Below are positions 1 through 64,000 of a DNA stretch of 64,000 nt, piece after piece. Both the position numbers and the translations under genes were made by a program. This DNA is from an uncultured bacterium (GTDB lineage Bacteria; Patescibacteriota; Minisyncoccia; Phycocordibacterales; CAWITU01): positions 212,627 to 276,626 of the forward strand of contig CAWITU010000002.1 in NCBI GenBank assembly GCA_963839205.1, written 5' to 3'. The notes beneath the pieces were generated by a model that ran no database searches, was not told the DNA's origin, and worked only from the letters and a program-made list of their open reading frames with translations. Positions within the stretch are counted from its first letter, which is position 1, and the number at the start of each line of letters is the position of its first letter.

Positions 1-73
1 GAACTTTTATAAAAGTCCTTCCAGAAAATAGGCTATATTTCCCAGTGCAAATGTAGAGTATGGCGATGCGCAT
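1..73 (-). CDS. 5' end of a glycosyltransferase gene running off the window (GT6-like N-terminus), partial
   Basis: Minus-strand ATG at 73-71 gives MRIAILYICTGKYSLF. A 1-nt shift in the A4/T4 run near 27-31 restores FWKDFYKS. MRIxILYICTGKY..FWKDFY matches my recollection of bacterial GT6-family N-termini. It starts 10 nt after the stop of the 84..1037 gene on the same strand. Confidence 0.35.
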   Translation of the reverse strand, partial: MRIAILYICTGKYSLFSGRTFIKV

Positions 74-83
74 ATAACAGTAT

Positions 84-1037
84 TTATTTTTTTAAAATAG
101 TATTAGCTATTGCCTCATACTTTTCAGCAATTCGATTCCAATCGAATTGCTTGGAGTAGCTACGAATGTTTTCTCTATTTTTTTCATTTTCTTCACATAA
201 CTTATTTGCCTTTTCGACTAAGTCTTCATCATCAATTGAAACAATTTTTATAAAGGGTAGGGAAAGATCAAGGTTTGCGGAGGCCTCAATACTTATTAAT
301 AGCGAAAGTCCTGCGGCTAAAGCTTCTCCAATAACTAGGGCGTGGGCTTCTCCATCACTCAGTAGAACTAAAACCTTATATTCAGTAAGTTTTTGTTTGA
401 CTTCTTCTCTGGTCCAAGTTCCTAGATACTTTGTCGATTTGTTGTTTACTGAAAAGTTATTATCTGTGATCGGTCCAACGAAGTCTAAGTATGTTTCTGA
501 CTGTCCGGAAAATTTTTTTGATAAATCGGCTTGTTTTTTTCTTGCTTCAATTTTACCTAAACAAATTATATCTTTTGAAGCGATTGGAGAAAAATATATT
601 TTATCTGTTTCCGTTCCGTTTGGTAGGACTTTTATATACCCATTGTAATGAAATTTTAGAAATACTTGTTTAATTTCATCGCTCAACACAATCATTGCGG
701 GTGAAAATAACATTTTTAGGAAAACTAACCAATATCCTCTAAACCATTTTGATGGCCAAGCGGCATATCCATAATGGCTAGTGATAACCAATTTAAAACC
801 ATGTAATTTTGAGAGTAGTATCCAAAGACCCGCAAAATCATCATATTCAAGATGAACCAAATCGTATATTTTTGGATTTGCTTTAAGTGCAGCTCGTAAC
901 CCTTTCTTATTTAGTATATCAACAGCATGGCCCCTCTTTTCAAGATGGATTTTGAGCTGCCAGATTACCGTTTCAACAGCACCCCAGCCATTGCTAGGAA
1001 TTTCCATAATACCCGGGCCAACTAGAAGTATTTTCAT
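84..1037 (-). CDS. glycosyltransferase, GT-B fold (GT4 / family-1-like)
   Basis: 317-aa ORF. The C-terminal LSDGEAHALVIGEALAAGL region resembles the E-x7-E donor-binding region of GT4 enzymes. 4-nt overlap with the upstream gene suggests an operon. Confidence 0.7.
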   Translation of the reverse strand: MKILLVGPGIMEIPSNGWGAVETVIWQLKIHLEKRGHAVDILNKKGLRAALKANPKIYDLVHLEYDDFAGLWILLSKLHGFKLVITSHYGYAAWPSKWFRGYWLVFLKMLFSPAMIVLSDEIKQVFLKFHYNGYIKVLPNGTETDKIYFSPIASKDIICLGKIEARKKQADLSKKFSGQSETYLDFVGPITDNNFSVNNKSTKYLGTWTREEVKQKLTEYKVLVLLSDGEAHALVIGEALAAGLSLLISIEASANLDLSLPFIKIVSIDDEDLVEKANKLCEENEKNRENIRSYSKQFDWNRIAEKYEAIANTILKK

Positions 1038-1813
1038 TGTAATAACAGTCCCTTTAACTTTGTCTTTACTTTTAATTTAAAAATTTGGAAGTTCGATTTA
1101 AATTTTACTCCATGAATTAACGCCGAGTTCCATTTACAAAATTCCATAATATATTTGCCGTCATTTTCTATAAAACCGCCGTGAATGTTTTTTGCTTCAG
1201 CCCAACTACCAATAGTACATCCGGAAATTATGCCTAAAATAGTAATGAGCAGATCCATGAAAGAACCCTCCGGATGATCTATATAAGCTTGTTTTATCTT
1301 GGGTAAATTATATAGACATTTCCTGAAAAATTCCTTCCTATAGATAGTACCGCCACAACCTGTATGCGGATAGGCTATAGCCCCATCCATATATTTACTA
1401 TGATCTATGGATTTCAAATCAAAATAATCGTACCAGAAGATATCAGGCACCCCAGATAAACCCAATGGGCCAGACATATCGTAAAGAGGTTCTTTTTCAA
1501 TTGGTTTTATTGTCAGTATATCAGTTTCGAGAAAAAGCGTGTGAGTCGTGTTATCGTCTCGAAGTCCATATTCAAAAAGATATTCAAACCACTTAAAGTC
1601 GAATGAACCGGTGTTACAGTGGGTATCTTTGTGCCAAATATTTTCAATATCTTTGTAATCACATTTATAACGACTCGCTACATTCTTTGCACTTTTGCCT
1701 CCATTATTGTAAACCAATATTGGTATATTGGGATGGAACTTACGGAAATTTTTTAATGTAAAATCTAGTCTTTCGTGATCATTACACATAAAAATAATGG
1801 CCTTTAGTTTCAT
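1034..1813 (-). CDS. hypothetical protein in the glycan cluster (possible sugar transferase)
   Basis: 259-aa ORF, translationally coupled to the downstream GT4 gene. I recognise no motif apart from a possible LETD (DxD-like) segment. Function is inferred from context only. Confidence 0.5.
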   Translation of the reverse strand: MKLKAIIFMCNDHERLDFTLKNFRKFHPNIPILVYNNGGKSAKNVASRYKCDYKDIENIWHKDTHCNTGSFDFKWFEYLFEYGLRDDNTTHTLFLETDILTIKPIEKEPLYDMSGPLGLSGVPDIFWYDYFDLKSIDHSKYMDGAIAYPHTGCGGTIYRKEFFRKCLYNLPKIKQAYIDHPEGSFMDLLITILGIISGCTIGSWAEAKNIHGGFIENDGKYIMEFCKWNSALIHGVKFKSNFQIFKLKVKTKLKGLLLQ

Positions 1814-1832
1814 ACTTTTTATTATATGTTAA

Positions 1833-3137
1833 TTAGTTAAACCTAAGAAGTAGAGCCCTTGTAAAGATCTTACTCTGTTCTCTGACATGAGGAAGAATAA
1901 AAATTAGAACTAATGGTAATAGATACGAGATACTATTACTGAAGGCTGCACCACTTGCACCAAATTTTGGGATAAGGATTAGGTTGAGGATAATATTTCC
2001 AACCATGCCTGTAAAATTCATTAAGAATATAATTTTTAATTTTTGTTCAGCAATTAAATATTGCTGAAAAGCTATATTGAGAAACATTCCAACCAAAGAC
2101 CATATGTATATACTGAGTAAAATAGCCGATCCCGCGTAAGCAGATCCGTAAAGAATTGGAATAATAAATGGTGAAAGAATGCTTATCGGTAGAGCAATGA
2201 TGACAGATGTATAAAATAGAACGGCATAAAGAATAGCCATGCGCTTTTCAAAGATTGTTCTATTTGTTTTTTTGGCGTTGATGATAGCCGGAAAAAGTGA
2301 AGCGCAAATTACGCTTGGTATGAAAGACCAGGGTTCGGACAGATTGGCGGCAATAGCATATATTCCGACTGTTGCTTGGCCCATAAATATTTGTAACAGG
2401 ACTTGATCAATTCTAAAATAAATTGCGGTAGAAATACTGGAAAGTATAAAAGGCCAACTGTTAGCTATTAGAAAATGTGCTGTATTGGAACTGACTCGCC
2501 ATTTCTTGATACTGTTTCCAAGCGATGTGTACACATATATGTATCCAACAGCGAGTAAAATATATTGTATCGGATAGAGAATCAGGAAAAATATAACCCC
2601 CATATGCAAAAGCACGAAACTTATTTCTATGATTGCGCAAAGGATAGAAGCAACAAAAACAACAATATTACCATATTTCAACATCACTCTAGATTGGAAA
2701 TAAAAATCTATAACGTTAAGTGATTGGAAAATTGTAAATGTTGTGTAAATTAGAAAGATACCAATTAGAGGGGCGGTAATTTTAAAGAATGAAGCGATAA
2801 TGATACACGAGGATATGCTAATTATTGCTCCAAAAAATTTTATAAATAAACCAGTTCCAAGTAGGGTAGAGTCTTCTTCTGGGTTCTCTGTTAATTTCTT
2901 AATTAACAACGAATCAATACCAAAATCGCCTAAGGTCATACAAATACTGGCAAAACTAACAACGAAACTTATTAGGCCGTATTGTGTTGGTCCTAAGTAT
3001 CTAGCAACATAAATACTTATAATAAAGTTGATTGCCAGGGTAAATATTTTTACAGCAAAAAACCAACTGGTGTTTGAAAAATATCTTTTAAAACCAGCAT
3101 AATCAAAAGCTTCACGAGCTATTTTAAATACATCCAT
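1833..3137 (-). CDS. polysaccharide/oligosaccharide flippase (Wzx-like, MOP superfamily)
   Basis: 434-aa, highly hydrophobic, with 12 or more predicted TM segments. The N-terminal FSNTSWFFAVKIFTLAINFI..YVARYLGPTQYG is typical of polysaccharide biosynthesis (Wzx) proteins. Located in the glycan cluster. Confidence 0.65.
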   Translation of the reverse strand: MDVFKIAREAFDYAGFKRYFSNTSWFFAVKIFTLAINFIISIYVARYLGPTQYGLISFVVSFASICMTLGDFGIDSLLIKKLTENPEEDSTLLGTGLFIKFFGAIISISSCIIIASFFKITAPLIGIFLIYTTFTIFQSLNVIDFYFQSRVMLKYGNIVVFVASILCAIIEISFVLLHMGVIFFLILYPIQYILLAVGYIYVYTSLGNSIKKWRVSSNTAHFLIANSWPFILSSISTAIYFRIDQVLLQIFMGQATVGIYAIAANLSEPWSFIPSVICASLFPAIINAKKTNRTIFEKRMAILYAVLFYTSVIIALPISILSPFIIPILYGSAYAGSAILLSIYIWSLVGMFLNIAFQQYLIAEQKLKIIFLMNFTGMVGNIILNLILIPKFGASGAAFSNSISYLLPLVLIFILPHVREQSKIFTRALLLRFN

Positions 3138-3191
3138 TGAGTATAGAGTATGCTACAAGATTTTTGGTCGTTATGCTATAGTTATCGCACT

Positions 3192-5401
3192 ATGACATTA
3201 AATAAAGCCTTGCGCTGGATTAGTATTTTATCAATTTTTGCTATCGCTTTTGTCCCTTTGGTCGTTTCAAGTTATCTTTTTTTTCCATACATTACTGGTA
3301 AAAATGTCCTATTTAGGGCATTAGTTGAAATCGGTTTTGGAGCATGGCTTATTTTGGCTTTTCGAGACAGAAGATATCGTCTACCAGTTTCTTTTATAAC
3401 TGTTGCTTTGGGTGCATTTCTTTTTATACTTTTTATTGCAGACCTTCATGGCGTTTATTGGTATAAAAGTTTTTGGAGTAATTTTGAGAGAATGGAAGGG
3501 CTTGTAACTCATATCCATCTATTTTTATATTTCTTAGTTGTGAGCGCAATGATAAAAGGGGAGAACTTATGGAGACGATTCTTTCAGACATCACTGTGTT
3601 GTAAGTATTATCGTTGGATTTTTTGGTGTCGTTCAGTTGTTTCCCAATGGTTCTTTTATGAGCAATCGTATTGATGCGACCCTAGGAAATGCTGATTATT
3701 TAGCGGTCTATATGCTCTTTAATGCTTTCTTCGCACTTTATTTAATCCTTAGAAAAGAAACTGGCAGGGTGGAGAAATGGATATATTCAGCAGTCACTAT
3801 ATTTGATCTCATTATTATGTACTTCACCGCGACTCGAGGAGTAATTCTCGGTTTTGGTGTCGGTCTATTTGTGATGATGGTTTTCATTTCTATTTTTGAA
3901 AAAGAGAATCTTAATTTAAGAAAATGGTCTAGATGGATTATTGGTGTTTTGATCGCAATTGTTGTTATTTTTGTTTTAGCTGAAAGATGTGCCTGCTGTT
4001 AAAAATAATGCGGTTTTAGGACGCTTTGCTACAGCATCTCTTACTGGTGGTGATATCAGTGCCCGTTTTCAGATTTGGGGCATGGCTTTTCAAGGTTTTA
4101 AAGAGAGACCAATTTTAGGTTGGGGACAGGATAATTTCAATTTTGTTTTCAATAAATATTATAACCCTGGGATGTATGCTCAGGAGCAATGGTTCGATAG
4201 AAGTCATGATGTATTTCTGGATTGGCTGATTGCCGGTGGTATTTTGGGCTTACTTTCATATCTATTAATCTTTGCCGCGGCCGTCTACTATGTATGGAAG
4301 AAAGAGCACCATGCTTTTTTTGAGCGTTTTGTGCCATTCCTTAGAAAATCACAAAACCAACTATCAGTTGTTGAGAAAAGTCTAGTCACTGGGCTATTGG
4401 CTGGTTATTTTTTTCAGAACCTTTTTGTGTTCGATAACATCGTGAGCTACGTACTGTTCTTTTCTGTTTTGGCTTTTGTAGCCAGTATGTCTAAACCAAT
4501 TACTGAGATTGAATATGCCGAACCGAAAAGTGTTTTGGCAAATACTGCCGCAGTTTTAATTATTATATTGGTCTGTGTTGGAGTCTACGAGTTTGCTTGG
4601 AAGCCGTTTATTGCTGCTCATGATTTAGTTTACGCAATTGAAATTCAGCCAACGGGGGATGCAAGTACTAACATGACTTATTTTCAGGATGCACTGAATC
4701 AAAATACTGTAGGTAAGATAGAAATTATAGAACAGTTACTTAATTTTACTTCTGGATTAGTTGGTTCATCAGCAGTAACGCAAGACGCTAAAAATACGTT
4801 TGCTAATTATGCTGCAACTCAAATGCAAGACCAACTAGCTGAAACTCCAAATGATGCAAGAGAACTCCTCTTCTTTGGTGGTTTCCTTGCTGGTATTGGT
4901 TATCCAGATAAAGCTCTTGTTTATTTGCAAGAAGCTCACGCTGCTTCTCCAGAAAAACAGACAATCTCAATTGAGCTCGCATCTGATTACATTGCGCTCA
5001 AACAATATGACAATGCATACAATCTTTTGAAGACAACATATGAATCGGAGACTGCAGATACTCAGGCCGAAGAATTTTATGCTGTTACTGCTGTTTATGA
5101 TAATCATCCGGAGGTTGTAAAACAGTTGTATGGCACAGCTACGCCAGAAGATAGTCAGATAGCTCGAGCCTATATTGATAGCGGTTCATATGCGAATGGA
5201 AAAGCAATCATAACTCAGGAAATTAAAGATAATCCTAATGATGCTTCAAATTATGTACTCTTGGCCGGAATGTATTTAAAACAGGGTGATACAAAAGATG
5301 CGTTGATTTATTTGAACAAAGCTATACAGGTTGACCCAACATATACATCTCAGGTTCAGCCAATCATAGATCAAATTGAAGGTAAGACAGCAACGAATTG
5401 A
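3192..5401 (+). CDS. O-antigen-ligase-like (Wzy_C-type) polytopic membrane protein with C-terminal TPR repeats; frame broken twice as sequenced
   Basis: Three ORF fragments (3150..3674, 3637..4002, 3989..5401) read as one protein once 1-nt shifts near 3597 and 3980-3988 are corrected. Motifs FTATRGVILGFGVG and RFQIWGMAFQGFKERPILGWGQDNF are ligase-like. The C-terminal part has TPR-like repeats (ALVYLQEAHAASP, MYLKQGDTKDALIYLNKAIQVDP). The ATG at 3192 (MTLNKALRW) is more plausible than 3150. Confidence 0.6.
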
Positions 5402-5485
5402 CTTTAAGACTAAGTTGTGATAATGTGGCTCTATGTGAGAGCTGAATACTAATGAGTGAGGCTCTATACAAAGCAAACAACTGGT

Positions 5486-5521
5486 AAAGCCCTCAGCCTC
5501 TGGCTGAGGGCTTTACTTTTG
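5486..5521 (+). terminator. intrinsic terminator
   Basis: 13-bp perfect stem aaagccctcagcc / ggctgagggcttt (5486-5498 / 5502-5514) followed by a T-rich tract. Confidence 0.7.
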
Positions 5522-5576
5522 TGCATGCAATTCGGAATAAGTTTTTACTTCTCAAAATTATTGATACAATATACTA

Positions 5577-5695
5577 GTTCGTTTCAAGTGATGGTCGTCG
5601 GCTGCGCTCACATAAGTTGTTTGCTTTGGAGCTTTGCACCCGACGACCATCACTCGATGGGACCCCACTCCGCAAAAGCTTCGCGGGGTGAGAAA
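5577..5695 (+). ncRNA. candidate small structured RNA of unknown family
   Basis: Extended -10 TGaTACAAT at 5562-5570 (alternative TATACT at 5570-5575). A 15-bp stem follows (5587-5601 / 5640-5654) with a 38-nt loop, then an 8-bp hairpin (5666-5673 / 5683-5690). The only ORF here (5456..5698) runs through the upstream terminator and is not credible. Confidence 0.3.
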
Positions 5696-5962
5696 TAAAA
5701 TAATCAAAATTAAATAATATCTTCGGAAAAATTTTTCAATAATAAAAATTTTTTCGATTTTTTTCTTAATTTAGTTATCCACATATTTTTTATCACACTC
5801 ATTGTATTTGTGTCCATATGTACGATAATTACAGTAAGGTCTTGTGATGGTCTTCGGTCGGATATCGTTACAAGATATTCCTTTAATAATAAAAATAATT
5901 ACTTGTCCAAATTTTTTCCTCAATTAATTTTGAAAAGAAAAAATAAAGGATGAGCAAAAACA

Positions 5963-6037
5963 ATGGCAAAAGCAAAAGCTCGAAAGGCAGCTAAGAAAGT
6001 TACAAAGAAAGTTGCGAAGAAGAAGAAGAGAAGCTAA
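5963..6037 (+). CDS. candidate 24-aa lysine-rich micro-protein (MAKAKARKAAKKVTKKVAKKKKRS)
   Basis: ATG at 5963 with aaagga 12 nt upstream and TAA at 6035-6037. Its own intrinsic terminator lies at 6059-6095. It is too short for the ORF track. Confidence 0.4.
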   Translation: MAKAKARKAAKKVTKKVAKKKKRS

Positions 6038-6058
6038 TCTTCTATTTTCCACTTAAGA

Positions 6059-6095
6059 AAAACCCTCTCCCTCAAACGGAGAGGGTTTTTCTTTG
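6059..6095 (+). terminator. intrinsic terminator
   Basis: 9-bp stem accctctcc / ggagagggt (6062-6070 / 6078-6086) followed by tttttcttt. Confidence 0.75.
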
Positions 6096-6105
6096 CCTCA
6101 TTTTC

Positions 6106-8598
6106 ATGCTAAAATCGTTTCCTATGGCCTTCTTTTCAAATATATTAGGTAATTCCTCAACAAGGCAGGTCAGTGCTTTAAAACCATTGGTTACAAGCAT
6201 TAATTCGCTGGAGGAAAAAATGGCCGCACTTTCACAGGATCAAATCCGTGAGACGACGGAGTCGCTTAAAAAGGAGATAGCCTCGGGTAAAAGTTTAGAT
6301 GATATTTTACCTGAAGCTTTTGCATTAGTTCGAGAAGCTTCTAAGAGAACTTTAAATCAAAGACATTTTGATGTTCAGATTATTGGTGGTGCAATTCTCC
6401 ACTATGGAAAAATTGCTGAAATGAAAACTGGAGAAGGAAAAACTTTAGTTGCAACACTTCCTGCATATTTAAATGCACTTTCTGGTAAAGGAGTTCACAT
6501 CGTCACCGTTAATGATTATCTTTCTCGTAGAGACGCTGTTTGGATGGGCCAAATTTTTGATGTACTGGGTCTTTCCGTTGGAGTGATTAATCACGAGTCA
6601 TCATATCTATACGATTCTAAACATACTGAGATGGATTCAAAGCGAGATGAAGTTGCTTCGTTTAAGGTGGTCTATGAATTTTTAAGACCTTGCACTAGGC
6701 GGGAAGCATATGCGGCAGATATTACCTATGGAACGAATAATGAATTCGGTTTCGATTATTTAAGAGACAATATTGAACTTGATGCTAATAATTTAAGACA
6801 GCGTGGCTATCACTTTGCTATTGTCGATGAAATTGACTCAATTTTGATTGATGAGGCTAGAACCCCTCTCATTATTTCTATGCCGACTACAGAATCTGAA
6901 AATCTTTACACCATTTTTGCCACATTGGTTCGTAAGCTCAATATTGAAGAAGACTACACTGTAGATGAAAAGCTAAAAACCATCTCCTTAACTGATAATG
7001 GAATCACCAAGGCCGAGAAATTGCTTGGTGTTGATAATATTTATACTGAAAAAGGAATTAAATATGTTCACCATCTTGAAACGGCTGTTCGAGCCAAAGC
7101 CCTTTTTGAGAGAGACAAAGCTTATGTCGTTAAAGATGACGAAGTAATTATTGTTGATGAATTTACTGGGCGCCTTCAGCCTGGAAGGCGTTGGTCAGAA
7201 GGGCTCCACCAAGCTATTGAGGCTAAGGAAGGAGTTAAGATCCAAAAGGAATCTAGAACTTATGCTTCTATTACTTTCCAAAATTATTTTCGACTATATG
7301 AAAAGCTCGCTGGCATGACAGGTACTGCCCACACCTCAAGTGAAGAATTTTTCAAAGTATATGGGTTAGACACAGTTGTTATTCCAACTAATAAAGAGGT
7401 CAGAAGAAATGATCAAAACGATCTTATTTTCCAAACTGAGAAGGGTAAGTTTTCAGCAATCGCTAAAAAAATCAAAGAGTTGAATGAAAAAGGACAGCCG
7501 GTTCTTGTTGGCACTGTTTCAATTGAGAAAAATGAATTGCTATCGTCATATCTTTTGCGTGAAGGCGTAAAACATACTCTGCTTAATGCCAAACCAGAAT
7601 ATGCTGAACGTGAAGGTGAAATTATCGCTGAAGCTGGTAAACGAGGAGCCGTAACTATTTCGACAAACATGGCAGGTAGAGGAGTTGATATTAAACTCGG
7701 TGGTGCGGTAAATACTCCGGAATTACACGAAGAAGTTAAAAAGCTCGGTGGGCTATTTGTTTTGGGCACAGAACGGCATGAAGCTAGAAGAATTGATAAC
7801 CAGCTTCGTGGTCGTTCGGGCCGACAGGGAGACCCGGGCGAAACTCAATTCTACGTTTCATTGGAAGACGATTTGATGCGTATTTTTGCAACTGACAGTA
7901 TTAAAAAAATGATGGGACGTTTTGGTATTCCTGAAGATCAGCCAATTGAGAATGGTTTGATAACTCGCGCTCTTGAAAATGCCCAAAGCAAAATTGAAGG
8001 TTTTCATTTTGATGCCAGAAAGCACACTTTGGAATATGACGATGTTATGAACTTCCAGAGAAAGATTGTTTACGAAAGACGTCGAAAATTATTGCTCGGT
8101 GATGATGAGGAGGTACGTCAGGTTTTTGCTAAAATTACTGAAAATGCCACACCTGAAAAGGTAGAAATTATTGAAAAGAAAAAAACCGAGCTAGGTGAGG
8201 CGCTCTTCTATAATTCACTCAAAAAATTAATGCTCCAGACTAATGATATGTTCTGGATTGATCACCTTGAGATGATGGATTATCTTCGGGGCAGTGTAAA
8301 TCTTAGAGCTTATGGTCAAAGAGATCCTCTGGTTGAATATAAGAGAGAGGGGCTTAGGTTGTTTAAAGAAATGGAAGAATCGGTTAGCCAGGAAATTCTG
8401 CGCGCCGTCTCTTTTGTCGCTCCAACTCCAATGGTGACTGTTACACCAAATATAATTCCAGTTCAAACACAGACTATATATCCAAAAGGGGATGTCGGCA
8501 GAAATGATCCATGTCCTTGCGGATCTGGAAAGAAATGGAAAAAATGTGGTGAACTAAATACTGAAGAACATCAGAAACTAATGAGTCAGAAGAAGTAA
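6106..8598 (+). CDS. secA: preprotein translocase ATPase SecA
   Basis: 830-aa ORF with SecA motifs (MKTGEGKTLVATLPAYLNAL, DEIDSILIDEARTPLIIS, TNMAGRGVDIKLGG, RGRSGRQGDPG) and the C-terminal zinc motif CPCGSGKKWKKCG. An alternative start at 6124 (MAFFSNILG) is possible. Confidence 0.95.
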   Translation: MLKSFPMAFFSNILGNSSTRQVSALKPLVTSINSLEEKMAALSQDQIRETTESLKKEIASGKSLDDILPEAFALVREASKRTLNQRHFDVQIIGGAILHYGKIAEMKTGEGKTLVATLPAYLNALSGKGVHIVTVNDYLSRRDAVWMGQIFDVLGLSVGVINHESSYLYDSKHTEMDSKRDEVASFKVVYEFLRPCTRREAYAADITYGTNNEFGFDYLRDNIELDANNLRQRGYHFAIVDEIDSILIDEARTPLIISMPTTESENLYTIFATLVRKLNIEEDYTVDEKLKTISLTDNGITKAEKLLGVDNIYTEKGIKYVHHLETAVRAKALFERDKAYVVKDDEVIIVDEFTGRLQPGRRWSEGLHQAIEAKEGVKIQKESRTYASITFQNYFRLYEKLAGMTGTAHTSSEEFFKVYGLDTVVIPTNKEVRRNDQNDLIFQTEKGKFSAIAKKIKELNEKGQPVLVGTVSIEKNELLSSYLLREGVKHTLLNAKPEYAEREGEIIAEAGKRGAVTISTNMAGRGVDIKLGGAVNTPELHEEVKKLGGLFVLGTERHEARRIDNQLRGRSGRQGDPGETQFYVSLEDDLMRIFATDSIKKMMGRFGIPEDQPIENGLITRALENAQSKIEGFHFDARKHTLEYDDVMNFQRKIVYERRRKLLLGDDEEVRQVFAKITENATPEKVEIIEKKKTELGEALFYNSLKKLMLQTNDMFWIDHLEMMDYLRGSVNLRAYGQRDPLVEYKREGLRLFKEMEESVSQEILRAVSFVAPTPMVTVTPNIIPVQTQTIYPKGDVGRNDPCPCGSGKKWKKCGELNTEEHQKLMSQKK

Positions 8599-8605
8599 TT
8601 ATTTT

Positions 8606-9157
8606 ATGATTATTGGCCTCACTGGAACAATCGGAGCTGGAAAAGGAACGGTTGTTGAGTATCTAAAAAGAGTCGGATTTAAACATTACTCCGTTAGAGA
8701 TTTTTTAGTCATTGAAATTGAGAAAAGGGGTATGCCGATGACACGCGATAGTATGGTTGTAATTGCTGATCAGTTAAGACAAGAATATGGCCCTGGCTAT
8801 ATCATGTTTCAAATGCTCGAAAAGGCCGAGAAAGAAGGAGGAAATTCCATAATTGAATCTATAAGAGCAGTGGGTGAAATTGAGGCGCTTCGCGAGAAGG
8901 CTCATGATTTTTATTTGATAGCAGTAGATGCTCCGATTGAAATAAGATACGAAAGGGTTGTTAAACGTGGGAGTTTTACTGACCATATAACCTTTGAGAA
9001 ATTTAAAGAAGATGAAGCTAGGGAGAGTAAACATGGTGAAAAATGGCAAAAAGATTTGCCGACATGTATAGCTTTGTCAGACGTCATTATTCATAATGAC
9101 ACTACCGTCAGTAAATTAGAAGAAAAAGTGGAGGCATACCTTCAGGGAAAAATTTAG
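8606..9157 (+). CDS. P-loop nucleotide kinase (dephospho-CoA-kinase-like / dNMP-kinase-like)
   Basis: 183 aa. The N-terminal IIGLTGTIGAGKGT Walker A resembles the CoaE / nucleoside-monophosphate kinase family. The exact substrate cannot be assigned. Confidence 0.5.
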   Translation: MIIGLTGTIGAGKGTVVEYLKRVGFKHYSVRDFLVIEIEKRGMPMTRDSMVVIADQLRQEYGPGYIMFQMLEKAEKEGGNSIIESIRAVGEIEALREKAHDFYLIAVDAPIEIRYERVVKRGSFTDHITFEKFKEDEARESKHGEKWQKDLPTCIALSDVIIHNDTTVSKLEEKVEAYLQGKI

Positions 9158-9161
9158 TATA

Positions 9162-9920
9162 TTGTCACAAATGAATATAATTGAAGTTAATAAATTAGTA
9201 AAAGAATTTAAAGGGGTTCGTGCTGTGGACGAGCTATCTTTCAATGTTGAAGAGGGAACGATTACCGGCCTTCTCGGTCCAAATGGTGCTGGTAAAACCA
9301 CAACCATTCAAATGATTCTAGATCTCATTACACCAACTTCTGGCTCAATTAAAATTTTCGGACTAGATATGAGACATCATCGAGGAGAAATTTTAGGCAA
9401 AGTTAATTTTTCTTCGCCATATGTTGCACTCCCAACAAATTTGAAAGTAATTGAAAACTTAAAGACCTTTGCACGTCTGTATGGAGTGAAGAATCTTGAT
9501 GAAAGAATAAACGAATTAGTTGATTTTTTTGATATTCGAAGCCTGTTGCCTAAAATGACGTCGGCTCTCTCAACTGGCCAGCTTACTCGACTTAATTTAA
9601 CTAAGTCTTTGCTTAATAACCCAAAGCTACTTCTATTGGACGAGCCGACCGCATCTTTAGATCCTGATATTGCAGATCGTACTCGAAAGCTACTTCAGAA
9701 AATTCAAAAGGAGAAAAAGGTAACCATTCTTTATACTTCTCATGATATGAAAGAGGTCGAAGAAATTTGTGACAGGGTCATTTTTATTCAGAAAGGTAAA
9801 TTGAAGGATGATGGAACACCAGTCGAGCTAATTAAAAAGTATGGAAAAGAAGATTTGAATGATGTTTTCCTTGATATAGCTAGGGGTACTGATAAGGAAA
9901 CTGTTGGTTGGGATGATTAA
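9162..9920 (+). CDS. ABC transporter ATP-binding protein (ABC-2 exporter type)
   Basis: Walker A GPNGAGKTT, signature LSTGQLTRL, Walker B LLLLDEPTASLD. An in-frame ATG at 9171 (MNIIEVNKL) is the likelier start than TTG at 9162. Confidence 0.85.
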   Translation: MSQMNIIEVNKLVKEFKGVRAVDELSFNVEEGTITGLLGPNGAGKTTTIQMILDLITPTSGSIKIFGLDMRHHRGEILGKVNFSSPYVALPTNLKVIENLKTFARLYGVKNLDERINELVDFFDIRSLLPKMTSALSTGQLTRLNLTKSLLNNPKLLLLDEPTASLDPDIADRTRKLLQKIQKEKKVTILYTSHDMKEVEEICDRVIFIQKGKLKDDGTPVELIKKYGKEDLNDVFLDIARGTDKETVGWDD

Positions 9921-9937
9921 AAATAATAAAAATATTT

Positions 9938-10726
9938 ATGAAATGGTATAGAATCGAAGCTTTAATCGCAAGACATGTCTATTTATATAAACGTAGTTTG
10001 CCAAGACTTATGGATATTTTTTTCTGGCCAACTATGGATCTTTTGGTCTGGGGATTTATGAGTCTTTATCTTCAGGGATTGAATTTGGCCAATGTAAATA
10101 TTGTTTCTGCTATTTTGGGTGCGGTAATTTTTTGGGGGATACTCCAGCAGTCGCAGGGTTCAGTTTCAACAACATTCTTGGAAGATGTTTGGGAAAAAAA
10201 TCTTCTTAATATTTTTGTGACCCCACTTACAATACTTGAATTTATTCTTGCAACTTTTGGTTTAGTAATCGTCAGAGTAATTCTTGGTGGAGTGGTGATG
10301 TTTGCTCTTGCGCTTCTTCTCTATCATTTTAATATATTTGTCATTAAGCTTGCCGCTATTCCATTTATTCTAAATTTAATAGTTTTTGGATCAATTCTTG
10401 GATTATTTATTACTTCAATTCTTTTACGTTTTGGAACTTCCGCTCAAGTCTTGGCTTTTGGTTTTATTTTCCTAATTCAGCCTTTCAGTGCAGTATTTTA
10501 TCCAGTGTCAGTTTTACCTCACGCTCTTCAATATATTTCCTATGTTTTGCCCTCGACTTATGTCTTTGAGGGGTTACGTGCGCTTTTAAATCATGGAGTA
10601 TTCAATATCCAATACATGATATATGCGGCCCTCCTCAATGTTGTATATCTTGCTGTGGTACTAGCTTTATTTTATTTAGCTTTTGCGTGGGTGAAGAAAA
10701 ATGGTTTATTACTCAAGCTAAATTGA
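9938..10726 (+). CDS. ABC-2-type transporter permease
   Basis: 262-aa protein with 6 TM segments, immediately downstream of the ABC-2-type ATPase. Confidence 0.7.
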   Translation: MKWYRIEALIARHVYLYKRSLPRLMDIFFWPTMDLLVWGFMSLYLQGLNLANVNIVSAILGAVIFWGILQQSQGSVSTTFLEDVWEKNLLNIFVTPLTILEFILATFGLVIVRVILGGVVMFALALLLYHFNIFVIKLAAIPFILNLIVFGSILGLFITSILLRFGTSAQVLAFGFIFLIQPFSAVFYPVSVLPHALQYISYVLPSTYVFEGLRALLNHGVFNIQYMIYAALLNVVYLAVVLALFYLAFAWVKKNGLLLKLN

Positions 10727-10741
10727 TGATAGAATAGTAAT

Positions 10742-11563
10742 ATGCTAAAGAAGCATATTACCCATTCCCATCACCGTCCCTACCTAGTTTATCCAGTTTC
10801 AATTGGGGAGAAACTCTATTCGCTTCTTCTGGCTCCATTTATAAGTGTTCTCGTACTATTTGTTGTCGTTACTTTTCTTTCACATTCTTCACTTTCATTT
10901 GCTTCACCTTTTTCGCTCTCGGATATTACTTTCGCAGCTTTTCAGACAGTCGGACGACTTTTGGTCGCGTACGTATTAGCGCTTATTGTGGCTCTTCCAT
11001 TAGCCCTGCTCGCTGTCAGTGGTCCGACTGCTGAAAAAATCTTTTTACCGTTCTTTGATATTTTGGAATCAGTTCCAACCTTAGCTTTCTTCCCAATTTT
11101 TATTATTTTTTTCGTAAAGTCTGATTATTTAAACGCAGCTGCGATTTTTATTCTCTTTCTTTCAATGCTTTGGAATATCGTTTTCACTTTAATTGGAGGT
11201 CTTAAAATTATTCCGACCGATATTAAATCTGTGGGGGAAGTCTTTGGGGTTTCAGGTTCCCAATATTTTAGAAAAGTAACTTTGCCAGCCTTGTTTCCTC
11301 AAATTGTAACTGGATCGATTCTGGCTGTCGCTCAGGGCTGGAACATTATTATTGTGGCGGAAGTGCTCCATACTTATATTCCGGGGGGCACTTCCGCCCA
11401 AGATTTGTTTGGTATTGGTAGTATATTGGTCCAAGCATCATCCTCAGGCCAAAGTGGTTTGTTTATTGAAGCGATATTTATTATGGTTTTGTTTATCGCT
11501 TTTATTAATTTCTTTATATGGCAAAAATTATTACATTATGCTGAACGATATCGATTTGAATAA
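10742..11563 (+). CDS. ABC importer-type permease (binding-protein-dependent family, SsuC/TauC-like)
   Basis: 273-aa polytopic protein. The FRKVTLPALFPQIVTGSILAVAQGWNIIIVAE segment resembles the EAA-loop region of nitrate/sulfonate/taurine-type permeases. Confidence 0.65.
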   Translation: MLKKHITHSHHRPYLVYPVSIGEKLYSLLLAPFISVLVLFVVVTFLSHSSLSFASPFSLSDITFAAFQTVGRLLVAYVLALIVALPLALLAVSGPTAEKIFLPFFDILESVPTLAFFPIFIIFFVKSDYLNAAAIFILFLSMLWNIVFTLIGGLKIIPTDIKSVGEVFGVSGSQYFRKVTLPALFPQIVTGSILAVAQGWNIIIVAEVLHTYIPGGTSAQDLFGIGSILVQASSSGQSGLFIEAIFIMVLFIAFINFFIWQKLLHYAERYRFE

Positions 11564-12263
11564 TATAATTACATTTGAAAATGTTGGTAAATCCTATTCA
11601 CCTAAGGATGTGGCTTTGGTGGACGTCAATTTTACTGTATCAGTCGGACAATTTATTTGTCTGATTGGTGCTTCCGGTTCTGGCAAAACCACAATTCTTA
11701 AAATAATTGCTGGTCTTGAGAAAGAAACATCTGGCAAAGTAATTAAACCAGAAGCTATTTCAATGTCATTTCAAAGCGCCGCCTTATTTCCTTGGCTTTC
11801 GTCTTACGACAACATCGCCTTTGCCTTGAGAGCTAAGGGATGGAAAGAAGATAGAATAAAAAAACAAGTTGAGAAATATGCAGAAATGATGGGGCTAAGT
11901 GATTATCTAAATAAGCGTTCACCAGAATTATCTGGTGGGCAGAAGCAAAGGGTTGGTATTGCGCGAGCTCTAGCTGTAGAGCCAGCTGTACTTCTGTTGG
12001 ACGAACCATTCTCAGCCCTTGATCCAAAAACAACAGATGAACTTCATAATGACATACTTAAATTATGGAGAGAGACTGGAAAGACAATTGTTTTGGTGTC
12101 GCATCTTATTGAAGAAGCAGTTTCGCTTGGTGAAAAAGTTTTATTGATTAAGGATCACACCAAAAGAGAAGAATTTGAAATAAAACTTCCATATCCGAGA
12201 AGGGAACAAGGTGGATCATTTCAGGAAGACGTCATGAAAATCCGAAAAGTTTTTTTTGAATAA
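11538..12263 (+). CDS. ABC transporter ATP-binding protein (SsuB/TauB-like)
   Basis: Walker A GASGSGKTT, signature LSGGQKQRVGIARAL, Walker B LLLDEPFSALD. The ORF-track start at 11352 is an upstream read-through inside the permease gene. The ATG at 11538 (MLNDIDLNNIITFENV) overlaps the permease end by 26 nt. Confidence 0.85.
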   Translation: MLNDIDLNNIITFENVGKSYSPKDVALVDVNFTVSVGQFICLIGASGSGKTTILKIIAGLEKETSGKVIKPEAISMSFQSAALFPWLSSYDNIAFALRAKGWKEDRIKKQVEKYAEMMGLSDYLNKRSPELSGGQKQRVGIARALAVEPAVLLLDEPFSALDPKTTDELHNDILKLWRETGKTIVLVSHLIEEAVSLGEKVLLIKDHTKREEFEIKLPYPRREQGGSFQEDVMKIRKVFFE

Positions 12264-12264
12264 G

Positions 12265-12810
12265 ATGAAGGAGAAAAAGCGTTGTAATTGGGCAAATACC
12301 AATGAATTGTTTGTTCCATACCACGATTTTGAGTGGGGCTTTCCTGTTCATGATGACAGACTTCTTTTTGAAATGATTAATCTGGAAGGAGCTCAAGCTG
12401 GCTTAAGTTGGCTGACAATTTTAAAAAAGAGAGATAATTATCGGAAAGTCTTTGACAATTTTAATGCGCAGAAAATTGAAAGATACAATAAAACAAAACA
12501 AGCTTCACTTATGAAAAATGAAGGCATAATTCGTAACCGACTTAAGATAGGTGCAGTGATTCAGAATGCAAAATCATTTTTACAGGTTAAGAAAGAATTT
12601 GGAAGTTTTGATAAATATATTTGGTCATTTGTTAATGACAAAACAATTCCACACAAGAAGAGGAAAGAGGCTATTTTAATTAGCGAGAAGATGAGCAAGG
12701 ATTTGAAATTGAAAGGTTTTAAATTTGTTGGTCCGACTATCTGCTTCGCTTTCATGCAGGCAGTTGGAATAGTGAATGATCACGAGGATTATTGTTTTCG
12801 AGCAAAATAA
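12265..12810 (+). CDS. tag: DNA-3-methyladenine glycosylase I
   Basis: CNWANTNELFVPYHDFEWGFPVHDDRLLFEMINLEGAQAGLSWLTILKKR is a clear Tag-family N-terminus. The ATG at 12265 lies just after the upstream stop; the track start at 12256 is a TTG. Confidence 0.9.
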   Translation: MKEKKRCNWANTNELFVPYHDFEWGFPVHDDRLLFEMINLEGAQAGLSWLTILKKRDNYRKVFDNFNAQKIERYNKTKQASLMKNEGIIRNRLKIGAVIQNAKSFLQVKKEFGSFDKYIWSFVNDKTIPHKKRKEAILISEKMSKDLKLKGFKFVGPTICFAFMQAVGIVNDHEDYCFRAK

Positions 12811-12857
12811 AATAACAACTGATTTAAGCCATTTATGTGGTATAATGGCTAATAATA

Positions 12858-13730
12858 ATGAAAAAAATACTGGTTCATAACGGTGGTTTTCATGCGGATG
12901 ACATTTTTGCGGTAGCAACGCTTATTTTGGCGTACCCAAACGAAGAACTAAAAATTGTCCGAAGTAGAGATGAAAAGGAGATTGAAAGCGCCGACATCGT
13001 CGTTGATGTCGGCGGAAAGTATGATGGTCAAAAGTTTTTTGACCATCATCAAACAGGCGGCGCTGGAGCGCGGCCAAACACAATTCCGTATGCCTCATTC
13101 GGTTTGATTTGGAAACATTTTTCTAATCTAGTATGTTCGACCGAAGTGGCCGCGCTAATTGATCAAAAAGTCGTCCAAATAGTTGATGGAATTGATAATG
13201 GTGTTAGTCTTTTTTCTGCAAATTTTAAAGATATTCCGAAGTATGATATTGATAGTTCCTTTGCTTCATTCAATTCAACAACGCTTGAACCAGATAGAAA
13301 TCAAGATACTGCATTTCTTGAGGCTGTAGGTTTTGCCAAAATAATAATTCAGAGAGAGATTAAGATGGCTGAAGAATATCTTGAAGCCAGAAAAGCTCTT
13401 TTGGAAGGTTATGCAAAAGCGGATGATAAAAGAATCATTGTAGTTGATAGAGATGTTCACCGAAATGCTTTTGTAAATTTACCTGAAGACGCCCTTTTTG
13501 TAGTAAGACCAAGATCAAATGGTGAGTGGGGAGTTGAGGCAATCAGAAAAACTGTTGATTCTTTTGAAAGTCGCAAAAATTTTCCTGAAAGCTGGGGTGG
13601 AAAACGAGATGCTGAATTTCAAGCAGTTAGTGGTGTTCCAGATGCCACTTTTTGTCACAAAGGATTATTCCTGGCTGGCGCCAAAACTAAGGGGGGTGCT
13701 ATCGCATTAGCTAAAAAAACTATTCAATAA
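12858..13730 (+). CDS. MYG1 / UPF0160 family metal-dependent hydrolase
   Basis: The N-terminal VHNGGFHADDIFAVATL and later FDHHQ motifs are typical of the MYG1 family. Confidence 0.75.
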   Translation: MKKILVHNGGFHADDIFAVATLILAYPNEELKIVRSRDEKEIESADIVVDVGGKYDGQKFFDHHQTGGAGARPNTIPYASFGLIWKHFSNLVCSTEVAALIDQKVVQIVDGIDNGVSLFSANFKDIPKYDIDSSFASFNSTTLEPDRNQDTAFLEAVGFAKIIIQREIKMAEEYLEARKALLEGYAKADDKRIIVVDRDVHRNAFVNLPEDALFVVRPRSNGEWGVEAIRKTVDSFESRKNFPESWGGKRDAEFQAVSGVPDATFCHKGLFLAGAKTKGGAIALAKKTIQ

Positions 13731-13736
13731 AATATT

Positions 13737-14714
13737 ATGGCATTCATAGACGAAATAAATTTACATTTGAAAGCAGGCCGCGGAGGAAGTGGTGTCGTTA
13801 GGTGGCGTCATGAAAAAGGTAAAGAATGGGCTGGAGCGGCCGGTGGAGACGGTGGTCGTGGCGGGGACGTGTATGTCAAAGCGGTCAGTGATCTAAATCG
13901 TCTAGCTGGATATCGAAATCATAAAGCCTTTGATGCTGGTAATGGTCAGGCTGGAATGAAAAGTAGTATGAAAGGAGAAAACGGTGCCGACTTTGTTTTG
14001 GAAGTTCCGATTGGTTCTATCGTTACAAATCGTGATACTGGCAAAAGTGTTAATTTAATAAACAAAGATCAAGTTGAAGTAATTTTGAAAGGAGGTGCGG
14101 GAGGCTTGGGAAATGAATTTTTCAAATCATCTACTAATACTAGTCCGTATCAATCAACCGAAGGTAAAGAGGGTGAAGAAGCAGATTTTTATATTGAAGT
14201 TGAACTAATCGCTTCAGCTGGACTCATCGGTCTTCCTAATGCTGGTAAATCGAGCCTACTCAACGCCTTAACACGTTCACATGCCAAGGTTGGCAGTTAT
14301 GCCTTTACGACCGTTGAGCCAAATCTCGGCGATATGTACGGCTTTATTTTGGCTGATATTCCAGGGCTAATTGAAGGTGCAGCAGAAGGAAAAGGACTAG
14401 GACATAAATTTTTGCGTCACATTCGCCGAACAGCGATATTGATTCATTGCATTGCCGCAGACTCGGAGGATCCAATCGGCGCGCACAAAATCGTACGCGC
14501 CGAACTCGAAAAATTTGATTCAACTCTTTCTGAAAAACCAGAAATAATTGTTATCACAAAAACCGATACTGTCACTTCCAAAAGACTTACGGAACTCAAA
14601 AAACTTTTCTCTAAAACTAAAGAGAAAGTTCTTACTGTCTCGATTCTCGATGATTCATTGATTAAAGCTTTCCAAGCTGAACTCATGAATATATTAAAAA
14701 AACATAAAGAGTGA
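13737..14714 (+). CDS. obg: GTPase Obg
   Basis: Obg fold N-terminus FIDEINLHLKAGRGGSGVVRWRHEKGKEWAGAAGGDGGRGGDVY plus G-domain motifs GLPNAGKSS, DIPGLIEGA and TKTD. Confidence 0.95.
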   Translation: MAFIDEINLHLKAGRGGSGVVRWRHEKGKEWAGAAGGDGGRGGDVYVKAVSDLNRLAGYRNHKAFDAGNGQAGMKSSMKGENGADFVLEVPIGSIVTNRDTGKSVNLINKDQVEVILKGGAGGLGNEFFKSSTNTSPYQSTEGKEGEEADFYIEVELIASAGLIGLPNAGKSSLLNALTRSHAKVGSYAFTTVEPNLGDMYGFILADIPGLIEGAAEGKGLGHKFLRHIRRTAILIHCIAADSEDPIGAHKIVRAELEKFDSTLSEKPEIIVITKTDTVTSKRLTELKKLFSKTKEKVLTVSILDDSLIKAFQAELMNILKKHKE

Positions 14715-14727
14715 TATATTTTTTATT

Positions 14728-16164
14728 ATGAACGACTATTTTCCAACAATTGGGCTTGAGGTTCACGCAGAACTAAAGACGAGAACAAAGATGTTCTGTA
14801 ATTCTAAGAACGATCCGGATGAGGAACGACCGAATGTAAACATTTGCCCAATCTGTATGGGCCATCCAGGAACTCTTCCTGTAATCAATAAAGAGGCGGT
14901 TAAGCATGTCTTAAAAGTTGGACTCGCAGTTCATGGCGAAATTGCAGATTTTACTGAATTTGATAGAAAAAATTATTTTTATCCTGATATTCCAAAAGGT
15001 TATCAGCTTTCTCAATATAAATACCCGTTAGTTAAAGGTGGAAAAATTAAAGGGATTGAGCTTACTAGAATTCATCTTGAGGAAGATACAGGAACTTCGC
15101 TTCATGAAGAAGGTGATTACTCTCTTGTAAATTATAATCGTGCTGGCGTGCCACTAATGGAACTCGTCACTGAGCCAGTTATTCATTCCGCTAAGGAAGC
15201 GGGGGATTTTGCTCGTGAACTTCAGCTCCTCCTTCAGACCCTTGGAGTGAGCGATGCTAATATGGAAAAAGGAGAGATGAGAGTTGAAGCAAATATTTCA
15301 ATTTCTGATTCGAAAGATAAACTCGGAGTAAAAGTGGAAGTTAAAAATCTTAACTCATTTAAATCTGCCGAAAGGGCAATTGAATACGAAATTAAAAGAA
15401 TGGGCGAGTGTTTGAAGAAAGGCGAAAAAATTGTTCAAGAGACCAGGGGCTTCGATGAAAATTCTGGTAAGACTTTTTCACAGCGTCTCAAAGAAGATTC
15501 CCATGACTACAGATATTTTCCAGACCCTGATTTACCGAAACTTATGATTTCAGAAATTCCAGAATTCAAGAAAGAGGCACTTCAGAGGGATATGCCAGAA
15601 CTTCCAGAAGAGAAGAGAATTCGATATAGAGGAGAATATGGCTTAAAAGATGAAGATATTGAGATGTACGTCCGCTCATCAATTTGGGGAGCATATTTTG
15701 AGGCTGTCGCAAAAATTCTAAAAGAACCAAAGAAAATTATTATTGCTTCAAACTACATTACTTCAGATTTGGTGGGGCTAGTTAAAAGTGATCAAGATAA
15801 TTGGGGAGTTGATGTCATGAATCTTGCCGATAAAATGCCACCAGCAAATTTTGCCGAACTGATCAACATGTTTTCAGAAGATAAAATTTCATCCCGTGGT
15901 GCCAAAGATATCTTAGCTCTTATGTATACCGGAGAAAGTCCGTCTAATATTGCTATTGAAAAAGGGTTGCTTCAGGAAAGCAACACAGATGCGCTCACTG
16001 CACTTATTGAAGGAATAATTGCCAAACATCCAACTGTCGTCGCTGACTACAAAGCCGGAAAAGCTTCCGCCCTTCAATTCCTAGTCGGACAGGTTATGAA
16101 AGAAAGTAAAGGCTCCGCTAACCCGGGCCTAGTTCAGAAAATTTTGAAAGATATTCTGGTATAA
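14728..16164 (+). CDS. gatB: Asp-tRNA(Asn)/Glu-tRNA(Gln) amidotransferase subunit B
   Basis: 478 aa. PTIGLEVHAELKTRTKMFC, CPICMGHPGTLP and NYNRAGVPLMELVTEP are GatB hallmarks. Confidence 0.95.
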   Translation: MNDYFPTIGLEVHAELKTRTKMFCNSKNDPDEERPNVNICPICMGHPGTLPVINKEAVKHVLKVGLAVHGEIADFTEFDRKNYFYPDIPKGYQLSQYKYPLVKGGKIKGIELTRIHLEEDTGTSLHEEGDYSLVNYNRAGVPLMELVTEPVIHSAKEAGDFARELQLLLQTLGVSDANMEKGEMRVEANISISDSKDKLGVKVEVKNLNSFKSAERAIEYEIKRMGECLKKGEKIVQETRGFDENSGKTFSQRLKEDSHDYRYFPDPDLPKLMISEIPEFKKEALQRDMPELPEEKRIRYRGEYGLKDEDIEMYVRSSIWGAYFEAVAKILKEPKKIIIASNYITSDLVGLVKSDQDNWGVDVMNLADKMPPANFAELINMFSEDKISSRGAKDILALMYTGESPSNIAIEKGLLQESNTDALTALIEGIIAKHPTVVADYKAGKASALQFLVGQVMKESKGSANPGLVQKILKDILV

Positions 16165-16171
16165 TTATCAA

Positions 16172-17041
16172 ATGAGAAAACTTAAGGAAATTATTGCCGA
16201 TGCCGAAGCGAAAGGAGTTGCCGTCGGCCATTTTAATATCTCAGACCTAGAAGCCCTCCACGGTATTTTCAATGCCGCCAAAGGACTAAATCTTCCAGTG
16301 ATTATCGGCACCTCAGAAGGCGAGCGGGAATTTATTGGCGTTAAACAAGCCGTCGCGCTAGTTAAAAGTTTCAGAGACGAATTTGATTATCCAATTTTCC
16401 TTAATGCCGACCACACCTATTCGTTTGATAAAGTAAAAGAAGCGGTTGATGCCGGATATGATGCCGTAATTTTTGATGGAGCTCAGCTTCCGCTTGATGA
16501 AAATATAAAAATAACTAAGCAGTGCGTTGAGTATGCTAAAAGTGTTAACTCAGACATTCTTGTTGAGGGGGAACTTGGATACATAGGCACCTCGTCTAAA
16601 CTCTTAGACGAGGTGCCTAAGGGTGTTTCTTTAGATCCCAAATTTCTGACTTCCCCTGAGGATGCTTTGAGATTCGTGACAGAGACAGAGGTTGATTTGT
16701 TTGCTCCAGCAGTTGGAAATATTCACGGCATGCTCAAATCAGGTAATGAACCAGCATTAAATATTGAACATATTCGCTCAATAAAAGAGGCTGTTAAAAT
16801 CCCGCTTGTACTTCACGGAGCTTCAGGAAATTCAGATGATGATATTAAAAAGGCTATTGAGGCTGGCATCAGTATTGTGCACATTAATACTGAAATCAGG
16901 GTCGCTTTTGTTGAAGCATTGAAAACTTCACTTTCTGAATATCCAGATGAGGTTGCTCCGTATAAGCTTATGAAAGCCCCAGAAGAGGCGCTTCAGGAAC
17001 TTGTGGAAAAGAAGTTAAAGCTCTTTAACATTGCCAAATAA
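16172..17041 (+). CDS. fba: class II fructose-bisphosphate aldolase
   Basis: 289 aa. VGHFNISDLEAL, LNADHT, GELGYIG, GNIHG and LVLHGASG match the class II FBA/tagatose-bisphosphate aldolase family. Confidence 0.85.
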   Translation: MRKLKEIIADAEAKGVAVGHFNISDLEALHGIFNAAKGLNLPVIIGTSEGEREFIGVKQAVALVKSFRDEFDYPIFLNADHTYSFDKVKEAVDAGYDAVIFDGAQLPLDENIKITKQCVEYAKSVNSDILVEGELGYIGTSSKLLDEVPKGVSLDPKFLTSPEDALRFVTETEVDLFAPAVGNIHGMLKSGNEPALNIEHIRSIKEAVKIPLVLHGASGNSDDDIKKAIEAGISIVHINTEIRVAFVEALKTSLSEYPDEVAPYKLMKAPEEALQELVEKKLKLFNIAK

Positions 17042-17067
17042 TAGGAAATAGTATAAAATCCCGAAAC

Positions 17068-17734
17068 ATGATTACACTTACAATCGAGAAAAGAAATACA
17101 GCCGACAAGACAGCTTTAATTCGAAAAGGTGGTAAAATTCCAGCCGTTTATTACGGACGAAAAGGAAGAATCAACCCCTATATCCGTTTCTGAAGTTGAT
17201 TTTCTCAAAGTATGGCAGAAAGCCGGAGAATCTTCAGTTGTCGTACTTAAGGGTGATAAAGAGGAACACGAAACACTCATCCATGACATGGAACTTGATC
17301 CAGTTACAGGAAAGGTTAAACATATTGATTTTTACGTTCTTGAAAAAGGTAAGAAAGTTAGAGTTAATGTTCCAATCGAATTTGATGGTCTAGCTCCAGC
17401 CGTTAAGGATCTTGGAGGAACACTTGTTAAGGTTATTTACGAAGTTGAAATTGAGGCTTTCCCAAAAGATTTACCACACGCTTTGAAAGTAGATGTTACA
17501 CCTCTTGTTAATTTTGAAAGTAGAATTAAGGCCTCTGATATTAAGATGCCATCCGGGGTTACTCTCATTACTCCAGCTGATGAAGTTATCACCTTGGTAA
17601 CGGAAGTTAAGGAGGAAATTGAAGAGCCTACCGCACCAGTTGATCTCTCAACAATTGAGGTTGAAAAGAAAGGCAAGGAAGCTAAGGAAGGTGAGGGAGA
17701 AGAAGCAGAAGCGGGAGATTCAAAGGCAAAATAA
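17068..17734 (+). CDS. rplY: ribosomal protein L25 / Ctc form; one frameshift as sequenced
   Basis: The ATG at 17068 gives MITLTIEKRNTADKTALIRKGGKIPAVYYGRK. After a 1-nt shift at the A-run near 17160-17170 it continues as EESTPISVSEVDFLKVWQKAGESS in the frame of ORF 17129..17734. The tail is acidic and C-terminal, as in the Ctc form. Confidence 0.85.
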
Positions 17735-17739
17735 TTTAA

Positions 17740-17775
17740 GCGGCTCTCAGCCTAAGGCTGAGAGCCGCTCTCTCT
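17740..17775 (+). terminator. strong hairpin after rplY (probable terminator or attenuator)
   Basis: 13-bp perfect stem gcggctctcagcc / ggctgagagccgc (17740-17752 / 17756-17768). The downstream tract is only weakly T-rich, so termination efficiency is uncertain. Confidence 0.5.
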
Positions 17776-19137
17776 ATGAAAAAAAAATTAGTACCTCTTT
17801 TTTTAATTTGTATAGTTGCCGTCAGTCTCATGGTTTCATCCATAAGGACTAATAATGTCTTTGCCCAATCCACAACTTTAAGCGCTTCTCAACAGCAGGT
17901 CTTGCAGAACGAACTCAATCAAGTTGAGGCGCAAATTGCTGCACAGCAGACAATTCTTGATCAAGCAGAACAGCAGGGTGTTTCAATTCAAAGAGATATT
18001 GCAATTCTAGATGCAGAAATTTCTAAAGCTCAGCTCGAAATTAAAGCCCATGATATTGCTATTCAAAATTTGGGCACAGATATTGATACAAAATCAACAA
18101 CAATAAATAGTCTAAGTGACCAAATAGATCAAACCAAACAATCTATTGCGGATAACATTAGACAACTTAATGATTTGGATGCTATATCGTTGGTCTCAAT
18201 CCTTTTAGCAAATAATAATATTACTGATTATCTTTCTGATTACAATAATTTTAATACCTTAAACGGTTCAATCGCCACACTAGTTAATCAATCACAAAGT
18301 GATGAAAATTCTGCGCAGACAGCGAAACAAGCTCTAACTGATCAGCAAAATCAAGAGATTGCTTTAAAATTAAATGTCCAATCAGAAGAGGATTCCATTA
18401 AGCAAGCTGAAAGCCAAAAAGAAAATCTCCTTAGCCTTAATGAATCTGAACAGAAAAATTATCAAAGCATCATTGCTACTCAGCAGACAAAAGCCGCTCA
18501 AATCAGGGCGGCACTCTTTGCCCTTCGTGATGCGACCGCTATTGATTTCGGAACAGCTGTGACATATGCCGAAGCGGCAGAAGCCAAGACCGGTGTTCGC
18601 CCCGCTTTTCTTTTGGCAATCATCACTCAGGAAAGTAATCTCGGACAAAATATTGGTTCTTGTTATATTTCTGGCACTGACGGTAATGGTGTTGATATTA
18701 AAACCGGCGATTATGTTTCTGGCGTTATGAAAGCCACGCGGGATGTTCAACCTTTTATTGCCCTTATGAATCAATTAGGTAGAGATCCATATAAGACTCC
18801 TGTCTCATGCCCACTCAATATCGGTTACGGTGGTGGTATGGGTCCATCTCAATTCATCCCTTCAACTTGGCAATTACTTGAACCAGATATCGCTAGATAT
18901 ACTAATAAATCGGTCCCGGACCCATTTAATGCACAGGATGCATTTATGGCCTCAGCAATTTATTTAAGTAACCTAGGTGCTTCTGGCGGTTCAGCTACAG
19001 CTGAACGTAACGCAGCTTGTAAATATTATTCCGGAAAATCCTGCACAACTAATAGCTTTAATGGATTTTATGGTAATGACGTAATGACAATTGCGGCTGG
19101 TATTCAATCCAATATTAATTTGATTGAGAGTAATTAA
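17776..19137 (+). CDS. secreted coiled-coil protein with C-terminal lytic murein transglycosylase (MltB/SLT_2-like) domain
   Basis: Signal/TM N-terminus, a Q-rich coiled-coil of about 230 aa, then PAFLLAIITQESNLGQ (catalytic Glu context) and GGMGPSQFIPSTW, which is typical of MltB-type transglycosylases. Confidence 0.7.
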   Translation: MKKKLVPLFLICIVAVSLMVSSIRTNNVFAQSTTLSASQQQVLQNELNQVEAQIAAQQTILDQAEQQGVSIQRDIAILDAEISKAQLEIKAHDIAIQNLGTDIDTKSTTINSLSDQIDQTKQSIADNIRQLNDLDAISLVSILLANNNITDYLSDYNNFNTLNGSIATLVNQSQSDENSAQTAKQALTDQQNQEIALKLNVQSEEDSIKQAESQKENLLSLNESEQKNYQSIIATQQTKAAQIRAALFALRDATAIDFGTAVTYAEAAEAKTGVRPAFLLAIITQESNLGQNIGSCYISGTDGNGVDIKTGDYVSGVMKATRDVQPFIALMNQLGRDPYKTPVSCPLNIGYGGGMGPSQFIPSTWQLLEPDIARYTNKSVPDPFNAQDAFMASAIYLSNLGASGGSATAERNAACKYYSGKSCTTNSFNGFYGNDVMTIAAGIQSNINLIESN

Positions 19138-19178
19138 AACTTGCGGTATTTGTGACTTTTTGCTATAACTAAGGCCTT

Positions 19179-19418
19179 ATGAAAACAGACATACACCCAA
19201 AATACTATCCAAAAGCAGAGTTTACTTGTGCTTGCGGTGCTGTTTATGAAATTGGCTCAACTAAAGAAAAAGTGGAGGTGGAAATTTGTGGCGCTTGCCA
19301 CCCATTCTATACAGGTAATGAAAAGGTAATTGACAGTGCTGGCCGTGTTGAGAAATTCAAAGCACGCCGAGCAAGTGCAGCTGCTTCACCTAAGAAGTCT
19401 ACTAAGAAATCAAAATAA
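19179..19418 (+). CDS. rpmE: ribosomal protein L31 (Zn-ribbon form)
   Basis: MKTDIHPKYY..CACG..CGACHPFYTG..VEKFKAR. Confidence 0.95.
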   Translation: MKTDIHPKYYPKAEFTCACGAVYEIGSTKEKVEVEICGACHPFYTGNEKVIDSAGRVEKFKARRASAAASPKKSTKKSK

Positions 19419-19455
19419 CTTAATTACAGCCAATCGCTGTTAAGTTATATTCTCT

Positions 19456-39775: not shown

Positions 39776-40444
39776 GTGACGTTTCATATAATCACTTTAT
39801 TTCCAGAAAGTTTTAGCTCATATATAAGTGAGTCTATCTTGGCTCGTGCCCAAAGAGAGAAAAAGATAACAATCAAATTCTATAACCCGAGAGATTACGT
39901 CAAAGTCCCAAAATCACAAAAAGGGAAGGAGGCTCCGTATATTAGAATTGACGATAAACCGTATGGTGGTGGGCCGGGGATGGTGATGCAAGCAGAGCCA
40001 ATAATTAAAACTATTGATGCGGTACTCAAGAAAATAAAGGGAAAACATAAAGTAGTATTCTTCTCTCCATCCGGGAAACAATTTGATACCACAACTGCAA
40101 AAACATTTGTAAAAAAATATTACGATGTGGTTTTGATTTGTGGACGATATGAAGGTATTGATGCGAGAGTTAAAAAAATATTTAAGGCTGAAGAAATTTC
40201 GATCGGCCCTTTCGTTTTAACTGGTGGGGAATTACCAGCGATGATTGTTATTGATTGCATGTCCAGGCAAATTGAAGGAGTGCTCGGTAATTTCAATTCA
40301 CTAGAGGAAAGCAGAATTTCAAGCTCTGAAGTTTACACTCGCCCAGAGGTTTTGACCTATAAAGGAAAAAAATACCGCGTTCCCAAGGTCCTCCTTTCTG
40401 GAAATCATAAGAAGATTGAGGCCTGGAAACAGGGCTTAAAATAG
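39776..40444 (+). CDS. trmD: tRNA (guanine37-N1)-methyltransferase
   Basis: GTG start. FHIITLFPESF, DDKPYGGGPGMVM, ICGRYEGIDARV and SIGPFVLTGGELPAM. Confidence 0.95.
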   Translation: MTFHIITLFPESFSSYISESILARAQREKKITIKFYNPRDYVKVPKSQKGKEAPYIRIDDKPYGGGPGMVMQAEPIIKTIDAVLKKIKGKHKVVFFSPSGKQFDTTTAKTFVKKYYDVVLICGRYEGIDARVKKIFKAEEISIGPFVLTGGELPAMIVIDCMSRQIEGVLGNFNSLEESRISSSEVYTRPEVLTYKGKKYRVPKVLLSGNHKKIEAWKQGLK

Positions 40445-40471
40445 TTTATCCACAGTAGGCCCAAATAATGG

Positions 40472-40499
40472 TTGACAGATTTTTGGCCATGTGTATACT
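40472..40499 (+). promoter_or_regulatory. probable rpoB promoter
   Basis: TTGACA (40472-40477), 16 nt, TATACT (40494-40499), with TG at -15/-14. Confidence 0.5.
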
Positions 40500-40621
40500 A
40501 TTGACACTTCATAACTGATTGAGTCACGGCTGATTTTCGGACCGGAATAGAAAATTTTATAAGCCTTAAAAGAGAAAAAGGTCAGGTTCTCTTTTGCGTT
40601 ATTTTTAATATATTAAGCTAA

Positions 40622-47513
<6,892 letters not shown>

Positions 47514-47516
47514 ATT

Positions 47517-49247
47517 ATGTCCTCAAACACAGTTGAAAAAATTAAAGAAAGGCTAAATATCGTAGATACAGTCAGTTTCTACGTGAAGCTAGATAAGGCT
47601 GGCTCAAGCTATCGAGCCAAGTGTCCTTTCCATAACGAAAAAACCCCATCATTTTTTGTCTCACCTGATCGTGGAAGCTATTACTGTTTCGGTTGTGGGG
47701 TTAAGGGTGATATCTTTTCTTTCGTTCAAGAATTCGAGCGCGTGGATTTTCTAGGTGCTCTCAAGATCTTGGCGGAGAGGGCTGGGGTGCCGCTTGAGTA
47801 TTCGGCACCCCAAGACAAAGAAGCGGGCGGCAAAGAGCGGCTCTTTGCCGCCCTCGAAGGAGCCACAATCTTTTGGAATCAAGCACTTTCTAAAAATACT
47901 GAAGCAAAAAATTATTTGCTGAAGCGTGGTCTTAGTGAAAAAACAATTGCGGAATGGCGATTAGGTTTTGCGGAAGAGGGCTGGCATGGTCTTGAAAATC
48001 ATCTCAAAGCAAAAGGATTTTCTGATATTGAACTTGATAAGGCGGGGCTCATTAAGAAGGGGGATAAAGGTTACTATGATCGCTTTCGTGGGCGAGTAAT
48101 GTTTCCACTTTTTGATCCATCCGGAAGAGTCATTGCATTCTCTGGCCGAATTCTTAAAGACGGAGCAGAGGAAGCCAAATATATTAATAGTCCAGAAACA
48201 GAACTCTTTAGTAAATCAAAAGTTTTGTATGGGTATGATAGAGCTAAGCACGAGATCAGAAAGAAAGATTATTCAATCTTAGTTGAAGGTCAGATGGATT
48301 TAATTATGTGCCATCAGGAGGGCTTTAAGAATGCCGTTGCAACTTCCGGTACTGCTTTAACAATTTTGCATTTAGAAATCCTAAAGCGAATCTCTAAAAG
48401 AGTAATGGTTGTCTATGATGCCGATTCAGCTGGAATGAATGCGTCACTAAAAGCATGGAAAGAAGCACTAACTATTGGAATGGATGTTAAAATTGTATCT
48501 CTTCCAAAAGGTGACGATCCAGCGGAACTTCTCTTAAAAGATAAAGAAGTTTGGAGAGAAGCTCTAAAAAATTCAAAACATGTTATCGATTTTTATCTTG
48601 ATGGTTTAGTTGAAGAAGGATTAAAAGATAGAAAACTTGGCATGGCAGTTAAAGAAAGAGTCTTACCGTATGTGTTATCACTTGATAGTGATATAGAGCG
48701 AGCGCAATTTATATCCAAGATTGCCGTCTTACTCAAGGTCAAGGACGATATCATCTGGGAAGAATTATCAAAAGTAACCAATGATATAGAAGAGAAGAGA
48801 CCACAATATGTTGAAGAAAGTCGCTCGTTCGAAGCGAAGACTCGACTATCTGGAATTAAGCGACAGCTTATAGGCATTTTCCTCTGGCAGACAACAAAGG
48901 AAACACCAGAAATTGATGTTTCTGCCTTAAGAAATCAATTAACTCAATATATAGGGTTACCAGCTCTAACTAAAGTTTTTTCTAATGACTTTAAATTAAA
49001 GGACGAGCTTATTTTTGAAGCTGAAAGATATTACGAACAAAATAAAAAAATAACTGAAGATGTTGAGCAATTACTGCTTTATCTTCAGGAAGAGACGCTC
49101 AAGGATGAGAGGGATTCAATGACGATGAAATTGAGAGAAGCTGAAAGATCTGGGGATAAGTTGCTTCAAGCGAAGATAATTACAGACATCGGGGATATTT
49201 CAAAAAGGCTTCAACTTTTATATACTAATCAAACACATCATGGCTAA
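47517..49247 (+). CDS. dnaG: DNA primase
   Basis: Zinc ribbon [30 protein letters not shown], the RNA-polymerase core [22 protein letters not shown], and [23 protein letters not shown]. Confidence 0.95.
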
Positions 49248-50448
49248 GAAACCAAAATCAAAACCAAAAACGAAAGCGAAATCAAAGACAAAGCCACGAA
49301 AGACTTCCATAAAAAAGAAGCCGGTTGTTAAAGCATCGTCAAAAAATATAAAACCAAATAAGAAACAAGCTGATCTTGATTCAAAGGCTGAAAAACTTTT
49401 GGTTAAGGGAAAGGAGCGTGGTTTCGTAACATATGATGAAATTTTGAAAGAATTTCCTAATGTTGAAAATGACGTTATTTTTCTGGACCATCTGTATGAA
49501 AAACTTTCTGTCGCTGGTGTTGATATTCTTGAAGGAGGAGGTCTATTAGACGTTGGTGCAGATCTAACTGCTGATCTTAAAAAATATTCCTACGGAAACA
49601 AATCTGCAGATTCAAGCTACGACTCAATTCAAATGTATTTGAAAGAGATTGGTCAGTATCCTTTGATTATGGCTAATCAAGAAAAAGATTTAGCGAAAAG
49701 AATTGAGGCAGGGGACAGTGAAGCCAGAAATCTTTTGGCTAAGGCCAACCTACGTCTTGTTGTTTCAATTGCTAAAAAATATGTTGGACGAAGTCCAGAC
49801 TTAACCCTGCTCGATCTTATCCAGGAGGGGAATATAGGGCTCTTTAAAGCAGTTGATAAGTTCGATTGGACAAAGGGTTATAAATTCTCAACCTATGCAA
49901 CCTGGTGGATTAGACAATCAATTACGAGAGCTTTGGCTGACCAGTCTAGAACAATTCGTGTACCAGTTCACATGGTTGAAACTATCGCCAAGTATAAGCA
50001 GGTTTATCGAAGACTTTCACAAGATTTGGGTAGAGATCCATTACCGGAAGAAATTGCGACTGAAATGGGTCTTGATGTTGATAAAATTTATACAATTGAA
50101 AAGATTGATCAAAGCACCGTTTCTCTTGATGCTCCTGTTGGAGACGATGGAGAAGACGGCAAATCAACCTATGGTGATTTTATTGCAGATGACAAAGTCC
50201 TTTCACCAGATCAGGAAGCATCACGCAGAATTTTGTCTGATCAGGTAAAAGAAATTCTAAATGACCTTTCAGAAAAGGAGCGCAGAATTCTAGAAATGAG
50301 ACATGGACTAGATGATGGTATTCAACATACACTTGAAGAAGTAGGAAAAAAATTCGGAGTTACTCGAGAACGTATTCGTCAGATTGAAGCCAAGGCTCAC
50401 GAAAAAATCCGCCAGCACGAAAAAGTGAATCGTTTGAGGAATTACTAA
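49240..50448 (+). CDS. rpoD: RNA polymerase sigma factor RpoD (Lys-rich N-terminus)
   Basis: Region 2 [40 protein letters not shown] and region 4 [22 protein letters not shown]. Overlaps the dnaG end by 8 nt. Confidence 0.95.
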
Positions 50449-50510
50449 AATTCTTTACTTTAGGGGGTAAATTTGTTAAAAGTATTGGGAAATCAACCAA
50501 GGAGTTCCTA

Positions 50511-50960
50511 ATGCTAGAATTGCCTTTTACCTTGTTAGTTATGTTTGTTTTAGTTTTCTTCCGCGTAATTGTTTGGCCACAAATAAGGCCATTAATTAAA
50601 GGATGGGCTCTTAATTGGGCAATAAAACGTGAACCAGGGCACCGGTACGAGCCGCTGTCAGGAAGCGCTACTGCTGCTGGAATTATTGCGGCTATTGGTA
50701 CTCGAATACCAGATTTAGATCAATATCCTCCAGAAATAATTATCGGGAAGCGTTTTGAGGTGGTGGCAGTTTTTAAGATTGAGAAAGGGAAATACTTGAA
50801 TTTTTTAGTCGAGGAAATTGACGGAAGATACATTGCGAGCTATCAAACCATTGAGGCGATGACGCTAGGTGAAGGGTCTTACATCGTTAATGTTAAGCAC
50901 GATGGTGCATTCCTCGAGGAGTATGTGCCGAAACCAGATGTTTTTCACGTTGAGTCATAA
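50511..50960 (+). CDS. hypothetical protein with N-terminal TM segment
   Basis: 149-aa ORF followed by a terminator. No recognisable motif. Confidence 0.45.
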   Translation: MLELPFTLLVMFVLVFFRVIVWPQIRPLIKGWALNWAIKREPGHRYEPLSGSATAAGIIAAIGTRIPDLDQYPPEIIIGKRFEVVAVFKIEKGKYLNFLVEEIDGRYIASYQTIEAMTLGEGSYIVNVKHDGAFLEEYVPKPDVFHVES

Positions 50961-50983
50961 TGGATGATTCTCAGATTAGGACA

Positions 50984-51013
50984 AAAGCCGCGCTACCCAA
51001 GCGCGGCTTTTTC
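50984..51013 (+). terminator. intrinsic terminator
   Basis: 10-bp stem aaagccgcgc / gcgcggcttt (50984-50993 / 51001-51010) plus a T-run. It lies inside the ORF-track extension of the helicase ORF, which argues for the 51045 start. Confidence 0.75.
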
Positions 51014-51044
51014 TCTGAGTCTTCTACTCTGGTATACTTTCTCC

Positions 51045-54000
51045 ATGGCTCAATTTCTATTTGATGAAAGATATAAAGCGCTAAACAAAAGCCAGAAGAA
51101 GGCAGTTGATACAATTGACGGACCGGTTCTTATTATTGCAGGTCCAGGTTCGGGAAAGACTGAAATTTTGTCACTAAGAGTTGGGCAGATTCTAAGAGAG
51201 ACCGATACAAGACCATCAAACATCTTGTGCCTTACTTTCACTGAATCTGCTTCAATAAACATGCGGGACAGGCTTGCTGGGCTAATTGGTGAAGAAGCAT
51301 ACAAGGTTTCAATACATACCTTCCACGATTTTGGAGTTTGGATAAAAAATAGATATTCTGAATTTTTCCATCTGGGAGCTGATTTTATTCCCGCAGACGA
51401 TCTGGCAACGGTTGATATTTTGGAAGATATTTTTGAAGACTTGCCAGCTTCTAATCCGCTAAGGTCATTTCATCCAGATCAAGGTTTTGTCTATTTGAGA
51501 GACGCCATTCGAGCCATAAGTGATATTAAAAAAGCTGGACTCACACCAATTGAGTTTAAAAAAATTATTGAAAAAAATAAGACAGATTTGGAAAGCGCTG
51601 AAAGCACGATTGCCGGCGCTTTCCCCAAAAGAATCAGCAAGAAGGATTTCGCCGAAATCGCGAAGGCGATTTCGGCTTTAACCAGTCTTCAAAAAAAGAA
51701 AGAGTCCGATTCATTTCCATCAATCATCTTCCAACCAATCCTTCCAACTTTAATATCTTCACTCACTACTGCACTTCAGGAAGCCGAGGATTCTGACACG
51801 ACTGCACCACTTTCTGATTGGAAAGAAGAATATTTATCATCAAAAGACGATGCAACAAAAACTTTTAGCGATTTGGCCAATATTCCTAAACTCCAATCAT
51901 TGGCTTCAATTTATGAACTTTATCAAGCGGAGCTTTATAAACGTGGTCTTTATGATTTTGACGACATGATCCTTGATGTGATTGAGGCCGCGGAAGAACA
52001 CCCTAAGCTCCGCTTTGAGCTCCAGGAGCAGTTTCAGTATGTTTTAGTGGATGAATTCCAGGATACCAACGATGCCCAGATGCGCCTTATTCGAATTATT
52101 TCTGACGCAAAAGTTAATGAAGGAAGACCAAATCTTATGGTGGTGGGGGATGATGACCAGGCAATTTATAAATTTCAAGGGGCTGAATTAAATCATATTT
52201 TAAATTTTCAGAAGCTCTACCCAGAAGTTCAGATTATTACCATGACGGAAAATTATAGGTCACATCAGGAAATTCTTGATTTGGCGTCTGTTGTAATTCG
52301 TAAAGGAAAAAACCGATTAGAAAACAAGATTCCAGAACTTGAAAAAAAATTAATTGCATCTAATACCAAACTTAAAAAAGGAAATGTTGTCAGAAGACAT
52401 TTTTCAACTAGTCTTCATCAGTACCATTTTGTCGCTAGTGAAATTAAAAAATTAATAACTGACGGATCACTGCCTGAATCAATCGCAATAATCAGTCGAA
52501 CTCATGATGAACTTGAGTCAATGGTTACCTATCTTAAATCAGAAAAGGTGCCAATTCGTTATGAAAGAGAACAAGACGTTTTTTTGGAGCCACATATTAG
52601 TGAACTCATTATTTTGAGTCGATTTATAGCTTCAATAAACAGGAAGGAAATTAATGAAGCTGATGAATATTTACCCCAGATATTAAGTTTTGCATTTTGG
52701 GGCATTTCTCGCGAATCAATTTGGAAAATATCACTTGAAGCCTCAAGAAAAAGAGGTACTGATGGTGATCACTATTATTTAAAAAATTGGCTGGAAGTCA
52801 TGCTCTCATCGGAAGACAAAAAAGTTAGAGACGTTGGAGAATTTCTTTTGAGCCTCGGAATAAGAGCTTCATCCGAACCACTTGAACATATTTTAGATTC
52901 AATGATTGGTTCACATGTCACGTTATTTGCAGAATCAGAAGATGATGATTCTGCTGAAACTACTTTGGACGGTCTAGGACAGATTGAGTTCAAAAGTCCT
53001 TTTAGAGATTATTATTTTAGTAAAGCTAAATTTGAACATGCTCGAACTGAGTACCTATCATTTCTTTCAAGCCTCAGAGTTTTTGTAAAAGCTTTAAGAC
53101 AATATAAGAATGGTGAGGCATTGCTCCTAAAAGATCTTGTTGAATTTGTTGATTTGCATGTTAACCATAAGATGAGATTGAATGATAAAAGTCCCTTTGC
53201 TAGTGCCACAAATGCCGTTTCATTACTCACTGCCCACAAAGCAAAAGGACTTGAATTTGAAACTGTTTTTATTTTGTCATGCCAGGACGATGTTTGGGCG
53301 GGTAGGAATAGAGGAACCAAAATTAAGTTCCCTGTAAACTTACCTATTAATCCAGCCTCTGACTCTCTAGATGACCAATTAAGGCTCTTCTACGTCGCTC
53401 TGACGCGCGCTAAGAGGAATTTATACCTATCTTCGTATGAAGTTAAGGATGATGGTAAAACTTCACCGGAACTTCGATTTCTTCTTTCGGATGTTATTTC
53501 AGTAGAGGAAGGTATCAATGAGATTGAACCAGATACATCTCGTTTACTTGAAGCTTCAGCAATGTCATTTGTTAGTGCTCCATATTTGGGAGAAGAAGAA
53601 GCGCTTTTAAAAATGTTTTTAGAGAATTATAAGCTCTCAGTAACTCATCTAAATAATTTTCTAAATGTTACAAAAGGCGGTCCTCAAATTTTCCTGGAAC
53701 AAAATCTGTTAAGATTTCCACAATCTAAAACTCCGTCAGGTGCTTTCGGAAGTGCAATTCACCACACACTGGATAAAGCTCTTCGAACTTATAAAACCAA
53801 GGGAAAAGCACCTTTACTCAAACAAGTATTGGATTGGTTTGAAAATTATTTGAGATATGAGAGATTGGCAAATTCTGACTTCAGACTATACATGACCAAA
53901 GGTGCTGATGCTCTAAGTCTATTTTACGAAACAAGAAAAGATGATTGGTCATCAACTGATATTTCTGAAGTTGATTTTTCAAATGAAGGAGTTCCTGTTG

Positions 54001-54419
54001 GTGGAGCAATACTTACCGGTAAAATTGATAGGATAACAATTGCCGGTGATGATATACAGGTTTTTGACTATAAAACAGGTAAGGCAAGAGATGTTTGGCA
54101 AGGCAGAGACGATAATGAAAAAGTAAAATTATATGGTTATGAGCGCCAACTTTTATTTTACAAAATATTGGTAGAGAATTCTAAGACTTGGGGAGGAAGA
54201 GGGAATGTTACAAGGGGTGTTCTTCAGTTCGTGGAGCCAATCAGAAAAGACACATTAGCCTTTCTTGACTTAGAAATGAATGAAGACAAAGTTGAGAGAA
54301 CGAAGACTTTGATTTCCAGTGTTAATAAAAAGATAATGAATCTTGATTTTCCTGATATTTCAAAATACTCGAAAGACTTAAAAGGAATTATCCAATTCGA
54401 AGAAGACATATTGAAGTAG
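51045..54419 (+). CDS. UvrD/PcrA-type superfamily-1 helicase fused to a C-terminal PD-(D/E)XK (RecB/AddB-like) nuclease
   Basis: The ATG at 51045 gives MAQFLFDERYKALNKSQKKAV..GPVLIIAGPGSGKTE (Walker A). Also VLVDEFQDTN, MVVGDDDQAIYKFQGA, TAHKAKGLEFETVF and YVALTRAKRNL. The C-terminal GKIDRITIAGDDIQVFDYKTGKA is a RecB-family nuclease motif. Confidence 0.85.
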   Translation: MAQFLFDERYKALNKSQKKAVDTIDGPVLIIAGPGSGKTEILSLRVGQILRETDTRPSNILCLTFTESASINMRDRLAGLIGEEAYKVSIHTFHDFGVWIKNRYSEFFHLGADFIPADDLATVDILEDIFEDLPASNPLRSFHPDQGFVYLRDAIRAISDIKKAGLTPIEFKKIIEKNKTDLESAESTIAGAFPKRISKKDFAEIAKAISALTSLQKKKESDSFPSIIFQPILPTLISSLTTALQEAEDSDTTAPLSDWKEEYLSSKDDATKTFSDLANIPKLQSLASIYELYQAELYKRGLYDFDDMILDVIEAAEEHPKLRFELQEQFQYVLVDEFQDTNDAQMRLIRIISDAKVNEGRPNLMVVGDDDQAIYKFQGAELNHILNFQKLYPEVQIITMTENYRSHQEILDLASVVIRKGKNRLENKIPELEKKLIASNTKLKKGNVVRRHFSTSLHQYHFVASEIKKLITDGSLPESIAIISRTHDELESMVTYLKSEKVPIRYEREQDVFLEPHISELIILSRFIASINRKEINEADEYLPQILSFAFWGISRESIWKISLEASRKRGTDGDHYYLKNWLEVMLSSEDKKVRDVGEFLLSLGIRASSEPLEHILDSMIGSHVTLFAESEDDDSAETTLDGLGQIEFKSPFRDYYFSKAKFEHARTEYLSFLSSLRVFVKALRQYKNGEALLLKDLVEFVDLHVNHKMRLNDKSPFASATNAVSLLTAHKAKGLEFETVFILSCQDDVWAGRNRGTKIKFPVNLPINPASDSLDDQLRLFYVALTRAKRNLYLSSYEVKDDGKTSPELRFLLSDVISVEEGINEIEPDTSRLLEASAMSFVSAPYLGEEEALLKMFLENYKLSVTHLNNFLNVTKGGPQIFLEQNLLRFPQSKTPSGAFGSAIHHTLDKALRTYKTKGKAPLLKQVLDWFENYLRYERLANSDFRLYMTKGADALSLFYETRKDDWSSTDISEVDFSNEGVPVGGAILTGKIDRITIAGDDIQVFDYKTGKARDVWQGRDDNEKVKLYGYERQLLFYKILVENSKTWGGRGNVTRGVLQFVEPIRKDTLAFLDLEMNEDKVERTKTLISSVNKKIMNLDFPDISKYSKDLKGIIQFEEDILK

Positions 54420-54423
54420 TGAA

Positions 54424-55158
54424 CTATTTATTTTGAGCTAAGAGAGAATCTATGACTGACTTGAGTTCGGTATAAGGGATAGCGCCATTGATTGGATATA
54501 GACCACTTTTTGCAACAATAATTATGTAAGGTGTGCCCTGTCCTCCAGCCGCTTCAGCATCTTGAGTTTCTTGGGCGACTAAGCTTGCATATTTACCGCT
54601 AGCAAGACAGGCTTGGAATTTTGTCTGATTAACACCCAGTGCAACAGCTTCGGTTGTAAGATATGCGGGATCAAGATTGTTATCAGCTTTTGTATGACTA
54701 AAGATGGCGTCTAAATATGTCCAGAACGTGTTGTTACCCGCTAATTCATTTACACATTCTGTCGCCTCTGCTTCGTAGGGTGCTTTTGAATGAATTGTGA
54801 AGTGTCTATAAACCCAATTTACCTGGCCATTGTAATTAGTAATGATCTGGTGAAGAATCGGCATCATTGCTTGGCAATAAGGACATTCGGTATCGCTGTA
54901 TTCAACAATAGAAATTTTAGCCTCAGGGTTTCCAAAAATATGATCAGCTGAAGTGATTGGCTTAATAGTAACCTGGGTACTCGTTGCGGTGGCTGGTCCT
55001 GCAGAAACAGGGGCTCCTTTGTTTGTTAAATAAACTGCTCCAGCAATCAAGGCTCCTGCAATAATTATAGATAGGGGAATTGCCCATTGATTAAGAGGAC
55101 TAGTAATAGGAGCTGGGGTTTCTTTTAAAATTTCTATTGGTGTTTCGTTGTTTTCCAT
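54424..55158 (-). CDS. membrane-anchored DsbA-family thiol:disulfide oxidoreductase
   Basis: N-terminal TM plus a thioredoxin-fold CPYC active site (YSDTECPYCQAM). Confidence 0.8.
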   Translation of the reverse strand: MENNETPIEILKETPAPITSPLNQWAIPLSIIIAGALIAGAVYLTNKGAPVSAGPATATSTQVTIKPITSADHIFGNPEAKISIVEYSDTECPYCQAMMPILHQIITNYNGQVNWVYRHFTIHSKAPYEAEATECVNELAGNNTFWTYLDAIFSHTKADNNLDPAYLTTEAVALGVNQTKFQACLASGKYASLVAQETQDAEAAGGQGTPYIIIVAKSGLYPINGAIPYTELKSVIDSLLAQNK

Positions 55159-55181
55159 GCGACTAATTATAACGGGCAGAT

Positions 55182-55757
55182 TTAAAAGGGCAAGGTAAAA
55201 TTAATTGATTGTTCATTTTTTACTTCCCAGTCCGAGGTATTAATAGGGAATTCTGCCAATTTCCCATCCTCTTTATACTTTAATTTATTTTTTGCGATTG
55301 CGTATTCGTAAATTTCCTTCGTTATTTTAACGTCCTCAAGACAATATTTGCGAATCATATCTATCTTTCCTTCTTTCCACCACGCCACGGCTTCCAATCC
55401 GTTTGCAATTTTATTTTTGCCTAGAGTTCCTTCGGCGATTTTGTTTAAACCAATTCGTCTGTTTAAAACTTTCCTAATTTCTTTCATGATATCCAAACTT
55501 TTAATTTTAGTTAGATCACCATGGTAGTACTTATTCAAAAGGGGAATATCAAAATGGTCGGAGTTGAAACCGATGAGCATATCTGTCTTTTCAATAATTG
55601 GCCAAAGTTTAGGTAACTCTTCTTCGGTATAGGTTGAATAATTGTCAGTCTCGTAATCGTAGACGCCAACAATTGAAATATCTAGAAGAACTGGATCAGC
55701 TCGTCCTACGTCATCAAACACATTTTTAGTTTCAATATCAAATACCAGTTTCTTCAT
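55182..55757 (-). CDS. RNase H-fold 3'-5' exonuclease domain protein (PolB-exo/YprB-like)
   Basis: 191 aa. The FDIET (Exo I D-x-E), GFNSDHFDIPLL (Exo II) and YCLEDV (Exo III) pattern. Confidence 0.6.
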   Translation of the reverse strand: MKKLVFDIETKNVFDDVGRADPVLLDISIVGVYDYETDNYSTYTEEELPKLWPIIEKTDMLIGFNSDHFDIPLLNKYYHGDLTKIKSLDIMKEIRKVLNRRIGLNKIAEGTLGKNKIANGLEAVAWWKEGKIDMIRKYCLEDVKITKEIYEYAIAKNKLKYKEDGKLAEFPINTSDWEVKNEQSINFTLPF

Positions 55758-55821
55758 TTGTGGCTAATTTCTTAAATAATATCTGCCTATTTTATCAAAG
55801 AAGATTATATTAACAATGTAG

Positions 55822-55850
55822 TTGATTTATTCCTCTATCTATGCTATGAT
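55822..55850 (+). promoter_or_regulatory. probable promoter of the RRM-protein gene
   Basis: TTGATT (55822-55827), 17 nt, TATGAT (55845-55850). This leaves a 5' leader of about 95 nt. Confidence 0.5.
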
Positions 55851-55951
55851 ACTCAAGTCGTTTGGTCTCTCGCTAGGTCATGTTTTTCGAAAGGATTACG
55901 CACCAAAGAGAGTGGGTCGCAAGCGAATTTAGAAGTAATTCTTAGATACAC

Positions 55952-56221
55952 ATGGCAAAAAAATTGTATGTAGGAAACTTGTCTTGGGGTGCTACATCAG
56001 ATAGCCTCAAAACAACTTTCTCACAGGCTGGCACTGTCGTTTCTGCGAATGTCATCACTGACAAAATGACCGGACGCTCACGCGGATTCGGTTTCGTAGA
56101 AATGGAAGATGCTGATGCTTCTGCTGCTATTGATATGTTCAATGGCAAAGAAATTGACGGAAGAAAACTTACCGTTAATGAAGCAAAGCCGATGGCCGAA
56201 AGACCACCTCGCAGATTCTAA
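55952..56221 (+). CDS. RRM-type (RNP-1/RNP-2) RNA-binding protein
   Basis: RNP-2 LYVGNL and RNP-1 RGFGFVEM; 89 aa. Confidence 0.9.
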   Translation: MAKKLYVGNLSWGATSDSLKTTFSQAGTVVSANVITDKMTGRSRGFGFVEMEDADASAAIDMFNGKEIDGRKLTVNEAKPMAERPPRRF

Positions 56222-56233
56222 TTCTGTAAAAAT

Positions 56234-56268
56234 AAAAGCCCTCGTCACAAGCGAGGGTTTTTATTTTG
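56234..56268. terminator. bidirectional terminator between the RRM gene and rnr
   Basis: Stem ccctcg / cgaggg (56239-56244 / 56252-56257) flanked by an A-run upstream and a T-run downstream. Confidence 0.65.
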
Positions 56269-56282
56269 TTAGATATTATTGT

Positions 56283-58266
56283 TTAAACCACCAAGTAATC
56301 TAGGGTCTTCTGTTCTAGATCTGCTCCAACAACTTTAAATTTTACTTTGTCCCCCAAAGTTAATTTATTTTTTGATTTAGAGCCGACTATTGCATAATTT
56401 TTTTCATCAAGTTCGTAATGGTCATCTTTCATTTCACGAAGTTTGGCCATTCCTTCGCATTTAGTATTTTCTTCTTCAATATAAATGCCCCATTCAGTAA
56501 CGCCCGAGATAATTCCTTCAAATATTTCTCCAACATGTTCAGACATATATTCAACTTGCTTCAATTTGATTGATTCTCGTTCAGCGGAAGAGGCCCGAAT
56601 TTCTTTTTCGGTTGAGTTCTCGGCGATTTTCTGCAAGCGGGAAAATTCCTTCTCTGGAATTTTCCCGCCATTTAGATGGTGGTGCAAAATCCTATGCACC
56701 ACCAAATCAGGATATCGTCTAATAGGGGACGTGAAATGCGTATAATATTCAAAAGCCAAACCAAAGTGGCCAATATTTCCGGTGTCATATACTGCCTTTG
56801 CCATTGATCTAATTGTTGCGGTTTTAACTAATGATTCCTCAGCTTTTCCCTCAACTTGTGCGAGTAGGGCATTAATATCTTTTGAAGTTACATGACCCTT
56901 TTTATCAGTTTTAAGCTCGTAGCCTAAAGCCTTTAGAAATAGAGACAATTCAATAATTCTTTCTCCTTCTGGAAGATCGTGAATTCTATATATGGAGAAA
57001 AGATTGTTTTTATTCTCAGACTTTTTATAAATATATTCAGCTACCTCTCGGTTAGCCAAAAGCATGTATTCCTCAACTAATTTATGTGCATCAAATCGGT
57101 GTTTTTTATAAACTCCCAAAGGCTTACCATTTTCATCTAATTTGAATTTAACTTCATCATTTTCAAAATCAATTGCGCCATGCTTAGTTTTTTCTGTACG
57201 GAAAATTTTTGCAAGATCATTTAAGGTTTTTAGTTCTTTATGAAATTCTTTTGAACTGTCAGTGATACTTTCCTGTGCTTTTTCATAAGTAAATCGTTTG
57301 TCTGAATTAATGATAGTTTTTCCAAACCATTTTGAAATTACTTTCGCGTTTTTATCAATTACAAATACTGCCGAAAAAGTTAATTTATCTTCTTTGGGAT
57401 TTAAACTACAAATGTCATTTGAAAGAACTTCTGGAAGCATGGGTATTGTTCGATCTACCAAATATACTGAAAGCCCACGTTTCAAGGCTTCTTTATCTAT
57501 TGAAGTTCCTGGGCGAACATAATGAGAAACGTCAGCAATATGAATTCCAATCTCATATTGATCATTCACCAATCTCCTTATATGATAATGCGTCATCAAA
57601 ATCCTTGGCGTCTTCTGGGTCAATTGTAAAAGTTAGTGTATTTCTAAAATCCTTTCTGGAAGCAATTTCACTATCTTGTATAGGCTTTTCAGTTTTTTCT
57701 AGCTGTTTTGCCTCAGCTTCTACTTGGACAGGGAAGCCAATCTCGAATCCCTTTTCAAGGACAATGGATTTCATTTCGGTATTGTTATCACCCTTCTTTC
57801 CAATTATCTCAATGATTTTTCCTATCGGATTTCTTTTAGGGTCACTCCAAGAAACTATTTCAACTTGAATCTTTTCACCAACTTTAGCTTTTCCAATTTC
57901 CTTATCAGGAACCACTATGTCGGTATACATTTTCTTATCATCAGGAACTAGAAAATAAATATCATTTTCCCGCTCTAGACTGCCAACGAATTTTGTCTTG
58001 ATTCGATTAACAATCTTTATTACTTCTGCTGTTTGTCTTCTTCCACTTTTGTGTAGAAGGGATATTTCAACGGTGTCACCATTTAGAGCGGTATTTAAAT
58101 AATTTTCTTCAATCATAATGTCGTCCTGCATTTTGCTTCGATCTCTTTCTTTCTTACCCCGCGAATCTTTTTGGCCGAGTATTTCGGGCGCAACAAAGCC
58201 AACACCTTTTGAATTGATGCTAATTGTTCCAATTATTTTTTTAGGTATATTTTTTTGTTTTTTCAT
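56283..58266 (-). CDS. rnr: ribonuclease R (RNB family exoribonuclease); one frameshift as sequenced
   Basis: The N-terminal fragment 57562..58266 (OB/CSD region, ends ..DPEDAKDFDDALSYKEIGE) and the fragment 56283..57623 (YEIGIHIADVSHYV, VYLVDRTIPMLPE, HFGLAFEYYTHFTSPIRRYPDLVVHR, C-terminal S1 domain) join by a 1-nt shift near 57565-57600. Confidence 0.9.
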
Positions 58267-58321
58267 AAATTACAGATAGTGCTCGCACCGCGGAGCTCCC
58301 ATCGAATTTTGGGGAGCGAAG

Positions 58322-58397
58322 TGGTGGGCGGTAGAGGATTCGAACCTCTGACATCAACAACGTCAATGTTGCGCTCTACCAACTGAGCTAACCGCCC
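58322..58397 (-). tRNA. tRNA-Val (anticodon GAC), CCA encoded
   Basis: The reverse complement reads gggcggt-ta-gctcagttggtagagc-g-caaca-ttGACgt-tgttg-atgtc-agagg-ttcgaat-cctct-accgccc-a-cca. Confidence 0.9.
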
Positions 58398-58434
58398 GAA
58401 TAATCCAGTCTCGAGCCCCTAATTTACCAGAAAA

Positions 58435-58974
58435 CTACTTATTTTTCCAGTTTATAAGGTGTTTTATAGTGACTAAGATAATTAGCGCTAACCAAGCAAT
58501 AATTATATCAAATTGTATTTTGCTTTCTCTTGACTCAACTTCTTTAATTGATCGTCCAGCAAGTATGTACCCTGATTGAGTACCGGAATAATAAGTGACT
58601 ACTGCGGCAATACGAGTATTGTCATTTGGTTGCCAAGTTAGTCTGTCTTCGCCGTGTTGTTTGGCATAAGTTAGAACACCTTGAGGAAGCTCTGGAATTT
58701 TATTACCAAGTTCAGCTTGAGATGCTTGAACAGTCCCTGATGCATCGTAAGCAATAACAAAAGGGGAGAGACTCTTCGAAATATCTATCATAGATGAAAA
58801 TAATGCAGGTGAAAGTGTTCCTCCTTGTGCAAGTCCGGTGGCAGTATTTTCGGCAATTTCAATTTGAGGATCATTTGCACTTAATCGGATGTCTTGTTGA
58901 ACTGCACCATAAACCAAAAGAGCAATAGCCGTGATAATTCCAATGGATAAGAACCAATTTAATATTTTATTCAT
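58435..58974 (-). CDS. hypothetical protein with N- and C-terminal TM segments
   Basis: The likely start is the ATG at 58974 (MNKILNWFLSIGIITAIALLVYG). The ORF-track start at 59076 would run through the tRNA-Ser duplicate and hairpin region. Confidence 0.5.
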   Translation of the reverse strand: MNKILNWFLSIGIITAIALLVYGAVQQDIRLSANDPQIEIAENTATGLAQGGTLSPALFSSMIDISKSLSPFVIAYDASGTVQASQAELGNKIPELPQGVLTYAKQHGEDRLTWQPNDNTRIAAVVTYYSGTQSGYILAGRSIKEVESRESKIQFDIIIAWLALIILVTIKHLINWKNK

Positions 58975-58999
58975 ATATTTATTTATTACTTCTATTATA

Positions 59000-59020
59000 C
59001 TGCGGAAGAGGTGGGATTTG
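59000..59020 (-). repeat. 21-bp exact duplicate of the tRNA-Ser 3' end (att-like direct repeat; partner at 59103-59123)
   Basis: ctgcggaagaggtgggatttg occurs at 59000-59020 and 59103-59123. It covers part of the T loop, the T stem 3' strand, the acceptor 3' strand, the discriminator base and 3 nt of trailer. Confidence 0.85.
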
Positions 59021-59047
59021 GTCACGAATAATTTTCTGCTGAAAATT

Positions 59048-59064
59048 TTCGCGACCCCGCCTCG
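59048..59064. repeat. left copy of a 17-bp perfect inverted repeat (ttcgcgaccccgcctcg)
   Basis: Its exact reverse complement is at 59438-59454. Each copy is part of a local GC-rich hairpin (gcgac..gtcgc). Confidence 0.85.
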
Positions 59065-59105
59065 GTGCCGTCGCACCTGCGGCTTTCAAATCCTACTATT
59101 TCCTG

Positions 59106-59192
59106 CGGAAGAGGTGGGATTTGAACCCACGAGAGGCTTTCGCCCCTGCCAGTTTTCGAAACTGGTGCCTTCAACCTCTCAGCCACTCTTCC
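59106..59192 (-). tRNA. tRNA-Ser (anticodon CGA), long variable arm
   Basis: The reverse complement reads ggaagag..ccagt-ttCGAaa-actgg-c-aggggcgaaagcctctc-gtggg-ttcaaat-cccac-ctcttcc-g; 87 nt. Confidence 0.9.
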
Positions 59193-59279
59193 ATATACTC
59201 AACTATAACAAAAAATGCTATATTTTCTAAGCTCTTCTATGGTTATGTGGGCCTGCCCTGCGTAGCCTTGCGAAGCAGG

Positions 59280-59351
59280 GGCCCTATCGTCTAATGGTTA
59301 GGACATCGCCTTCTCAAGGCGGTAATCCGGGTTCGACTCCCGGTAGGGTCA
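59280..59351 (+). tRNA. tRNA-Glu (anticodon CUC)
   Basis: ggcccta-tc-gtctaatggttaggac-a-tcgcc-ttCTCaa-ggcgg-taat-ccggg-ttcgact-cccgg-tagggtc-a. A probable extended -10 TGcTATATT lies near 59214-59222. Confidence 0.9.
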
Positions 59352-59405
59352 AAAAATGCGCTGATGCAAAAGGAGTGAACTGCTTCACTCCTTTTCGCAT
59401 TTTTT
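59351..59405. terminator. large bidirectional terminator hairpin
   Basis: Outer arms aaaaaatgcg / cgcatttttt and an inner 12-bp stem aaaaggagtgaa / ttcactcctttt (59368-59379 / 59384-59395). A/T runs on both sides. Confidence 0.75.
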
Positions 59406-59406
59406 G

Positions 59407-59750
59407 ATGCCGGAGCATATCGCCATTCCTGGCGATGCGAGGCGGGGTCGCGAACACTTAGTCCGCGCAGGCGTATGCCGAGCAGACTTAGTGATTCGTG
59501 ACATAAGCTAAAGGTATGAATTCCAGATAAATTAGCTCCTGACCCTGTGTGTAAATAAATTATAAAAATAAGAGATTGCCGGGCCGCCTGCGCAGCCCGG
59601 GATCTTGTTTTGTCTTTTCTGCTATGTCGACATTCGACAAGTATTCGCGACATACCCATAACCCGGGGAGGGCCAGCGGATTCAATCCCGTGTATGACAG
59701 ACCGGTTTAGCCGTGCGTCAATATCGGACTCGAGGGCGCTGGTACTAACA
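59407..59750 (-). ncRNA. candidate structured RNA of unassigned family, about 345 nt and GC-rich (strand inferred from the promoter)
   Basis: A consensus minus-strand promoter lies just upstream at 59757-59784. About 51% G+C by hand count. Stems at 59419-59436, 59447-59500 (about 18 bp, imperfect), 59506-59537, 59579-59600, 59623-59654 and 59674-59738. It ends at the 59351-59405 terminator. No credible ORF. Confidence 0.45.
59438..59454. repeat. right copy of the 17-bp perfect inverted repeat (cgaggcggggtcgcgaa)
   Basis: Exact reverse complement of 59048-59064. Confidence 0.85.
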
Positions 59751-59756
59751 ATTTAA

Positions 59757-59784
59757 ATTATAGCATGCATAAAAATATTGTCAA
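59757..59784 (-). promoter_or_regulatory. near-consensus extended sigma-70 promoter firing leftward
   Basis: On the minus strand: TTGACA (59784-59779), 16 nt, TGcTATAAT (59765-59757). Confidence 0.65.
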
Positions 59785-59860
59785 ATATTCCTAGTTATTA
59801 AAATAGTCAAAATTTATGTGGTACTATATTACTGGAAACCTTTAACAATGGAGAAATCAT

Positions 59861-61249
59861 ATGAACATTCCTTACGATTTGAAGGAAAAATGCGGGGTCT
59901 TCGGAATTTTTGACAATCAAAACGCAATCGGCTTAAACGTACGTGGCTTATTTGCTCTTCAGCATCGTGGTCAGGAAGCCGCTGGTATTGTTGCTTTTGG
60001 ACAACATGGTTGGAGCGCTTTCCGCGACCTCGGTCTTGTCAGTGATGTCTTTCAGCCAAAGAAGATTGATAAATTGGTGGGAACAAGCGCAATCGGTCAT
60101 GTCCGCTATTCAACAAGCGGGGATAACACTGACGATGATCGGGCTTTCATAAATATTCAGCCCCTCTTCGTTAATATGTCATTTGGGGGATTGCTATCGC
60201 CCACAACAGGGAATCTCACCAATACTGTGCAAATCCGAGAAGGGCTCATCAAGAAGGGGTGTGTTTTTCAATCGACTACTGACACTGAGGTGATTCTTCA
60301 TCTGATTGCAATAAGTTCTGAAATAAATTTGATTGCCAAGATTAAGGATTCACTATCGCAAATTAAAGGAGCCTACTCCTTAATTCTCCTAACCGGCGAC
60401 TCAATGATTGGCATCCGTGACCGATATGGTTTCGGCCGCTTGTCTTGGGGAGGACTCACACATCATATGTTCTCGCTTCGGAAACATGCGCACTAGATTC
60501 AATTGGTGCGGAATTTGTTCGCGAGATTAATCCTGGTGAAATAGTAAGCATCTCGAAAGGCAATCTTATATCTGATCAACTTCTAGGAGAGAAGTTTCAC
60601 TGTAATTGTAGTTTTGAGGCAGTGTATTTTTCTCGTCCAGACAGCCTCGTAAACGGGACCGATTATGGGTCTATTCGAGAAGAAATGGGCCGTGTGCTTG
60701 CTCGAGAATTCAATTCTGTTCATCAAAAAGTTAAGGTGGACTACGTGACCGGGGTTCCGGACTCTGGTATTCCCGCTCCCCGCGGTTTCCATTGGAATCA
60801 GAGATCCCTTACACAGACATTCTAGTTCGAAGCCACTATGTTGGGAGAACATTCATTCAACCATCACAAGCAACCAGAAAGACTCGGGTGGCTCTTAAAT
60901 TCAATCCCCGAAGGATATTTAAGGGTAAAAGCATTGTCTTAATTGATGATTCATTAGTTAGGGATTCAACGAGCCAAATCATCATTCAAATGTTGAGAGG
61001 TGCTGGTCTCGGTGAAATACACTTGTGTATTTCTAAGTGTCCGCCGTCAGTCATCCTTGCTTTTATGGTATTGATACACCTAAGGAAGAAGAGCTTCTGA
61101 CACACAAGATGAATCTCGAGGAAATGCGGAAATTCCTTGGCGTTGATACTTTAAGCTTTCTATCGGTAGATGGAATGAAAAATTGTATTGGCGGAAAGGG
61201 TCACTGCGTAGCTTGTTTTGTTGGGGAATATCCAGAATCAGTAAAATAA
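59861..61249 (+). CDS. purF: amidophosphoribosyltransferase; 3 or more frameshifts as sequenced
   Basis: A propeptide then the Ntn Cys (MNIPYDLKEKCGVFGIF). Also LQHRGQEAAGI, HVRYSTSG, SYVLASETCALDSIGAEFVREINPGEIV, VPDSGIP, ESEIPYTDILVRSHYVGRTFIQP, IVLIDDSLVR and the C-terminal CVACFVGEYP. Fragments 59861..60496, 60445..60825, 60792..61100 and 61037..61249. Confidence 0.9.
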
Positions 61250-61278
61250 TTTGATTAAGTCTGATTGCTGGATTTAAT

Positions 61279-61325
61279 CCGCTGAGATTTTATGGAACGC
61301 TGAGATTCTCAGCGGTTTTTTATTT
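61279..61325 (+). terminator. intrinsic terminator after purF
   Basis: ccgctgaga (61279-61287) or the nearer cgctgag (61298-61304) pairs with ctcagcgg (61308-61315), followed by tttttt. Confidence 0.7.
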
Positions 61326-61336
61326 TAGTGTTTCAT

Positions 61337-62258
61337 TCACTTCGTATGTAAATGGACAAAAATATCTTCGAGAGCTTTTACAGCATCGCCAGCCGCTATA
61401 TTATTTTGGTGATATAAACCATCTGTTACATCACCCGCCGCCCAGATTCCTGAGGTTTTGGTCTGTTGGTTCTTTGGGTCAACTATTATGTGATTGAATT
61501 TATCTAACTCAACTAAATCTTTAAGAAATGAGGTGTTTGGTATAAGTCCAATTTCAACAAAAACTCCAGAAATAGGAAGTTCTTTAGTTTCTCCAGTAGT
61601 TATATTTTTATAGGAAATAGCATTAACGAATTTGTTGCCTTTAACTTCTGTTATAACAGCATTCGTAATAACTTTCATTTTTTGATTAGAAGTAATTTTT
61701 TCAACTGTAACAGGATCGGCTCTAAAATTATTACTTCGGTTTATAAGGGTGACACTTTTGCAATAAGTCAAAAGTTGAGCACAGGTTTCAAAGGCAGCGT
61801 TTCCGCCCCCCACGACCACGACATCTTGATCCGCAAAAAGCGGCCCATCGCAGGTAGCACAATAGGTTAGTCCTTTATTATCAAATTCTAGAGCACCTTT
61901 TGCTTCAAGTTTTCGCCTGGTACTTCCTGTAGTTATTAATATTGTTTTAGCTTCGTATGATTCATCTCCACTTTTAATAACAAAACTATATTCCTTTTTT
62001 CTCGATTTTCTCAATCCAAGCGTTATCTCTAATGTCTACAGAGGGGGAGGCGTAGGCCAAAAGATGAGCCTTTAAATTTTTAGCTAAATCCTCTCCACTT
62101 ATGTTGATTGTTCCAATCCAATTTTCAATACCAGCGGAAACAATACTTTGTCCCCCCCAATCCTTGGTTAAAAAAATAGTTTTAAGTTTTTTTCGGGAAG
62201 CATAGACACCAGCGGCAATACCGGCGGGACCCCCTCCGATTATGGCGAGATCGTACAT
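61337..62258 (-). CDS. trxB: thioredoxin-disulfide reductase; one frameshift as sequenced
   Basis: N-terminal YDLAIIGGGPAGIAAGVYASR (FAD), redox-active CATCDG, VVVVGGGNAAFE (NADPH) and AAGDV. Fragments 61986..62258 and 61337..62014 join at the T6/A6 run near 62000-62010. Confidence 0.9.
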
Positions 62259-62261
62259 GAA

Positions 62262-63477
62262 TTATTTAAGTTTTGATCTTCGAAGAAATGCTGGAACAGC
62301 GCTCCAATCATCTTTATCCTCGGATTTTCTCTTTGTCTGATTCTAAATTACTATGAAATAGGAGACTTGTTTGGTCTCCGTTACCTTTACTTGAGTGGGT
62401 TGTGTTTGAGAAACTGAACTTACATTTTCTTTCTTAGCAAGTACACTATTTAAAATAGAATTTCTCTTTTCATCGAAAGAAGTCTTGTCCGTGAAGAAAA
62501 ACTTTCTTAATTGTTGATTCTGGAAATACCAGTTGCGACAACAGTAACACGAACCTCTCCTTTTTTAATTTATTTCCATTCACGGTACCAAATATTATTT
62601 TCAGGCTGCTGGATCAACTGATTCGGTAATAATTTTTGCAGCATCTTGAATTTCAAACATGGTTAGATCATCGCCTCCAGCAATTGAAAACAAAACACTT
62701 TTAGCTCCAGTAACTGAAATATCGAGAAGAGGAGAATTGATAGCGGCTTTTGCGGCTTCTGTTGCTCTGTTTCTCGCCGGTTCCAAAGCCAATACCCATA
62801 AGGGCAGATCCAGAATTTTCCAGAACGGCTCTGATATCAGCAAAATCAATGTTTCCGATAGTTCCAGGCATAGTGATAAGGTCAGAAATGCCTTCTACAG
62901 CTTGTTTTAACATCTCATCACACATCACAAACGCTTGTTTTGCGGTGGTCTCTTGGCTGATGACGATTAAAGTTTGTCGTTTGGAATAATAATTATTGCG
63001 TCAACTGATTTTCTAAGTTCCTCTAATTCCTACGTCAGCTAGGCGACTCTTTGCTGTCCTTCAAATGAAAATGGTTTTGTGACAACTCCAACTGTAAGTG
63101 CTCCCATTTCTTTAGAATTCTTGCAACGATTGGCGCCGCGCCGGTACATGTTCCGCCTCCTTCTCCTCCAGCAATGAAAACCATGTCACCATCTTTGATA
63201 GCTTCTTGAATTTCTTCTTTGGTTTCTTCTGCTGCTCGCTTTACCAATTTCTGGATTCATTCCGGCACCAAAACCTTTTGTGAGATTTTTGCCAATGTGA
63301 ATTTTTTTCTTCGCAAGTGAATTTTGAAGGTCTTGAGCGTCAGTATTTACAGCAATAAAATCTACACCTTTAACTTTGCAGTTAATCATGTGATTTAAGG
63401 ACATTTTTTCCCGAACCGCCAACTCCCACAACTTTGATTCTAGCGAACGTTTCTATCTCTGGTTTGATTTGAGGCAT
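62262..63477 (-). CDS. ftsZ: cell division GTPase FtsZ; many frame changes as sequenced
   Basis: The minus-strand ATG at 63477 gives [23 protein letters not shown]. The following pieces are in different frames: [62 protein letters not shown] and [29 protein letters not shown]. The conserved C-terminal peptide [11 protein letters not shown] ends at 62262. Confidence 0.9.
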
Positions 63478-63619
63478 AGGTAATTTAATTAAATGTTAGT
63501 AGGCTCTATACTATAAAAGGCTAGAGGAAAAGGAAAGAGTTGACACTATATGAAATGAGTTCTTTGGTGAGCCTATGGAAGGAATGTTTCATCCATCCCA
63601 GATGCTGTTTCGGGTTGAT

Positions 63620-64000
63620 TTAACAAACCCGAAGGCCAAGTTTGTTTGTAACTGAGCCAGATTCATCAGTATTGAATCCCAAGACACAAAGTCCATATGA
63701 TACTGCCCAAGTAGCATCTCTCATTTGTCCTTTGGTGCTATCAATTTTAACTTCAGATTTTTTGGAAGGTAATTTTAGGGCTGTCTTTGCTAAATCCTCA
63801 ATTGTTGTTAAACCTGATCCGCCTCCAGTGATAATAATACCTGCTGGCAAGAGGCCATTCCTGCCAATTTTCTTTAGGTGAGCCTCAATCAATTCAAAAA
63901 TGTCAGAAAGGCGAGCTTCAATTATTTCATCAAGCTTCTTTTTTGAAACTTCCTCCCCATCATTAATTTTTATGTTCTCAGCTTTTTCTAATGGAATTTT
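63620..64000 (-). CDS. ftsA: cell division protein FtsA, 3' part (gene continues beyond the window)
   Basis: The frame is open to the window edge: ..KKKLDEIIEARLSDIFELIEAHLKKIGRNGLLPAGIIITGGGSGLTTIEDLAKTALKLP.. matches the FtsA C-terminal actin-fold subdomain. Sits in the ftsA-ftsZ order. Confidence 0.8.
   Translation of the reverse strand, partial: KIPLEKAENIKINDGEEVSKKKLDEIIEARLSDIFELIEAHLKKIGRNGLLPAGIIITGGGSGLTTIEDLAKTALKLPSKKSEVKIDSTKGQMRDATWAVSYGLCVLGFNTDESGSVTNKLGLRVC

Follow-up and report, generated by a model that had tools for sequence, protein, structure and literature searches.

A structured element trailing tRNA genes in Patescibacteria and a putative convergent transcript downstream of tRNA-Glu

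Integrative elements are known to attach at the 3' ends of RNA genes, and Williams is said to have described in 2002 that their att sites in tRNA and tmRNA genes fall at T-loop and 3'-end sublocations. Other RNAs, such as mascRNA from MALAT1, bacterial YrlA, and engineered tRNA scaffolds, are embedded in tRNA-like helices or processed via them. REP/REPIN sequences, Rickettsia palindromic elements, and Correia elements are repetitive extragenic palindromes or MITE-like repeats, and the R2 retrotransposon has a 5' HDV-like ribozyme that is co-transcribed with 28S rRNA. In Patescibacteria, group I introns of tRNA genes interrupt the anticodon loop at position 35/36 (PMC13011429).

Patescibacteria account for a large share of bacterial diversity, and their non-coding RNAs are almost uncharted. 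We analyzed a GC-rich locus next to a tRNA-Glu gene in a 64,000-nt stretch of DNA from an uncultured member of this group (hereafter the window, meaning the whole stretch). The first-pass annotation had taken the locus as one orphan structured RNA, transcribed from the minus strand. Our analysis points instead to two convergent units: unit A on the plus strand, a copy of a Patescibacteria-wide element that trails tRNA genes, and unit B on the minus strand, a putative lineage-specific transcript. We put this whole explanation at somewhat better than even odds (about 0.55). The features are collected in Table 1.

Table 1. Features of the tRNA-Glu locus and the second copy of the element in the window.
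Feature	Position	Strand	Basis
tRNA-Glu(CUC), no encoded CCA; gene trailed by unit A	59280-59351	+	ARAGORN; Rfam tRNA 62.6 bits
H1 module	59349-59407	+	Terminator scan, inverted-repeat search, family comparison
Family-1 three-way-junction core	59399-59510	+	CM R1, nhmmer, MFE fold
AT-rich spacer separating the convergent units	59511-59578	none	Sequence; no notable fold
GC clamp hairpin, probable terminator	59579-59600	-	Sequence and folds
Putative orphan transcript B, about 175-180 nt	59572-59750	-	Promoter position, fold
Sigma-70-type promoter TTGACA-16-(TGc)TATAAT	59757-59784	-	12/12 with TG
Second family-1 copy, minimal, 81 nt	59013-59093	-	CM R1, flank repeats, fold

The G+C content of 59406-59750 was 51.6%, which agrees with the earlier estimate of about 51%, but the background of the window was 38.6% and not one-third. 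The helices listed in the first-pass annotation were all present in the minimum-free-energy folds. The homology check that it had proposed divided the locus: when CPR loci were searched with nhmmer, 59349-59510 was conserved, but 59511-59756 was without relatives. A fallback reading of two convergent RNAs, which had been offered in passing, came close to this result, but the units are split at about 59510-59578 and not at the GC clamp itself. The genes adjoining the locus are frameshifted. Exact look-up of the neighbouring proteins returned only a 5-kb contig, which stops short of the locus; homologs of a 179-aa neighbour protein did not exceed 54% identity, with a single exception on a 984-bp contig, and their contigs were without synteny.

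Unit A lies directly after tRNA-Glu and contains the supposed terminator together with the hairpins at 59419-59436 and 59447-59500. Its core starts within 200 nt of the end of the tRNA gene, on the same strand, and was matched over its full length by CM R1 (65.5 bits, E 1.7e-13). By nhmmer, 59340-59510 was homologous along almost its entire length to L179, L156, L196, L137, L132, and L181. The plus strand of 59352-59512 folded with z = -6.4 (0/200 shuffles), and its MFE fold matched the structure of the family. In this copy, P1 pairs 59399-59405 with 59503-59509 and is weak (5/7 pairs), and P2a pairs GCC at 59409-59411 with GGC at 59441-59443, followed by an internal loop of GGA / GA. The H2 hairpin occupies 59415-59438, J2/3 is GGG at 59444-59446, and P3 spans 59447-59502 on a base of GUCGCGAA...UUCGUGAC with a conserved G·U.

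The H1 module precedes this core. Its outer part is a 12-nt inverted repeat, TCAAAAAATGCG at 59349-59360 and CGCATTTTTTGA at 59396-59407, the left arm of which begins within the final 3 nt of tRNA-Glu. An inner hairpin (59368-59395) is nested in the repeat; its loop, AACUGCUU, occupies 59378-59385 and lies 13 nt before the core. The terminator scan, which calls a G+C-rich hairpin followed by a U-tract, called this inner hairpin and CGCATTTTTT as an intrinsic terminator on the plus strand. The large bidirectional terminator that had been placed at 59351-59405 is therefore terminator-like at 59368-59395, but it is at the same time the conserved H1 module of a plus-strand element.

Beside the two window copies, CM R1 gave 94 copies of the element (family 1), scoring 30-81 bits, in about 65 Patescibacteria (CPR) loci ranging from Saccharibacteria to Paceibacteria, and pattern matches outside CPR scored 30 bits or less. 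Family 1 is a three-way junction, GCC-GNA-[H2]-GA-GGC-GGG-GUCGCGAA...UUCGUGAC, with invariant junction bases. P1 is a variable closing helix; P2 consists of GCC / GGC, a G-N-A / G-A internal loop, and a variable hairpin; P3 has a variable extension beyond its conserved base. Because a single exact pattern served as the seed for collecting the family, the invariance of GGCGGGGTCRCGAA and TTCGYGAC is in part built in for 66 of the 94 copies. The 28 copies outside the search pattern had GCC/GGC swapped to GGC/GCC or GAC/GUC, and their P3 base pairs were altered on both sides. Pairing was kept in 88.6% of cells, and covariation was 0.380 versus 0.125 in shuffled data (0/500) and was lost on sliding. 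H2 and P3 diverged widely among copies of one genome, and the unpaired junction bases were fixed across CPR classes.

The structure belongs to the strand of the tRNA. G·U pairs favoured the tRNA-sense strand by 116 to 28, and P3 was more stable on that strand in 63/63 copies. These results indicated that the 3' 160 nt of the proposed minus-strand RNA of about 345 nt are the antisense of a plus-strand element, so that one continuous RNA no longer describes the locus. It should be added that G·T-tolerant single-stranded DNA hairpins would yield the same strand bias and covariation as RNA. We concluded that family 1 is a nucleic-acid element, structured and conserved, that has no counterpart among the described RNA families and is apparently undescribed itself.

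In 77/94 copies, the 500 nt upstream contained a same-strand tRNA or tmRNA gene, and two further copies followed tmRNAs detected by Rfam only (84% in all). About 16% of copies were without an upstream tRNA, and one of these (L140) came after a protein gene and carried a partial repeat of its 3' end. Seen from the genes, 65 of the 121 tRNA/tmRNA genes in carrier loci were trailed by a copy. Family 1 formed tandem arrays, and from genome to genome it was patchily present behind a given tRNA. The order tRNA-Ser(-) / tRNA-Glu(+) / element was found again in L181, and tRNA-Glu / element in L160 and L127. Compact copies with a canonical terminator after the element were present in L208, L172, L175, and L196. 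A rarer family 2 was observed in L186, L146, and L193; none was found in the window.

The second copy in the window lies 12 nt past tRNA-Ser(CGA) (59105-59192, minus strand), scored 75.8 bits with CM R1, and folded with z = -5.5. It has neither H1 nor the H1 loop. The 3' end of tRNA-Ser recurs as a perfect 21-nt direct repeat on both sides of the insert (59000-59020 and 59103-59123), the 3' flank of which repeats the tRNA 3' end at 16/16 positions. The 82 nt between the direct repeats hold no ORF, hence no integrase gene or cargo there. Such att-like direct repeats at the tRNA 3' end were present for the Ser copy and not for the Glu copy, the 3' flank of which had a tRNA-end repeat score of 10/16, equal to background, and no long repeat. 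The two copies are on opposite strands, each on the strand of its tRNA.

The flanks of the element are related to the tRNA in two ways. The 5' flank complemented the tRNA end better than it complemented the element's own 3' flank in 60/73 copies, with a longest perfect run to the tRNA end or trailer of 9.5 nt on average (up to 20 nt), versus 6.1 nt to the 3' flank; the 5' segment of the Glu copy has an 11-nt perfect run to the tRNA end. The 3' flank is a direct repeat of the tRNA 3' end, with at least 12/16 matches in 30/95 copies versus 4 in controls. [quoted passage not shown] An H1-type hairpin, with the invariant AACUGCUU loop on covarying stems, stood 10-14 nt upstream of P1 in 27/94 copies, versus 5 in the downstream control. 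A kissing pair between CUGC of this loop and GCAG of the core was rejected, since the loop is unchanged where the core reads GGAG. A terminator-like hairpin with a U-tract separates tRNA and core in 39/71 copies, the Glu copy included, and co-transcription of the core with its tRNA would therefore need read-through.

We compared the locus with described RNA families. With Rfam 15, nothing in 59250-59900 reached the gathering score or E ≤ 10 on either strand except tRNA-Glu and tRNA-like look-alikes, and only tRNAs were found at gathering score over the whole window and at E ≤ 10 on 59480-59800, which covers unit B, and on 58960-59130. Ribozyme and riboswitch models of Rfam 15 gave nothing at E ≤ 10 for either window copy and nothing at gathering score over 18 related loci. 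Together with a negative tmRNA search by ARAGORN, these scans bore out the earlier statement that the usual housekeeping RNAs have no match here. Bacterial RNase P RNA, in which CR-I GAGGAAAGUCC and CR-V ACAGAAnnCGGCUUA form P4, was rejected because no model matched either strand at E ≤ 10 and the element is multi-copy; the weak RNase P-like strings noticed before fall in unrelated parts, the AGUCCG string lying inside the repeated P3 hairpin. No tmRNA was detected in the window by ARAGORN or Rfam, both of which detect tmRNAs in related loci, and SRP RNA and 6S RNA had no Rfam covariance-model match at E ≤ 10. Housekeeping RNAs are single-copy. The identification as a divergent or orphan housekeeping RNA was therefore abandoned, not only because the models were silent but also because the element is multi-copy, with two copies in the window alone; the other half of that suggestion, an RNA not described before, survives as a structured and conserved element outside the described families.

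A group I intron in the tRNA gene (PMC13011429) was likewise rejected, the tRNAs being intact and no intron model matching. The ORF at 59291-59659 on the minus strand had been dismissed as non-coding, and we agree: it had no Pfam match, and no gene with such a product is on record. In viral contigs, the gapped family pattern had no match and a 14-mer scan gave chance matches alone, and blastn against phage and plasmid records gave no match. Literature searches with sequence strings and topic terms turned up no description of the element.

Unit B faces unit A from the other side. Its promoter consists of the -35 hexamer TTGACA (59784-59779), a 16-nt spacer ending in TGc, and the -10 hexamer TATAAT (59762-59757), a 12/12 match with TG extension. 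It had been called the best promoter in the window; the match is indeed perfect, but it ties with a second one of the same quality at 31790(-), which precedes a gene start by 31 nt, these two being the only such matches in the 64 kb. Judged from its sequence, the promoter is very likely real, and the start of the minus-strand transcript is predicted near 59750. The promoter probably drives a transcript of about 175 nt that ends at the GC clamp. This transcript would fold into a long irregular 5' hairpin (59741-59672), a middle hairpin (59654-59623), and the clamp, and the minus strand of 59572-59750 folded marginally better than shuffled sequences (z = -2.2, 5/200 shuffles). The clamp has 9 bp, a GCAG loop on the minus strand, and T-rich tracts on both sides, and it pairs better on the minus strand, the 7th pair being U·G there and C·A on the plus strand. 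It was not called by the consensus terminator scan, and its T-tract begins 4-5 nt past the stem. It may also stop plus-strand read-through. An 18-mer metagenome scan with unit B gave 21 loci, all in unrelated coding sequence. Unit B contains GTCGCGAATACTT, which agrees with the family-1 P3 start at 12/13 positions; CM R1 with filters off gave no match in unit B, which is thus no member of family 1.

For unit A we favour a trailer RNA, transcribed together with its tRNA, that arose through mobility or duplication. It would act as an RNA made within the 3' trailer of its tRNA, by direct transcription in copies such as that after tRNA-Ser, which have no terminator in between, and elsewhere by reading through H1. 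The junction would be compact, and its closing helix would copy the acceptor/T-arm end of the tRNA. With this mimic helix, the enzymes of tRNA processing could meet a second end resembling their substrate and so free a discrete small RNA. Copies may have been born by site-specific insertion or by templated duplication at tRNA 3' ends, with later local spread and decay by unequal crossing-over.

Other explanations have to be weighed against this. The single small RNA of about 345 nt, running on the minus strand from the promoter at 59784 to a terminator at 59351-59405 as a divergent housekeeping RNA or a new one, would make use of the perfect promoter, the fold of the entire minus strand (z = -3.3), and a hairpin at 59349-59407 symmetric enough for two-way termination. 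We consider it highly improbable, because 59349-59510 belongs to a repeat family tied to tRNA genes and has a plus-strand-specific structure, with many copies where a housekeeping RNA would be single, and RNase P, tmRNA, SRP, and 6S models were all silent. The GC clamp, a strong hairpin with a T-rich tail, would also stand midway along the supposed transcript, and antisense promoters were not enriched downstream of other family copies (0.22 versus 0.15 per kb). For unit B, it is possible, if doubtful, that there is no gene at all: B would be an older, decayed insertion in the opposite orientation, and its promoter a leftover of a gene, for example one for a tRNA, that was lost or moved. The P3-like GTCGCGAATACTT fits this, as do a T-arm-like CGAGTCCGATATTGACGCAC with an imperfect inverted copy on the minus strand of B and the lack of homologs in all searches, and local decay is plausible given the frameshifts in the neighbouring genes. 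However, the promoter is intact to its final base and so is the clamp, CM R1 found nothing in B, and the resemblances are short and perhaps partly due to chance.

For unit A, the same evidence has been read in two other ways. Unit A could be a DNA-level relic of integration at tRNA 3' ends with no RNA role, either emptied attL/attR sites or a miniature non-autonomous element. This agrees with the direct repeats of 19-21 nt, which start at the T-loop or the acceptor end, the sublocations used by tyrosine integrases, and with the tandem arrays, the patchy presence after orthologous tRNAs, the copy that partially repeats the 3' end of a protein gene, and the terminators that often stand between tRNA and core. 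A recombinase would move such an element in trans, its hairpins being recognised as DNA. We nevertheless regard the relic as unlikely. The inserts are merely 80-170 nt, neither the viral contigs by pattern nor the phage and plasmid records by blastn held the element, and hairpins that diverge within a genome around junction bases fixed across classes are unlike a recent burst of mobile DNA. The G·U-type asymmetry and the compensatory changes are typical of RNA, and orientation tracks the tRNA and not replication, the two window copies being on opposite strands. Very unlikely, in our view, is an RNA switch that lies downstream of its own target RNA. In this model the 5' segment has two alternative partners: pairing with the tRNA 3' end and trailer would block folding or 3' processing, pairing with the 3' strand of the element would close P1, and a ligand or protein bound at the junction would set the choice. 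The double complementarity of the 5' segment would suit it, and so would the aptamer-like invariant unpaired junction bases and the use of one element after many tRNAs and tmRNA, as a global signal requires. The tRNA is, however, already folded before its competitor is synthesised, in copies such as the Glu copy the complementarity is no more than that between the A-tract and U-tract arms of a terminator working in both directions, and the gene context points to no ligand. A broader proposal, which we offer with considerable reserve, is that families 1 and 2 form a new Patescibacteria-specific RNA class in tRNA/tmRNA 3' trailers, with flanks copied from the tRNA 3' end and pairable with it; the class would act either as a switch or mimic gating the 3'-end maturation of many tRNAs at once or as a small insertion element guided to tRNA 3' ends by base pairing.

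About half of the tRNA/tmRNA genes in the sampled carrier loci are trailed by an element with a covariation-backed structure and no Rfam entry. Should it be an RNA linked to the 3' ends of tRNAs, it is relevant to tRNA processing and control in reduced genomes; should it be a miniature insertion element, it would be an unusual one, whose core is folded and conserved and which carries a copy of its own target. For annotation, GC-rich "orphan RNA" signals beside CPR tRNA genes should be read on the strand of the tRNA.

The element shares features with several known systems. As with integrative elements at their att sites, a direct repeat of 19-21 nt from the T-loop or acceptor end doubles the tRNA 3' end, the tRNA gene is left intact, both tRNA and tmRNA genes are targets, and tandem arrays are possible. 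Unlike those sites, the insert is just 80-170 nt and has a conserved, covarying, strand-specific three-way junction and an inverted copy of the tRNA end, and it trails more than half of the tRNA genes in some loci. With RNAs set in tRNA-like helices, it shares a helix that copies the acceptor/T-arm and closes a foreign RNA domain, which RNase P, RNase Z, and the CCA-adding enzyme could excise. The present mimic, however, copies the tRNA immediately upstream and carries a junction of 60-110 nt at the T-loop position, and many copies, the Glu copy included, have a short P1 that is not tRNA-like. R2 offers a likeness in site-specific insertion into a structural-RNA gene, host co-transcription, and a helix that includes host sequence, but the present element is without reverse transcriptase or any ORF and has no ribozyme-model match. 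The tRNA group I introns (PMC13011429) are likewise CPR-specific structured RNA insertions at tRNA genes that standard annotation misses, whereas the present element follows an intact tRNA and matches no intron model. Like REP and MITE-like repeats, the element is short, multi-copy, hairpin-forming, and intergenic, often at 3' ends of transcription units and overlapping terminators. Unlike them, its core is conserved over whole CPR classes and not within one genus, its hairpins diverge with compensation around fixed unpaired bases, and it is bound to tRNA 3' ends on one strand.

The first-pass annotation had proposed, as its main reading, a single RNA across the GC-rich locus at 59351-59790. 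The locus proved instead to be two units merged on opposite strands. The annotated minus-strand promoter, TTGACA-16-TGcTATAAT, was confirmed as a 12/12 match with a TG extension, but as the best in the window it was equalled by the only other perfect match in the 64-kb scan. This other match lies 31 nt 5' of a gene start, suggesting that perfect matches in the window mark real promoters. An 11/12 promoter adjoins it in divergent orientation (region 31763-31830). Only ~10 nt separate the end of its own -10 element from the downstream ATG (31752), so the leader of that gene may be very short or missing. The G+C contrast held at the locus (51.6% in 59406-59750), while the window-wide background was 38.6%, not one-third. 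The listed helices were present in folds of both strands, and the terminator was terminator-like, nested in a 12-nt inverted repeat; the supposed bidirectional terminator is, however, the H1 hairpin of the element described below. As annotated, no usual housekeeping RNA was found: Rfam 15 matched only four tRNAs in the whole window, no family reached E<=10 on the plus or minus strand of the locus, and ARAGORN found no tmRNA in the window.

Features of the window and of related Patescibacteria (CPR) loci (L-numbers)
Feature	Position (strand)	Remark
tRNA-Thr	23210-23283 (+)	no encoded CCA
tRNA-Val	58322-58397 (-)	CCA encoded; no trailing element
tRNA-Ser	59105-59192 (-)	no encoded CCA
tRNA-Glu	59280-59351 (+)	no encoded CCA
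Ser copy	59013-59093 (-)	75.8 bits
Glu copy (core of left unit)	59399-59510 (+)	65.5 bits
CGAGGCGGGGTCGCGAA	59438-59454 (+)	
CGAGGCGGGGTCGCGAA, inverted	59064-59048	
Direct repeats of tRNA-Ser 3' end	59000-59020, 59103-59123	21 nt, perfect
H1 hairpin, Glu copy	59368-59395	AACUGCUU loop at 59378-59385
CUGC hairpin before tRNA-Glu	59249-59284	
Right half	59511-59756	
GC clamp	59579-59600	
Promoter of right half	59784-59757 (-)	
Second perfect promoter	31790 (-)	
11/12 promoter	31801 (+)	
Split flanking genes	59861-61250 (+), 56283-58266 (-), 61337-62258 (-)	
Membrane protein (predicted)	58435-58974 (-)	179 aa
L125, opposite-strand copy	4257-4335 (-)	
L165, UUA tRNA	761-834 (+)	
Second insert, L186	~3510-3608 (-)	
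Second insert, L146	~1147-1244 (-)	
Second insert, L193	~6375-6468 (+)	

A repeat scan found CGAGGCGGGGTCGCGAA of the left unit again, inverted, directly behind the minus-strand tRNA-Ser gene. This Ser copy sits in an 82-nt insert, with a perfect direct repeat of the 3' end of tRNA-Ser on each side. Alignment with the left unit, the Glu copy, revealed a common frame: GCCGSAG, a hairpin, CGAGGCGGGG, then GUCGCGAA, a hairpin and AUUCGUGAC. Within the stem GUCGCGAA/UUCGUGAC, one pair is G·U on the tRNA-sense strand but would be an A·C mismatch on the opposite strand; this indicated the plus strand for the copy within the flagged locus.

The gapped pattern GGCGGGGTCRCGAA-N15-45-TTCGYGAC was used in a single scan over 185,579 species genomes. 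It gave 93 loci, of which ~66 were from Patescibacteria (Saccharibacteria, Paceibacterota, Kaiser-, Nomura-, Moran-, Yonath- and Campbellbacteria, Minisyncoccia) and shared a wider element frame. The remaining 27 were chance matches: high in G+C, within genes, and at <=30 bits with the later model. By nhmmer, 59340-59510 was homologous nearly end to end to the Patescibacteria loci, including its 'terminator' part, whereas 59500-59800 had no match in them. We refer to the element as family 1. The specific gapped pattern was not found in viral contigs, and blastn of the locus matched no phage or plasmid record.

A three-way junction was drawn on a 32-sequence alignment (A2), in which the four helices were 88.6% paired. 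The covariation score was 0.380 against 0.125 in shuffles (0/500 reached it), and the signal was lost when partners were slid by one to three columns. The covariance model, R1, found 94 copies over 65 CPR loci and exactly two in the window. Twenty-eight of the 94 are free of ascertainment because they do not match the original search pattern, yet they exchange GCC/GGC for GGC/GCC or GAC/GUC, with P3 base pairs altered on both sides. When H2 and P3 of 63 copies were folded on each strand, 116 G·U pairs fell on the tRNA-sense strand versus 28 on the opposite one, and P3 was more stable on the tRNA-sense strand in all 63. The plus-strand fold of 59352-59512 recovered the family structure (z = -6.4). 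We concluded that the left unit belongs to a large Patescibacteria family that is strand-specific, shows covariation and is tied to tRNA and tmRNA 3' ends.

A same-strand tRNA or tmRNA was present within 500 nt upstream of 77 of the 94 copies (within 120 nt for 61), and two further copies were behind tmRNAs detected by Rfam alone. In the sampled loci, 65 of 121 tRNA/tmRNA genes, including seventeen tRNA types, were trailed by at least one copy, and tandem pairs were common. The window's order of tRNA-Ser(-), tRNA-Glu(+) and element recurred in locus L181. About 16% of copies had no upstream tRNA, one of them being behind a protein gene. The L125 copy breaks the same-strand rule: it lies on the opposite strand just past a 23S / tRNA-Val / 5S rRNA operon and converges on the 5S gene. 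In L165 (Nomurabacteria), two tandem copies follow a tRNA with anticodon UUA, 'tRNA-Stop' according to ARAGORN; this tRNA may be a suppressor or may have been mis-called. CCA-encoding tRNAs in other loci do bear the element, so absence of CCA does not look like a rule for it.

The flanks carry further features. A hairpin with the invariant AACUGCUU loop on stems of quite different sequence ended 10-14 nt before P1 in 27 of 94 copies (downstream control, 5). The segment immediately 5' of the core complemented the tRNA 3' end and trailer, with a longest perfect run of 9.5 nt on average and 20 at maximum (11 in the Glu copy). In 60 of 73 copies this match was longer than the one between the segment and the 3' flank of the element itself. 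In several loci, tRNA end, trailer, hairpin and inverted copy formed one long palindrome. The 3' flank repeated upstream sequence at >=12/16 in 30 of 95 copies (control, 4), perfectly in 13; the Ser copy scored 16/16 and the Glu copy 10/16, which is background. These repeats have one of two starting points, the T-loop or the final three tRNA bases. A terminator-like hairpin lay between tRNA and core in 39 of 71 copies, and compact copies had a canonical terminator 3' of the element instead.

In L124, L199, L181, L174, L141, L170, L210 and L140, many post-tRNA hairpins, and one behind a protein gene, have a CUGC tetraloop with a C-G closing pair (CCUGCG[G]). The stretch immediately upstream of tRNA-Glu in the window has it too; the AACUGCUU loop can alternatively be read as CUGC with A-U closing pairs. 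A second structured insert, unrelated to family 1, rare and absent from the window, occupies three loci immediately behind a family-1 copy, between inverted and direct tRNA 3'-end copies. It consists of AAGCUUU...GGUGUACUG, followed by a hairpin whose loop is CCUGUAAGG and by CGAG.

The right half had no Rfam match and no relative in CPR loci. R1 with filters off found nothing in it, and an 18-mer scan of metagenome contigs gave chance matches alone. In the protein collection this genome has almost no close relatives, and its distant ones show no synteny, so the missing conservation is only weak evidence. The transcript predicted from the promoter, starting near 59750, would have a long irregular hairpin, a middle hairpin and the GC clamp. 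Pair seven of the clamp, U·G on the minus strand, is C·A on the plus, and a T-rich tail follows the clamp; the fold is modest (z = -2.2). Antisense promoters are no feature of the family. The minus strand contains GTCGCGAATACTT, 12/13 identical to the start of P3, and a fragment resembling a T-arm, of which there is an imperfect inverted copy. These likenesses suggest that the right half may be debris of an older family-1 copy in the opposite orientation.

Three genes flanking the locus, in table order amidophosphoribosyltransferase-like (at least 4 frames), RNase R (234 + 446 aa) and thioredoxin-reductase-like (90 + 225 aa), are split over overlapping ORFs in different frames, reflecting either local gene decay or assembly indels. 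The predicted membrane protein adjoining tRNA-Ser has 105 homologs, most without a name and one labelled Candidatus Saccharimonadales; it matches a type IV secretion pilin weakly, below threshold (E 0.006). A longer version of the ORF, 213 aa from a GTG, runs into the small element, and this GTG is unlikely to be the true start codon. AACTGCTT was counted at 8 sites in the window (e.g. 12115, 13621, 23062, 34643, 39634, 46370, 49847) where 3.3 would be expected, and none of 100 shuffles had as many; seven of the sites lie away from the element.

We infer that the element works as an RNA and is produced as part of the tRNA's trailer. For tRNA-processing enzymes, the closing helix would act as a handle or mimic in those copies where it repeats the tRNA end. 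Insertion at tRNA 3' ends, or templated duplication there, could have produced the direct and inverted tRNA-end copies, and unequal crossing-over the arrays. There are two main alternatives to a trailer-borne RNA of this kind: the element would be an integration relic at the DNA level only, or an RNA switch competing for the tRNA 3' end.

Family 1 is not in Rfam 15, and a literature search by sequence strings and topic found no description of it. The nearest published work concerns group I introns of CPR tRNA genes (PMC13011429), which lie within the tRNA genes and are a different thing. Family 1 is akin to known kinds, namely tRNA-linked insertions and tRNA-mimic RNAs, with a real chance that it is further removed from them.
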